Of a stretch of DNA of 64,000 nucleotides, positions 1-64,000 are shown piece by piece; the stretch's first letter is position 1, and every line of letters starts with the position of its first letter. The notes beneath the pieces are model-generated. The model saw nothing but the letters and a program-made list of their open reading frames with translations. It did no database searches and was not told the origin of the DNA. The position numbers were made by a program, and so were the translations under genes. The stretch is from Stylophora pistillata (lineage: Eukaryota), in contig NW_019217818.1 in assembly GCF_002571385.2 (NCBI RefSeq), forward strand, positions 277,594 through 341,593, given 5' to 3'.

Positions 1-80
1 CTCCGTTCGATTAGTTTCTGTCCAGCGTTCTCCGCTGTCTGAAAGAGTGCTCTGTGTTTAGCGATGTCGTCTTTCAGAAT
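1..80 (-). CDS. Spectraplakin exon 59 (runs off window), repeat type A
   Basis: ttttttggtttag|ATT acceptor; ILKDDIAKHRALFQTAENAGQKLIER. Confidence 0.9.
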   Translation of the reverse strand, partial: MLKDDIAKHRALFQTAENAGQKLIER

Positions 81-3000
81 CTAAACCAAAAAAGAAACAA
101 GTTTAGAACTTGTTCAAAGGACTCGTATATATTTTTGTGAGTTTATTTGTCTTTGTATGAGCGCTTTTCGATAGAGTATCGTAAAAAACAAAGCCAACGA
201 AATCCCAACGACCAATCAGAAGAAAGGAAAATACCACTGAGAGCCAATGAGAACTCAAAGTTAAACCGACCAAACTGCCTAAAGCGCGGGAAAACTCGAG
301 CGATCAAGTCGTGATTGGTTTATTTTTGCACTTGATTGATTCTGAAAGTGGCGCAAGTTTTCTGGACCAACCAAAGCGAGTAAAGCAAAAACAAAGTAAT
401 CCCAGATTACTCTCGAAAATTCAGAATCTTTAACTTGCAAAAGTTAAAGATTCTGAAACGGTGAGTATCTGACGCTCTGATATACCAAGTACTGAGCTAG
501 CTTTTACAACAAGACAAATAGCAGCAACCAGATTGTGCAACCGCTTTACAACTCGCCAGCTAGAAAGGTCATGCCATGGAGTCATGCCATGGAGTTTTTT
601 TGCTCATTTCGATTCTCAGTACACGAAACTTGGAAAATATTGTCCAAACAACGAAACAAATAGCAGTAACTAGTTCAGTCATTTAGCCCTTTGCCGGCTG
701 AAAGGGTTAAGCTCTGCTTATATTCGATATTCGACCTCCTAATGACACTAAGCCGTATTTTGTCAAAAGAAAACTCGGACTCGATCACGAGATTGGTCAC
801 CGAGCTGAAAACAAATCAATTAAGTTGGAAGCAACTTAAACAAAAGACTAATTAATTTTCTGAAATCATTTTGAAAATCGAAAATGGGCCCAAGTCGGTA
901 AGTGTGCTATTCTGAAACGTCATGAACTGCGGAATAAAATCAGAAAGCCGATACCAAATTTCTGCTCACGTTTCACGTCTTCTTACGCAATTAAACACAC
1001 ACTCAAAGATGTTTCCGGAATCAAGCGGCAAAAATATTAACGCTGACTTCCGGATCAGTTTTTTCTCCACGTTTCAACGTCCTTCATCTCACCAACAAAA
1101 CATAACTCAACCGTTTCATAAACAAACAGTGGAGCATGTTTTGAGATTATCAACCCAGGTATATTAATAAAAGAGCTGTGGGAGCAATTTCTGGTTTAAA
1201 AGAACGATAAATGTGACATGTAAAGATGAAACAATTTTTAGTGTAATAGAAAAATCTGGGGCTCGGATTTTTCTATTACGATAAATGTGACGGTGTGTAA
1301 AAAAAAAAAAAAAAAACTGACGAAAACGTAACGCAAGGCATCAGTGTGAAACACGCAAGACGCCAAGTTAAATATGCCCGAAACATCGCAGCCACAAAAG
1401 AGGTTTTGACATTTCGAAGTGTTTATGGCGGGAAATGAAAAAGCTTCACAGATGAATACACTTCGCATAGCGCGCTTTTACTGATCACATTCCGACACGT
1501 GAACCTACAATATCTATAGCACCCACTGTCGATTAGCTAGGATAAACTCAGCGAAAAGGTAACGATTTAGGCGATTGGCGAATAGATAGGTTCGATCGCT
1601 CTTATCCTCAACCTGAACGAATTGATCAAGTGATAATTACCAAAATAAAGTCTTCATGTATTGATCCAAGACCAGGGACGATATTCGAAGGAAGGACAAG
1701 AACTTCTCCACAAACCCTTCTCGATCTCCTTCCGTTGGATTTCTGTTGTCTTAAGCCGCTTTCCTTCATATTTGAGCCCTGTGCCTTTGAGCGCTCAACA
1801 AGATCGTTATGAATCTATTTGGCACGAATTCGCTTCGGTTGAAGCGCAACAACCCTTCCAATTGTTAGCGGTTTAAATTATTAATGTGATGCAGTCCCTC
1901 GACGTCTTTTTATGTCGGGTGAAAAAAACAATGAAATACCTGTCACGGTATTAAATTGTTACCGGTGCCAAAGGGAATTAAGTCTCAAAGGATGTTGACG
2001 ATATCAAGCATACAACGAGGAACATTAATCCAGTGTGTCGTGAAAATAAGACCGCACCGAAGTTTCGTAACGCCACTTGTGTTGTGAATAATATTCTCCG
2101 GTGCGAAACACCGTGACTGTTCGAGAACCAATCATGAAAACATTTTTGTCTGATAAAGATCGAGAGAGGGTTGAGATATCTAATTACACGCTGAAATGAC
2201 TCATCAACAATGTTCGTAATTTGCATGACGCATGGACTCCCAAGACATTTTAACGAAGACTTAATTTAACAAACTAGACACAAATCTGAACGTACTCTGA
2301 CACCCGTAATAGTAAATTCGAGATGCAGTCATATGATTTTCACACTTAATTCACGTGCTAAAAGCATATGTAAGTAGAATTTGCCATATGAAAGGCATGT
2401 GAAAAATTTCATCTATTCCATACAGTGTTTTCCGGAGTTTTTAGTCTAGTTTATGAGAAACTTGGACTCGAGCATGCGCTTTAGAGCCATGACGGCGATT
2501 TATGAGTGAACACCAAGCCCGAACCCCTTGGGCCTCCTGTGGAGCGTCTGAGTAACAAGCTCATCACTTATCCCTTTTAACAAAATGTTTACAACCATAA
2601 GGCTAATCGAAGACTGCAAACATTAGTTTTACTTCATTTTCATTTTCTTAAGAATAAAGGCTTAATTTGAACATACCCAAACCTCAAGAGTGAGAACATC
2701 TTTTTAGCACACCACCAACAAGTCTAGGCACTCAGAGCTACGGATACATTGATAATACTTTCTGCCGACTATTAAAAAGCGAATAACGTGTAACTAATCT
2801 CAAGAGAAGAGTTACGGAGGTTTAATGACCAAATGTTTGTAGCGGTACTTCATACTTTGACAACAAATGAACACTCAGTCCAGACGTCTTAACAACCCCC
2901 CACCCCCTTAAAATATTTCAACCAACCTGTGCTTCCTCCAGCTGTTTTCTAACCGTCTCAGGATCTGTGCTGATTGGTTGTTGAGCAGAAACACGCTCCT

Positions 3001-6000
3001 CTGCTTCAGGTAACCAGGCTTCTATGTCGGCGAGTGATCCCTGGAAGACGCGCGCGTGTTTCACGTCCTCCTCGAGGTTAATTTTGCGCGCGTTCAGCTT
3101 TTCGATAAGTTCTTTCTGTTTCTGGTCCGCCTGTGACACTTCAGCCTTTACTTGAGCTGCGTGAGGCGTCTTTTCGTCAACTTGCTGCATCAAGAGTGAC
3201 AGGTTGTCATTCACTTCATTGAGTTCAGGCTCCTGCTCTTCAAGGGCTGAAAGCAAAGCCTGAAGACCGAAGGACAAATAAATCCAATTCAGTTCGCAGA
3301 ATTCTTCCTGAGCAGACGCTTTCTCTGTTTTCTGTCTCTCGACAAAGAGCCGAAAGAGAAATCTATTGAACAAAGCCTTGGTTGCTTTTTACAAACAGAA
3401 AAATATCTTTCAGAAGAGAAATTTCTTTCTCAATTGCCTGATCTTTCACTTGGTCAGGTGAAGAGTGAATATAACAGTAGTTAAATGGGAGGAGTGTAGG
3501 GGTAACTAGATAGGAAGCTAAATATTGTTAACGGAGTTACAAGGAAATGTGTACTAGGTAGAAGGAGAAATAAATAAGATATGGCGAATTAAGAAGAAAA
3601 GTCAAAATATATCAACGCTTGTAAAGTAAAGTTATCAATTCATCAAACATTCTGGGACTGATTAAAAATGGTAATCAAGTTTGAAATAACCCTCAAAATG
3701 TAAACTGCCGAATAATTGACAATTTCGCGAGGTTCAATTCACAACTATAATAGGATTCAGAGAGATTTTAGCCCATGTTTCACAGATGGATACTATGAAT
3801 GTTTAACGAATCAAGCCTCATTTACCTCAATTTTCCTGAGCTCTTCTTCTCCTTTCTCAGCGTCAGTGAGGTTGGCAAGCGGCGCATCAACTAATGCTTC
3901 TGCCTCGTCCAGTCTCTCCTCAATCGGCTGAAGCTGATTGGTCAGTTGTTCAAGCAAGCTAGCCACGCTATCCAAATGCTGTTGTCGAACTGTCAGATTC
4001 GCTGTTAACACCTGCCATCTCTTGTTGGCATCCTTGCATTCTGCATGGACAACCTGAATGTCATCGCACAGGTCTCCCAGCTCGCGAGCGGAATCGTTAA
4101 CAGCGTCGACCTCAGGATTGTGTTCCTCGAGTTGCTGTACCAGAGTAGCCAGGGTCTTCCTCTCTTTGGCGATACTCTTCTCGTCGCAGGAAACCGGCTC
4201 AAGAGAATCGACCCAGGTTTCAGAAGCACTCATCCAGGGAAGAACCGATTGCAGTGAGTCATAATAAGATTTTGCTACAACTATGACTTCATCAATTTTT
4301 GATTTCCGATCATCAACCTTCCCTTTCACAGCATTCCAGCGAGAGGAAAGATCATTCAATTTCTCCTTGAGTTCATCTTTCTCTTCTCCCGGCTCAAGAC
4401 TCGCCAAAACGTCTTCACCATTTCTAGAAATTCTTTCGTACACAGGCTCAAGCTGTCTTACATCGGCAACAGCGTGTTCAATATCTTCACTCTGCTCGCG
4501 TAACACGTCATACTGAGAAGACACGGGTCCCATTTTGGCCTCATCATCTTCCAACTTTGCCAGCTTTTCAGCAAAATCATCCATTGTTTCTTGGAATTCT
4601 TGCGACTGTAAAACGGCCTCTTGCAGTTTCTTTTGTTGATCATCAACTTTGGCCGAGAGCAGGTCTAGCGTGGTTTTTGCTTTATACACTCTGCTATTGA
4701 CTTCCATTACAATTGCCGGTTCATTTTCACAGCATTCCACCAAGCGCTGCCCAGCATCATCCGCGGACTCGAGGACGTACTTCTGCTTCACAATGTCTTC
4801 CTGAATTTTCTCAATTTCACCCAACTGGCTCTTCACAACAGTCGGATTAGTTCTTGTAACATGGATGGTCTCGATCACGATGGTTTTCTCTTCAGTCCAA
4901 GTTATCAAAACTTCATATTTTTCCGTAAACTCTATTATCAACACAATGATCTTCTCTAGCTGTGTTTTGCGTTCTCTGCCTCGAACCAGAGCTGTTGTGT
5001 ACCAGTCTCCTACCTTACTTAACTGCTGCTTCAACATCACGGCATCGACGGAATCAGGATTCATTCCTTGAAGTAACTTCTCTCCAAGTTCTTGCATCTC
5101 TTTGTGACGGGGTTCATACTGTTCCAAATCATCCACGACTTGTTGAATTTTTGCCAGTTCTTCCTTGCTCCTACTGACATCAAGATCGGTCGGTGGCTGG
5201 CTTTCAAGCGATGTTTCAGCCTTTTGCACAACTTCTTCAACAGCTCCCAAGGCATCGCGATATTTATCCACAGTATCCTTGGCGGTTTCTAGGTCAGTTT
5301 CCTTCGTCTCTATGTCTTTGAAAAGTTCCTCCCAGCGTCGATTCAAGTCCTTAATTTGCACCTCTACAAAATAGCTGTTATCTTTACATTTGTCCTTTAG
5401 TGAGTCAGCAGTGTTATTTAGTAATTGGTGGTCTGCTCGATGACTCTCTACAGCTTCTTTAAGATCCTCAAACGCTTTTTGTTGTTGACTCAGTTGTTCT
5501 GGACTTACTGAGTCGGTGTTGACCGCAGCAAGTTTCCTCTCCGTCTCAGAAAGCCAAGAGTCAAACGCTTGAGCTCCGCTGTGGAACGACTTCGCATCGG
5601 GAATCACAGAAGAAATCTCTTCCTCACGTTTCGTGGCTTTGCTTTTAGCATCTTTCCATTTCTCTTTCAGATCGTCCAACTTCTTCCGCACAGCGTCTCG
5701 GTCCTTTCCAGGATCCGAAGTCTCTAAAACCTTATCCCCGACAGCTAAAAGTTTATCCAAAACTGGCTGCATCTGAGCAATGGTGTCACTGAACTCTTCC
5801 GTTTCGTCCTTTTGGCGTCTTGTTGTTGGATAATCCGGAGAAATTGGCTCTTGGCTTTGAAGGATGTCGTCGAGGGTCCCTAAACGAGCAATAAAATCGT
5901 CGTATACTTCTTGGAATTCTTGAGATTGCATCATGGCATCGTGCAAACGAAGACTTCTCTGTTCTACCTTGGCATTGAGTTTATCGAGTGGTTGGCGAGC

Positions 6001-9000
6001 TTTTTCCATGTTGTTTTGAATGTCTGCAACAGCGTCAGGATTCTGCATGCTGTCCTCGATCAACCGCTGACCCGTCTCTTCAACAACGCAAAGGCGCACC
6101 AGATATCTCTTCACCTCTTCATGCAGGGCTTCGGTCTCTCTGATTTGCTCCTTGAGATTTTCCGGTTCTGAACTTACTGGTTCTAGGGCTTCAACAGTTT
6201 CAATAGTTTCTGGCAGCCACTGTTCTATTTCTGCTAGTGTTGAATTGAACCGCATTGTATCCTCAAGCGCTTTCTCCAGTTCCTTTTGTCTTTCGCGGAG
6301 TCTGGCAGGCAAGTCTTTTGATTTGCCGTTAGTGCTTACAAGTTGTTCCTTTACACTCAGTGTGGATGGTGCGTCGTCTTCAGCTTGTTGGAGAAGGTGC
6401 TGACCAGACTGATTCAGCTGTTTGATGTCTCCTTTCCTTTCATCTAGAGTAGATACCAGGGCCTTTATCTGCTCCAGTTCTTGTCGGATTTTGTCAGCGT
6501 CAGTTCCCGCAGGCTCATGGGAAGCCAAAGCATCTTCTGCTTGCGTAAAAGCCTCTTGTACAGGTTGCAAGGCACTCTGGTACTTCTCAAACGCCTCTTT
6601 AGCTTCTTCAACCTTGACTTTTTTCTCCAGTACCGTCGTCTGTAATGTATCCCAGCGGCTCTTAAGCTCGTTGAAATCTGCTTTGATTACATCACCATCC
6701 GCTTGACACACATTCGTAAGAGAGCTAGCGGACTCGTTCAACTCATCGAAGTCGAACTTATGCGACTCTATTTCAGAAGAAAGTCCATCAAGTTGTGCAA
6801 GGCTTTCATCCAATTCGTTCTCGTCACATGATACAGGATGGATCTTGCTTACTTTCTTCTCCGCATCCTGAAGCCAATCCCTGAAGGTCGTCGCCCTTTG
6901 GTCATACTTCTGAGAAGCTTCATGAACCACCTGAACACGCTTCTGCATGTCAGCTGTTTTCTCCTTGACCTCGTTCCACCGCGTTTCCATCTGCTCGAGT
7001 TTTTCTTTCTGTGCGTTCTTCTCTTCACCTGCTTCCATTCTTTCCAACATGCCATGCCCATCTTCCAAGATTTTATCGAACACAGGTTGCTTCCTCATGA
7101 TGTTGTCGCTGACACTTCGCTGGATGTGTTCTTTTTGTTGGCTCACGATTTCCAGGATGGCAGAAATTGGCCTGAACTTGCTCACTTCATCTTCCATCTC
7201 TTCAAGTTTGGTAACGAACTCATCCAACATCACATCATAGACCTGAATCTGAAGCAGGATGTTCTGTAAAATAGCATGGCGTTGTTCGATCCTGGCATCC
7301 AAGCGATCCAACTGAACACGAACCTTAGTTAGTTTCCCTTGTACATCAGCTACAACCAAAGGATTGTCACCACTGTTGTCTATAATCACCTTACCGAGGT
7401 CATTTGTACGATCCAATGCGGCACGTTGCTTGGCTATCTCGTTTTGCAAACTCTGTTATAACAAAATAAACGTTCAGAAAAAAGGTTCGGCTTAACTGAA
7501 GATGGCTTTGAACGCAGTTTTGTTAAACGGCTAAACCTTGTTTAAATGACCGACCCTCAAGTTAGTACCAAGTTATTCTATGTCCCCTGATTACTAAATC
7601 TCTGTCTAATCACAGAGTACATGGCGTTCAGTCCATTGCCTTATTCTAAAAACACTCCTTTTACCACTTACCTCAGTCTGTTCCAGTCGTTTGTGCACAA
7701 CCTTCGGATTGGTACTAATTGGCTCTTGCATGGCTGTGCTCTTCGAGACTTCCGTGACCCACAGCTCCAGCTCTCTGATTTGCTGTTGGAATACTGAACT
7801 ATCCTGGATGATTCTCTCCAGCTGCGCCTGTTGTTCTGTAAGCTGTTTCTTGAGGTCAGCGTACCTCTCTGGGATTTCTCTAACTTCCTGTTTCAGCGTT
7901 GAGACCTCTGGAGAGGCAGAATCTGCGTTAAGAACCAGATTCTGGCCGACTTTCTGTGCCTGTTTCATGTCAGCTTCACGAGTGGCCATCAAGTTAAGCA
8001 AAGCCTGTAAACAGTTTGGTCATAAGACCAAATTAAAAATCATTACAACGACCAACCGATAAGGGAACACAAAAGAAAAGAACCTATGAAAACTTAACGT
8101 AGTTAGATGTATTAGATCCAAATCTAATGCCCTGCAGCTGATAGATAAAAAAAGTGGCACGAGATTTCCACGCCTATCAATCGTTGATCACAAATCAAAA
8201 GTTCATCCAGACACACTTTCAGAACTTAACCGATTTTAACATGGGTAGAATGGTACATGCCGGTTGTTTGAATCACGCTGAAGATCACACGTCAAGCTAT
8301 CAGGCTGTAATTCCGATCCTCAAGCCTCAGTGCTACGAGCTGCGAATTTCACAGGCTTGTAAAAGACGAGTGGTTTAGCGCACTCTGTAATGTTTTCCAA
8401 AAAGAGTAGATAACGTCCACTTAACTAATCGTCCACGAGACACGGAAATCCCTTTAATTTTTTATTTTGAAAAACAAAAACTTACCTTCGTGTTGTTGAG
8501 TTCTTGTTTAGCTCTTTCGGTGTTCGACCCAATTGCCTCCGCCGGTACAATAGCTTCTTCTGCCCATGCGTAGAGAGCTCGCACGGGTCTCTGGGCCTTC
8601 TGATACTCCGCTGCAATGTCCTTGACATTGGTGATTTGATCTAACCTATCCTTAAGGCGGAAAGAAGCGCTTTCCCACATCTTGATTACGTACTGCAATT
8701 GCGCCTCGACAACATACACATCATCTGGCTGGCGTTTGATCACATCTGTGGAAATCTCTTTTACGACCTCAAATTCTGGCTTGTGCAATTCAAAATCTTT
8801 GTTTAGAGCTTCTACCTGTTCGAGCTGTTTAGCTATCATCTTCGAGTCACACGAAACAGGGCTCTGTGATGAGATCTTGCCATCAAGGTCTTTCAGCCAC
8901 GCGACAAAGTCCTCCATGTTATCGTGGTATTCATGCAGAATTGGGGCACGCTCTTCAATTTCTGTTTCTCTATCACTGACTTTATCTTTGACGTCACCCC

Positions 9001-12000
9001 ACTTAGCCTTCATATCCTCGAATCTTGTTTGTAATGCATCGCGGTCTGGGCTGGGCTCGGCATTCTCCAACACATTTTCCACGCGGTAAATTAGCTCGTT
9101 AGCGAGCTCATCTAAATCTTTGACGTCATCTTTCATGATCTGTAAAAGAAATTCACTTTAAACAACTAACTTCAAATAAAACTGTCGATAAGTAACAAGG
9201 CCTTAACCCTTTAATTCCCAGAAGTGATTAACGTTCACGCTCTCACTATAATGTCCATTAAATACTAACAAAAATGTAACGATAAATACTGAAAATTATC
9301 TGGTAAAAATTGTTATCTTGATCTAACACCAAATTCTCGTAACTAATTTACAAGGTAATGGGTAGAGGCTTGAAGAAAGAATTGACTATCAGAACTTGGA
9401 AGTTCAAAGAATAAAAGTTTCACTTCCTAACAATGTTTTCATCCTTGCCTTCCTTCACGCTCACATATTTGAATTTTTTGCTAATAGTAACACCGCAAAA
9501 CCTAATTTAAATTTCATTCGAGGTCAAGGAACTCAAATGTGCTATGATATAGAAGAAAGCTAACCAGATTGGGAAAGGGGAACAAGTATATTTTGTGGCA
9601 TCGTGTGCTGGGAAATCTTAACAATGGTTAGATTTATAAATGGTATGCTAGTGATCAACATCGCTTTAATGTAAAGCTTATTTTATGTTTTTGTAGCACA
9701 CATTTATTCCGACTATGGAAGTAGAGAGAATTTGCCCGATCTGTACCTCAAACTGGCGTTCTTGCTCCTTCAGTGTATCACGAACCACAGAGATTGGTCT
9801 CATACCAGCGAGCTGCTCTTCAATCCTACCCAAATCGTCGACAAACTCAGCGAAGGTTACCTCAACACTTTGACTCGCGATGACTGCGCTCTGCAGGCGA
9901 GAATGTCTCTGATCAATATGAGCGTTGAGGCGATCCATCTTGGCTTGGCATCCGCTTAGAATGGTCACCACATCAATTACCATGTCTTCGTCTTCTTTAC
10001 TATGTTCCATCATCCACTCTCCTTCTGTTTGCGCACTCTTCAGGAGATAGGTCTTGTCTTGTAATTCGCGCTGCAGTGTCTCCGCTTCAGGCAACTGCTT
10101 TTTCAGTTTCTCCGGTTCGGTGCTGACTGGTTCTAGTTCTTCAACGGTCACACTGAAGGTCTCAAACCACTTTTCTAGCTGTTTGATGTTTTCCTTGAAA
10201 GACACAAGGTGCTGATTGTGCTTCTCCAGCTGCGCCCGTCTTCGCCGCAAATGATCTCTTGTTACATTGAATCGTGTGTACAAAGTATCTACTTGGTTTC
10301 TGATGATGGCTGCATCTGGAGCATCATCTTCCAAGTGGTCTAACAGCTCCATTCCTACACTTTGAACCATTTCCAGCTCTTCCTCTTGATCAGCGAAAGC
10401 ATCTAGTAACTCCTGTATCAAGGCTAGTTCCTCGGCAATTTTGTCGGCGTCCATTAAAGGTGTTTTGTAGGCCGAAACAACCACACCCTGCACAACTAGC
10501 TCCTCCACAGCGTGTCTATGGAAGTTGAAATTTTCTAAGAGTTGTTTGATCTTCTCCAGATTATTCGATTTCTCTCTGAGGGTGCCTTGAAGCGCAGCAT
10601 ACCGATTTCGTACGTCTTGCACTTGTGCATTCACGATGGTGGCGTCTGCTGGGTCGAATTCCAATAACGAGCGCGCGATATGATCTAATTCGCCGAGAGA
10701 GCTCTCTTTTTCTTGAAGATCGCTCTCCATCTCTTTAAGCAACTCTTCGTACTTTTGCGGACCCTTTCTATCGCATGGAACATACCTCAGCAGAGCTGTA
10801 TTCTTTTCAGCAGTAACCAACCAGGACAAGAAGCTCTGCAAGGTCTCTCCATAATCCTGCGCCGCAGGATCTATCCGATCTAACAGAGTCTTACGGTCAG
10901 TGCTGTTCTTTTGAACATTGTCCCATCTGCTTTGAATCTGCGCTATTCTTTGCTCTACTCTGTCACGCTCTTTACCAGGTTCCGTCGCTTGAAGGACATC
11001 ATCTGCAGACTTCCTTATAGCGGCCAAAACAGGCTCATGTTGCAGTACGTCTTCATTGACAGGCTGTTATAAAAGACAAACAATACCATGTTAAGTAACG
11101 TAAAATCAACCAGACACATCAGATGGTTTTGAATCGTGAGTCAAGTCTACTCCTTTTTCGTCCTTGGACGGACCCAGATGCTCAGATCCTAGAGCAAATA
11201 TCAGCGCTGAAAGGAGCAGGGATCTACCAGCTCTCTATATGAGGAATATAACGTGCTAAATTGATCTTCAGTTCCATTACAACAAAGATGATAGCGAAAG
11301 TATAAAGCAGTCGATCAACTATGAATTACATTTTGAGTTGGCTAAGGCTCAAAATCTTACCACGTGATCCTTTTTCAGTTCCCGGATGGAGTCTGTGTCT
11401 GACGTCACGGGAGGTTGAGACGCAAGCCTGTCTTCCACACTATTAAGCCAGATGAGGAAGTCATTCGAAGCAGCCTTGAACTCCTTGGATTGCATTAGCG
11501 CGCACTTCAAAGCATTTTGCCTTTCGTTATTAACAGCCACGAGCTCGTCTATCGCTTCTTTAGAAACTCTCACTCTGGCTTTCATTTCCTCCTCCGCCAC
11601 AGGTTCTAGGTTACAATTTCCAGCCAGCCTATCAGCGGCTTCCTGAGCGCTGTCGAGTGAGACCCGCTCGTCAACAAGAGAAGTCTGTAGCTGCTCAGAT
11701 CGTTCAAGTTGCTCTTGGACCACCTCTGGTTCGCTGCTAACGGGTGGCAGGTTGGCAACCTCTTCTTTAACCTTCGGAATGAACCTTTCAGCATGTTTAG
11801 TGTTTGTCACGTAGATAGCAATATAATGTCCAACTCTCTCCATTAAGTCTTCCCGTTCGCGTAACTTGGTTTCAAGGGTGTTGTACTTTTGACGCACGAC
11901 CGCCACGTTTTCCTGCCATTCGGGTGAGCCAGTCTTTTCTGTCAGAGCTTTTCCGTACTTTTCAAGATCTTTCAAATCTGGTCGTCTGTTGTTCAGGAGC

Positions 12001-15000
12001 ACTATAGATTTCTAGAACCAAAACATACAAAAAGAGTCAAACACTTAACCCAGAGGTGGTCAGAAAATAACGTCTATTGTTAGCTTATCAGTCATTCTAC
12101 ATGAACAGAAACTCGCATCGATTTGAAGCAGCAAGGAACTCTTGTATAAAATTTCACTTTTCATTGACGCAAAAAATTGCCGGGCTTATGGCTGACACTT
12201 AAGCCCTGACCACTGACACTGTATTGCCTTCTTCAAAATTCAGAGTAACTCTCTTTCAACGGCTGTAGCTGGGTACAGTTGACAGGTTAGGTATTACAAA
12301 CAACGTCGCGTTATTCCGTGCAAGGGGAGAAGGAATACCTTTTAGAGAGTTTTCCACACTGTTCAAGTGGCGTGGCAGAGATACTAAGTTCACGAGAGAT
12401 TTCGAACACCAATTCTTTGATGAATCAATACTACCCTCAGCGTTTTATCTATTCCTTTAAAATGGTATCCGTCAAATCCCAAATTGTTGATCAACAAGCT
12501 GTGATCTTTCTCAGTTTAAAATGACAATACTATGGCCTCTTAAGCATCTTTTGCCTGTCGGGTCAAATGCTAGTTCGGTAACCGCGGTTTTCTACCAAAG
12601 GATTATTACGCAAGCCGCATGCAAAGATTTAACTTTTTGGTAAGCATCGAAGAATCTATAGGAGAGTTTCAGAGCCACTTTAGATCATCGCGCAATTAAG
12701 GTAGCTCTGAATCTACGGTGCAGATTTTTCAAACTTTGCTAGGAAGGAATCTGTCTGAAACTAACAAAATATTCCACCTGAAGATCCACTATCTTATTTC
12801 TTACCTTAACTTCTACGAGGTCTTGCTTAGCTCTATTATGATCCAAGACCATGACATACTTAACAACCACAATCTGCTCGACCTCTATGCGGGTCTTCTC
12901 CAAGACATGTAGCACCAGCTGATATCGATGGACATCTTCTTGCACGTTCTCTAAAGTCTGGAGGCGTTTGCTAACAGTGGCGCCCAATTCATTCCATCGC
13001 TTATCGACGAACGCGATCTCCTCTTCCAAAACAGACAAATCAGCTGTCACCTCCTTGTCACTACAGATGTCTGTGTGGCAAGTGGACGTTTCTGTGAATG
13101 TCTGATGTTCTGGCTTGTGTAGCAGAATTTCATGTTGTAAAGTCTGTCGAAAATGAAACATATGTACAAATCAAATGGAAGTTCTGAATGACTTGTGCAT
13201 GAAACTCAAATCAAGGACCATACCAGCCCAACATTTAGTCTGATAAGTGTGTTTAATCTCCAGTCTGCTGAATAAAGTTAATTTCTTCTGGTATACATAA
13301 AAATAAGAAACACTTAAAGTGCCTATGACATGAATTTTTTTTTCTCTGTTTTTCTTAGCTCGATGTATATAAAAAAAAAACGAATTTAACCTTTAATCCG
13401 AGTGGAAATGTCTTCAAACCCCTTCTTTTTAGTTCAAAACATACGCTATCTGCGAACGAAATTGTCCCCTCTTCCGCGCGGCCAAAATGTCACGTGATTT
13501 TCTTTCGTGACGCCAAGTTGTGTACAGCCATCGAAACCAACATGGATGACAGTGCGGCAAAAAGAGTGATTCTATAATCTATAGAATCAGCAGAGTGACA
13601 ATCGCTCAAATGAATAACTGACTCGCCTCTCACCTCCACACGTTCCGCAACTTGGTGTTTTGTGTACACAAAATTACGTCACGAAGGCCGTGAACTAGGT
13701 CCCAGACCCCGAGACGATTTTTACTACAGTATAGTACTTTTAGAGCGCAAAAATTCAGGTTTGAAAACGTCTCCGCCGGATTGAAGGTTAGAATCGTTTT
13801 TTATATGCATCAAGCCAAGAAGAACCGAGAAAAAAAATTCATGTCACAGGCACTTTAACAGATGAGGTGTAGTAACGCATAAAACATTCTCGTTCAAACT
13901 TACTTCAACAGTAGATTGAAAGTTCAACGATTATGTCGCCTGTATCATTACTTGACCTCAAATATTTTGATAGAAATAAGATAAGTGAAAACCCTATTAA
14001 GCCGAAAACACTCGGCGATGTTAACGTGCGAAATCATGGATATCACAGCAAATAATCCCCCATTGAATAAAAAAACAACAGCTGTGTATTGAACAATCAG
14101 ATTCCAAGATCTGGCACACAAATCTCCTTTCTAGCTGCTATACATTTCCTAGAAATGTGCTTCAGAAAATCGGGCAATGCTTCGAAAAACAAAACCCCTT
14201 TGATAAGTTAGTCTAAAATCATTACATCTTTAAGTACGTTGCAGATAAATAAAATTTTAAGAAGAACAAACATGTCGATCACAGCGTTAAGTAGCTTGAA
14301 GTATTCAGTTAAAAAAAAAAAAACAAACAGACTAGCCTCTAACAGCTCAATTTGTTGCGTAGTGCTCTCTTCATCTTCCGGGATCTTTTCGCAACTTTTC
14401 AAACGCTCCTCCGATTCTGCAAGCCAGTTTGTGAAGGGCTCAGAGACGTTCACATATTTGCTCGCAGAAGGTTCCACGTTCTCCAGCTTCATATTTCGTT
14501 GGCTGATATTATCAGAGAGTTGATTCCAGCGAGTATCAAGATCTTGGAGCTTCTGTTCCAAATTGTCTTTCTCACGTCCAGGTCTCACACTGTCCAGCAT
14601 TGCTCTTCCTTTTTCCATGACGTGTTCGTGAACTGGCTTGTGCTGTTCGACATCTTTTTCGAGCACCTTAAGAGATAAAAGGAAAGGAATCCATGCTTCT
14701 ATAAGACCTGTTACACAACAGAGCACGTTAATCTCCCGTGAAACATGGGGGCTACTGTTACTTTTATTAAGCTTTATCATTTTGTCTCTTATCTTTGAAA
14801 TGAAAAATAACATTCTTTTTTGCTTACAAACAAGCGTAAAGACCCCGTGGAGTAACTAAGACAACTACAAAAACCAATGGACAAAGCATGACAGAGGAAT
14901 GAGCTCAAATTACATACCTGCAGCTTGTCTTGTTGGTCGACGATGACTTTGTGTCTGGCTGACACTGGTCCTTGAAGGTTCAAAAGGTTCTCAGCGGCCG

Positions 15001-18000
15001 AGAGCCAGCCGCCGAACCCATCCAAGGAATCTTTAAGTTCTTGACTTTGCAGCAGCGCCGTCTGAAACTCAGTCTGTCGTGCGTTAAGGAGCGAAATAAG
15101 GTCGTTCATCGGTGGCTCCACTTTCTGTAACTGATCGTCCAGATCTTTGTTGATGGAAGGGTCTTCACCACTAAGCTCTTTGATTTTGTCCGCTAAGCCC
15201 TTAGCATTGTCTAGCGAAGTTACATTCGCTTGCACCTCATCTCTCACATTCTGTAAATACCACAAAATAAAGAAATGTTTTCCGCTCCTGTTCGTTACTT
15301 ACACGTGCTTTCCTTAAATTTGTTTTCCTGGCCGCGGACACAGATCATTGCGGTTCTGTTCTTTCCCTCTAAAGATTTAAAAGCTTTCCTTAATCATACA
15401 TTTCTTGGTTGGCCAATCTTGCGAGATTATTTTTATATCAAGGCAATCTACGTTTGCAAAACATTTTCATGTACCTTATACCTTCTATCTTGTACCTTGT
15501 ACCACGTAACTTGTTTGAACAAAAATGCGAGAATTGCCTTTCTAATCGCTGCAGGAAGTTCTATGGCTTTTTAAGTTGCAAAACAACAACGCAATTCCCT
15601 TAAGGAAGCGATGAAGAAAGTTAAAAACGATAAAATACCAAAAAAAAGACAAAAGATAAACCTGTAGCTTATCCAACTCTTTTCTTATCGTCTCAGGGTC
15701 ACCACCAATAAGATCTAATGACTTCGCCCGTTCCGTTCCCTCTGGGAGCCATTTCTCCACCTTCTCAATCTGTTCTAAAAATTCTCCATACAACTGCAGG
15801 CTCTTCTCAACTCTAGAGCGTCGAAGCCGGAGACTGGACCTGAGATCACGTTGCTTGTGAGTGACTTTGGCTACTTCCGTCTGTACCTCAGTACCAGGCT
15901 CCGACTGAATGTCCATGACTCGCAAGAGTTGCTGGCTTGACTTCCTCATCAGGCGCACTTGTTTATTGCTCTCTTCCATTTCTTTGATCATCGTCTATGC
16001 ATTCGAGGTAAAGAGGAAAAAAGTTCGATTACAATACGAAGTGGAAAGATTGCAAAAATTATCGGTGAAATTACGAGACGTTTTCGACACCTTTGGTCGT
16101 AATCAGAGTGGAGTACTTTCACAAAAGAAACTTAAAATAAAGACAGCAAGGACTCTGACATTTAATTCTACACCTCTCCTACGCTAACCGAAGCTTTACT
16201 CTAGCAGGGACATGGACCCCACCGTAGTAAAGGTGACCCCACCGCAGTAAAGGTGACCCCCCCTCCCAGGAATTCGTCAGGTTTCCCCCACATTTTTTCT
16301 AGAACCCACTCTACTACTCTTTGGCGAGGAGAGGCACTGTGAGGGCCTGGGCAAGTGTCTCGCCCAATAGGTGTTGAACCTGGACTTTTGAACCCGGAGC
16401 CCAGCGCGACTTTGAATAAGTCAACGTGTATACCTTGAAGAAACTTAAATACCTACAACGTTTCTTTTGGAGTGTCAGTCATATCTCACTTACATCCACT
16501 TTGCCGAGTTCATCTTCGCCTTTGTTTAAGTCGACCGGGGCCTGAGCCTCCACGGAGGACTCCACCTGAAAGAAGACCTCCTGAACAGGCTCCAGCTGTG
16601 CCTTGTAAACCTCTAGATGTTCCTGGGCACTCTTCAAGTCCTGTTCACGTGATTGAAGTCTCTCAAGTAGGTCTAACATGGGTGTTTGGACTTCAGCTAG
16701 TGACTTGTTGATGTCATGAGAGGCCTTTAGGTCGTCTTTCTTTTCAGAGCAGATGGTAGTTGCAGCTACCTCAGCTGATGATAAAACACCAACCTGGGCG
16801 TTGGCCTCGGCTTGAAGCCCCTTGTAAAACGACAACAATAACTGATGAGCCACTGCCAGAAGCTTTGAGGAGAACTACGCTTTTGATATTACCAAAACTT
16901 ACTTAAAGGTATCACACAAAAGATCAACTGGAGAGTAAAGCAGCTCGGCATATCGTATCGCAAAACCCGTCATTTCATTGCTTTTGCTTAACTTCGGTCT
17001 TGACTGATAAGTAAGACCTTATTGTCACTCGTATTTTTTAGCGCTTCACGGAGTTCACTTGTTTTAACTTTGAGTTACGGAAGGTTATTTTGAAGCTTAT
17101 TGTCTTTTGGATTTTCCTATAGCCAACCCACTATACTTGCTTTGGATATCAATTTTAAGATAATGAATGGAAATTTCCTCTAAGCGAACTTACTTGTACT
17201 TCTTTCAGCTGGTTTTCAATAACCTCTGCATCGTTATGAATAGGTTCCAATCTATCAAGTTTCTCGAATGCGTCATCCAAGTAAACTCGTAACTCCCTAG
17301 TGGCTGTCACAAACGTAGTCAGGTCCTTCAAAATTCTCTCGAGTTTCACCATCCTTTCATCAGCATCTCTTCGAAGAGTGATGTACCGCTGAGTGAGCGC
17401 AGACACTCGTTGTTTGACAGGCGTCAGATCCAAGTGAGCTTTGTCTTCCCCTTTAAGTTGTTCACCCAATGATTCAAGCTGGGATCCCAAATTTGAGATT
17501 TCGCCTTGGATAGCCTGAGAAAAGCAATGCATAAGGGACAATCACGGAAAATTGGCTAATAGTTTCTCTAGTCTGTAAGGCTAACAAGCGACCAACGAAG
17601 GGGGGAAGGGGTGGGGGGGCAGTGAAGGTCAGAACGGATGGTTTAATTCACGAACGACTTCAAGCTGCTATCCACGTTCTCCTCTTGTGCTGCCCATGAG
17701 AAACCCCTTGGTTTTCATGGGTTTATCAAGTGCTGTGTTACCTGCATAAGAAGCCCGCGCATTTTTACTCGCGTATACCATTTCCCAAACTAATAAACAG
17801 AATTCTGTACCTTAACAGTTTCAAGCTTTTTCTTGCCAACGTCAACGTTGATTCCTTCGTAGTCACACTCCGCCATTTTTCTTTCCACTCTATTAAGTTC
17901 GTTTTCAACTGGCAGCAACAAGCCTCTGTAATTTTTCACCAACTGTGAAGCTTCCGCTACTTGACGCCGTCTCTCCAAGTAAAACTGGTTTACCAGGGTC

Positions 18001-21000
18001 CACCTGTCAATCATGCCTTTGACGTCATCCTTTATTTGCGTCACTCCTTCGGTAACAGACAGATCTTCGCAGCTTTCAAGCAGGTCATCTGAACTGTCCA
18101 CAAGAAAGCGGTAGATCGGGCGATGTCCTTCTATGTCCTCCTGTAGGAACTGCTGTAAGTACTGTTCGAATGAAAGGGAAGTTTCAATGCTATGTATTAA
18201 CCCTTTAGCTGCCACTAACTGAAAACAGGTAGTCGTGTAGTTTTTTAAATCAAGATAATTTGCTTTTAACAACTGAGTTGATAATGTAAAATGACCACCG
18301 TAAAGAGTTTCTAAAGCTGACCTTTCGTGCGTTAGCCCTTCGCCATTCGCTCTGAGGAAGGGCTAATAACTCTCAGTTTATAAAACCAAATTATCTTATG
18401 ATACTTACCACCGACGCTGCACCACACTTTCTTTACAAAATGACCCCCTTTCCTTCATTAGCCCTTTGATTGTCTGAGTCAATGTTGAGTCTGAATCAAT
18501 GTTGACTTGTTTTTTTGGTCTTACTCGAAATCAATTACGTGAGGTCAGATTACGAGTTGTTCTCAGTACACTGCATCAAACCAATACCCTACCATGAAAT
18601 TTAAATCAAGGCGAAGTGCTACTCGGTTCTGATGCTTAAAGCTACTTTTCGGGCAATAATTCAACAGCTGGCTGAAGTACCTAGAATACATGGGGAAACA
18701 TTTGGGGTAGTAAGCACTTCACAGTGAAAAGTTTACGTTTACAGTATTTTCACCTATTCCTCTTGAGGTATTTCCGACTTACCTTAATCAGTGTTTGCTC
18801 TCTTATCAGGGCATGTTTTTCACAAACAATCATCGCGTTACAATCTGCAACCATCTGCTCGGTCTCTGTAAGCCATGGAAGTAAATCACTGATTGACTCA
18901 GAGTATTTCTGAGACAGTGGTACAATTTCCTCGAGTTTCTCCTGCCTTTCTGCTGTGCTATAATACACTTCCCTCCAGCGGCTTTCGACGTCATCCAGGT
19001 CCTTTTGAAGAGCTTCACGGTTGGGGCCTGGGGCGGTCTTTTCTAGGACCTCACGACCGAGTTTGAGAAGTTCGTTGAACACAACCTCTCTCAAGGTGAT
19101 TTCAAGATATAGACCCTTGAAACAACAAAAACATAGAAGATTAAGAGGATGTTCTGAATGCAAGATGAAATGTGTGATAAATGAAAATGAAATGTATCAA
19201 TACGTGCATCTTGAAATCTTATCAACCTAGACAAAGATCGGTGAGTGCTAATGACGTTCCCAGGGCTCGACACTAACGGTAGCCCACTACCCACAGACCA
19301 GTAGAAATTCAGTTTTGGCCAGTGGTTTTCGATTACAACTAGCCCGGCAGTTTGCCTAGTAAACAAACTGAAATTGGCGTAACATCTAAGATGCCACTAG
19401 CCACTTGGCTATTAAGTTGGAAAGTTAGTGACGAGCCCTGGTTCCTCATTTCAAATGTTTAATTTTGATTACCTCGTGATCTTCTTTCTGTTGTTGAACC
19501 ACCTCGTAAATGGCACTGATGGGTTGTAGCTGAGCCATGCTTCTTTCAAATTCATTCAGCTGGTTTTGAGCTTCGTTCAGCGACAGTTGAAAGTCTTGAC
19601 TATTTATAACAATGTTTTGTAGACGGGCTTGTCGTTGTAGCACAACAGAGTGTAGCCGTTCAAAAGGCTCTTCCACTGAGCTGAACTTCTCCCTGAGTTC
19701 GGCAACAAGAGTAGGATCACCTTTTTCTGCTTCCATCAGATAATCAGTAATTTCTTCGAGCAAGTCAAGCTTTGCGCGGTACTTCTGGAATTCGTCGTTA
19801 AGGGCCTGCAGGCAGAAAACAAAGATTGTGATGGGTGTAATTCCGACTGCAATAACACTCCCGTAAAACTCCTTAAAGGAAGGATCACTGATGACACTTT
19901 CCAGGTCGCAAGAGCGTTACCTTGGTGTTGGCCAGTTGTGCTTTGGCCTTATCGCTGTCTTCGCTGATAGGTGACAGTCCACTGATCGTTTCAGACATTC
20001 CTTCTAGCCACTCCTCGATTTCGCGATGCACCTCCATGAACAGAATCAGCTTCTCAACGTGCTTCGTCAATCGAACCTGTACACAGAAAATAAACAGTAC
20101 GCTTTTTTTTGTTTTCTGTTAGAGGATTGGACCCTATAATGATGGGATGTTGTTGGTTCTTCAGAGTACACGTTATGTCCATTTATGATTTGTCTTTCTT
20201 GTTATCACGCCAAAATATATTTGTAGCAATAAAAACAATTTGTAAAAACAGTTTAGTTGGATATAGGTTTCTTGATCCAGAACACTAGAAGAGAAGTTAA
20301 AACCCAAAAATCGACAAATATGATTTCGAATGACGATGATTACGACGAATTAATGTTTTAAGAAAGTTTGGCGCAAGACTGTACTTATTGTAATTCATGA
20401 ATCCACTTCTTATAAAAAGTTCATTAACAGTTGCAACAACCTTAAGCGTCTACAATTGACAAATATAATAACCTATAAACTACAACATACAAAGGTGAGA
20501 AAGCAACACAGAAACGTGTTTTAAAGCGGAACCTTTTGACGTTTCAGCTTATTGACATTCATCTCGTATTTCTGAGATACAGTGGCCAGTTCTTCAGCTA
20601 AATCCACAGCTTGCTCAACTCGCGGAGGACCTGACATTTCGACTACCTCCAGATCAGCTTTCTGTTCCTCAAGAGTGCTTAGAAGTTCCTGGGAGTGGAA
20701 AATCAGTTACATGTCAGGAAAAGAGCTGTTTTTCAGTTGACGCCGAATACAATCCGGGTTGGAATGATTTTGCTTCACCCCACTCCGTGATTGGTGAAGA
20801 AAATTTTACTACCTTTTAAATCAATCAGAAATAGTTAATAGTAGTTCTTTCCTAAGAATTGGTCCAAAAATCTGGAATTCTCTACCCTCAGATATGAGAA
20901 AATTGCCAATTCCACCTTCCGGAAAAAGTTAAGGAATAAACTCTCTGAAGTTTTATTGAAATTTGATGACCACCTTGATATCACCGAAATTATGCGCCAA

Positions 21001-24000
21001 TTGACTAAAATTTAGATAGCTCTGAAACACGACTTGACTTTTATTTTCTGTGTAATTCACGTTGCCATTTTTGTATCTTAATAATATTTTTAACTGATAC
21101 CATAATTTCCTTTTGCGACAGCTGGTACTGTTTGTAAAATATGTTTCGTCTTTTCCTCTCTATAAACTTGTCTCTTTCCCTGCCTCGATTAGGCTCTTCT
21201 ATATGCGGCTGGAAGCTAACATGAAATTATAATTTGTGAATTACTAAATAAAGTTTGTTGTTGTTGTTGTTTGTTGTTGTTGTTAATGTTTGCTGTTGTG
21301 TTGTTGTTTGTTGTTGTTTGTTGTTGTTTGATGTTGTTTGATGTTGTTGTTTGATGTTGTTTGTTGTTGTTGTTGTTGTTTGTTAACCTTGTTACCTCTA
21401 AGAGCGACAAGCATCTTATTTCCCCTGACAATATCACCCCTAAATCACACATTAAGCTTACAAGAACAAAGGAAATGATCACCAACTAAACAAGCTTTTG
21501 ACTGTTAAACAAATTCTCCTTGTCAGCACCTTAGGAAATGTGTAGAAAACAGTAGGGAGAATATGCATACTGATATAAGGGTGTAAACGGTTAAACAAAT
21601 TGTCAGTTGGTCGCATGCGTTTTCCACGCTTCAGACAGTTTAACTGTGTCCACTTCTTGTTCTGATTGCGTCCTTATAGCATTTACTTTGTTCTCATTGG
21701 CTTTCAGTTTGTGTTAACCTTGGTTTTTATCTTCCAACAATAGCTAAATGTCTTTCCAAACCAATGTTGACGATTAAATTAAGTGGACTTGTTGTATGCC
21801 ACAAGATTTTACGAACCTCAACTTTCACTAATTCTTCCTTGCCCTTTTCCACGTCCAACCCGATAGCGGGCTCAGACTCAAGATAGCTGTCAACTGCGAC
21901 AAAAGTCAACTCAACAGGCTCCAAAGCTTTCTGGTATGGCTCAATAGTCTGTTCAGCCACTCGGGTTTGCTTTTCCAAATCAAAGTTTGCCCTGCAGAGC
22001 TTCTCGTAGCGCGTATTAGCAATTTGCAGTTCATCTGTGATGTGTGACGTGTCTACACTGAGAGAGTTGTTCTCACAAAAATCAGTAAGGGCCTTTGAAG
22101 CCATGTTTAATAGTTGATGAACTCCCCTGTGGCTCTCCACTCCTTCTAAGAAGGCCTGAAATGAATTTGGGAAGCATTAGAATCCAAATGAAGTGAACAA
22201 AGAAAAGAAATTGCGGTCGTTCTTCAAAACGATATTTTCCAAATAATTTCAAGTTTCAAAGTCGACTTTAGTCACTTTTTCTCCACATAAATTTCCCGCG
22301 GTTTGAATTGAGAAAAAAAATGTGGGGAATAGAGCCCTTTTCTGCATCAAAGCTCACAACTGCTCCAGAAAGACCGACCGACCTACTAACGAACTGAGTC
22401 ATTTAGTGAAAGACTAACCCACTGACCCACCGCACGACCAAATTACTTACTGACTCACTGAACAATGACCGACGTTGACTAACCCTAACTGAAAAACTAG
22501 AGTAACTCGCTCTCTACCGAAGGAATCGTACTCCATCACGTCACCGCACGAATATCGTCAAATGTAGGTTACCTGTGCTTCAGCTTTATGACGAACAGCA
22601 CTTTCTTCGTCACGAGGTACTTTCTTCAGTGACTCCACTTTTTCTTCTGTCCCTTCTAAATAAAGAGTGAACGCCTGCAAAACCTCGTTGTATTGCTCTG
22701 CTAGAGGCTGGAGTGAGTCTAAAGTTTGCTTTCTTTGGGTGGATTTTTCCGTCACAGCTGCGAAGCGACGGTCGATGTCTGCAAGCTTGTACTTGAGTAC
22801 GTCACGTTCTGGCCCGTTCGGCATGGATGCCATTGATTGGCTAGCGTTACTATCAACCTGCTGGATCACTGGCTGTTCGCTAGCAATCTCTTTACATAAC
22901 ACCTGCATTGGTAAAAAGCATTAATCGGATTAAAATCCAAGCCTTTCTTGCAAGCATTTCTTTTCCAACGGTTTGTGCCACACATTCCAGTGAGTGGTTT
23001 GAGTACTTTTGTGTTCTCAAATCGCTCTTTTCCAACCAAGAGTGTAAATGAAGGAGTTAAGTTATTAAATAAACTGTGGTGTTACATCAGTAGGGGCATT
23101 ACAAGATAATGTGGTTTTATCGAGTTGTTACTAAATTGGCACACCGTAAAGAGTTTCAAAGCTGACGCTTCAAGCTTTAGCCCATTCGCCCAATGTACAT
23201 TGTCAACTCAGTTAATAAAACCAAATCACCACGAGCATAAATAGTATTGGCACCTTGTCAAAGAAGCCTTAGGAAAGTTGCCGGAAGTAAAACGGAACCT
23301 TATTCTGTGGGAGCGTCGCAATACTCACCTTATACTATGAACTGATTTTAGACATGAACAAAGGTATTAACAAAGTAATCAATAATACCGCACCTCTTGA
23401 TCTTGTTTCTGTCTGTTGACTTTCTCAGGTTTCACCGAGATGGGTTCCTGTCGATTAAGTGTCTTTTCCGTTTCCACCAACCAACGAATGACGTCAGCAA
23501 GCGACGCGTCCAGCTCTTGGGACTGAACAAGCCTCACTTGAAGCTGGCCAACTCTCTCCACCACCGCGGCGGAAAGTATTTCGTAAGCCTTCTGCAGTGG
23601 GTCCAGCTTGGTGGCGACCACATCGTCTATGGTCTGCTCCTCGGGGCATACCTCAACTAGTCGGTGCCCGCAGTCTTCGGCGGATAGTAAAAGCGGTTTG
23701 TTTTCCTCTAAAGTGTCATGTAAATCCTGTTGGAAGGAAAGAAAAGTTTAAAACAGATGGTCAATTTTTCGTTTATCTATGCGAACGGTTTCAAACGAGT
23801 AAAAAGTTAAAATGGCGTTTGACCTGCCTGGCTATCGGGAGAGACTGGCAAGGGCACAGCTCTTAAAACTCACAACTCCATATAAACGCTCCGTAAAGTT
23901 GTCACGAAGGGGAAGGCTGCCTTGGGAGCCAGAGACCATAAAAATAAGGCCCGAGATCTAAATTCTTTAGAGAAGTTATGACCGAGCAGAGAAATTTCCG

Positions 24001-27000
24001 ATAAAAGGATATGGAACGCGGAACATCTTCAATGCAAAACAAGTCACAGACTTCATTTCAATAAGTGCCTAGCAAAATCGAAAGTCTTGCCTCAGCTTCC
24101 TTCAGCTGTTTTTTGATTCCACCCAGATTTGAGGAAATAGGCTCGAACTGCTGAACTGCGGCTGATACTTTGGGTAGCCAGGCTTCAAATTCGAAAATAG
24201 CAGTCTGGAAATCTTCAGCATTCTCAATCACCTACAAGTTAAGTAGAAGGATGATAAATTCATCGTCAGCTAAAAGCTATTAGGAAAATAACAGGGCAGG
24301 GTATTTCTTTTCACAACTGATTTCCGAAACCATTCGTTTTTGTTTTTGTTTTTGTTTTTTTTTACCAAGAGTCTTATTTCTAGGTGTTATCTAACTAATA
24401 ATACAATAGTGATTACGAAGGATTTCTTTATTGCCATAGCTAGTGACTAGCCATGAGCTCTAGGCACTTTACACTACTTTGCGGGAAACTTTGCAGATAT
24501 CCGTTAACAAGGCCAGACCACAACGACGGGAGCAACGTTTCCTTCTCTTTCCAAAAAGTGCGTGGGTTCTTTAACGTTCCCTGCTAACCAGTACAGAGAA
24601 GATGCAAGGGACGGGGCATACAGTTTTTTGTCCTCAACCGAGAAGACTAAAATGTCTAAATACTTGCAGATGTCGAAGCAAACTAAACAAAGCTTAAAAA
24701 CCCTTTCACCTGTTCAAGTTTAAGTTCCTCTGCTTCCAGTTTGTCATACAGGTCTTTGTAGGAAGCATTCAAAGCAGCGAGCTGATCCTGTACGGGAGAA
24801 GAGTTCACCAGTTGATGATCCACATTGCGAAGGAGCTTCTCACCAGCCTCATTGAGAGACTCAACATCATCTTTACCATTCTCGAACACTGATAGTAAGG
24901 TCTAAACGAAATCAAAATCAATCAAAAAAGACGCGTTAATAACGTTGACAAACAAGACTACAGATTAAAATCGCGGAGATATCGAATTCCGACTCACCTT
25001 TACTGTGTCTCTTTTGGCCTTCACTTTGTTTACATCTGCTCCTAATGCACTCTGGGAAGCCAAGGCTGCTTCAGCGCGGTTCAACATGAGTTTGACTTTG
25101 TCAGCGGCGTCTTCGTATTGTTTCAGTTGCTGTTGGACATTGTCAATCTCATTCTTCGTGGCCTCCACGACATCTGTCATGACTTGCCAGCGATTGGCTA
25201 CTTCTTTATTGAGCATTTTAACAGGTTCCAATCCTTCTGTGATGTTAGCTGCATCACAAGCGTTGTTGAGGGCCGTTGCCGCTGACATGAAAAACTCGAA
25301 CACTGGCGCGTGGTTACTAACGTCCTCTTGAAGGGCCTGGAAACCATATGAAAGATCCAACACAAGTCAGTGATAAAAAAAACTACATCGGTGATTTTAT
25401 CGATTTCTTTCCAAAAAACAGACATTATAAGAGAATTCTAGGTGAGAAGGAGAATGAAAGAAACACAGGAGAAGATTTAGCTTCAGATCTTGGGCCAGAA
25501 AGTACTACAAAAATGTTTTTGTTGTTATTGCTGTTTTTACTCAAATCAATCGGAAAAAGTCTCATGGAAAAAAACCCAAGCCATACTCACGGAAATCAAA
25601 GTTCTCACCCTTAAATTATTGCGTTGGGAATTCAAGCTCTCGAAATTGCAGAGAACTGGAGTGAGGTTGATGACTTTCTGTTCCGTCTCTCTGAGCCAAA
25701 TGTTCAACGCGCGGTAAGCGTCTTCGTAGTTATGGGCCAATGGGAACACTCTCTCAATGACGACGTGTCGGTTGTCGCTTCTGACTCGCACACCCTCCCA
25801 CAGGGTACGAGTGGCTACCACACGGGTTTCAAACTGCTGCTTATCCGGGGCTTCCTCGGCTTTGCCAAGAAGACTCTCTGCTGCTGGGAAGAGGTAGTCG
25901 GAGATAGGGCGAAGGCGGCCTACTTCTCGAACGACGATCTGGAAAAACAAGACATAAAATGGGTCCCTCAGTTGTGCTCTGAGGCAGGGCACTTAACTCT
26001 AATACCTTCCCCCATCAAGGAGAATACATGGGTACCAGGGAACTGCGAGAAAACTCAACGACGGACTAGTATTCCAGCATTCCACGCCACTCTCTACGAT
26101 CTGGATACTGGGATAAGCCAGGGCGGTAAAGGACCGTAAGGCTCGTTAGACATCACTCGCATTTAGTTCGCCAGTGAGAATAGACATTCCATCACGCAAT
26201 AACTAACCTCATGAGATGTTCTCTGTTCTTTAATGACGATAAACTCTGCTGATACAGGTTTAGCTCGGGTCAGGGACTTGTCCAGCTTTACAACCCTTCT
26301 ATCAAAGTCATCAAAGGTGTCATACACTTGCTGTTTCTCTGTCAGCGCCGTTTCGAGTCTTCGGCGGCGATCCGTCAGTTTCACCGTCACTTCGTTAATG
26401 GTCGATTTCGCTCGGTTGATGCTCGAGTGAACTTCGCTTATGACTTCGGGTTCGCCGCCGTTTTCTCTGATGATCCACTCGCCAGTCTCTTCCATGGTGT
26501 CAATTTTTCTCCGATGAATGACAACCTCCTCTTCGAGATTCTAGCAAAACAGAACAGAAAATACTTAACTTTTCAAAAGATGGCTAAATTTCGTCTACGC
26601 CTTTTTCTATCTCATTGCCTTTGCATTTCGCGTTTGTCCAAGTTTCGCTTCTTCCATGCGTTACAAAGAAACTAGCAGTTCTGGCAAGGCTCACAAAAAG
26701 GAACTTAATCCACGTGGTGTTTATAAATGAAATAATTAACAGAAAGCGTCCGCAAAATGTAGGCGAAGAAAGACCCAAAAAAGTTTATCGCCGTCGCAAC
26801 TAAAATCACTGCTGAATACAGGTCTGTGAAAGGTTATGTAGATAGACAGTTTAATTGAAAAACATTGCAACCGAAGGTTGAATTACGTATTCATTTACAA
26901 ATTTAAGTATATATATATATAAATGTTGACATACTTTTAAAATATTAAAAATTAGGTTACATAAATAGAGTCAGCTTATACAAAGCGTGCGTAAATGATG

Positions 27001-30000
27001 AAAGATAAAACTATCATGGCACCTGTTCGTACGAACCACAGGTAAATTAAAAGCCCGCTTTTTCCTTAAGTCCACCCTAGATACATTCCTGGGCGGCAGG
27101 AGCTTATGCAGCTTGTGATTTGGTGCAAGAAGGTTAGAAAAGAGCTTGTTGGCAATATTCTCGCGCCGCTCATGCAGCAAGATAAGCCCAGTGCACGATA
27201 ACGATAGCGCCTGTCATATTCTTTATCAGGGAAAATTACACGTAATGCGCACTTCTGGCATCTTTCTAAATCAACTGATAAATATTGAGGTAGGCTGCTA
27301 TGAAAGAGCGCGCATGCGTATTCCATAACAGATCTAATACATGTAAGATAGAATAAAACGAGCTCCTTAGACTTAACCTGGGCGCGCTTTAATTGGCGTA
27401 AGAAGTAAAGGCGCTTGTTGACTTTCTTTACTATCTCATCTACATGTGCGTTCCATTTGAGATCGAAGGAGAAGGTGACAGCTAACATCTTAGCTTTATG
27501 AACGTACTCTAACTCCTCACTATTGACTATTATATAGTGAACACACGAGCAATTTAGAAATTTCATACTAAATCAACCTTTCGGAAAAGGGCAAAAGCGC
27601 GTGATTCAGTCAACAGACAACATCGGTGGGCAATCTTTGAGAATAGAGGCAAGTAATTCTTTAATGTACCTGTACGTGTTGCAACTGGTCCCGGATGTTC
27701 TCCAAGTCTGTCACAACGACCTCAACTGACACAAAACTCATGATACCCATCACCTTCATTTCAATCTCATTCCCAGCTCCCTGGAAAACTTCCACGGTCC
27801 GGATGTACTTCTCCAGTTTGACTTTTCTCTCTTTCAAGCGAATCTATCGAGAAAAACGTTGTGAGTTACACAGCACTGGTATACTATTGAATTTATTACC
27901 ATGCTTCAACCTGCCCACAAACATTCACGGGTGGATTTTTAACTCTTTAATCAAAGAATGACTGGCTTCTAATTTCTCCTTACAATATAACTCATGAATC
28001 AAAAGTAGAGGTCACGAGAATAAAGGAAATGATCATCAACTAAAGAAGTTCTTGATTGCTATGCAAATTCTCTTGGTCAGCACCTTCGAAAATGTATAGA
28101 GAACAGTATGGAGAATGTGCATCCTGAAGTTAGGGTATCAAAAGTAAAAAGGGAAGATAAACTATGCCGGAGTAGCTGTCCGTCTAACTCACCTGCATGA
28201 CTCTATTGTCTTTGATGATCGTGATGATGTACTCGTTGTTGGTAACTTGCTTGGACAATCTCAGTAACTTTATTTCTGTCTTTTCCAATACGTCGATGCA
28301 TTTCTGTTGCCAAAGACCCACACACATCGTTAAGCTTCAAATAATTGTCTACAAAGCGAAAAATTCCTCGCAAACACGGCGACTGTTTTGTACTTACATT
28401 AACTTTGATGAGTTCTTCCTTGGCTTGTCCGATGTTAAAACCGACTTTAGGCTCGGTTCCTAGAATACCCTCTGCTTCCGCCATAACTTGTTGCATTGGT
28501 TGCAATGCTTCTTGCACCTGAAAAGCCGAGACAACATTAGTTATTTCAAAGCAAAAAAAAGTTAAGTATAGGCCTTTTAAAAGAGGAAGTTTATTTGGCA
28601 AATGTTAAAATACAGTTTACGTTTTATAGTTTACATGTTTGTTTAATTGTTAGACTGTCTGCTCACTCCCTGAGTAACAGACTACCTGAAAGACCAACTA
28701 AGTGTCTGTCGGAATGAATGACTGAAAGGCTGATTGACTGACATCAAAAAGTAGTTTGGCAAAGATATGTATTAATGCTAGTGGACGTGGTAATCTCTTG
28801 CAAGAGTAAAAGTATATATATTTTTTTGCATAAGCTGTTACGAACCAGCGCAAGGGTTTTGTTGGAATTTCTCAGTTCTTTTTCTCCACCGAGCAATTTC
28901 GTATTCAACGCTTCCCATCGTCTCTTAACTTCCTCCACTTCACCGATCACCATGACAACGTCGTTATTGATTAAGAGCTCGTGACACACGCCAATCAAAG
29001 CCTCAGACATGGTCAAAAGGTTATGATACACTGGTCTGTGGTTTTCCATGTCCTCACGCAAAGCCTGTCGAACGAGAATGACGTATTTTTTAATCTTTAA
29101 TTTTCGTGTCATAAATACACTGACGAATAGGATCAGATAAGTTATACCGGCAAAATTTTGGGCATAATGCTGAAGTCAAAAAATTGAGCCTAATGCCGGC
29201 ATAATGACTAAACTTCTAAAAATTTCATTTCAATAAGAGATAAATTCTGTAGCCTGAGTGATGTCAATAGAGAGCCAGCTTATTCTTCTGACTCTTTAGG
29301 AATTTGATCTAGTAAATTATTGAGTTTTGAACTTCGGTAAGCCATTTTTACTTCACAAGTTTTACCTGTTGACGGTAGGACTGTGGGTGGGACGGGCAGG
29401 GAGGCTTCGTGGCCTCGCTATCGCCATAGTGCCATGTTTTCCAGCGAGACGCTTAATAGTCTTATGCTCAAATTTTCGAGCATAATTTATCTGATCCGAC
29501 TAACGAAACTTACTTGACCTGATGCCTAAACCCTGCGCTAAAATAAAAACAACATACAAAGGTAAAAAAAAAAAAAGAGCAAATCACCTTGAGTTGTTCT
29601 TGTTTCTGTGACATGATTGTGAGGTCGCCCATATCACCGAATCCCAAAGCCAGTTCGTCGAATTTCTTCTCGCTCTCACTTAACCACGTGATCACCTCCT
29701 TTCGCACTTCCACGTAGCCAAATACGCTCGGTACCAGTTTACCAAGACTCCTATTCCGCTCGTCAATGCCTGCTCTTAAGCTTTTCCAGCGGTTGTTCAC
29801 ATCCATAAGTCTCAACTCTATGTTACTTCTGTCGGGTATGGAGTCTCCTCGTGCTAGCATGTCTACACCTCCTTGCCTGAGTTCTTCGTACAGCGGAGCG
29901 TGGAGTTCGATGTCTTCTTTGATGACCTTAAAAATTCACAGCATTACAGTTTGCTATCAATTCCGAGGTCAAGATATGGTCCAGTAAGGTTAAAAAACTG

Positions 30001-33000
30001 GGACACACTGAGCGTGGCGGCAACTTGCTTTGCATTACATGGAAAATATTTTCTATGAGAGTATATTGTCCCTGCAACTACTTGTACAAATTCTACCTGG
30101 TTTGAGTTTATGCGAAGATTGCGGAGACTACTTTTGATAACAAGACCTGCAGAGCACCTTCTCGCGTCGCGCATTTCGGCTAAGGATGTCCTACTACTTA
30201 AAGATTTATTTCAAAGACTAAATCATGATCCAAACCGATTATGCCATTTACAGTAGCAGAGAAATGAAGAACTGAACTGCTTTCACTTCATGGTAAGACA
30301 TTCTAGTTACATTCACAAATCAAATAGCTTGAGTCACCTTCATAAAAAAGCATAACAATCTGTAATGAAAGCCACCTCACAACTTTTTAGGCCTTCGTTC
30401 TTATCACCATGGCGAAGCTAACAAACTCAAAAAGACTAAACAACTTCAAACACAACTCAGTCATCCGCCTAGGGAAAAGGAAACGTTTTCAAGGTTTGTC
30501 GTTAAAATATAGAGGCTTGTAGACACTGACTGAGCATCAAGTTACCTTCAGTCCAGAACCTTGCTTCTTGATTACACTTGGCTTGATTGACAGCATGCCA
30601 AGGGCCTGGAATCGACTCTCGGTGTCATACAACCATCTTTCAAAGTCGTCCAGCCCCTCGCTGAATCCTTGACAACGGTAGAGTGCAGTTTGTACCTGCG
30701 CGATTCGATCTTTGATTCTGTCCTCAATGCTGCAGTACAGATCTGTAACGTTTTGAACTTTGGACTTGGTTGCATCAACGAACTTTTCGTTTTCTTTGTT
30801 GTCCTTCATCAGTGCCAGTCCATCCGACTGTAACGAGGCTAATTTGGGGCGTCGTTGAGCTAAAGCGACCTTGGAGGCCTGGAAAAGAAAACATTGAGAA
30901 ACAGTTAAGATTGTCAAAGGTACAGACAGCAAACGAACAAAAAGAAATTCAGGCCACACCCAAAATCTCATTAGTAATTCTCCTTACTGTCCGCCATAAA
31001 ATTCTTACGATGTTAGTTCGGAGAGCTTGGTATCTGGTCCACTAATAAGTCCCTCAGTGTTTTTTTTTGCTTTATTCTCAATCATCTGTCTGCTTGATGG
31101 TCTTAATATTGTACTGAGAAATTCTGTCTTGGTCACTAATGGGAGTTAAAGGGTTAAGAAAGGGCAACCGTGGAGAGAAACAGTATCAAGTTCTTTTTCT
31201 ACTTTTCAGGGCCTTAACATTTGGGTTTTATTTTTATAATGATACTTAGGATAGCTTCTAATGCTTACGAAAGACTAAAATCGTACGCTGAGTGCAAGCA
31301 ACTCTAAAGTGGTGTGTAAAGTTGAGAAATTCATTACCTCTATAGGATTAAATGATCAGTTTCCAATAATAATTATTCTCACCTGAAGCTCAGCCAACTG
31401 TCGCTTTAGCACTTCACTGTCACTTCCGACTGATTCCTCTAAGATGGCAGTGTCCACGCCAGTTAAGTCCATTTCAAACCCCTGCAGCGCAGTCATGAAC
31501 TGATCCGAGGAGTTGACTTGCGCTTCAATCAGCTTCTCGCGGTTAAGAAGCTCCAATCGAATCCGTTCGTACCGTTCACTGGTTGTTTGCTGATCGTGAC
31601 GCGCTTCGCTTGACATTCCGTGGTACTTTTCTAGCTTCTCAACCAACTCGGCACCGACCTCGTTCATTCGCTTGACGTCACGTTCGCGTCTTTCGACAGC
31701 TTTCAGGACACCCTGAAGAAATCAGAGGAGTTACCGATTAAACGAACGCAAGGCCAAATTGTTCGAGATATGAATTAAGGTCAACTGCCTCGGTAAATAA
31801 AGCTTATCTGAGGGATTTCGCTCGCAGTGAACCCATCATTGGCGAAAAATCGGGTTTCAGCGAAATCGCGTTTCAGCGAAATCGCGTTTCAGCAAAATCG
31901 GGTCTCAGCCCGAGTACTAAGAGTATCATCTTGCATACCTTGATGTTGTGTAAGTCTTGTTTTGCTGTCTCAATGTCAGGCGACACACCCAGATATGATC
32001 CCAACTCGGCTTCAGCAAGTGTCACCACATCCTTCACGTTCTGAGAATTGTCGTGGTATTTTTGAGCCAGCGGTAACACGTCAGCAATTTGCGCATGTCG
32101 TTTGTTGGTTGTTTTCTTAAGCGCTTCCCATCTCTTCTTCACATCTTCCATCTTGGTGCTGATCTCATCTTGTTTTGGGCCTGGGCCTGACTTCTGCATG
32201 AATTCAGTGGCCTTTCGTACGAGGCTGTTGTAGCTCGGTTCGTGCATCAGGACGTCGCGTCTGTCGGCCTGGACAAAAAGAAAAAATAACATCGCTAAGT
32301 TAAATGTTAAAAATTAATGCAGCCCATCGTCAGAGGTTATCCGAATTTTGTTACCATGAAGAAACTAGTCGTACGGTTTCTAACTCATCGATGGGATTCC
32401 TTTCCATCACCTACTCTCCCGCCCCCAGGTTACTAAACACTCATCGGGTTCCCCTGATAGCTCCTTGGAACGCAGTTAGATTTTTGATTGGAGAGTGGAC
32501 ATCCTAAAACTAAGAAAAACACCCCACAAAGACCACTGCAATGAATTGAATCTGATATACACCCTCCAGATTCTCGACAGCTACTGATTGCGCCAAAACG
32601 TCAGCCACTGACGAAGTAAACTAAGCATGGAGCGAGATTTACACACTAGAAGTTTTAATTTAAGGTGTTGACATGGTCTTCTCCTTCAAGAAAATCCCTA
32701 CTAGTGCGTCCACATGTACTTTTAACTTACAAACCCTTTACTACTAAAACTTACCGTGATCGCTATCTCGTCGTCTTTGAGTGTGACCAAATCAGGTTTC
32801 AAAGGCTCATATTTTGAGGCCACCTCCTCTGCACGCGAAAGCCAAGAAATAAAATGATTCAGGGCTTCCTCTACAGGTGCATGGTCGACTGGGAGAGCGA
32901 ACAGTCTCTGCTCCTGCAATCCAAAACATATCGGTGACAGTTTGAGAAAATATATCCAGACCGGATGTCTAACCTTCACAGAGGACAGGCTGGCAAAGAA

Positions 33001-33534
33001 CGTGAATTCCGGACCTTCGACGCAGAGTTCCGATTTTCTTTTTGAAGGACTCGCAAACAACCCAAACATCAATGCAAACTTGTACCATGATATAAATTTT
33101 AATCATGAAGGCGAAGTGTGGCTGTGACGATTTCTACCTGTACATGCGACCGATTGGATAACAAGATCAGCGTCCTTGACAATCGGCTATCCCGCCATGC
33201 CTTGAAGGGTGAGAAAGAAGGAGGGGGTGTGTAATGACACTTCCCTCCACCCATCGACTTACAATAATCGAGCTATACTATTGCTATTTACCTGCTGACG
33301 TGACAGGGAAGTCAAATAAAGTCTTTGTTCGCGGATTGTTATCTCCAAGACGTGGAAATTCTCCTTGATCATGTCTAGCTTTTCTTGGACATCTCGTGGG
33401 ATTGCTTCACTCTCGGGTTCTCCATTTGGTAACCTTTCGCGAATAAGAAAAATAATGTTAAGAAAACGGGGATGGAAAACAGTTAAAACTAAAAACAATC
33501 TTTACATCTGATTATTAACAATTATTCCACGAGC

Positions 33535-33573
<39 letters not shown>

Positions 33574-33658
33574 TACGCGCCTCGTTGGCTATAATCATCT
33601 CATATCCAACAAACGCGAGTGGAATAATTGTTTTATTAAAAAAACGCCCCCAAACTAT

Positions 33659-33691
<33 letters not shown>

Positions 33692-33719
33692 GAAACCGGA
33701 TTTAACAATGTACAGAAAT

Positions 33720-33756
<37 letters not shown>

Positions 33757-33757
33757 G

Positions 33758-33793
<36 letters not shown>

Positions 33794-36700
33794 CCCAGTT
33801 TTTAATAATAGGAATTAGACAACAGAATTCTTCACGCGACAGAGTTGTGGTGAATGTGTAGAGAATGTTTTCAATGTCCCCGAGCAGTTCCGTCAGTTAC
33901 GATGTCACAAATAGATGGTTTACATTAGGAAGGTATCTTGTTAAAAAAGTCAATGCACCAGGTGGAGGGTTCACAGGTTACTAACAAAAAGTAGGTGGAC
34001 TTCCTGTGACTTCAAATTAAGGCAAGTTATGTTCGGTTTTACTTACACGGCGCTTGACCTCTGCGCGTTTCTAATGAGCCAATCACCGGTCAGAGTTGCC
34101 GTCGTAAGCAGTGGCTTGTGTTTACTGATCTCTTCGTGAATAGCCTGCATAGGAAAAGGAAGCAGCGTTAAATAAGATTACAAGACAATATTTACTAGCA
34201 GCAAGTGTTTTCACAGACATGCCATCCCCTGCTTTACCTTCAGGAACGTTTGGACAGTTTTTTAGTCTCCGAGTGATTTGGCGGTTATCAGCGGCTTTAA
34301 AATACTCTCTGGGTTGGTTTAAGTACAAAGTATGTCAATAGCCAATTTCCGAATTACCCTTGGCCTCTTTTTCAAAACGAGGCCTGGTGCTTAACCATTC
34401 TTGTGAAAATTAGTTTAATTTGGATGTGAATGAAAACTTATTATCATATGAAAGGATGAGCACCAGGACTCGTTTTGAAAATGAGGCCAAGGGTAATTCG
34501 GAAATGGGCCATTTATGTCTTTAACCCTTCAAATCCCAAGATCTGATTTTTTAATTCTCTCCTCTAGCTGCTACATATTTCCATGTAAATTAGTTACGAG
34601 AATTTGTCGTTAAAACGAGGTAACAACTTCAACCTGATAAGTTTGAGTATTCTCATTACCTGTTTGCTGGGTAACGTGTGGATATGATGGAGAGAAGTTA
34701 CAAGTTAATCACTTCTAGGAGTTTACGGGTTAAAGCTAATTCAGTGTAACAGAAAAAAGTGCAACAAAAAAAAAAATTTCTTTGTCACTTTTCTTACAAC
34801 TGGAGGCGTCATCGGGCGATCAAGAATGACCAAATGTCAAAGGATACTTGAGAATGTCTTTACTTTAAACACAGCATCGTAAAATCATGCGCCATTTTAT
34901 GTAAATTACAACTGAAATACTCTAATTCTAAAGTTAAATGTAAAATATTTTTCTTTCAATTAACATGGATAAAGAGAAATTAAGAAACTAAAATTGTTTA
35001 CCTCCAGCTCTTCAATTCGTTTCTGGACGGCCTGGCCATCCGTGGTGTCTATGTCAACTGCTAACAGTTCCTCATTTTTCCCGTCGAGCCTTGCAAGAAG
35101 TCTTTTCACCGCCAACTGAAATTCATTGGCTTTGCGCATGTGCTCGTCGTAATGTTCTTCAAACCGGGTCATTTTACCCTTTAATGCATCTACTCTACTT
35201 GACAGCGCATCCATTTGACTTTGCACCGCTGCCATGTCTGTGGAAGGATCTTGCAGACTCAGGAGAGCTTCACCAGTAACGTGAGCTCTTTCCGCCTCGC
35301 TGTTTAGTTCCGATTGTAAGTTCTAGAAGGAAAGACGTAGAAACACTTAAAAAATGATTGCTTCACATTAAAATTCCTCTTACTATTGCTGTGGTCAAGC
35401 TCTTTAAAGTCCAATATTTTTAATTCTTGCCCTTTGTTCTGTAGAGACGAACAAAGATTCAAGGCCTGAAAAAATTATATAAAAAAAGGAAAAAGTTTTT
35501 ACAAAGAGTTATTACATATTTTAATATGAAACATCAAAAGACAAATATTGAATCTGCGGGGTTAAGTTTACTTTCGAAAGTGTTAAGATATGTTTGATGT
35601 CGAAAAATTTGTGCAACAAAGTTGTTTTTATTTAACAGCGGGTACCTGCCTAAAACGGGCGAAACAAACTGTTCTTTTAGCTCGAAATCGTAAAATTAAT
35701 CGTTCCTTTGAGCGAACAATTCCATAAAAACTATTTACTTTACTGCTCATATAGAACAACATAAATTAAGTGCCTGTCATTTGCATTTCATTTGTTTATC
35801 TTTATCGTCCCAATCCGTGTAATGTTTGATGACGATCAAGAGCGATTGCCATTTGAAAAATGATAATCACATTCACTCGAATTTTAATTTTGAAATTCCA
35901 GTCAACGTATTTCCAAGTCAAATCACCACAGCAGGGAAAGCCATGTATAAAACCTTGCCAATTTTGTCGTCAATATTTCAAGGCCTTCAAACTGCATCAG
36001 TACTAAATTTAGAAAATTCCTCGAAAGGAAAAGCATGGCGCTATCAAGACTTGATTAACATCTCGGCCGGTTCCCTACCTCTGGTTGAAGATGATTCTTC
36101 GCCTTACTATAAAATTTATTTTTCCCAGTCTGCAACTCGCCATTGCAATAAAAATATCCGGACGAAATACGATTTGCACGCGGTAAAGATTGGCCAGACG
36201 ATCTTCTCACACGGACATTCAGAGGTTTGTTCAAACAGCCCTGCCAAATAGTTACAGCGCGAAAATATTCTTCTTGTGCACTTCCAGACACATCGTCAGC
36301 TTGTAAATCGAACGCACGAGATTTGCCGTCCACAGATTTTTCCAAGAAACATCCGCAAGTTGATCGGCTTTTTGAATCGCTTATCATAACTCTCGCAGCG
36401 GGATTTACGGTGCTTTTAGTTGTGGGCCCCGTAAATCTGATATACGTTCCCCCATTCATCTGAGCGTGGACTGAATTCTCCTCTTTTCTGTCGCACGAGA
36501 ACTCTCCGAGCGATCGTCTCGTACGGAGTTTTAATCGCAAACTGCCTATGTCGGCGGCTTCATCAAATTTCACGTTATTACAATGCCCAAGGCGATTCGT
36601 CTTAATTTTGCAACTTCGACAACCACATTCTGGAAGATTACTCCGACTTTCCTCTTTGTACATTTTAGAACGCCAATAATTGTTGTTGTAAGTTTAGATC

Positions 36701-39700
36701 TACGTGTTTCTTGGATGAACTGATGGATTTATCGTAGGCATGATTTCATCAACAAGTTTCCTCCATTCATTCGCTTGTCCGACATGATAAATCCAGAATA
36801 ATCTAGGATAGGTTTCAATGATGAACAAATCCTGAAATTTTCCTTTTCATTCCCTCTTACACAGATCTTTTGCTTGGTGTTTAGACGGTCGGTGATGACT
36901 CGGGTTTTTCAAAACAATCCAGGAACCGTTGCGTATACATAAATTTGCCATCCTAAACACTGCCACTTAATTATACATTCACGACACCGAATTTACATTT
37001 GAGACAAGGTCGCCGTCTTTGTTGTCAGAGGCCGTCGCTAGTTTAAACAAAGAAACAGCCGCTTTCTCGCAGCGCACTATGTTAAACACAAGATCTCAAC
37101 AAACAAGCCTTAATCCTGTGTTCCCACTGAGAAAGGAAACAGCGAAAATTTAATATCATTGCCCGAATAAACTTTAAAAAAACGACTTCGATTTTTTAAA
37201 GAAAAAAATTATTTTGAGGATACCAAAAAATCAAGTGATGACGTGTTTCTAAGAATACATTGTACAGCAAATGCCATTTTAATATTGTTTTGAAAAGCAC
37301 ATGTTTGGAAAGTTTCTGATTTCTGTGTGAAAAACGTAATTACCCAATCTACGAAAGTAACATTTTCGCTTCATGATAGAAACGGAAAACAATGATTCTC
37401 AATACACAAGAACACTTAGGATGAAATCCTGCTGTATTCATCTCTTTCCATCTGAAGGGATTAACAAGAAAAGTACAGAAAAAAAAAAAATTTCAAGATA
37501 CTGTGCGGGGCAGCATAAATTTAAGCGACGAAGAACTTTCAGAACAATGTGTTTTAAGGAAGAAAATATGTAAAGCAGATTTCCTTTTAAGGAGGCCTAC
37601 ACGAAAAAACGCGAACAAAAGAATAACGCTTTTATTTCTTCGCTTGCTAACACCTCTTTTCACATCTATCCGTCCCACCTTTGTGTTTTGATGCCAATAA
37701 TATAAAATAATTAGCGATGTAATTCTTTTGCCAAAAAATAATCAAACAAATAAACGCTTCGATGGAAACCATGCTGAGTGGTCCGTGGGAATTAACCTCT
37801 GAAATTTTGGGTTCAACACGAAAGATTCTAACAAGTTTGATTCTTTGCTTTCACGTCAACAGATACAGGAAACCAAATTGGCTTGTTGTACAAGACTTTC
37901 TTACAAAAATTGATATCACTGATAATGAGAGGAAAACCCCAAATTCTGTTTCAAAGTGCTCAAAGTAAGACCGCTGTACGTGCTGTTCGAGTTATCTTTC
38001 CCTTGTCCAGTTTCTATCAGACTTTGGGTCATATGTATATTCGCAGAAAGGCACTGCATTAGGCCCAGGTATCATCAGTTTTTTTTTTCCTTGACACAAA
38101 CGCAAGCTGGTGAGAAAATACCTTTATTCTTAACAAATTTATATTTTGACATTGTATCTTTGACAAAGCCAACTATGTAGAGGTAGAGTTTGTTTCTAAA
38201 AACACTAAAATACTTAAGGTAACAAAAGAAAGATCGCTGCAAGCCATGTTGGTATGAATATTTTCAGTATCCGTACATTGGACCCTGGAAACGGATCGGA
38301 CAAAGGTATGGGAAAAGTCTTTGGACCCTCTAAAAGGAGAGAATGGAATTCAAGGAATCGTGCAGATTGAAAAATAGCAAAGTAAACAACTGATGTCTGA
38401 TAGGCCAACATTAAATTGATGTCAAATCAATATTTGGGTACTTGGGGCTTTATTTCTGCCCGCGTCGAGTAATGACTGAATGAGTTAACTTAAATCAGCC
38501 AAAAAAAAAAAAAGATTACATCTAACAAGGGTAATGATGATGATAATAATAATGATAATAATAATAATGATGATATTAATAATAATAATCATAATGATGA
38601 TAATAATAGTATTAAGTAAGGTAGAACTAACTTGCAACTTCAACTCGGAAATGGGGAGGATTTAACTGTGTTAGAGTTAACTTATTATTGGTAATATAGA
38701 TTTATTTCCTTCTGATCCTTTAAACCCAATTCTACTCAGCAACGCCTGAGCTGCACGCATAAGAACGCACAAACCTGCAACTCAACAGGATGCAAACAGC
38801 GACAAACGGCAACGATGACTTGTCCCCCAACCCTGGGGTCTTCCCAGTGAATAGCACCTACTGTATTTTCATTCCTTGACGTCAAAGGAAAAATTGTATA
38901 CTTGGCAAGCAGCTGCCTAACATTTCCGCCAGTAAAAGAACATTTTTAAGGCACTACATCACGGTTTATTTCATTCATTTTATTTTTTTCACGTTCGCCA
39001 TTTTCCATGTGCCATCCGTTTAATCTTCGCCACCCTGAGCCGTCCTGGTTCTTTCACGCTGTATTGTTGTCTCCCCGAACAAATATTTTAAAAGCCACTA
39101 AAACGGCGTTAAAATCGTCCCAGAATATCTTACTTAAATAGCTCCCTTAAACTTCTAACTATCAGTGGTAGCCTCACCTTTATCTTCTCAATCTCCTCCT
39201 GGATTTTTTCAGGCTCCGCCCCGAATGCACGCTGGATATTCAGTTTGTCTTCCACTTTGGAAATCACTTCTGACAGGTTTTGTAAGGCATCATGGAAATC
39301 ATCCGCCAGAGGCGCAATATTTTCCAAGCTTCTCCGCCGGTCAGCGGCCCTGTCAACGATGCTGCTCAAGGCTTGGGTCACGTGATTTACCTCTCTTGAA
39401 AGTTCTTCTTTGTCACCAGGTTGCGCAGTCTGTACCAGGACCTCGCTGACTTTGGTGAAGTTTTCAATGATTGGTGCTCGATCAGCGATTTCGTCTTCTA
39501 TGTCCTACGGGAAAAAGGGAGGATTCTGTCAATAAACTTGGTGTTTTTCTCACCCTCACATAAAACGAATGAAAGTATTTCTGAATAGTTATCATTTCTT
39601 GCGTATGGGCTTTAAGGATTCAGTCAAGTCGAGACGTTAACTCGTATAATTTTTACAAATAGATTATAATCAAATTATCAGTTACTAAGCGTTCTGACAT

Positions 39701-42700
39701 TGTTCGTATTGTTCGTCTTCACGTTGTTTCTATTGAAAATATAGGAATGTAATCTTCGCATTTAATAATTCAATCGTTACTCGCGTGGAAAAGGGAATTC
39801 CGATTCAAGAACTTCAATGAAAAGTTTAATTTTATCTTTCATTATCACTTTGTAATCCTCGTAATCACGTTTCTTAATAAAAAAAATTAGACTAGTATCA
39901 GTCATTTAAACAATTAGGTGTCTCGTTAACAACGACTGTATTTAATTCAATTGCAAACGTATGACGAATAAACTAGAAAAAATTGTTTCATGAAAATGAC
40001 AAAACTTCAACCGAGATTTACAAAGTTTTCAAGTGTATAAGTTGACAAAATTAAGAAGAGCAAGAAATGAATGATATTAGCCAAGATTATAGCATTTATG
40101 GAAGATTAATCTTAGTAGATAAAATGAAACCTGACAAATGAACATGACAAATAAATGTAACAGTAATTGAGATAGCTGCAATGTGATGTTGTGAGGAAAG
40201 AATAAAGTACGAGATGGAGGCTGCACGAACACAAGCTGTAAGTAGTCAAAGGAAATAATTGAGTGCAAGGACAAAAGTGAACATACACGAAGCGCATGCA
40301 TGGAATGAAAAACTGAACTAAAAGTACGTGTGACAGCAAGATAAACACGAACAATGCTAGAATAGGCCAGAGGTGCGCGTGTAAGAAGCACGAGGAAGTG
40401 CTCTTGGAAATGCAAAGTGGAGGTATGATTCACAAGCAAACAATCGTTACACGCTGACATATGCTGAAAAAAAAAAAGCAACAACAAAGGTATTACCTAT
40501 ACACAAAACATCGCGGGGATTAGATATGTGGTGCTAACAAAAATGCACAAAATGAAATATATTAAAAAATATTTGATCATCAATGGAATGAGAAAAGTCC
40601 AATCGCGGAGCAAATACCTCAGTATGAACTGAGCATTAACTCAACAACAAGCGACAAAATGACAGCAAAGACGACGTAACAAATGCCATGTTGAGATGTG
40701 CAAAAGGCAAAGAAGAGTGCTTCAGATGAAGCTACGAACTAATTCTTGTCAATCTCATTATTACAAATATGTCCCTGCACGTGTTATTTATTAACAATAA
40801 ATAGATCTTTATCGCAGGCCATCAAGTTTACAGATTATCACGTTTAGGTTGCATCTGTAGTTCCTTTACCACGTGTTTTTCCAGGGTTGACTTTCTCGTT
40901 GCACATGCAAGCAACGACAACGAATCTTGTTTAAAGAGGTTAAGCAGAGGTAGAACGAAACGAGCCAGAAATGGCCCCATGACTGACATTCACATGCACA
41001 ATGTAAATTACTTGGCATGCAATTTTCATGCAATTTCCATCAGGCAAATCAAAAAATATTCCACGAGAGGAATACCTTGATTTCTTGGAATTGCGTCTTG
41101 ATTTCATCTACTTTCCATGAAACGGCGCTCATCCAGCTCAACTTTTTCAAAGTAATGAGCATCCACTGCAAGAAATTCTCCAGGACAAAATTAAAGTGCA
41201 TGTGTTTCGAGCTATAGATGAAGATCATCGACTTGTGCTCCAACACATATTGATAAAGTGTTTCAATAATCACGAGGTAACGTTGCACGATGGTTGTTTG
41301 GTATGGGATGGACACTCGCCGCGAAGATGCAAGTTCAGCTTGATCAAAGACAGCGGATTCAGGTGTGATTGTCTCCACAGTTTCAGTTTCTTCGGATGGA
41401 ACCACTTCCTCTACTGCCTTGTGCATTCCTATGGTCCCTTCCATACTTCTCCGATGCACAGTTCTTGTAATTGTTCTTGTCACAACTCTCCTGATTCGTT
41501 CACCATGTTCGTCAATGTATTCTTCAAGTTCTTCTGGAGTGTCATGGTCTGTGTGGGATACAGGCAGTTCTACCGTTGTTGGTATAACATCTTCTGTCTC
41601 AGTATAAACAGGTGCTGCCGACTCAAATACCTTTGTACTCAAATCGTCTTTCTCTTCGTCGTCAGATTTACGTATTGTACTTCTGGTTGTAATGGTGCGT
41701 CTCACAATTCGTTTCACACGAACACCATTTTCATCAATGTATTCTTCAACGTCTTCTGGTGATCTATCTTCTGTTTGCGGTAAAGTAAATCCAACCTCTA
41801 CAGGTTCAATCTTCTGGCCTTCTCTTTTTATACTGGTTGTAGTGACAACACGCCTCACGGTTCTCCTTACAAGAACTCCATTTTCATCGATATATTCTTC
41901 GACTTGTTCTGGTGATTCATCTCCTGCTTGCGCTACAGAAAACTCAACCTTCTCTGGTTCAATCTGCTGACCTGGTCTCTTAATACTGGTTGTAGTTACA
42001 ACACGTCTCACAGTTCTCCTAACACGAACACCATTTTCATCAAGATATTCTTCAAACTCTTCTGGTGACTCCTCCGTTCTACCAACTGGCGGAGAGTCCA
42101 AATCAAGATAAACAGGTGCCGCAGATTCAAACACTTTCGGCCCTCTGTCATCTTTAATTTCATCCATCGCCTTTGGTGATTGGTCATTTGTTTTTGTTGG
42201 CAGTAAATTGGATTGTGGAATCTCCTCAAACGATGCACTCAACTCAGGAATTATCACTTTTTTCTCGACATGCACAGAAAACACGTTTTCTTTGACTTCT
42301 GGCCTTTCTTCGGGCTCGCCCCCTTCATTCTTCTCTCCTTCTTCCATTCCAGACTCCGCGGGTAGTGTGGGCGACGAAACATCGGATTCTTGTCTCGACG
42401 GGAACGCAACGGTAACGGGTTGTAACCTTCCTTTCAACTGAGTCGTGAAAACTGATTTGCTGAGCTTCTGTGTGCGACGACCAGCATCGGAAGCGATCAT
42501 CACTATCTGTTCTCCTTCCTCGGGTTCTTCTCTAAGCTTGGGTTCATCGCTATCATCAGTTTTCAGGACAACCTTCATTGATCCATCTCGCAGTACTGTT
42601 TTCATTGTTGTGGTATGAGAACTCCGCACTACTTTTGTTATCCGTTGACCGTGCTCGTCTGCGTACTCTTGTACCTCTTCTTTTGGCTCAGGAGGGATAT

Positions 42701-43428
42701 CGACATCCATTTCCAAGTCGGGCGCCTGACGTTCTACTCGCAGTATTGTTTTGGTGGTCGTTGCTTTGGCGATTCTCTTCACCTGACGTCCGTCTTGATC
42801 AACGTATTCCTCGATAACTTCTTCATCAGGATTATCACTTTTATCTACCGAGCTCTGCAAAGGAATACTTACCTCGCCTGGTTCCTCTTCCAAGAAAACA
42901 GGTTCTGCTGATTCAAACACGACTGTCTCCCTGTCATTGTCATCGTAATCTTCTTCGTCAGATGAAGCTCCCAGAAGCGGCCTTCCCCATTCAAATTCTT
43001 CCTGTTTAGGCTCTGCTTTAGATTTACTTGGGACTTGAAAGTTTAAACTTTCAACGGTACTCATTTCGACGGCTGTAACTCCAAAGGGAGAATTATCAGA
43101 ACTTTTTGCAACTGGTTTTCCTAATTCAAACGGTCTGGATGGAAGCAGTCCATCAGTTCTTTCAGTAGTAGGTTCCGTTTTCCCGGAGTTAGGAACCTCA
43201 AATGCTTCAAGTAGATTCTTTTTGACTGTGGTGACCTTAAAGGGACTGGAAGAATCACTGTCTGTTGGAGGTTCGTCATCCTAAAGATACAATGAAATAC
43301 CATGCGGGTCACTTAACTCCAAAGATAAAAGAGCCATTTCGCCCAACCGATGGCGATATCTCTTTATTGACCGGCAAGTCATGAACTGATGGTCACATCC
43401 AAACACAATATCTTTTTAGGCGGATTCA

Positions 43429-43460
<32 letters not shown>

Positions 43461-46400
43461 TGCATACGGCTTTGCGTAAAGAAGGAAGTATGTTAGATAC
43501 AAATTGACTTCAGGCAGCTGAAGAGCTAGAAAACCTTAGTACATGGTGAAATTTTTAGCTCTTTGGGTGTAATATTCAAGGAGAAATAGTTCATCAAAAA
43601 CTGCAAAATTTCTGGGTGGCGAAAGCGCTAATGAGCTCATACATTCTATGTAAAATTTTGAGTTTTTAAACCCGTGTTGCACAAAAACTATTCAATGCAT
43701 CAGGCTCGTATTCATTGGCCGAGTTAATCGTACTTTGGCCTTTCGATATTCAGAACTGATTTATTTTTAGCTCCATCAGAAACTGAATTGCTTATGCTAA
43801 TGAGGCAAATATTGTAAACAAGGATTCCCCTATTGACAATGGCGTCTATTCTCACTGCCTAACTGTTAGACTAAGTATCAAAAGTTTCAGGAGGATTTGC
43901 GGCGCACTGATTATCTCGGGGAGCAAAAAGTCGCCAAATTGTAAAAAGCCTCTTCTATATCCAACGTTTTTACACTTTTTCCCATAAATCCTTTAATTAT
44001 TCTGTTTCCGACCAATATGTAAATAAAGTTGCCTTTTCAGATTTAATTTGCATCTAAAACTGTATATAAAATAGCCCCACTACAATCTCAGAGAAATGTC
44101 GGAAAGTTTAATAATACGTCACCCAAATAAATGGATAAGCTGTTGATTTCTAAAATAAGCATAACGCTCTAAACAAAGCCTCTGGTGGGGGTTTTAATTG
44201 TCCTCAAATGCTGCACATCTCAGACCAGTCCTTACAAGCACTTAGACTTACAGCCGCGGGGCCAAAGCGACGTGAATCAAACACATGGAACTGATAACAG
44301 TCGACAGTTTTTTTTGCAGTTTTTCATGGGAAATACTGAGGGAAATGATTTGAAAAGGTACAGAAATTATTCAGCTATCAATACTACACAACGAAATATC
44401 ACCACCATCAACATATTGAAAAAATTTGGAAGTTATCAGACAAGATTCGCTTCTAAAAGACCGAACAATATAGTTTACTCGAACAATCTACCCGCAGCTG
44501 GGGAGATGACTGAAAACCATTCTTGATAAATAGAACACTGGTAATTAAAAGACAGAAAAACTAGTAGATTTTTCCTGAATACGACGTCACCTGATCCTCG
44601 CCGCAATATAATTTACGCCTATATAATTTGTTTGGTTTCATGATTTTAAAAAATGCACATACAAATTTCATCAACCCTCGCGTTCGAAAACTAATCAAGA
44701 TTTCAAATTACGCAATATCTTGTTGGGCATAAACAGTGCGAAGCACTAAAGAGCCCCATGATTTTGATTAGTCGCTGTGTCAAGTCACTGAAAACATAGA
44801 TGCTAAACATTCCAAGATAAATCATCCGTGTCCAGGGTGTTTACAGCTCCGTCTCTTTAAGAATAAGTTTAGAGATCAACTCACATCTTTTCTGCGACGT
44901 CTAAACAAGCCAAAAACTCGTCCAACAGCTGTCACAACAGGATTCATTTGTACTGTGTGCTATGATGCTGAGGTTCGGTGATCAGTCACGTTTGTCAATA
45001 ACGAATAATTATCCCAAGAGATCCGTGCTAAATTGTTCAACCAGAACTGTTCCCGCACAATATTGCGAAGCGAGTGTTTACCGACGCAAAGCGATCAGCG
45101 GTTAAAAAAAGAACCAAAAAAAATATTCCTCGATGTTCAGACAACCGTTGAAGGAAATAGACAGCAAATGAACAAGTAGCTGATGGGCCTAGCATAACCT
45201 TCAAAGGATATCGTAACACAAATTTATGCATTCATTTCACACGTTCTAGAGACACCCTTAAGAACAATGACCGCCAAAAAAAACACCAGCTGCAGTTTCT
45301 AGTCTAATAACTAGGAATTATCTGGATCCTTCTCTTTCACGGAAAAATACTTAGCAACCACAAGCCTTTCCATGCACGTACGCTCTCTATGTCCCTTGCT
45401 TTTCGATTTTAGAGATATAAATATATAATTTTTTTTTATTTCACCCGATCAGCTGACGCGACAAATCACTTGAGACACTCCTCCCTAGTACTTTCTGCTA
45501 TAGGACACACAATTACATATTTACCTGGAAAGGAAGCTTACCTATACCCAGCTCCACAAATAGGCATCAAGTGTGACATTTCCAGCGTGACTATCACGTC
45601 CACCCCTTTCGGGCGCCATTGCACTCCACTATGAGGTTATATTGCTGCTGCACTTACCTTAGCGCGGTTGTTCTCGCTTGGGAAGCAAGGGTACATGAAG
45701 GTGATAATGTGAAGTGTGAGACGTCGAGCATAAAACGTGAATAGCGTGAACCGTAATACGTGAATCATGATGCATTAACCGTGACGCGTAAAACGTGAAG
45801 AGCGAGGCGCAAGGAACTTTTCTTTCCGGACTTACCTTGACGTCAAAACGATTTCTAAGCTCCAGCAGCTGAGTTTGGAGTTGATCCCACTGGTTGTTAA
45901 CCCCGGTCACCTTGTGGACGACATTACTTGTATCCTGATTCGTATCCTCCAGGTATCTAATCACTTCCTGCCCAGATTCATTAGTGTTGGCCACCTGGTA
46001 CTTCAAACTGGATATTTCGTGATTTAAGGCCTGTTAAAACAAACAAAAAATAAATGTAAACAATTTCAAAAATATCTACTAAAGTAGTAACACGACGACA
46101 AAGTGCACGGAGTTTTCCGACGGTAGAAAATGGGGAAAAAGAACCAAGTCAATGACGAGTAGATTGCCAATTAAAAACCAAAGCCCCCGTCACTTAATCA
46201 GTTCTTAAACAAGTAACAGCAATAGCTACGAAACTGTTTACAGTTCAACTACGTTTCCGCTGGAATTAATGGTTTGCCACGTTTTTTTCACTTTCTTAAT
46301 GGAAATAGTTCTAAGACTAACCAAGTCGATCTTGCTCCTTCAAGCCCTTATTTTTTTGTCCATTTTTTGTACTGTTGTCTTTTTCATAATTTTTGAATTT

Positions 46401-49400
46401 TGACAACGAACAACTCAAATAAAAGAAAGCACAACACTAACGGCAGTTACCTTGACCCGCCTGCTAAGATTCTTGGGATCGTCTTCTCTTAAGAGCGCCT
46501 CGATCTCCAAGTGGCGCTGTTTGATTTGAACCGTGAGAGACTGGACTGATTCGTCCAGATTCTTGACCGTACTCCAGGTGCTTTCCAGCTCTTTTTGTCG
46601 CTCATTTGACGCTACCACGATGAACTCCATGCGGTTTCTTACGCTGGCAATCTCTTCCTGTAACGAATGGAATAAGCAGTGTAAGTCACGGTAACACATC
46701 CAAATATCTTCCTGTAAAGGACCGGTGGGGAGTTCGGAGGATTTTGAAGGGATCACATGGTTTTCAGGCAGAATAGGAGGAGGCTCAGTCATCACCAACG
46801 GAGGAGAAAGGGAGGGGGGGGGGAATATACAAAACTGATTGCCTATTAACAGCTAATGAGGAGGGATCAGGTCAATTTTATCATGACACAATCACCCACA
46901 CCCAGGCGATAAATAGTGACCGGCCTCTAAGAGTCAAAGGTAATAATAAATCGTTTTTATCCGAAGCAGTAAAACGAGGCTTTACGGAATCAAAATCAAA
47001 CCTTGGGATCCCAGGATCGGAATGGAAGGGAATTTTTTAGGATGCGGATAAAATAATTCATATATCGATTTCCTTTAAGAGGATGACTGATGGCTCCCTG
47101 CACGTAGTGTAACGCTTGCTCGTTTTGTTGCTGAAAATTTACCCGCCCACATTTACCCGCCCACATTTACCCTACGGTTGCAGTAGTAGACGGTTAGAAA
47201 CCGCAGTAAAGAACTTTCGCAGCTCAGTTATACCTGGATTTCTTCATTTCCAGCAGCACCTTCTCGGTCCTCTAATAAATCATTTCCGGCTTTCAAGAGC
47301 AATTCAACATCTCCTTTGTTCTGGGCAATCTCTTTTTGTAGGGTCTGGAAAAGAAATCCAAAGTAAATCTATCATGAACATGTATTACAACGCTTTTCGA
47401 TTGGCCATTGTTAAGTAATACCAAAGTGATCACTTCAGCTTATCATAAAACAAAGGTCAACAGGAGAAAAAAAGAACTCTAAGAGAGCCTAAGTAACCGG
47501 TTACAAGCGCTGCAATATGCGAGTGACCAAGCGAAGATTCTTTTACCCTCCAAGTGATCGGTTGATAAGGATTTATCAGATTTTATTTCAGACCTCAGTT
47601 GAGTTTCGAAAAACCAAAACCAAAGTTATTACACTCAATTGACAATTTCTCTAACGCACAACAAACGCAATCCTAGATGACTTTCGCCCCCATCGCAGTA
47701 ATGTATGAGCCAAGAATGTTAAATAAAGAGTCAAGATGAGTTCGTTGTGATACACATATTTTCACTTTCTTCGATTTGCTGAGCGTGTTGTTCCTTACAA
47801 AAAAACTTTCAAGTCTTCTCATCACCTCAGTTAGCATATTATGTGACAAGGTAAAAATCATGAGAAAAAAAGTTCTACGTTTCCAACATGTGTTCAAACT
47901 TTTGGCACATTGACAAGAAAAGCGTGAGAAAGGGAAAGTAATTCTACTTCTAGTTTTCTTTCAAGCTGCCCAAAAAAAGTCACGCAATATTGATGTCACT
48001 CACATGGCGCGACAAGTGTCTTTGGATCTTACCTTGTGATCGGATATTTGACGTCCAATGGTATCAGTGTCTCCCGCCACTGGTTCCAGTTTCCCTAACC
48101 TCTTTTCGGTCCTTCCCAGGAAAATAGTGATATTGCGCACTAGTCTCCTATATTTTTCCATCTGCAATACAGTCGTCTCCAACGTGACATTTCTTGTTTC
48201 TAGTTGTTTCCACACGTCATCGTAACGGGTGCGCACGGACGTCAAGTCCCCCTCGAGCGGGGTTTGAGCTGTTTCACCGGGGTGATGAGATGTAATACTG
48301 ATGATAACTTTCCCCAGGCCCACCAAAAGATCTATCTGAGCCTTGTAATTCACGGCTTCGTTTTGCAATGCCTGCAAAATGAATTCAAACGCGATTCAAT
48401 AAATTTTTAACTCTTTAAACCCTTTAAAGTGACCAGCATATAGTCTTACTTACAATAATATTGCTGAATTATCCATTAAGATCAAAAGAATTGAGGAAAT
48501 AGACGGCAACCTAAGAAGCTTCGATTGCTTAACAAATTCCCCTTATTAGTACCAAAGGAAATGTAAAAAGAAATGTAGACAGAATATTGATACTGATGCT
48601 GAGGTGTAAAGAGTTAAGAACCACATTATTCAGGGCTCGACACCAAAGGTAGCCCACTAGCCACAGACTAGTAGAAATTCAGTTTTGGCTAGTGGTTTTC
48701 AATTTCCACTAGCCAGTTTGGCAAGTAAACAAACTGAAACTGTCGTAACATCTAAAAACATCAAAGATGTCACTCGCCACTTGGCCAGTAAGTTGAAAAG
48801 TTAGTGTCGAGCCCTGACATTAGCGAAGAACATAACTTTGCAAAGAGACTCCTCAAGAAGATCACTGAGAGTTGAACGAAATTTCGCATCCGGCAGGTTT
48901 TTTCTATACTTAACCATACAGCGAACAGGTGAAAGGAAAATTTGCTTCAGTAATTTCGGCGGGATCATTTATTCTAATTTCTAACTGAACAGCTATTTCT
49001 AGCCTCCTGAAGCCTTATCCATGTCCACGTTGACATCAAAACTACAACGGATTTCACATTTTAATTTTCTATTTTTCTACCTTCTGTTCTTTCATCTGCT
49101 CACTGAGTACATCTGGGTCCAGACCCACGGGAGGCATGGAGACAAGCCTCATTTCCATTCTGTCCAACCATACAGTGACAGTTTTGTAGACAGTGTAAAA
49201 CTTTTCAGACTGTTCCTGTAACTCGTCAAACTTTGCCGTGGTATTGAGCAGTTTAATCGCAAGAGTCTGCCAGTTCTTGTTCACACGGTCTAGTGTTTCA
49301 AGGATTATGGACTGTTGCTTGTTCTTCTCCAGATTAATGAGTTCGTGACCCCCTTGGTTTACGGATTGGAAGGCTGGGCGCATCTTTTCTACTTCGTCTT

Positions 49401-52400
49401 GGAAATGCTGAAAAGGAAAAAAATACAGGTTGAGTATTTATTACTAAGCAAATAAAAAAAAATGGTTCATTGTCCCGATACCCTCTTTTCTGAAGTGAAA
49501 GATAAGCAGCAAAGCCATCTTATTAAGCCGGAATTTGAACTGACTGGGGTATATTAAAAATAAGATTTCGAACATCTAAGATATAGAGTTTATTTACCAA
49601 ACTAATTAAAATTTCGATTAGATCAGCGTAGGGTGTATCCGGAGGTTTCAGCAACTTTTCCCATAAGAGGCAGCCGAGGATGTGACAGGAGGCTGTGCAT
49701 GGAGAAGGGGCCGTAAGGCGAAACCCAAACACGAGAACCTGCTCACAGGCTTAACAGACAGCGGTTGACCGACGGAAACCCGCTTTTAACGAAGCCTCTG
49801 GTGTATCACTTCGTCATTAGAAAATCGGAGATGTTCACAGGTAAAACAAGGTCATGCGACAATGAGAATCATACTAATCAGGGTTATCAATATGATTTTG
49901 AGCGATCAGATTGCGATAGAAAGTAACTTGATGTTATCAACTGAGTTCATGGTGTAAATTTGAAACTGTAAAGAGTTTATAGAGGTGACGTTTCTCTCAA
50001 AAAAAAGGTTATCGCTCGAAACGTCAGCGATAACTCTTTACGGTGACTCTTTACGGTGACCAATTTATACTACTGACCAAGTTGATAACATCAAATTATC
50101 TTGTAATACAAATGAATAAATTATCTTGTAATACCCCCACCGACGCAATGCCAAAGTTTCTTTAGAAACTTAGCCCCTTTCTTCATTTGTTATACAAAGT
50201 AGGCGATACTAAGGACCGAAGGCCCCTCCGCACCATACCAAAAATTTCTTAAAACTGTCAGGATATGTTCAGCAAAGCTTTTAGAACCCTGAACAAAGTC
50301 TCTAACCTGTAACTTTTCTTCAAACACCAGGATATCACTGGTCACCAGTTCGCCGGAGTCAAGCCTCTTGATCATACCCAGTTCCCAGCGTTCAAAGTCT
50401 GTTGCGATCATGATAAACACACTCTTGAGTTCTTCCTTTCGATTGTCAGATCTTTCCAGTACTTCAACCCAGAGCTTGTTGAGCTGTTTTAATTTGGATT
50501 CTTTCTGCTTCTTCTTTTGTGAGTTGAACATGTCGTTCAGAGCTTCTACAGATGTTCCATTGCGGTTGACTTCTACCTGAAGAATCTGGGAAATTTCAAA
50601 ACATTAACCCTTCAACTCCCAAGCGACCAAGACAGAATTTCTCCTAACAAGATCAATACGATATCAAAGCAACCAAGAGATGAGAATAGAGAAAAATATC
50701 ACTTAGGGGATTGTTAGTTGATCCAATACCAAATTCTCTGAACTAACATCATAAGAATTGTACAGAGGACAGTAAGTAGAATTATTAATAAGATCTGGAA
50801 AGCAAGATGGCTAGCGAGCAAGGAATTGACAAAAATAAACGTACGCATCGGCTGGAGGGTGTAATCACACCAAATTTTCTGACTGAATCACTATGGCAGT
50901 GTAAACCAGACATAGTCAAGAATTTCTTATCCTATCTTGTGAGTTCACGGGCCAAGAGACAGATTCGAATAGGCATGTAAAAGTTGTTTTTCTGATTGGA
51001 TGCTTCATGACTAACACAAAAATTCTAAAAGAATGAAAAGAGCGTCAAGCAAAAGTACCATTTTAAGTTGAAGCACTTGTAATGTTAGTCCCGTTACCTT
51101 AAACTGCTGAGCCTGGTTCCTGAGTTCAATCAAATTGCGTGACACGGGTGGAACTTTGTCAAGTTGTTTCTTAAGTTCAGTTAGAGCCTTGATCGCAACC
51201 TCTAATCCATCCTTGAAGTTCTGTGAGGTGGTGAGCGCTGCCTGCAATTTTTCCTGGTAGACATTGATGTTGGCACACAACTCATCATATCGTTGGCTTA
51301 TCGTCTTCCCTCGTTCAAACTCAGGCGTTCGAATCAGTCCTTGGACACTGTGGCCGAGTACACCTACAGCTACGATCTCCGCCTGATGTAAATTGACCTC
51401 TGTCTGCAGAACCTACCGAGAAAACAAATCAAGATGAGGACAACAACCCCTGATGCGTGTTAGCTCTTCAGCTAAAATGTGCCCGTATGACCACCCCACC
51501 CACTTCGTTATTTACGTGGTCAAAAGGTTTAAAGCTTAGCGCAACAAGAGTAATGTCTTTGTTACTCGCGTTATCCCGCGCTTTAGACACTTTGCTTCTT
51601 AATTTTGCTCTCAATAGCTCGCTTCGATATTCCATCTTTGTTCTGAAGGCCACATGAGTCAAAACGCACTCTATGATCATTTCTGGGTACCTTAAGTTCT
51701 GTGATTTGCTGTTTAATAGCTGTTGGATCCGACTTCACAGGATGCGCCATGTACCGGGCTAATGTGTCCTCTGCTTTGTTCAACCAAGGTATCACTTGTG
51801 TGGCTTGACTGTCATACTCACGCAATTGCCGCCATGATCGGTCTAAGATAGTTCCTTGTTCACTAATCAGCAAAAGAAGCCTGCAAGAAGGAAAAAAATA
51901 ACTTAGTCGCACAAGATTTATCCTTTAACCACTTGAGAATGCTAGCATCTAATTTCTAATTACAATACTACCCCTGAATCCAACATCATGTTCACGAAAA
52001 TTAAGGACATGATCACTACCTAAAGCCGATTGATTGTTAAACAAATTCTCCTTGTCAGCACCCTAGGAAATGTATAGAGAGCAGTATGGAGATTATGCGT
52101 CCTGCTGATGGGTTGCAAAGGGGTAAATCTTTTGAGGCTGGTGGGTCTTAACTTTCGGAGGTTCTCCTTGGAGTTCCATCTTCGGTAGATGGGGTGTTAG
52201 AGCACCGAATGTTATCTCTGCAATTTCTCAAGTTTCCCTTGGAGGAGGAGGACACAACACAAAGGACCGACTCAACTTTTACCTCTCAATACGGAGTCAA
52301 ATGTCAACAAGTACGCCGCAAAGTGATTCCACTAACTGTTAAGTGCCACATGAAATGTAACACGTGGAAATTGTAGAAGGAAATTTGGCTCAAACGAAAT

Positions 52401-55400
52401 TTTACAATCAGGAGTGTCTGAGCGGTAAACAAGATTTGATTTGCATAAATTTCTGAAAGGTTGTACGATTTGTAACGTTCCCTTCTTCATAAAGGGTAAA
52501 CTGAAATGTTTTTTAAAAAAAATAAAGAAAGAAATCACAAACGCTATCAAAACAAACTGAGAATAAAGAAGTCAAGGAATTATTCTCTACCTGCTGTAGC
52601 GCTCGTTAATATCGGCAAGCTTGTTCTCTAGTACCCAGGACTTTTCATTAGGGACCGCTATACTAACTTGCGCGGGCGATGTAACGTCTGCGGATTCTAA
52701 TGTGGCAACAGAACGCTCGAGCTCTGCGTGGAAAACCTTAAAAAATGAATAGAGTTAAACCACTGTGTTCTGGCCTATACATTTCTTACAAATACAAATG
52801 CATGAGAAGAAAAAGTAAGCATTTTCATTGCTGCTTTAAATACATTATCCTACAAAATATATTCCTAGTCGGTTTCCATAGGAAAAATTTAGTCAACCGT
52901 GCTCATCCAAGAGATTGCAAACGTTCACATAGGTACTGAAAAGTTAGAGAGTACTGACAAAGTGTAGAGTGCTCCACGAATCCCTCTAGCTCCACGAATG
53001 CTCTAACTCGACGGTCCCGACTTGACGTCATGAACAGTAATTATCAAATGGGAAGTGCATTGGACACAATTCATTTTAAGAAAAAAAAAAAACATACCAC
53101 CGTTCCCAGTACATGAAAAGAAAAGTAGGCTAACAAATACTGGTGGCAAAGCTTGAAAACACTCGTATAAAAAGGTTATCACCACTATTGAGAACTTAAA
53201 AAATGAATACAGAAATCAAATAATGCACAAATTAAAATTTTTGGGTTTCTAAGTCAATTCCACTCATAACATATCGGCCGGTGAGTTACTGTTACACACA
53301 GGTCTGCGATCAAAAATCACTTTCTTGTAGACGATTGTTACAAAAGACAAAGAGAAATGGTCACCTTTGCTTCGTGTAGGAAGTCCTCGCCACTCTGGTT
53401 CACCTCCTTTAAGTCACGTTCGTGATCTTTCACGTCGTCGACAAAATGCTAAATTGTTACGAAACGAAAGCACTTTTAGAAACATAAATGCATTGCGAAT
53501 ACAAGTAACGTTTTCCAAGGTCAGCCTATTGTTGACTGTAATTTAGTTTCGCCATTACCAAACATGGATAAAACGAAAACAAGAAAACAAACCCCAAATT
53601 AATCCCTTTACTTCGTCCAAAGACCGCTTACTTTGGTAAATATTTACATTTTAAAAATGTCAAATGCGCCAAAACGGATACAAAAATAATCATGTCAAGA
53701 AAAAAAAAAGCACGATGGAAAAATTCCTTGTTTAAAATTGGCAAGTGTCGCTTTGAGCGTAAATTAAGAGGAAAATGGAGAAGAGCAGAAGAGTTTCTCT
53801 TTGCGCAAGTTTTACTGGAAGCGAAAATTTTGGCGAGTGAAGGGTTCTTCGTGTAAGATGTTTGACGTAAGGAAGCATCTCTGTGCGGAATATCTTGAAG
53901 CGGAAAAATGGATGTAATATTTATACTGAGTTTTTGAGTTAATCTCCGAATCCGCGTAAAAATCTTGCAATTCCATTAAAGTGGGCCATTCTTTTCTGAG
54001 AATAATTCTTATGAAAACAAAGATTGTCTGACCTATTACGCATTAATAGTCAGTGAAAGTAGTAATGCGGAAATGCCTCTCTACTAGTTGTGACCTAACT
54101 TTCTCACCTAATCCATTAATTAAAATCTACAGGCATGAATGAGTCCTTTCTTTGATCGTTTACCCGCTCCACGAGGCTTGGTGGAAGGAAAATATCGGAA
54201 CCCCTATTTTTCGATACATATTGTATTACTGGTGTTGTGTGACTAAGAAAATTGTTGCGAGACATACTCAAGCGAATGAAGAGAGCACAAAGTCTTATCT
54301 GTCACTCACAAGTGACGATTAAAGGTTACAGTCATGAAGAATAGACAATGAGTCTCAAACCTCAAGAAAATGAAAAGTTAAGCTTATTATTTCACTGTTC
54401 CGTATTCTTGATGGAAAGCCATGTTCAATGAACCAAATCTCTCTACATCCGGACACACAAACCTTGTGAATGAGAAGTTTGTCCTGTGCTCTTTGGATAT
54501 TTTTGGCATCGAGAAGAATAGCACTGGCCTGATCCTCTGCTTTCTTGAGCCAAGCCTGAAAACAGAACAACAACTTCACTAAAATGAACAAATACAACAG
54601 AAACTGGAATTGTGTGCGAATAGCACTTAACGCTGCCCAGAACTTGTTCAGGGTTTTGTTTTACGGCATCATGGTATTCTGAATCAATGTTTGTCGCACT
54701 TCAGAGCTACCTTAAACTTGAAGTAATTTACTTCGCGAGAGAGAAAATCACGAAAAAGGCAGCGATGAACCAAAACGAAACCTGGATGAAAATATTTGAT
54801 GCAGAATGCAGTTGACAACCTTAAGAAACTCCAGCAAAATGTTTCAAGAAACATCAAATGGTGACGCTGCACCATTAAACACATTTCAAAATATCCGAGC
54901 GCTTTTATCACATGAAGGCCAGCTTTCAAAGACCCTACTTCCTTTGCTCAACGAGCAAAGGGATGTGTGTGATGTAACCTGAAAATGCATGCGTAAAATT
55001 CCACTCTGCGACTGAAGAACACAGAATAGAGTTGCAAAGGGGCTGTTTGGTTATGCCACTTTTCTGGCAAATTTTGTCTCCTTTAATGCTCTACCTCGGT
55101 AAAGAGCCAACGTCATGGGCTGATTCTTAAAAGAGTCTTAAAATCATTAAGGCAAGCCCTTAGGCTAGATCTCGGTTAATCCACCAGCGTCAGGAGCCGA
55201 GCGCCATTAAGGCAAGCCCTTAGGCTAGATCTTGGTTAATCCACCAGCGTCAGGACCCGAGCGCCATTAAGGCAAGCCCTTAGGCTAGATCTCGGTTAAT
55301 CCACCAGCGTCAGGACCCGAGCGCCATTAAGGCAAGCCCTTAGGCTAGATCTCGGTTAATCCACCAGCGTCAGGAGCCGAGCGCTCGCCGACCACAAATG

Positions 55401-58400
55401 GATTCAAATATTGAGGACTGTTCATGAGGCAAAAGAATTCGCATAAGTTGAGGGCATTTTTTTTAAATATTCTTCTTTATATTGCAACTTTTTAAAAAAA
55501 AATAATGAGCATACCAAGAAAGGATGTAGCAATTCTTCAAAATTCGTTAGCTTTTCGTGGATCCTCACAAGTCTCATGTACCGATTGTCGAGCTCGGCTT
55601 GCAGTCGTCCCCACCTCGCTTCCAATATGCTCATCTTCGAGTCAAGTTCGGCTTTCTTCGTGGGCGATAGAAGCTGACCGCTGCCTTTCAAGAACTGCTT
55701 GCTCTGCTCGAGCATAACTTCCACTGGTTTCTTCCTTTCATATACTGCCTTGGTAAATCTCTGGATGAGGAAACGAACAATTTTTCATAATTTTCACTCT
55801 TTTACTCCCCAGATTCCAATATCTCATAAGTAATTCTTACCGTCCGCCATACAATTCTGATATTAGTTTGGAGAATTTGGTATTGGATCAGTTAATAATC
55901 CCCTTGTTGATAATTTTCTTTATTCTCATCACTTATCTGCTCTTTTTTGTATTGACATTGTAAGGAGAAATTCTGCCTTCGTCACTCATGCGAGTTAATG
56001 GCTGCCGGTTGAAACCTTTTCAAGATAGTAGAGTATTTTCAATCAAAGGAGCTCCTTTATAAATGAATAGTAAAGTAGGTTTTGAATAATTCAAGTAATT
56101 GGCAATTTCGCTTGTTGTCTAACTTGCTATCTAACCATACATTCAAATGGCGAGCTCGTAAATGTTAGCACCACACACCACTCTTAACATTCGAGACAAA
56201 ATGAAGTTCACTCATGTTTGTATGTTAACAATATCATAAGAAAAGTTTCTTGAAGTGCTTAATAACCTTCAGATTGAGGGACACTAAAATATGTTACCTC
56301 GGAAGAACAGAAAAACACAATAGTTAGTGATAAACAACGATAGTACAAGGATGACTATACTTGGAAAAGATTGAAACAGATTCAACAAAGGAACTACAAA
56401 AATTTGGCTGAGTTTTTGTCGAGATTCACTCACAGCAAATGATAAACATCCTTAAAAATAACAAGGCAGCCCTCGGAAGTGATTGATATTTCTCAAGTGA
56501 TTGCATAATCTAATTAGTTATAAAGGTATATGAATACAGGATGAAATAGTAATAAAAAAATTATAGCCAATTTCTCAAGGCCACCTTACGTCAGTTATAA
56601 AGTATTTGCTTGTTATAAAGGTACTCTCGGAGCAAAATGTCCGTAAATCAAATACTGTGTCAATACTGTCCACATTTCATTAAAATGCAAATAAATTTTA
56701 AAAATTCAAGTTAACTCATGGGGATTTAGCGTGAAATTGCAGCGATTATGGGATTTAATACGCTACTCAAAGGGAAGTTTTCGAAGTTAATGTCTAATGT
56801 AGACTTAAAGTCTCGCGAAAAGTTATGCAAAGATCTTTGGCAGTTCGAGAGTAAAGCAAGCAGGATCCTACTGACGTGAACGGCTCTTGAGTTCTTCTGT
56901 AATGCAAACAATCTTTTGCTGTGTTTTAACTTGATTTGCTTGCGCATTCATGCTACTGTTCGAAAGAAGAGCGCGACCTTTCCATGACAAACAGAGAGAG
57001 GGCTCAGATTTTCGATTCTACAACTCGGCTGATCTGAATTTCTTACTCGTTGATGTCTTAAACAGATCGGTGTAAAGGACGTCACCAAACTTTCGAGCGA
57101 GTACACTTAGCCTCAGCGCAGTCTATTTCGCAGTTACAGCCGATCAAAAGTAACAATTAAAGAACAATTCGGACCAACTTTGAGCCGTTAATAAGAAGGA
57201 ATACATAAGTTGTCGAACCTGGGTTTCAAGTTACAAAACATCGCGTCCGTCTCTTCACTGGAACCTTCAACACCACCAAATGGAATAATCAACGTAGTTT
57301 AAAACACAGAGTAACATTCCTCGACACAATTTCCGTGGTTGAGGGCTGACTAAACGAGAACAGCCTTGACAACCTCTTTTCGCGACTGATCACTGGCTCT
57401 CTGTGATGGAACCTTCCTTGTTTTAAACTTCAATCATGATTCAGACAGGCGTCTTGTTTGTTTTCCGTGATTATTAAAATCACCAGAAACGACTGTTTGC
57501 TGATTACATGCAGATTAGTGCAAAATCGTTTGGCTTTCTTGAGGAACTGGTCTCAAGGGAGTCGAATACTGAGGGTGCGAAATGCGCGAGAGTAAATGCG
57601 TTTGAAAAACTCCCTTGGATTTACGATTCTAACTTATGAATGAACTGTGTCCGAAACAATAACAACAAAAAGCCTTCTCGCCTAAAGAACTGAAAAAAAT
57701 TCACAAAACAAACAGCTATCTGGTTTCATATATCCTTGTTAATTAATTCCTAAGCTTTAAATCTCAAATACAGAATCAAATCTCTGAGGATGAGAAATAA
57801 ATCTAAGTTTTCAGTTGATAGATTACATACCACTGAGCGACTAGACGGTTTCAGAAGAAGTTTCTTCTAGATTTGTTTATTTCGTCGATCCACTTCGAAA
57901 TTCTCCATTCTGGTTGCTATAATACTTTGTAGAGCAGTTGGGAGACTTAGCTTCTATATCAAGATACCACTTCTCACTGACAAACCTGTCTTTTCTCACC
58001 TTCTCAAGGAGAAGTCACATGTTGGTCAGAATCGAATAGTACATGCACATCATGTGGAAATATGGGTATACCCTAAATTGTCATTCCTACTCTGTGGTTG
58101 ATGATAAAAAGCGGGATGTTTGATGATTCTTTCGAGACTTTTTAAGCAAAACCTTTCACGTATGTAAGACTTCTCACAGTGACATGCAGCCAATCAAATG
58201 AAAGCAAGCCAGGTATAATGCTATAGGACCATTCCATTTACCGCTAAATTCGACTCTGACCTTCGGACCGTGACCCCCAGTGGCTATCAAAACAGGGGCA
58301 TGCCAAAGGTGCGAGGAAATCTGTAAAACTTCCACCGTTAAAAAGCTGATACCATTATTGTAATTGTCTCACTCTAGTTATAGCGGAAACCTAGTTATAG

Positions 58401-61400
58401 CGGAAACCTGGGAGCATTTGAGTTATGGCGTAAGTAGCCTTTTATCTTGCGAGAGTAGTTTGAAAATGAGATCTGTCCTTGCAATAAATTGATTCTATGG
58501 TTTGTGTCGGTTAAGAAACTATTCTCTAAAGATATACCAATTGATTAACGTTACCAAAATTCACCCTAAAAATCTATCATCATCATGTTGATCTTACCTT
58601 CTGTTCTTCAATTTGTTCTTCTAATTCTTTGACTTCTGCGGGGGAGGCCGATTGCGTTAGCAGGATTTTCTCTGTGTCGGACAGCCAATCAAGTAAGTGC
58701 TGTATCGAGGAACACCACTGTAAGCACGCCTCTTCAACCTGAACAAGTAAAAAGTGAACGTCAAAAAAAGGTTTGACTGAACGTCACGCCAATGTTGGGT
58801 GATTGTCATGCAGTGAACCTAAGAAGGCCAGTTGTCACGATAATCAACAGTTTTAATTTAATCCAAAATGACATTCACATTAAGACCGTGCGAAAGATAG
58901 ATGAGATTAATGCGCGTACAATGGTAAGCTGGGAAAGTAACGACCACTTTATAATCGCATTAAAAATAACCATAATCATTTAAAAGGGTGCTCAAATGCT
59001 CGGGTTTATTTCATGTTTCGAATGATAAAAATTTGTAAAATTCTGGATGGCAGTAAGTTTTCTAACAACGATGCTTTCTCTCGAGAAACTCAATACAAAA
59101 AACCAGCTATTTAACACTTACAAATGTTTTTATCTTGAAAAATACCATCCGATTGTTACCGAATATTTAAAAAAACTGGAACAAAATGTGCACTCATCCC
59201 ATTACGATAATAGGATTGGAGGAGGAAGACGAAAAATAACTTTCAGTACAAAAAAGTTCAGTAAAAAGCTTGGACAAATAAAAAACAGTTGGGTGTTTCT
59301 AGTTTCAATTGGCAGCTCGAACGGCTGTGAACCGCTTGCGGTCATGGGTAAATGTTTTGCACCTTTTCTTTTCCGAGTTGACTTATGCAACAAAAATGTT
59401 AAAAAAAAAAAAGGGGGGGGCAGGTCTCGTACACTGCCATAACTGTAAAAAAAAAAAGTACCTTGTAATCTGGATGACAATTACAACTGTGAAAGACCTC
59501 AGAATGGGGTCGAAATAGCAAACTAAAAGGTGCTGCAATCGATTAATCCAAACGCGGCGTTTTAAGCACAGTAAAGCTCCTTAAAGTAGATTTAAAGAGA
59601 GGCGTTAAAAAAAGAGAGACAAGGTTTATGAACCATTAGTGGCGCAGTCTGTTGAAGTGTTCAAGAAAAATACCTGGTGAGGCAGACTAAACACGTCTCA
59701 GCGCCCATTACCGCTACAAGTAATGGGCTCCTGACACGTCACAATCTGTTGTCAGTGCAGAGTTAAAGTAAATAAAGTACATATTCTCCACGATAATCGA
59801 GCATAATGGTCGGGAAGTATTTAAGAACAGATATGCCTCTGGTTCAAATTTCGTCTAGAGTATATATTCACCACGATAATCGGGCAATAATAGTCGGGAA
59901 GTACTTAAGAACAGATGAGCCTCTGGTTCAAATTTCGTTTAGAAGAAAAGAGTAAGATTAATTTGTGAAATGCACCAACTTACTTCTTTGTGTTCTTTTC
60001 CGTGTCTTTTCAAGGTCTCCACAAGGTTCTCCATGGCAAACTGCACTTCATTCAAGAGTTTTTCGTATCGAGCGTTCATGCTCATCAGGGATGAAATTAT
60101 TTCTTCTCGGCCCTTCTGGGCACTTTCCAAGAGGGGGTTGATAGCTTCTCTGGACTCTGGTAAGTGATGCAGGCTATGACGGTACTCCTCAAGGTTCCTT
60201 TCCCACATCTAGCAACAAGCACCAAAAATATTTAGCTTTACTCCTTTAATTCTCAGAAGTGATTAACATGTAATTTCTCCCTTTAACATCCATACATTAT
60301 CGTGTGAACAGGTGATGAAAATACTCAAATTTATCTAGTTGAAATTGTTATCTTGATCTGAAACCAAATTCATGTGACTAATTCACAAGGAAATGTGTAG
60401 CAACTCGAGGGAGATTTTACAATCAGATCTTGAGATTTCAAGAGTAAAATTAGCTAGGAAGTAAAACCTCTCAAAAAAAATATAATATTCCAACAATTAC
60501 TTATTTGAATTTATGTTCAGATCTGAGCACAGATTAATAGGGGCGTCTTAAAATCAAAGATATATGAGGGAGGATTAGGCTCAAGTCGGGTCATCCGCGC
60601 GCTAAAATCTCGTAATCTCATCCCAAACGAAATAAAGGAGATTGGGCATAATGTGACTCAGGCCCATGCTCACCTGTGATTCGTCTGAGTATTCATGTCC
60701 AACAGTACAGAGTGTTTTGATTGGTACTTGCTGGCTTCGTATATCCGTGTATAGGGACTGAAAAACAAATTTGAAAATCTCGATTCAGTTTTCTGATTTC
60801 TTACTAGCCTTAACTTTGTAGGCGAAAAGAACTGCATTATGACCTACAGTTGCAAAGGCATTTATCCGTCAACAAACATCTCTTAATTGCCGGATGCTAT
60901 GTCCATCTCACATTTTTAAATCACGAATTGATTAAGTTCGATAAATTACCCAGCAAACAAGTGACGATAAAAGAAACTCTTATCAGCCAGAGGGTGTTAT
61001 TTTGATGAAACGCCAAATTCCTCTTACAATTCGCAGGGAAAATGTATGTCACCTAGAAGGGAGAATAACGTGTCTGATCAGATCTTGGAAGGTTAGGGGT
61101 TAAAAAGTTACTTAGTTGCTGGAATATGAACCAAATGAACCAAATGGCCACAAGCTCTCTTGCAAATCGTAAAAAGCTGCGAGGATGCACTGAAAATTTT
61201 TCAAAACGAGACTGAATTCTTCATAATTATAAAATAAAAGACAAATTCAGTTGAGTGTCCAAAGTAACCAGGATTGCTTTGGTTTTGCTTTACCTCACTC
61301 TGCGATTGGTCTTGAAAAATCTCGTGCCGCCATCTCAACCAATCAGATTGAAAACTAAAAACCAATCCCGTTTTCCCGCGCTTTCAGCAGGTTGCCTGTT

Positions 61401-63933
61401 TTTACTTTGAGTTCTTATTAGTTTATGACGATGTCAACCTTTATTCTGATTGGCAGTTGTGATAATTTTGGATTTGTTTTTTCGACACTTCATTGAAAAC
61501 AAGAATTTTAGACTCACCGTGAGTTCCTCCATAACACTTTCAGCATTACTAGGGTCGGTATTCCAGCCCCGGTCTTGGACTTTCTCCTCGACTCTGTTCA
61601 ACCAGTCCAATTCACTTTGCAACCCAGCTTGAAACTGCTCCAGTTTGTGTTCAGCTTTCACCAGGCCCCCGAGACGGTTATCAATCTCGTTCAGAGCCGC
61701 TTGCCATCTCTCGAGAACGGCCTGGACTCTAGCCTTTTCAAATTCCTTTAAGTCGGGCAGTGATCTTCGAATGTCGTCAATTTTGTCCTTTCTCGGTTCT
61801 ATTTCGGTCTGGAGTACTTCCTGTGGGTTGAAAAAATAAAAAAAAAAAATTACACTTTTGTTAATTCTAACTGCTTACCAACGTAGCTTTAGAGATTGGC
61901 CCGAGGTCGTGGCAGTAAGGAAGAAATGTAGCGAGGCCCGTGCAAAAACGACAGGGAGCTAATATTCCTCAGAACAACTCAAACAAGCGAGGTTAGTAAG
62001 TTGTTAATCACATGGCACTCTGATTAAACATTTTTATTTTTAATTTACCGGCTTTCGAGAAAAAAAATCCCACGGTCTATGATCGTTTCCGTAAAAACGC
62101 TGCATATGACAAAAATTCTGACCAAGTAAGAACCCCTCAGAGCGCTATCTTATCCTTAAAAATTGAGGTTGCGTTTTCTCAACTCGCTTGGTTCTCAAAA
62201 AAAAAAAAAAAAAGGGGGGGGAGCGAAAGAAAAAGATAGGAATTATAGTCTTGTTATTTCTGGCTACCTGTATCACTTTTGTCTGATGTTGAATGTCCTT
62301 CAAGTTAGCAGTGAGTCCCGGCTGTTGAATAAGAATCACTTCGACGCGTCGCAAACTGTTTTCAAGATCTGTCACCAGTTCAGCGATGTTCAGCAAAAAC
62401 ACAAGCCTATCGATTGGTGAAAAAAAGTGAGCCTGAATTAGCAAGTGATATGAGAACTACTATGACAAGTTCGCACGATCGACGGACAAAAGGAAGAAAG
62501 TAATGTTAATTCGACGCCGGCTAAACGCGATTGTTGGAAACTTAGGCGAGCTCTGACGAGAGCATGCACAACAAAACAAGACAAAGAACGCTTTCAGATT
62601 CAGTTTCGTAAAATCCAAACCAAAGTTATCATATCAGTCAATCAAAAGAAAGGAAAATACCAGTAAGAGCTAATGAAAGCCCAGGGTAAAAACAACCAAA
62701 CTTCCTAAGGCGCGGGATAACGGTTTTAGTTTTGCATCTGATGCGCGGAGAGAGTGGCGCGAGTTTTCTGAACCAATCAGAAAGCGAAGTAAAGCAAACA
62801 CAAAGCAATCTCGGAATTGCCCCAGGCATGAACATAAGTACGGGATTGACAGAACACCAAGCATTTGGAAGTCCATGATATTGATTCGCAAGTCGTTATT
62901 CTTCTATTCATAAATCCTTGTACGTACTATCATTAATACACAGCCAATATTGAGTTAGTGTCGATAGCATTTTGAACGATTCGGATCAGGGTTCAAATGC
63001 CTCCTGGAACTTATATCACAGTGAAAGAATTTCGCGGGAAAAATACGCGTTTAAGAATTGATTTAGCCTAAACTCACATTTTGTGCCAAATGTTTGCATC
63101 TTTCTTAACGTGTTTCCATTTTTCCGACAGTAAACCTAATTTACTCTGTAGTTGAGGATCCATCTGAGTCACCACAGATTGTGTCAAGGAGTCGTACTGC
63201 GGTGTTCTTTGTTTCTGCTCCTCTTGCAATTTCTAAAATGCAACATAGTACACCATGATTATCAGGGAACAAAAAAATTACATCTTGAAAAAGATTTCAT
63301 ACGATGAATGAACGTTCCATAGTTTGCTTATCGATACAAAGCCAGTGTCACTTATAGCCTGACGAAGACTAGCAGCAAAGCAGTCGAAACGTCGCGATCG
63401 ATGAGGTCGAATACCTTCATGATTCTATAGATGCAACACATGCTTCCGTGTGATGCAGCGATGCGTTTTGATAAGCACTCCTTGCAATAATGAGAATCAA
63501 AATGCAAAAACTAGTGCATACGGAAAAGAAAGTAGAGATAGTTAGCTGCTGCTTACTTCTAACCCTAAAGATTGCGACGCTCCATCTCACAGCAAACTAT
63601 AACTTACAGGTTTTCTTTAGCCTCCGACTCACGTTCAACAAACATTTCTCATACTCTCCCCAACATCCGGTGTGGGTTATTACGCCAGTAAATCGATGGA
63701 AAGTGCGGTCAAATGCTTAAATAACTAGTTACTGAGTTCGTGCATGTTTACCGCATGATTGCATAGCAATGTATTTCTATTGTATGGACAAGTAAAGAAT
63801 AAATCACCTCAACTTGCTGAAGAGTGCTAGACAGGCTTCTTTGGTTTAGAGTCTCAAGTGACTTTGTTTTCAAAACTTCCTCAGCTCTGTTGACCCACGC
63901 AATTAGATCATTTAGAGTGCTCTGAGCACTTTG
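1..63933 (-). CDS. MACF1/DST-like: Giant spectraplakin (MACF1/dystonin/Shot-like) gene, partial multi-exon CDS (59 exons, about 7,180 aa in window; start and stop outside window)
   Basis: Chain of GT(GC)-AG-bounded minus-strand exons that splice in frame. They encode ~110-aa spectrin repeats with spectraplakin-type linkers (EPISxxPExVKxQL, PISAxYxxxxxQ, PVSCD). Elongated repeats at 52.6-53.4 kb and 60.0-60.8 kb resemble the end of a plakin domain (recalled, not searched). Confidence 0.85.
158..420. repeat. ~260-bp interspersed repeat family; other copies at ~47390-47650, 61245-61500 (inverted), 62590-62820; partial at 20730 and 21600
   Basis: Shared motifs ccaatcagaagaaaggaaaatac...gagccaatgagaactcaaagt...aagcgcgggaaaa...gtggcgc(a/g)agttttct. 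Confidence 0.75.
1641..1769 (-). CDS. Candidate alternative first coding exon, 43 aa (MKESGLRQQKSNGRRSRRVC...HEDFIL)
   Basis: aatATG is the first Met after an in-frame stop; phase-0 donor TTG|gtaatt; in frame with the exon at 1-80. Confidence 0.45.
2927..3259 (-). CDS. Exon 58, 333 nt, repeat type D
   Basis: cttcag|GCT ... CAG|gttggt; ALLSALEEQ...QLEEAQ. Confidence 0.93.
3826..7452 (-). CDS. Exon 57, 3627 nt, 11 spectrin repeats (ABCDABCDABC)
   Basis: ataacag|AGT ... GAG|gtaaat; lies within the 1212-aa ORF. Confidence 0.96.
7672..8004 (-). CDS. Exon 56, 333 nt, type D
   Basis: ttacag|GCT ... GAG|gtaagt. Confidence 0.94.
8486..9139 (-). CDS. Exon 55, 654 nt, types B+C
   Basis: ttacag|ATC ... 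AAG|gtaagt. Confidence 0.94.
9747..11063 (-). CDS. Exon 54, 1317 nt, types B+C+D+A
   Basis: ataacag|CCT ... GAG|gtacag. Confidence 0.94.
11361..12011 (-). CDS. Exon 53, 651 nt, types D+A
   Basis: ttctag|AAA ... GTG|gtaaga. Confidence 0.93.
12805..13143 (-). CDS. Exon 52, 339 nt, type C
   Basis: cgacag|ACT ... AAG|gtaaga. Confidence 0.92.
13318..13854. mobile_element. Non-autonomous DNA transposon (MITE), Kolobok-type ends
   Basis: TTAA on both flanks (13314-17, 13855-58); AG...CT termini; ~90-bp imperfect TIRs (agtgcctatgacatgaatttttt / aaaaaattcatgtcacaggcact). Confidence 0.85.
14337..14666 (-). CDS. Exon 51, 330 nt, type B, probable GC donor
   Basis: cttaag|GTG ... GAG|gctagt; length equals that of other type-B exons. 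Confidence 0.85.
14918..15250 (-). CDS. Exon 50, 333 nt, type A
   Basis: ttacag|AAT ... CAG|gtatgt. Confidence 0.93.
15662..15994 (-). CDS. Exon 49, 333 nt, type D
   Basis: gcatag|ACG ... CAG|gtttat. Confidence 0.9.
16255..16410 (-). mobile_element. Decayed tRNA-derived SINE-like fragment
   Basis: Minus strand reads cgcgctgggctccggg...ccaggttcaacacc (B-box-like), then gggcgagacactt...ctcacagtgcctctc; similar decayed piece on + at ~25970-26150. Confidence 0.5.
16494..16820 (-). CDS. Exon 48, 327 nt, hybrid A/C unit
   Basis: ttacaag|GGG ... GAT|gtaagt. Confidence 0.9.
17194..17514 (-). CDS. Exon 47, 321 nt, type D
   Basis: tctcag|GCT ... CAA|gtaagt. Confidence 0.92.
17811..18149 (-). CDS. 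Exon 46, 339 nt (342 nt with the upstream NAGNAG acceptor at 18152), type C
   Basis: ttacagcag|TTC ... AAG|gtacag. Confidence 0.88.
18270..18455. repeat. Palindromic interspersed repeat family; related copies at ~23070-23230 and 49920-50180
   Basis: Shared caactgagttgataatgtaaa...ccgtaaagagttt...gctgac...gttagcccttcg and accaaattatcttg...ccaccgacgc motifs. Confidence 0.7.
18783..19115 (-). CDS. Exon 45, 333 nt, type B
   Basis: ttcaag|GGT ... AAG|gtaagt. Confidence 0.92.
19261..19440. mobile_element. hAT-like MITE, copy 1
   Basis: TIR cagggctcgacactaac / gttagtgacgagccctg; near-identical to 48631-48816. Confidence 0.8.
19473..19805 (-). CDS. Exon 44, 333 nt, type A
   Basis: ctgcag|GCC ... 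GAG|gtaatc. Confidence 0.92.
19921..20076 (-). CDS. Exon 43, 156 nt, second half of a type D unit
   Basis: gtacag|GTT ... AAG|gtaacg. Confidence 0.9.
20533..20688 (-). CDS. Exon 42, 156 nt, first half of a type D unit (absent from ORF track)
   Basis: tcccag|GAA ELLSTLEEQKADLEVV...KLKRQK AAG|gttccg. Confidence 0.85.
21254..21384. repeat. (TTG)n-type imperfect microsatellite
   Basis: Long run of tgt/ttg units. Confidence 0.95.
21817..22155 (-). CDS. Exon 41, 339 nt, type C
   Basis: tttcag|GCC ... GAG|gttcgt. Confidence 0.92.
22573..22902 (-). CDS. Exon 40, 330 nt, type B
   Basis: atgcag|GTG ... CAG|gtaacc. Confidence 0.92.
23394..23726 (-). CDS. Exon 39, 333 nt, type A
   Basis: caacag|GAT ... 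GAG|gtgcgg. Confidence 0.92.
24091..24231 (-). CDS. Exon 38, 141 nt, second part of type D, GC donor
   Basis: ttgtag|GTG VIENAEDFQTAIFEFEAWLPK...QLKEAE GAG|gcaaga; 141+192=333 nt. Confidence 0.87.
24505..24675. repeat. Interspersed repeat fragment (SINE-like)
   Basis: ggccagaccacaac...gtgggttctttaacgt..cctgctaacc...gagaagactaaaatgtct resembles a common coral repeat (recalled, not searched). Confidence 0.4.
24710..24901 (-). CDS. Exon 37, 192 nt, first part of type D
   Basis: gtttag|ACC ... CAG|gtgaaa. Confidence 0.9.
24998..25336 (-). CDS. Exon 36, 339 nt, type C
   Basis: ttccag|GCC ... AAG|gtgagt. Confidence 0.93.
25609..25938 (-). CDS. Exon 35, 330 nt, type B
   Basis: ttccag|ATC ... AGG|gtgaga. 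Confidence 0.92.
26208..26540 (-). CDS. Exon 34, 333 nt, type A
   Basis: tgctag|AAT ... GAG|gttagt. Confidence 0.92.
26838..27545 (-). mobile_element. 5'-truncated, frameshifted non-LTR retrotransposon (CR1/L2-group) 3' fragment
   Basis: RT C-terminal motifs DLKWNAHV...KKVNKRLYFLRQLKR...IRSVMEYAC...LERCQK, then HKLHKLLP...RTNRCHDSFI in another frame; 3' tail with short stem-loop aattcaaccttcggttgcaatg...aattaaactgtctatct. Confidence 0.88.
27670..27843 (-). CDS. Exon 33, 174 nt, second part of type D
   Basis: cgatag|ATT IRLKERKVKLEKYIRT...QLQHVQ CAG|gtacat. Confidence 0.87.
28193..28303 (-). CDS. Exon 32, 111 nt, first part of a shortened type D unit
   Basis: gcaacag|AAA KCIDVLEKTEIKLLRL...RVMQ CAG|gtgagt; an upstream in-frame TGA excludes the acceptor at 28349. 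Confidence 0.75.
28398..28517 (-). CDS. Exon 31, 120 nt, second part of type C
   Basis: tttcag|GTG ... AAT|gtaagt; 120+219=339 nt. Confidence 0.9.
28846..29064 (-). CDS. Exon 30, 219 nt, first part of type C
   Basis: cgacag|GCT ... CTG|gttcgt. Confidence 0.88.
29128..29499. mobile_element. hAT-like MITE with 8-bp TSD
   Basis: TIR taggatcagataagttat / ataatttatctgatccga; flanks ctgacgaa / ctaacgaa (7/8). Confidence 0.8.
29588..29926 (-). CDS. Exon 29, 339 nt, type B
   Basis: tttaag|GTC ... AAG|gtgatt. Confidence 0.92.
30546..30878 (-). CDS. Exon 28, 333 nt, type A
   Basis: ttccag|GCC ... AAG|gtaact. Confidence 0.92.
31383..31712 (-). CDS. Exon 27, 330 nt, type D
   Basis: cttcag|GGT ... 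CAG|gtgaga. Confidence 0.92.
31845..31901. repeat. 16-bp tandem repeat, about 3 copies
   Basis: aaatcg(g/c)gtttcagcg repeated. Confidence 0.85.
31939..32268 (-). CDS. Exon 26, 330 nt, hybrid B/C unit
   Basis: gtccag|GCC ... AAG|gtatgc. Confidence 0.92.
32755..32913 (-). CDS. Exon 25, 159 nt
   Basis: ttgcag|GAG ... ACG|gtaagt; helix-A motif FISWLSRAE. Confidence 0.88.
33292..33433 (-). CDS. Exon 24, 142 nt (follows a phase-2 intron)
   Basis: cgaaag|G TTA ... CAG|gtaaat. Confidence 0.85.
33511..33809. repeat. Interspersed repeat containing a ~115-bp near-perfect palindrome
   Basis: 33517-33632 is self-complementary around gaggcgctacgcgcctc; short attatt/aataat ends. Confidence 0.7.
34047..34144 (-). 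CDS. Exon 23, 98 nt (ends in phase 2; absent from ORF track)
   Basis: atgcag|GCT AIHEEISKHKPLLTTATLTGDWLIRNAQRSSA GT|gtaagt; restores frame with exon 24. Confidence 0.88.
34337..34513. mobile_element. Fold-back MITE with ~50-bp TIRs
   Basis: atttccgaattacccttggcctc...ctggtgct versus agcaccagg...gaggccaagggtaattcggaaat. Confidence 0.75.
34525..34729. mobile_element. piggyBac-type ~205-bp MITE (TTAA-CCC...GGG-TTAA). Related copies near 9203, 21383, 27940, 30950, 48407, 50604, 51925, 55795, 60237, 60930
   Basis: TTAA flanks, CCC/GGG termini; shared internal motifs such as accaaattctc and ggaaatgt...aacagta...gagaat recur in many introns. Confidence 0.75.
35002..35322 (-). CDS. Exon 22, 321 nt, type D
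   Basis: ttctag|AAC ... GAG|gtaaac. Confidence 0.92.
36079..36663 (-). CDS. Candidate alternative first coding exon, 195 aa unique N-terminus
   Basis: aaaATG is the first Met after an in-frame stop; long intronic ORF in gene sense; phase-0 donor GAG|gtaggg just before the ORF closes. Confidence 0.6.
38533..38610. repeat. (AAT/GAT)n microsatellite
   Basis: aatgatgatgataataataat... Confidence 0.9.
39178..39504 (-). CDS. Exon 21, 327 nt, hybrid B/C unit
   Basis: ccgtag|GAC ... AAG|gtgagg. Confidence 0.92.
40904..41032 (-). promoter_or_regulatory. UGCAUG cluster (Rbfox-type intronic enhancer), 4 copies
   Basis: catgca on + at 40904, 40993, 41016 and 41027, i.e. 44-172 nt downstream of the exon 20 donor. 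Confidence 0.6.
41076..43280 (-). CDS. Exon 20, 2205 nt (735 aa): acidic, probably disordered insert with EEYxDxxGxxVxRxV repeats, ending in a spectrin helix A
   Basis: ctttag|GAT ... AAG|gtattc; open throughout; phase 0 at both ends. Confidence 0.9.
43417..43832. mobile_element. MITE-like element with imperfect TIRs
   Basis: taggcggattc...ttgtttacatttttgctcatttgcata versus tatgctaatgaggcaaatattgtaaacaaggattccccta. Confidence 0.6.
44885..44947 (-). CDS. Candidate alternative first coding exon MNPVVTAVGRVFGLFRRRRKD
   Basis: acaaATG start and consensus phase-0 donor GAT|gtgagt, in frame with exon 20. Confidence 0.55.
45658..45676 (-). other. Candidate 19-nt microexon encoding REQPR-stop
   Basis: First AG after a ~138-nt AG-free zone (ttcccaag|CGA); perfect donor AAG|gtaagt; in-frame TAA. 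Confidence 0.6.
45695..45798 (-). promoter_or_regulatory. YCAY cluster (Nova/Pasilla-type splicing element), 10 copies
   Basis: 10 RTGR tetramers on + (YCAY on the transcript) in 104 nt directly upstream of the microexon. Confidence 0.6.
45836..46030 (-). CDS. Exon 19, 195 nt
   Basis: taacag|GCC ... AAG|gtaagt. Confidence 0.9.
46451..46657 (-). CDS. Exon 18, 207 nt
   Basis: ttacag|GAA ... AAG|gtaact. Confidence 0.9.
47234..47344 (-). CDS. Exon 17, 111 nt (absent from ORF track)
   Basis: ttccag|ACC TLQKEIAQNKGDVELLLKAGNDLL...EEIQ CAG|gtataa. Confidence 0.88.
48033..48371 (-). CDS. Exon 16, 339 nt
   Basis: ttgcag|GCA ... AAG|gtaaga. Confidence 0.92.
48631..48816. mobile_element. hAT-like MITE, copy 2
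   Basis: Same TIRs; flanks acattatt / acattagc (6/8 match, TSD-like). Confidence 0.8.
49081..49407 (-). CDS. Exon 15, 327 nt
   Basis: tttcag|CAT ... AAG|gtagaa. Confidence 0.92.
50307..50585 (-). CDS. Exon 14, 279 nt (alternative acceptor at 50576 possible)
   Basis: tcccag|ATT ILQVEVNRNG ... CAG|gttaga. Confidence 0.85.
51098..51412 (-). CDS. Exon 13, 315 nt
   Basis: cggtag|GTT ... AAG|gtaacg. Confidence 0.9.
51691..51880 (-). CDS. Exon 12, 190 nt (follows a phase-2 intron)
   Basis: ttgcag|G CTT ... AAG|gtaccc. Confidence 0.88.
52591..52736 (-). CDS. Exon 11, 146 nt (ends in phase 2)
   Basis: tttaag|GTT VFHAELERSVATLE...LADINERYS AG|gtagag. Confidence 0.88.
53365..53448 (-). CDS. Exon 10, 84 nt
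   Basis: atttag|CAT HFVDDVKDHERDLKEVNQSGEDFLHEAK|gtgacc. Confidence 0.88.
54463..54555 (-). CDS. Exon 9, 93 nt
   Basis: tttcag|GCT AWLKKAEDQ...LLIHK|gtttgt. Confidence 0.87.
55145..55384. repeat. Tandem minisatellite, 4 x 60 bp, near-identical units
   Basis: cattaaggcaagcccttaggctagatctcggttaatccaccagcgtcagga(g/c)ccgagcgc repeated four times. Confidence 0.97.
55515..55760 (-). CDS. Exon 8, 246 nt
   Basis: atccag|AGA ... TTG|gtatgc. Confidence 0.88.
58598..58738 (-). CDS. Exon 7, 141 nt (absent from ORF track)
   Basis: gttcag|GTT VEEACLQWCSSIQHLLDWLSDTE...EEQK|gtaaga. Confidence 0.9.
59781..59942. repeat. Direct tandem duplication, 2 x ~80 bp
   Basis: atattc.ccacgataatcg...gtcgggaagta.ttaagaacagat..gcctctggttcaaatttcgt.tag occurs twice. 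Confidence 0.9.
59984..60208 (-). CDS. Exon 6, 225 nt
   Basis: tgctag|ATG ... GAA|gtaagt. Confidence 0.88.
60674..60757 (-). CDS. Exon 5, 84 nt
   Basis: tttcag|TCC SLYTDIRSQQVPIKTLCTVGHEYSDESQ|gtgagc. Confidence 0.86.
61518..61820 (-). CDS. Exon 4, 303 nt
   Basis: ccacag|GAA ... ACG|gtgagt. Confidence 0.9.
62268..62406 (-). CDS. Exon 3, 139 nt (follows a phase-2 intron)
   Basis: cgatag|G CTT ... CAG|gtagcc. Confidence 0.85.
63078..63232 (-). CDS. Exon 2, 155 nt (ends in phase 2)
   Basis: ttttag|AAA KLQEEQKQRTPQYDSL...IWHK AT|gtgagt. Confidence 0.87.
63354..63398 (+). ncRNA. Minimal type-I hammerhead-ribozyme-like motif (Penelope/retrozyme type)
   Basis: atagc-CTGACGA-a-gact[agcagcaaagc]agtc-GAAAC-GTC-gcgat: catalytic core, 4-bp stem II, palindromic ACGT stem III, short stem I. 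Confidence 0.5.
63808..63933 (-). CDS. Exon 1 of window, 126 nt
   Basis: tttcag|CAA QSAQSTLNDLIAWVNRAEE...QQVE|gtgatt. Confidence 0.87.
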
Positions 63934-64000
63934 CTGAAAAGTAAAAAAAACCACCCGAAATGTCAATAACTTTGACAAATTGTGTGCGTCTTGTTTTGGG

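What the first reader, a model, noticed from the sequence alone, without database searches (positions are those of the whole stretch)
41076..43280. 735-aa insert with an array of ankyrin obscurin/titin-binding-like motifs inside a spectraplakin
Seen: six clear copies, plus one degenerate, of EE[YF]xDxxGxx[VI]x[RK]x[VI]xxxxT, for example EEYIDEHGERIRRVVTRTITR and EEYIDENGVRVKRIVRRTITT. Three are 153-nt tandem units at ~41.65-42.07 kb. There are also three VFESA[AE]PV[FY] motifs in acidic, Pro-rich spacer. Established (recalled): vertebrate ankyrin-B and sAnk1.5 bind obscurin/titin through a similar EE[YQ]xxD ExG xxVxKKxxRKxxR element. Inference: a multivalent docking platform linking a giant cytolinker to obscurin/titin-like proteins in cnidarian muscle. 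I do not know of this being described for spectraplakins.
Basis: partly seen in the sequence, partly recalled or inferred. Interest (0 to 1): 0.75.

Follow-up and report, generated by a model that had tools for sequence, protein, structure and literature searches.

The report
Repeat-rich insert exon in coral spectraplakin
A giant cytoskeleton-linking gene of a stony coral carries one large, expressed exon that encodes a floppy acidic segment studded with repeated short motifs, which sea anemones and other corals share in very different copy numbers; its proposed kinship with a vertebrate muscle ankyrin motif could not be shown.

Summary
Window 41076-43280 (minus strand) is one 2205-nt, phase-0 exon with six clear copies and one degenerate copy of an acidic-turn-basic motif and three VFESAxPV motifs. 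RNA contigs splice it to the upstream exon in 3 of 4 runs.

The host gene is a spectraplakin: spectrin repeats in the window, GAS2 25 kb downstream, and weak CH fragments 22 kb upstream. The genome is Stylophora pistillata.

A profile of the motif searched against 1.84 billion proteins found 49 hits. The best are the same exon in other anthozoans (Nematostella, Montipora, unnamed corals) with 10-26 copies, in open frames up to 3034 aa. The exon is conserved and its copy number varies.

A second coral gene on contig C146 encodes a 477-aa acidic protein with an N-terminal Cys cluster, two copies of the motif and another shared module.

None of the 49 hits is an ankyrin, and this coral has no copy in an ankyrin gene. 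The ankyrin/obscurin link therefore rests on pattern resemblance only.

Best reading: a lineage-specific multivalent docking or spring segment. It is a new variant of a known kind, of moderate interest. The scan flagged this same stretch once more under another title (s1-788947).

The parts
41076..43280 (-). Insert exon: 2205 nt, 735 codons, phase 0 at both ends
   Evidence: Open frame. AG acceptor and GT donor. RNA contigs cover 41075-43279 and join 43279/80 to 45835/6 in 3 of 4 runs.
42747..42827 (-). Motif copy 1 (DEEVIEEYVDQDGRQVKRIAKATTTKT), single-copy module kept across corals
42606..42686 (-). Motif copy 2 (PKEEVQEYADEHGQRITKVVRSSHTTT)
42429..42512 (-). Degenerate copy (EQIVMIASDAGRRTQKLSKSVFTTQLKG), conserved in this divergent form in other corals
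41988..42068 (-). Motif copy 3, first of three 51-aa (153-nt) tandem units
41835..41915 (-). Motif copy 4, second tandem unit
41682..41762 (-). Motif copy 5, third tandem unit
41460..41540 (-). Motif copy 6 (TPEELEEYIDEHGERIRRVVTRTITRT)
42894..42920 (-). VFESAEPVF module
   Evidence: kept in orthologues
42108..42134 (-). VFESAAPVY module
41604..41630 (-). VFESAAPVY module
42945..42998 (-). EFEWGRPLLGxSSDEEDY module, conserved in coral orthologues
43194..43241 (-). FKVTTVKK...F module at the start of the exon, recurring in orthologues
41076..41282 (-). Exon tail: helix-like stretch, then the first helix of a spectrin repeat (not insert)
   Evidence: The homologous stretch of Nematostella P0007 starts its Pfam Spectrin match at residue 2768. 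The same tail ends 11 of the 12 orthologues P0117-P0128 inspected.
43281..45835 (-). Upstream intron (GT..AG on the minus strand), removed in RNA
   Evidence: Joint 'skips 2555' in runs X4, X5 and X3
40904..41032 (-). Four UGCAUG hexamers within about 170 nt after the exon's donor
   Evidence: 4 of the 16 minus-strand TGCATG in the 64-kb window; the densest cluster there
45636..45835 (-). YCAY-rich start of the upstream intron
   Evidence: 10 YCAY in the first 200 nt; earlier finding s1-788931

Best explanation
Shown:
- Window 41076-43280 is one large in-frame exon of the Stylophora pistillata spectraplakin gene. It is transcribed and spliced as predicted.
- It encodes about 650 residues of acidic sequence without any Pfam domain (net charge -63 over residues 1-650; E 15%, V 11%, T 9%, S 8%, P 7.5%). 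It runs straight into a spectrin repeat of the rod.
- The segment is a mosaic of short conserved modules. The main one is a ~25-aa acidic-turn-basic unit, consensus P-E-E-V-E-E-[YF]-[VI]-D-E-N-G-[VR]-R-V-[RK]-R-[IV]-[VI]-[KR]-[RK]-T-[IV]-T-T.
- The same exon exists in Nematostella, Montipora and many unnamed corals, with 10-26 units and in open frames up to 3034 aa.
- A small paralogous coral protein carries two units behind an N-terminal Cys cluster.

Inferred:
- Each unit forms a beta-hairpin or an extended basic, Thr-rich strand that is masked or paired by its own acidic lead.
- The array serves as a multivalent docking surface for a partner still unknown. The most plausible partner type is an acidic or Ig-type cytoskeletal protein bound by electrostatics plus strand addition.
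- In this way the array ties the spectraplakin rod to another structure.
- The paralogue, if lipid-anchored, would tie the same partner to a membrane.
- Inclusion of the exon is probably regulated, given the UGCAUG cluster downstream and the YCAY array upstream.
For: Exon and expression. The joint is seen in 3 of 4 RNA runs. One 21,019-nt contig of X5 carries the whole exon with sequence running on at both sides.

Host gene:
- Spectrin PF00435 in 5 of 10 other minus-strand ORFs of the window.
- GAS2 at C35:251976-252095, minus strand, E 1.3e-16.
- Three weak CH fragments at C35:363785-364783, minus strand.
- A paper describes a CH-plakin-spectrin-GAS2 spectraplakin in S. pistillata (passages, PMC9145010).

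No known domain in the insert.

Conservation:
- 49 library hits, 14 of them at E<=1e-30. P0001 has 20 matched stretches and Nematostella P0007 has 26.
- Orthologues of 1733-2785 aa carry 11-25 regex copies (from the hits); P0065 (3034 aa) was read by eye only.
- Consensus built from 532 distinct copies.
- 12 synonymous against 8 non-synonymous differences.

Paralogue:
-.
- BLASTP E 2e-9 and 2e-8, including a VPEWMEE module.

Pattern shared with a proven docking site: rat sAnk1 R64-K73 is described as two hydrophobic clusters surrounded by positive residues. These are modelled as beta-sheet, with the charges needed for obscurin binding (section 7 and passages of PMC11927728).

Regulation hints; s1-788931 and s1-789059.
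Against:
- The 4-fold copy-number range between species fits a spacer or spring as well as a docking array.
- The strongly negative net charge could mean that the basic strands are neutralised in cis and are not free to bind.
- I could not test exon skipping. The downstream exon lay outside the 6-kb stretch allowed, and no alternative joint was seen.
- Skipping would also remove the first helix of a spectrin repeat, which argues for constitutive inclusion.
Confidence: 0.5

Rival explanations
1. The units are true relatives of the vertebrate ankyrin obscurin/titin-binding module (OTBD/OBD) and dock the spectraplakin to obscurin/titin-like, filamin or other Ig-domain proteins of coral muscle.
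For: Pattern resemblance:
- An acidic lead, a Gly turn, then a strand of hydrophobic pairs flanked by Arg/Lys.
- This compares with the description of the sAnk1 obscurin-binding stretches R64-K73 and K100-R108 as basic residues around hydrophobic clusters in a beta-sheet.

Other points:
- The small Cys-cluster paralogue parallels the small membrane-bound sAnk1.
- A paper title cited in PMC3575540 and PMC3695321 says the ankyrin-G OTBD binds plectin, a plakin, and filamin C (reference lists only).
- UGCAUG sites next to the exon fit muscle- or neuron-type splicing control as known from bilaterians (recalled).
Against: - No ankyrin among the 49 library-wide hits.
- No ankyrin chain among solved structures.
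- Word searches with P0015 and P0019 returned only coral-type proteins.
- The coral genome has no copy in an ankyrin gene.
- The OTBD modules are described as arising by duplications within vertebrates (passages of PMC2942773).
- The ankyrin-binding part of obscurin is its non-modular C-terminus (PMC12812942). Whether any cnidarian protein has such a part is unknown.
Confidence: 0.15
2. Elastic spacer. The acidic lead and the basic strand of each unit zip together into weak hairpins that open under load. The array would then be a length-tunable spring in the rod, as the PEVK segment is in titin, with no outside partner.
For: - Each unit pairs about 6 acidic residues with about 5 basic ones around an E-N-G turn.
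- Copy number varies from 6 to 26 between species while the flanks stay fixed.
- The surroundings are acidic and rich in Pro.
Against: - Several other sharply conserved short modules (VFESAxPVY, FEWGRPLLG, VPEWMEE) look like docking motifs rather than spring material.
- The stand-alone 477-aa paralogue with only two units cannot act as a spring in a rod.
- No mechanical data exist.
Confidence: 0.2
3. The basic strands bind acidic surfaces directly (tubulin tails, actin or acidic lipids). This would add a second filament- or membrane-binding region to the spectraplakin.
For: - Repeated R/K-rich strands.
- Spectraplakins bind microtubules through basic C-terminal regions (established knowledge, recalled).
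- The paralogue may be membrane-anchored.
Against: - Net charge of the insert is -63, so the segment as a whole should be repelled by tubulin tails and acidic lipids.
- No resemblance to known microtubule-binding repeats was found in Pfam.
Confidence: 0.1
4. Tolerated low-complexity expansion with no function of its own.
For: - Large differences in copy number.
- Tandem units 81% alike at the DNA level.
- An in-frame 3-nt length variant in one RNA run.
Against: - The motif and the other modules are kept between Nematostella and stony corals.
- The two first units and the degenerate one are single-copy and conserved.
- Synonymous differences are in excess, 12 against 8.
- The exon sits in abundant spliced RNA.
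Confidence: 0.05

Closest known systems
Obscurin-binding sequences (OBD/OTBD) of vertebrate ankyrins: sAnk1.5, ankyrin-B, ankyrin-G107
   Same: - Short modules in a non-globular part of a cytoskeletal adaptor.
- Hydrophobic pairs flanked by Arg/Lys, modelled as beta-strand, with the charges doing the binding (PMC11927728).
- More than one module per protein (PMC3575540 and PMC2942773).
- A small membrane-bound form exists beside the giant ones.
   Different: - The host protein is a spectraplakin, not an ankyrin.
- There are 6-26 units instead of two or three.
- No significant sequence match to ankyrins in any search run.
- The ankyrin modules are described as vertebrate inventions.
- The partner is unknown.
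Titin PEVK and similar spring segments of giant muscle proteins (recalled)
   Same: A long repeat-built segment without a fold, of mixed acidic and basic charge, inside a giant filament-associated protein. Its length differs between forms.
   Different: - Different repeat unit. Composition is only partly alike (E 15%, V 11%, P 7.5%, K 6%).
- Sharply conserved turn and strand positions (D 94%, G 96%) are not typical of an entropic spring.
Giant plakin-repeat exon of bilaterian spectraplakins (Shot, MACF1b; exon details recalled)
   Same: One very large exon adds a separate binding region within a spectraplakin.
   Different: - No plectin-repeat match in the coral exon.
- PMC9145010 (passages) places the origin of the plakin-repeat module in Bilateria.
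- The coral exon encodes sequence without a fold, not globular repeats.
Coral proteins auto-named 'myb-like protein V' (S. pistillata XP_022790616) and 'starmaker-like' (Montipora foliosa)
   Same: They carry two copies of the same motif and the VPEWMEE module. BLASTP E 2e-9 against an orthologue of the exon.
   Different: - Stand-alone proteins of about 470-530 aa with an N-terminal C-x3-CC-x-CC cluster and no spectrin repeats.
- Their database names come from acidic low-complexity composition, not from tested function.

Membership tests
Spectraplakin (host gene) | Long rod of spectrin repeats | tested here: met
   PF00435 in 5 of 10 minus-strand ORFs tested. ORF 3811-7449 has 8 stretches, E 2.4e-73.
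Spectraplakin (host gene) | C-terminal GAS2/GAR microtubule-binding domain | tested here: met
   PF02187 at C35:251976-252095, same strand, 25 kb beyond the window's low end, 68.8 bits. That it belongs to the same transcript is inferred.
Spectraplakin (host gene) | N-terminal calponin-homology actin-binding domain | tested here: inconclusive
   Three exon-sized CH fragments at C35:363785-364783, same strand, E 0.013-0.37, each below the cut-off. None at E<=1e-5.
Spectraplakin (host gene) | Plakin domain with embedded SH3 | tested here: inconclusive
   PF17902 gave no match anywhere, controls included. 10 upstream ORFs gave no Pfam hit. PMC9145010 reports a plakin domain in the S. pistillata protein (passages).
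Nesprin (alternative host) | C-terminal KASH domain | tested here: inconclusive
   PF10541 gave no match in the genome, and nothing rang in the controls either.
Ankyrin OTBD / obscurin-binding module | Significant sequence similarity to the ankyrin modules | tested here: not met
   The profile of 8 copies searched against 1.84 billion proteins gave 49 hits. No Ank, ZU5 or Death family appears among the 25 families shown of 41. No ankyrin in the PDB search. Power is low for a motif present 1-3 times. A small-database test with ankyrin tails was not possible.
Ankyrin OTBD / obscurin-binding module | Lies in the C-terminal regulatory region of an ankyrin | tested here: not met
   It lies in a spectraplakin. 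The only other locus in this genome is the C146 gene.
Ankyrin OTBD / obscurin-binding module | Hydrophobic clusters flanked by basic residues in a beta-strand | tested here: inconclusive
   The sequence pattern agrees with the published description.
Ankyrin OTBD / obscurin-binding module | Binds the obscurin C-terminus, titin, plectin or filamin C | not testable with these tools
   Needs a binding assay or complex modelling.
Ankyrin OTBD / obscurin-binding module | Muscle-specific alternative splicing | not tested
   Only whole-colony RNA contigs were laid. UGCAUG and YCAY clusters beside the exon are hints.
Plakin (plectin) repeat domain | Match to the plectin repeat, PF00681 | tested here: not met
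   No such hit at E<=1 on the exon's 743-aa frame.

The most novel reading that the evidence does not exclude
The acidic-turn-basic unit is an old eumetazoan cytoskeletal docking module, and the vertebrate ankyrin obscurin-binding sequences are late, reduced descendants of it. On this reading cnidarians keep it in its original setting: a giant array in the spectraplakin rod, plus a small lipid-anchored protein that plays the part sAnk1.5 plays at the sarcoplasmic reticulum. Linking membrane to cytolinker to Ig-domain filament would then predate bilaterian striated muscle.
Probability: 0.12. Interest if true: 0.75.

Novelty: new variant of a known kind. Interest (0 to 1): 0.45.

Why it matters
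Spectraplakins are the main cross-linkers of actin, microtubules and membranes. How they gained lineage-specific binding regions is poorly charted outside bilaterians.

This exon shows that anthozoans added a very large, fast-expanding docking or spring segment of their own at a fixed point of the rod. They also keep a small stand-alone relative of it. The paper on spectraplakin evolution that I read in passages (PMC9145010) describes the S. pistillata protein without mentioning the segment.

If the unit proves to bind Ig-domain or acidic cytoskeletal proteins, it would give a handle on how coral and anemone cells couple the cytoskeleton to membranes. That is relevant to muscle, neurites and the calcifying epithelium.

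If the link to ankyrin modules were ever shown, it would move the origin of that module from vertebrates back to the base of the eumetazoans.

Tried and rejected
Known-family checks on the exon
- Pfam on the exon gave nothing above cut-off.
- Rfam on 40500-46100 gave only a sub-threshold tmRNA match, dismissed.
- The solved-structure search with the motif profile gave three chance hits, E 0.86-8.2.
- EF-hand-like calcium loop: considered for D-E-N-G and rejected by eye. The first, eighth and twelfth loop positions do not fit the consensus.
- Secreted acidic skeletal-matrix protein, suggested by the 'starmaker-like' name: rejected. The segment is internal to a cytoplasmic giant protein.

False hits in the library search
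- Seven of the 49 library hits look bacterial or unrelated: P0024, P0035, P0036, P0040, P0041, P0042 and P0049. They match only the first half of the profile.
- Of the 49, 5 carry SSSPR-51 and 1 carries HNH_repeat.
- I left these seven out of the consensus.

Organisms behind the unnamed hits
- I looked up 30 clusters. Only 4 carry an organism name, and all 4 are anthozoan. I cannot say whether the motif array exists outside Anthozoa.
- The well-annotated bilaterian proteomes in the library gave no hit at E<=1e-3.

PF27288.1
- It is precomputed on 8 of 14 orthologues.
- It is absent from the local Pfam and from the papers searched.
- Part of this exon may therefore already be catalogued under a name I could not see.

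Papers
- Hopitzan 2006 and Busby 2011 are not held.
- The sAnk1 sequence is in a figure of PMC11927728, and figures are not held.
- Supplements of PMC9145010 might show domain maps of the coral protein.

Exon skipping
- Not testable. The single read-laying run had to stay under 6,000 letters and could not hold both neighbouring exons.
- Contigs of X4, X3 and X13 end at the upstream exon's donor. Low-depth intron contigs (unspliced RNA) explain this as well as alternative splicing would.

Spliced model
- I searched the gene exon by exon and built no joined model.
Full report
WHAT IS THERE

On the minus strand the frame is open for 743 codons. An AG acceptor (…tctttag|GATGAC) sits at 43280 and a GT donor (ATCAAG|gtattc) at 41076.

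A pattern search finds six motif copies at exon residues 157, 204, 410, 461, 512 and 586. It finds three VFESAxPV[FY] at residues 121, 383 and 551 (window coordinates). The copies at 410, 461 and 512 are 51 aa apart. Tandem Repeats Finder reports a 153-nt period over 41716-42068, with 2.3 copies and 81% matches.

The degenerate seventh copy (residues 257-284) is kept in that divergent form in the consensus of a 23-row alignment (the window's exon and 22 relatives). It is an old separate module, not a decayed recent copy.

Residues 1-650 are acidic: net charge -63, with E 15%, V 11%, T 9%, S 8% and P 7.5%. Pfam finds nothing above cut-off.

The last 40 residues of the exon correspond to the start of a Pfam Spectrin stretch in the Nematostella homologue. 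That stretch covers P0007 residues 2768-2869, and the homologous FxFVLE…W helix starts at 2772. With the 29-residue helix-like stretch before them, the last ~70 residues are probably rod rather than insert. The insert proper is therefore about 650-665 aa.

HOST GENE AND ORGANISM

- Five of ten other minus-strand ORFs of the window are spectrin repeats. ORF 3811-7449 has 8 stretches at E 2.4e-73.
- Ten short upstream ORFs gave no Pfam hit.
- The window is G000:C35:277594-341593. A GAS2 domain lies on the same strand at C35:251976-252095 (E 1.3e-16).
- Three weak CH fragments lie on the same strand at C35:363785-364783. Their E-values are 0.013-0.37, each below the cut-off.
- KASH and SH3_10 searches found nothing, but their controls were silent too, so they say nothing.
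- The order CH … spectrin repeats … GAS2 over at least 113 kb is that of a spectraplakin. That all three parts belong to one transcript is inferred.
- A second locus (below) translates to S. pistillata XP_022790616 at 436 of 436 residues, on a contig of the same length, 623,878. The genome is therefore Stylophora pistillata.
- PMC9145010 (passages read) describes a 'true spectraplakin' with CH, plakin, spectrin and GAS2 parts in this species. In those passages it does not mention the insert.

EXPRESSION

Eighteen of 24 listed runs hold the exon, six of them on record as RNA. I laid the contigs of four RNA runs on window 40080-46060.

- The joint 43279/80 to 45835/6 (skips 2555, GT..AG on the minus strand) appears in 3 of 4 runs: X4, X5 and X3.
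- It does not appear in X13, where the exon is covered by three separate contigs.
- In X5 one contig of 21,019 nt holds the whole exon and the upstream exon, and runs on unlike sequence below 41075, which is the next exon.
- I saw no joint from the proposed internal first exon (44885-44947; s1-789007).
- Skipping of the exon could not be tested, because the downstream exon lay outside the 6-kb stretch allowed.
- Contig depths are lower on the exon than on the upstream exon in X4 (39 against 70), X3 (7-9 against 13.5) and X13 (4-9 against 11). The tool warns that such depths are poor measures, so I draw nothing from them.
- Skipping would keep the frame but would remove the first helix of a spectrin repeat.
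- Of 20 single-base differences in the exon, 12 are synonymous and 8 are not. That excess is expected under purifying selection.
- One run has an in-frame CTC insertion after 42068.

REGULATION HINTS

- Four UGCAUG hexamers lie within about 170 nt after the donor, at 40909, 40998, 41021 and 41032. The 64-kb window has 16 on this strand against 14.7 expected in all, and this is the densest cluster.
- The upstream intron starts with 10 YCAY in 200 nt. An earlier follow-up found this array conserved among corals (s1-788931).
- In bilaterians such sites mark Rbfox- and Nova-controlled exons (recalled). Here this is a hint only.

RELATIVES

A profile of the six copies found only one other locus in the 398-Mb genome: C146:506931-507179, with two copies at E 4.8e-5 and 2.6. 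All 10 candidates were scored, and 8 of them matched, 6 being the query copies themselves.

A profile of all eight copies (A2) was scored against 1,835,955,588 proteins. It gave 49 hits at E<=1e-3, 30 at E<=1e-10 and 14 at E<=1e-30.

The top hits are the same exon from other species. They begin with the same FKVTTVKK, FEWGRPLLG and VFESA modules and end with the same spectrin-repeat start and exon boundary.

- P0001 has 20 matched stretches, P0002 has 18 and P0003 has 15.
- Nematostella vectensis A7SF37 (P0007, 3258 aa) has 26. It continues into spectrin repeats (Pfam Spectrin at residues 2768-2869); its fragment P0045 has four spectrin stretches before the first copies.
- P0009 is from Montipora foliosa.
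- P0065, a cluster member of P0017, is a single 3034-aa open frame of insert-type sequence with the same ending.
- A word search with P0065 gave 14 hits among 8000 scored candidates. Twelve of them were new orthologues of 1733-2785 aa with 11-25 pattern copies. Eleven of those twelve end in the same spectrin start.

Identity to the window's exon is 83% (P0012), 69% (P0001) and 67% (P0124), against 6 copies here and about 20 there. Copy number therefore changes several-fold between fairly close corals.

In larger orthologues the units form a super-repeat of about 190 aa: two motif units, VFESAxPVY, VLPEWMVE and a TTLNREIVIPEI stretch (P0120).

Of 30 clusters looked up, only 4 carry an organism name, and all 4 are anthozoan.

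Seven of the 49 hits match only the first half of the profile and are bacterial surface proteins or unrelated repeats. Of the 49, 5 carry SSSPR-51 and 1 carries HNH_repeat.

THE MOTIF

From 859 matched stretches I obtained 532 distinct 30-mers. Many come from near-identical cluster members, so they are not independent, and the seven false hits were left out. The consensus is P-E-E-V-E-E-[YF]-[VI]-D-E-N-G-[VR]-R-V-[RK]-R-[IV]-[VI]-[KR]-[RK]-T-[IV]-T-T-[TR]-[TS]. The strongest positions are E(-1) 93%, D(+2) 94%, G(+5) 96% and V(+8) 89%.

Each unit is thus an acidic lead, an E-N-G turn, and a strand in which hydrophobic pairs are flanked by Arg/Lys and followed by a Thr run. I infer a beta-hairpin or an extended strand.

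THE SMALL PARALOGUE

C146 encodes a 477-aa acidic protein. NCBI auto-names it 'myb-like protein V' in S. pistillata and 'starmaker-like' in Montipora.

- It starts with M-K-A-C-x3-C-C-x-C-C. I read this as a likely palmitoylation cluster, an inference based on recalled examples.
- It has two motif units about 59 aa apart and a VPEWMEE module.
- BLASTP gives E 2e-9 against P0001 over an alignment that includes VPEWMEE, and E 2e-8 against the window's exon.
- Its 47 word-search relatives are unnamed, except for the one from Montipora foliosa ('starmaker-like').
- Its cluster members sit on 2.3-2.7-kb Logan contigs, which is consistent with an mRNA.

THE ANKYRIN QUESTION

What I could read:
- The ankyrin OTBD is a 76-aa muscle sequence with two obscurin-binding domains (PMC3575540, passages).
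- Modules I-III arose by duplications in vertebrates (PMC2942773, passages and one legend).
- In rat sAnk1 the obscurin-binding stretches are R64-K73 and K100-R108. [quoted passage not shown]
- The charges bind obscurin. AlphaFold and circular dichroism point to a beta-sheet rather than ankyrin-like repeats (PMC11927728, section 7 and passages).

The coral strand has the same character.

Every sequence test was nevertheless negative:
- There is no ankyrin among the 49 library hits. All 49 were scanned with Pfam, and no Ank, ZU5 or Death family appears among the 25 families shown of 41. A canonical ankyrin would rank there.
- There is no ankyrin in the PDB search.
- The P0015 search found nothing beyond itself and two close relatives, 3 hits of 571 candidates.
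- There is no copy in a coral ankyrin gene.

These tests are weak for a motif present one to three times, and I had no tool-supplied ankyrin tail for a focused search. I therefore rate homology as unlikely but open, and functional likeness as plausible.

VERDICT

The exon is real, expressed, under constraint, conserved across hexacorallian anthozoans and very variable in copy number.

The best-supported reading is a lineage-specific multivalent docking segment of the spectraplakin rod, possibly doubling as a spring, with a small and probably lipid-anchored paralogue.

I found no paper describing it (searches). An unnamed Pfam accession, PF27288.1, on 8 of 14 orthologues may mean that part of it is already catalogued.

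Noticed in passing
window 43417-43835: A 419-bp dispersed repeat lies in the intron just above the insert exon. In the genome, 40 of 289 candidate copies were scored, and all are 97-100% identical. RNA contig depth there is in the thousands, with many different flanks. It is a young, transcribed, probably non-autonomous mobile element. It has no Rfam match.
   Followed up: partly
G000:C146:506658-508094 (L007, L010, L011): A 477-aa acidic protein, auto-named 'myb-like protein V' in S. pistillata. It has an N-terminal C-x3-CC-x-CC cluster, two copies of the motif and a VPEWMEE module. The only named relative is from another coral, Montipora; the other 46 hits are unnamed.
   Followed up: partly
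proteins P0117-P0123 and P0126 (orthologues of the exon): Pfam accession PF27288.1 is precomputed on 8 of 14 hits. It is absent from the local Pfam copy and from the papers searched. Its name and extent are unknown.
   Followed up: partly
window 40904-41032, minus strand: Four UGCAUG hexamers lie right after the exon's donor. This is the densest cluster of the 16 in the window. Another first-stage note flagged the same place (s1-789059).
   Followed up: partly
proteins P0018 and P0043 (unnamed ENA assemblies): P0018 (1390 aa) is thirteen units of about 100 aa, each holding the motif. P0043 (670 aa) is built of a related VDxEGRRIVTKTVTTTTYE repeat. The organisms and host genes are unknown.
   Followed up: no
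window 42068: An in-frame CTC insertion is present in the RNA contig of run X5. It adds one residue in the acidic lead of motif copy 3.
   Followed up: partly
G000:C35:363785-364783 and C35:251976-252095: CH-domain fragments and a GAS2 domain lie on the window's coding strand. They place the gene's ends at least 113 kb apart.
   Followed up: partly

What the first reader, a model, noticed from the sequence alone, without database searches (positions are those of the whole stretch)
45658..45835. Stop-codon microexon guarded by a dense Nova-type YCAY cluster
Seen: the 159-nt intron after exon 45836-46030 has a ~138-nt AG-free zone and 10 YCAY motifs in 104 nt, against about 1.6 expected. The first AG defines a 19-nt exon, CGAGAACAACCGCGCTAAG, with a perfect donor; it reads REQPR-stop. 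Retaining the intron reaches the same TAA, while the next AG would give a frame-keeping 15-nt NNRAK exon. Established: YCAY clusters just upstream of an exon are the Nova/Pasilla silencing signature. Inference: a switch that ends translation (short N-terminal protein or NMD) unless Nova represses the exon, so only Nova-positive cells make the giant full-length protein.
Basis: partly seen in the sequence, partly recalled or inferred. Interest (0 to 1): 0.8.

Follow-up and report, generated by a model that had tools for sequence, protein, structure and literature searches.

The report
Conserved UCAY repeat array in coral intron
An intron of a giant coral cytoskeletal (spectraplakin) gene starts with 10-12 UCAY motifs that many stony corals have kept, probably a docking site for a Nova-type splicing protein; no RNA evidence shows that the 19-base "stop exon" behind it is ever used.

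Summary
On the minus strand, the 195-nt exon (46030-45836) is followed by 159 nt with only four AGs and 10 YCAY motifs. Next comes CGAGAACAACCGCGCTAAG with an in-frame TAA, then GTAAGT.

The YCAY cluster is real and conserved. All 10 orthologous loci of the clade that has it (7 distinct lineages; exon identity down to 69%) carry 10-12 sense-strand UCAY in the first 160 nt of this intron. The motifs sit mostly 7 nt apart, and the UCAC core is better kept than the 3-nt spacer. In the more distant of these lineages (L001, L003, L004, L016) the other introns no longer align. The genome encodes a clear Nova ortholog.

The stop microexon is not supported:
- RNA contigs from three studies join 45836 directly to 43280, and no contig contains the 19-nt exon.
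- The closest relatives keep both splice sites but have no stop in the 19 nt.
- More distant corals keep the array but have lost the donor.
- An equally perfect donor inside the giant exon is not used in the contigs.

The array is therefore tied to the 195-nt exon's 5' splice site, not to the microexon. My best reading is a conserved intronic platform for a splicing regulator, with Nova the likeliest reader. It lies at the hinge before a giant insert exon and an internal first exon. Its target and direction of action are untested.

The scan had noted neighbouring features of this window, but not this array.

The parts
45836..46030 (-). 195-nt spectrin-repeat exon (65 aa, phase 0 at both ends). 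Its 5' splice site (AAG|GTAAGT) is the anchor of the array.
   Evidence: Junctions 46450->46030 in 4 runs and 45836->43280 in 3 runs. Weak Pfam Spectrin match. Orthologous exon in 13 loci.
45695..45801 (-). UCAY array: 10 YCAY (8 TCAC, 2 TCAT) in a degenerate heptad repeat with consensus TTCACGC, starting 38 nt after the donor.
   Evidence: spacing of 7 nt in 42 of 71 intervals across 7 lineages. (core 0.77-0.86 against spacer 0.50-0.68). (10-12 copies in all 10 loci).
45658..45676 (-). 19-nt candidate exon CGAGAACAACCGCGCTAAG with an in-frame TAA, an AAG acceptor and a perfect donor. Most likely an unused or rarely used pseudo-exon.
   Evidence: Sequence. No junction contig. Splice sites kept only in L007/L014/L018 and roughly in L001; the stop is not kept.
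45510..45600 (-). Conserved non-coding block C (..CGTGA.AGTCACGCTG..TTTGTGGAGC..GGTRAGC..AGGTRAAT..). It is older than the array and its function is unknown.
   Evidence: Alignment. Present in L049, L050 and L051, which lack the array; TTTGTGGAGC itself is intact only in L050. A 22-nt indel rules out coding. No Rfam hit and no stable fold.
44885..44947 (-). Conserved internal first exon (ATG..., MNPVVTAVGRVFGLFRRRRKD, then GTGAGT) inside the same intron.
   Evidence: Conservation starts at the ATG, and no conserved acceptor lies upstream.
43281..45835 (-). The 2555-nt intron that the contigs show spliced out as one piece.
   Evidence: The joint skips 2555 nt with GT..AG ends on the gene strand, in X2, X4 and X5. 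Acceptor ctttag|GATGAC.
41076..43280 (-). Giant 2205-nt (735-codon) insert exon joined directly to the 195-nt exon.
   Evidence: The X2 contig of 14.8 kb is colinear through it, and X4 and X5 pieces cover it. Open frame.

Best explanation
The feature is a conserved array of 10-12 UCAY motifs, a degenerate heptad of UCAC plus three variable bases. It occupies roughly positions 20-160 of the intron after the 195-nt exon of a coral spectraplakin gene. Because all motifs lie on the transcribed strand and are kept in number and position across corals, I read it as an RNA-level docking platform for a sequence-specific splicing regulator. The coral Nova ortholog, whose KH domains recognise YCAY, is the likeliest reader. 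By position it should act on the 5' splice site at 45836 and on the choice of partner 3' site across the 2.5-kb intron that leads to the giant insert exon. The 19-nt stop exon is a lineage-restricted pseudo-exon at the end of the array. At most it is a secondary target in pocilloporid corals, not the reason the array exists.

Shown: the array, its conservation, its strand bias, the core-versus-spacer constraint, the Nova gene, and the default splice 45836->43280.

For: - Ten loci from 7 distinct lineages (exon DNA identity to the window 87% down to 69%) each hold 10-12 YCAY in the first 160 nt of the intron and 1-4 in the next 170 nt. No other 160-nt span in any locus reaches that count.
- In L003, L004 and L016 the introns otherwise do not align. 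Only this intron's start and the internal first exon do.
- Motifs are sense-only: 0-3 RTGR against 10-12 YCAY.
- TCAC is the top 4-mer, with 59 copies. Core positions match the consensus at 0.77-0.86 and spacer positions at 0.50-0.68, whatever unit phase is chosen.
- The array starts 18-43 nt from the donor in every lineage, including those without the microexon donor.
- The region folds no better than shuffles (z = +0.93), as expected for a single-stranded protein site.
- A Nova ortholog is present: the 368-aa ORF on G000:C477 matches Nova-1 KH1/2 at 4e-45 and Nova-2 KH3 at 8e-20, far above PCBP or IGF2BP.
- The locus is single copy, not a transposon.
Against: - No RNA evidence shows any alternative event at this site. 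Contigs show only 45836->43280.
- Contigs in X4 and X5 break exactly at the exon end, and X1 carries 24 unplaced letters there. That hints at a second continuation but does not identify it.
- The array is a tandem heptamer. Heptamer microsatellites containing TCAY are ordinary in this genome (189 matches against 301 for the reversed control). Local unit duplications (TCACaca TCACagt repeated in L007) show ongoing slippage, so part of the conservation could be self-renewal.
- Three more distant lineages (L049, L050, L051) lack the array (3-5 YCAY), so it is not essential to the gene.
- Other proteins that bind CA-rich RNA, such as hnRNP L, or DNA-binding factors that read CACG, could be the readers instead.
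Confidence: 0.5

Rival explanations
1. One reading: Nova bound to the array silences a 19-nt poison or stop exon. Cells without Nova include it and make a truncated protein or an NMD substrate.
For: - Both splice sites and the 19-nt length, which is not a multiple of 3, are kept in L007, L014 and L018. L001 keeps about 20 nt with a GTAAGA donor.
- The array ends 20-30 nt upstream of the acceptor, the silencing position in the Nova RNA map (established knowledge).
- A Nova gene is present.
- Contigs drop rare isoforms, so absence is weak evidence.
Against: - No inclusion junction appears in 4 runs, and 3 studies show direct skipping.
- The stop is not conserved even in the nearest relatives.
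- The donor is lost in L016, L003 and L004, which keep the array.
- Window and L007 are 15/19 identical in the exon, no better than the 74% of the flanking intron.
- The acceptor is AAG here.
- A perfect donor is left unused at 42873.
Confidence: 0.12
2. A self-perpetuating heptamer minisatellite with no function. It expanded once from the TCACGCT motif of block C in an ancestor of this coral clade and is kept alive by replication slippage.
For: - 7-nt periodicity.
- Recent-looking unit duplications inside species.
- Block C of array-less lineages already carries 2-3 TCACGCT-like units.
- Such microsatellites are common genome-wide.
Against: - Copy number stays within 10-12 in 7 lineages whose other intron sequence has mostly diverged beyond alignment, fully so in the more distant ones.
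- The core is better kept than the spacer, whereas slippage would homogenise whole units.
- No inverted or decayed remnants are seen.
Confidence: 0.16
3. A DNA-level regulatory element: an array of transcription-factor half-sites (CACG or GTGA type). Together with block C, it would serve the internal promoter about 750 nt downstream that drives the MNP... first exon.
For: - The internal first exon is conserved.
- Block C contains a near-palindrome, CGTGA.AGTCACG.
- CACG follows about half of the cores.
Against: - A strict single orientation over 10-12 units is atypical for enhancers.
- The G after TCAC is only 49% kept, while TCAC itself is kept.
- The array keeps a fixed distance from the splice donor rather than from the promoter.
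Confidence: 0.12
4. An RNA element read by something other than Nova. Candidates are an hnRNP L-type CA-rich intronic enhancer next to the 5' splice site, or an array of branch-point-like UUCAC (yUnAy) motifs.
For: - CACA and ACAC are frequent in the array: 22 and 16 copies.
- UUCAC fits the loose metazoan branch-point consensus (established knowledge).
- CA-repeat enhancers directly downstream of a donor are known, for example in eNOS intron 13 (from memory).
Against: - The best-kept unit is UCAC, not CA alone.
- The branch-point reading needs a nearby acceptor, which distant lineages lack.
Confidence: 0.1

Closest known systems
Nova/Pasilla YCAY clusters of the Nova RNA map (vertebrate GlyRa2, GABRG2 and Nova1 exons; Drosophila pasilla targets)
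   Same: A dense cluster of UCAY within 200 nt of a splice site, on the sense strand, unstructured and conserved between species. A bona fide Nova ortholog is in the same genome.
   Different: The cluster is a regular heptad repeat. It lies in a cnidarian, where I know of no described Nova target; the one search I ran on this (Nova, YCAY, Nematostella) gave one unrelated review. No alternative splicing event or binding has been shown here.
Intronic CA-repeat / CA-rich splicing enhancers bound by hnRNP L (e.g. eNOS intron 13; from memory)
   Same: A tandem short repeat directly downstream of a 5' splice site, and copy number matters in the known cases.
   Different: The conserved unit here is UCAC plus a 3-nt spacer, not (CA)n.
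Poison (PTC) cassette exons coupled to NMD
   Same: A 19-nt insert with splice-site-like ends would give a stop or a frameshift.
   Different: There is no transcript support, the stop is not conserved, and the exon is absent in lineages that keep the array.
Spectraplakin isoform hubs (MACF1/dystonin, Shot, VAB-10: internal promoters and giant optional exons; from memory)
   Same: The array lies in the intron that precedes a giant insert exon and holds a conserved internal first exon. The gene has spectrin repeats and a C-terminal GAR domain.
   Different: I know of no comparable motif array at such hubs.

Membership tests
Nova-type YCAY-cluster splicing element | Cluster of many YCAY within about 100 nt, well above background | tested here: met
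   10 in 104 nt against 1.3 expected. Top of the 64-kb strand. Reached in 2/200 simulations.
Nova-type YCAY-cluster splicing element | Lies within about 200 nt of a splice site, on the pre-mRNA strand | tested here: met
   Starts 18-43 nt after the donor of the 195-nt exon in all 7 lineages. Sense-only.
Nova-type YCAY-cluster splicing element | Cluster conserved between species | tested here: met
   10-12 YCAY in 10 loci of 7 lineages. Absent in 3 more distant lineages.
Nova-type YCAY-cluster splicing element | Nova protein present in the organism | tested here: met
   G000:C477 ORF with three KH domains. Best PDB hits are Nova-1 KH1/2 at 4e-45 and Nova-2 KH3 at 8e-20.
Nova-type YCAY-cluster splicing element | The neighbouring splice event is alternative and depends on Nova | tested here: inconclusive
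   Only contigs were available. One junction was seen (45836->43280). Contig breaks at 45835 and 24 unplaced letters in X1 remain unresolved.
Nova-type YCAY-cluster splicing element | Direct binding of Nova to the RNA (CLIP or gel shift) | not testable with these tools
   Needs an experiment.
Poison / stop-codon cassette microexon | Inclusion junctions in RNA | tested here: not met
   No joint to 45676 or from 45658 in 4 runs. A 202-nt low-depth contig (45522-45723) is colinear and unspliced. Contigs can miss rare forms.
Poison / stop-codon cassette microexon | Exon, splice sites and premature stop conserved | tested here: not met
   The stop is absent in L007, L014 and L018. The donor is absent in L016, L003 and L004.
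Neutral microsatellite | All unit positions decay or homogenise alike | tested here: not met
   Core TCAC 0.77-0.86 against spacer 0.50-0.68, independent of phase.

The most novel reading that the evidence does not exclude
The array is a genuine Nova (or Nova-like KH protein) switch in a non-bilaterian animal. It would sit at the hinge of a spectraplakin gene and decide how the N-terminal rod is joined to the giant insert exon. In pocilloporids it might also decide whether a frameshifting 19-nt exon is suppressed. That would give a concrete conserved cis-target for cnidarian Nova and would place position-dependent YCAY regulation before the cnidarian-bilaterian split.
Probability: 0.2. Interest if true: 0.6.

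Novelty: new member of a known kind. Interest (0 to 1): 0.4.

Why it matters
Nova-type regulation is well mapped in vertebrates and flies. Its targets in cnidarians are, to my knowledge, unknown.

This is a deeply conserved, strand-specific UCAY array next to a splice donor, in a genome with a clear Nova gene. It offers a defined, short and testable candidate target.

It also marks the intron where this giant cytoskeletal gene can be split into isoforms, through the giant insert exon and the internal first exon.

The finding also shows that the more eye-catching stop-microexon switch has no support. That saves effort on that model.

Tried and rejected
- **RNA structure.** I tested whether the array pairs with the GUGA-rich block C. 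The 326-nt region folds worse than shuffles (z = +0.93), so I rejected this.
- **Known RNA family or intronic snoRNA/miRNA.** Only a chance tmRNA fragment on the other strand appeared.
- **Tandem Repeats Finder.** It reported nothing. The repeat is too degenerate, and its periodicity showed only in motif spacing.
- **Transposon or multi-copy origin.** The locus is single copy in the genome.
- **Coding extension by intron read-through.** The ORFs in other species stay open only because of composition. P0008 and P0009 stop after 9 residues, and indels are not multiples of 3.
- **Block C as a coding exon.** Rejected because of the 22-nt indel and weak acceptors.
- **Conserved AG-exclusion zone.** Not conserved: L007 and L014 have AGs in the array.
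- **JGI metagenome contigs.** A scan for the exon end, to catch transcripts, found 0 matches.
- **Irimia et al. 2011 (PMC3069165).** The paper is not held. Statements about Nova outside vertebrates rest on a review (PMC12992808) and on my memory.
- I left that step out, so I could not look for proteins ending in ...FDVK-REQPR. I did not use the large HMMER search.

Full report
**1. What is there**

The window lies in a giant gene on the minus strand. Its exons give spectrin-repeat matches. A GAS2/GAR domain lies on the same strand 25 kb further on (G000:C35:251976-252095), and no KASH domain was found. The gene is therefore a spectraplakin. The sequencing runs that hold this DNA are labelled coral. 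Earlier notes of this scan call the genome Stylophora pistillata, a pocilloporid; I did not check that.

- Exon 46030-45836 is 195 nt.
- A 159-nt stretch follows, with AG only at positions 4, 13, 18 and 158.
- That stretch holds ten YCAY: 8 TCAC and 2 TCAT.
- The 19 nt CGAGAACAACCGCGCTAAG read REQPR-stop and are followed by GTAAGTG.
- Retaining the intron reaches the same TAA.
- The next AG gives a 15-nt NNRAK exon.

**2. Chance**

The sense strand carries 1.3 YCAY per 104-nt span, and this span is the densest on it. A first-order Markov model of the strand reaches 10 in 2 of 200 runs. Tandem Repeats Finder sees nothing. Motif spacing shows a degenerate heptad instead: across seven lineages, 42 of 71 intervals are 7 nt and 11 are 14 nt. 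Perfect heptamer microsatellites containing TCAY are ordinary in this genome, with 189 matches against 301 for the reversed control. The locus itself is single copy. On one genome alone the cluster would be a curiosity.

**3. RNA evidence**

Only assembled contigs were available, not raw reads. What they show:
- All four runs have the junction 46450->46030.
- Three runs from three studies (X2, X4, X5) have 45836->43280, which removes 2555 nt with GT..AG ends. In X2 this lies inside one 14.8-kb contig.
- No contig joins 45836 to 45676 or 45658 to anything.
- One low-depth 202-nt contig in X1 (45522-45723) is colinear with the genome across the 19 nt and both flanks, so it is unspliced.
- Similar low-depth contigs lie elsewhere in the intron. 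They fit pre-mRNA, DNA carry-over or internal priming at the A-run near 45430.

Two loose ends remain. The X4 and X5 contigs break exactly at the exon end, and the X1 contig carries 24 letters past 45835 that were not placed. Either may mean a second continuation, for example skipping of the insert exon. Contigs drop rare variants, so inclusion at a low level is not excluded.

**4. Other corals**

I searched with the open stretch made of the exon plus the intron read-through. This found ORFs called on genomic contigs of other corals, and I fetched 21 loci. Exon identity to the window:

| Loci | Exon identity |
|---|---|
| L007, L014, L018 | 87-88% |
| L001 | 82% |
| L003, L004, L010, L012, L016 | 69-73% |
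| L049, L050, L051 | 64-67% |

In all ten loci of the first three rows, which represent seven distinct lineages:
- The first 160 nt of the intron hold 10-12 YCAY and the next 170 nt hold 1-4.
- No other 160-nt span of any locus reaches that count.
- The motifs are on the sense strand only, with 0-3 RTGR.
- The array begins 18-43 nt after the donor.

In the distant lineages L003, L004 and L016, introns otherwise do not align with the window. Only this intron's start and a block at 44953-44860 do.

Unbiased counts put TCAC first among 4-mers, with 59 copies, and TTCAC first among 5-mers. I also segmented the arrays into heptads with all seven positions weighted equally. Whatever the unit phase, the match to consensus was 0.77-0.86 for T-C-A-C and 0.50-0.68 for the other three positions. 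Number and position are kept, the exact alignment is not, and the core is kept better than the spacer. That is the pattern expected of a selected motif cluster with turnover.

The three most distant lineages lack the array (3-5 YCAY) but keep block C, which already holds 2-3 TCACGCT-like units. The array therefore probably grew out of block C in the ancestor of one large coral clade.

**5. The microexon in other corals**

| Loci | State of the 19-nt exon |
|---|---|
| L007, L014, L018 | Good acceptor (TAG), 19 nt, perfect donor; text CGAAAACAACCGTGCCGAG has no stop |
| L001 | About 20 nt, GTAAGA donor |
| L010, L012 | Only a weak GTTA donor |
| L016, L003, L004 | No donor (TGAGAG, TTAAGAG) |

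The 19 nt are 15/19 identical between the window and L007. That is no better than the 74% of the surrounding intron. The AG-free zone is not kept either. On the gene strand the window holds six AGGTAAGT. One of them (42873) lies inside the giant exon, and the contigs run colinear through it. The array is thus older and more widespread than the pseudo-exon, and it is anchored to the upstream donor.

**6. A possible reader**

A KH-domain scan of the genome found an intronless 368-aa ORF with three KH domains on G000:C477. Its best solved relatives are Nova-1 KH1/2 (4e-45) and Nova-2 KH3 (8e-20), well above PCBP, IGF2BP and FUBP. Nova KH domains recognise YCAY, and their effect depends on position relative to the exon. 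That is established knowledge; a review held here notes that NOVA orthologues are splicing factors across metazoans with divergent expression (PMC12992808). The array region is not structured (z = +0.93) and matches no Rfam family, which fits a single-stranded protein site.

**7. Mechanism, with marks**

Shown:
- a conserved, sense-only UCAY heptad array next to the donor;
- a Nova gene in the genome;
- the default splice to the giant insert exon.

Inferred:
- The array works in the pre-mRNA.
- Nova binds it.
- By analogy with the RNA map, binding just downstream of a donor favours that donor and occludes nearby cryptic 3' sites, so the long intron is removed in one piece.

The intron is a hub. 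It also holds the conserved internal first exon 44947-44885 (MNPVVTAVGRVFGLFRRRRKD) and is followed by a 735-codon insert exon. That exon's ORFs are far longer in other corals, from at least 1306 up to 2366 residues. Which of these choices the array affects is open.

**8. Rivals**

- A self-renewing neutral minisatellite (0.16).
- A DNA-level enhancer for the internal promoter (0.12).
- Another RNA reader, such as hnRNP L or branch-point-like UUCAC (0.10).

The arguments are in the Rival explanations section.

**9. Verdict**

Interest is moderate.

Noticed in passing
window 45510-45600 (-): Conserved non-coding block C (CGTGA.AGTCACGCTG .. TTTGTGGAGC .. GGTRAGC .. AGGTRAAT). It is present in all 13 loci, including lineages that lack the UCAY array. 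It has a 22-nt indel, a near-palindrome and two donor-like motifs. Function unknown.
   Followed up: partly
window 44885-44947 (-): A conserved ATG-first exon (MNPVVTAVGRVFGLFRRRRKD + GTGAGT) inside the same intron.
   Followed up: partly
window 43417-43835: A high-copy repeat in the intron. RNA-run contigs pile up there at depths of hundreds to thousands, with loose ends on both sides.
   Followed up: no
window 41076-43280 (-) and L001, L003, L004, L049: The insert exon is 735 codons here. The ORFs called at the same place in other corals run 1306 to 2366 residues or more. BLAST shows internal repeats of about 150 nt, so this looks like a fast-evolving repeat exon.
   Followed up: no
window 42873 (-): A perfect AGGTAAGT donor lies inside the giant exon. 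The X2, X4 and X5 contigs run colinear through it.
   Followed up: partly
G000:C477:143670-144668 (L019:922-2025:-): A Nova ortholog encoded in a single intronless 368-aa open frame with three KH domains.
   Followed up: partly
window 38470-38637 (-) and 38930-39074 (+): The two other YCAY-dense spots of the window. The first is a simple ATY repeat (poly-Ile in translation), not a comparable array.
   Followed up: no
window about 45425-45445 (-): A GAAATAAAAAAAAATT run about 230 nt past the 19-nt exon. It could be a poly(A) signal or an internal-priming site, and it may explain the isolated X1 contig at 45522-45723.
   Followed up: no
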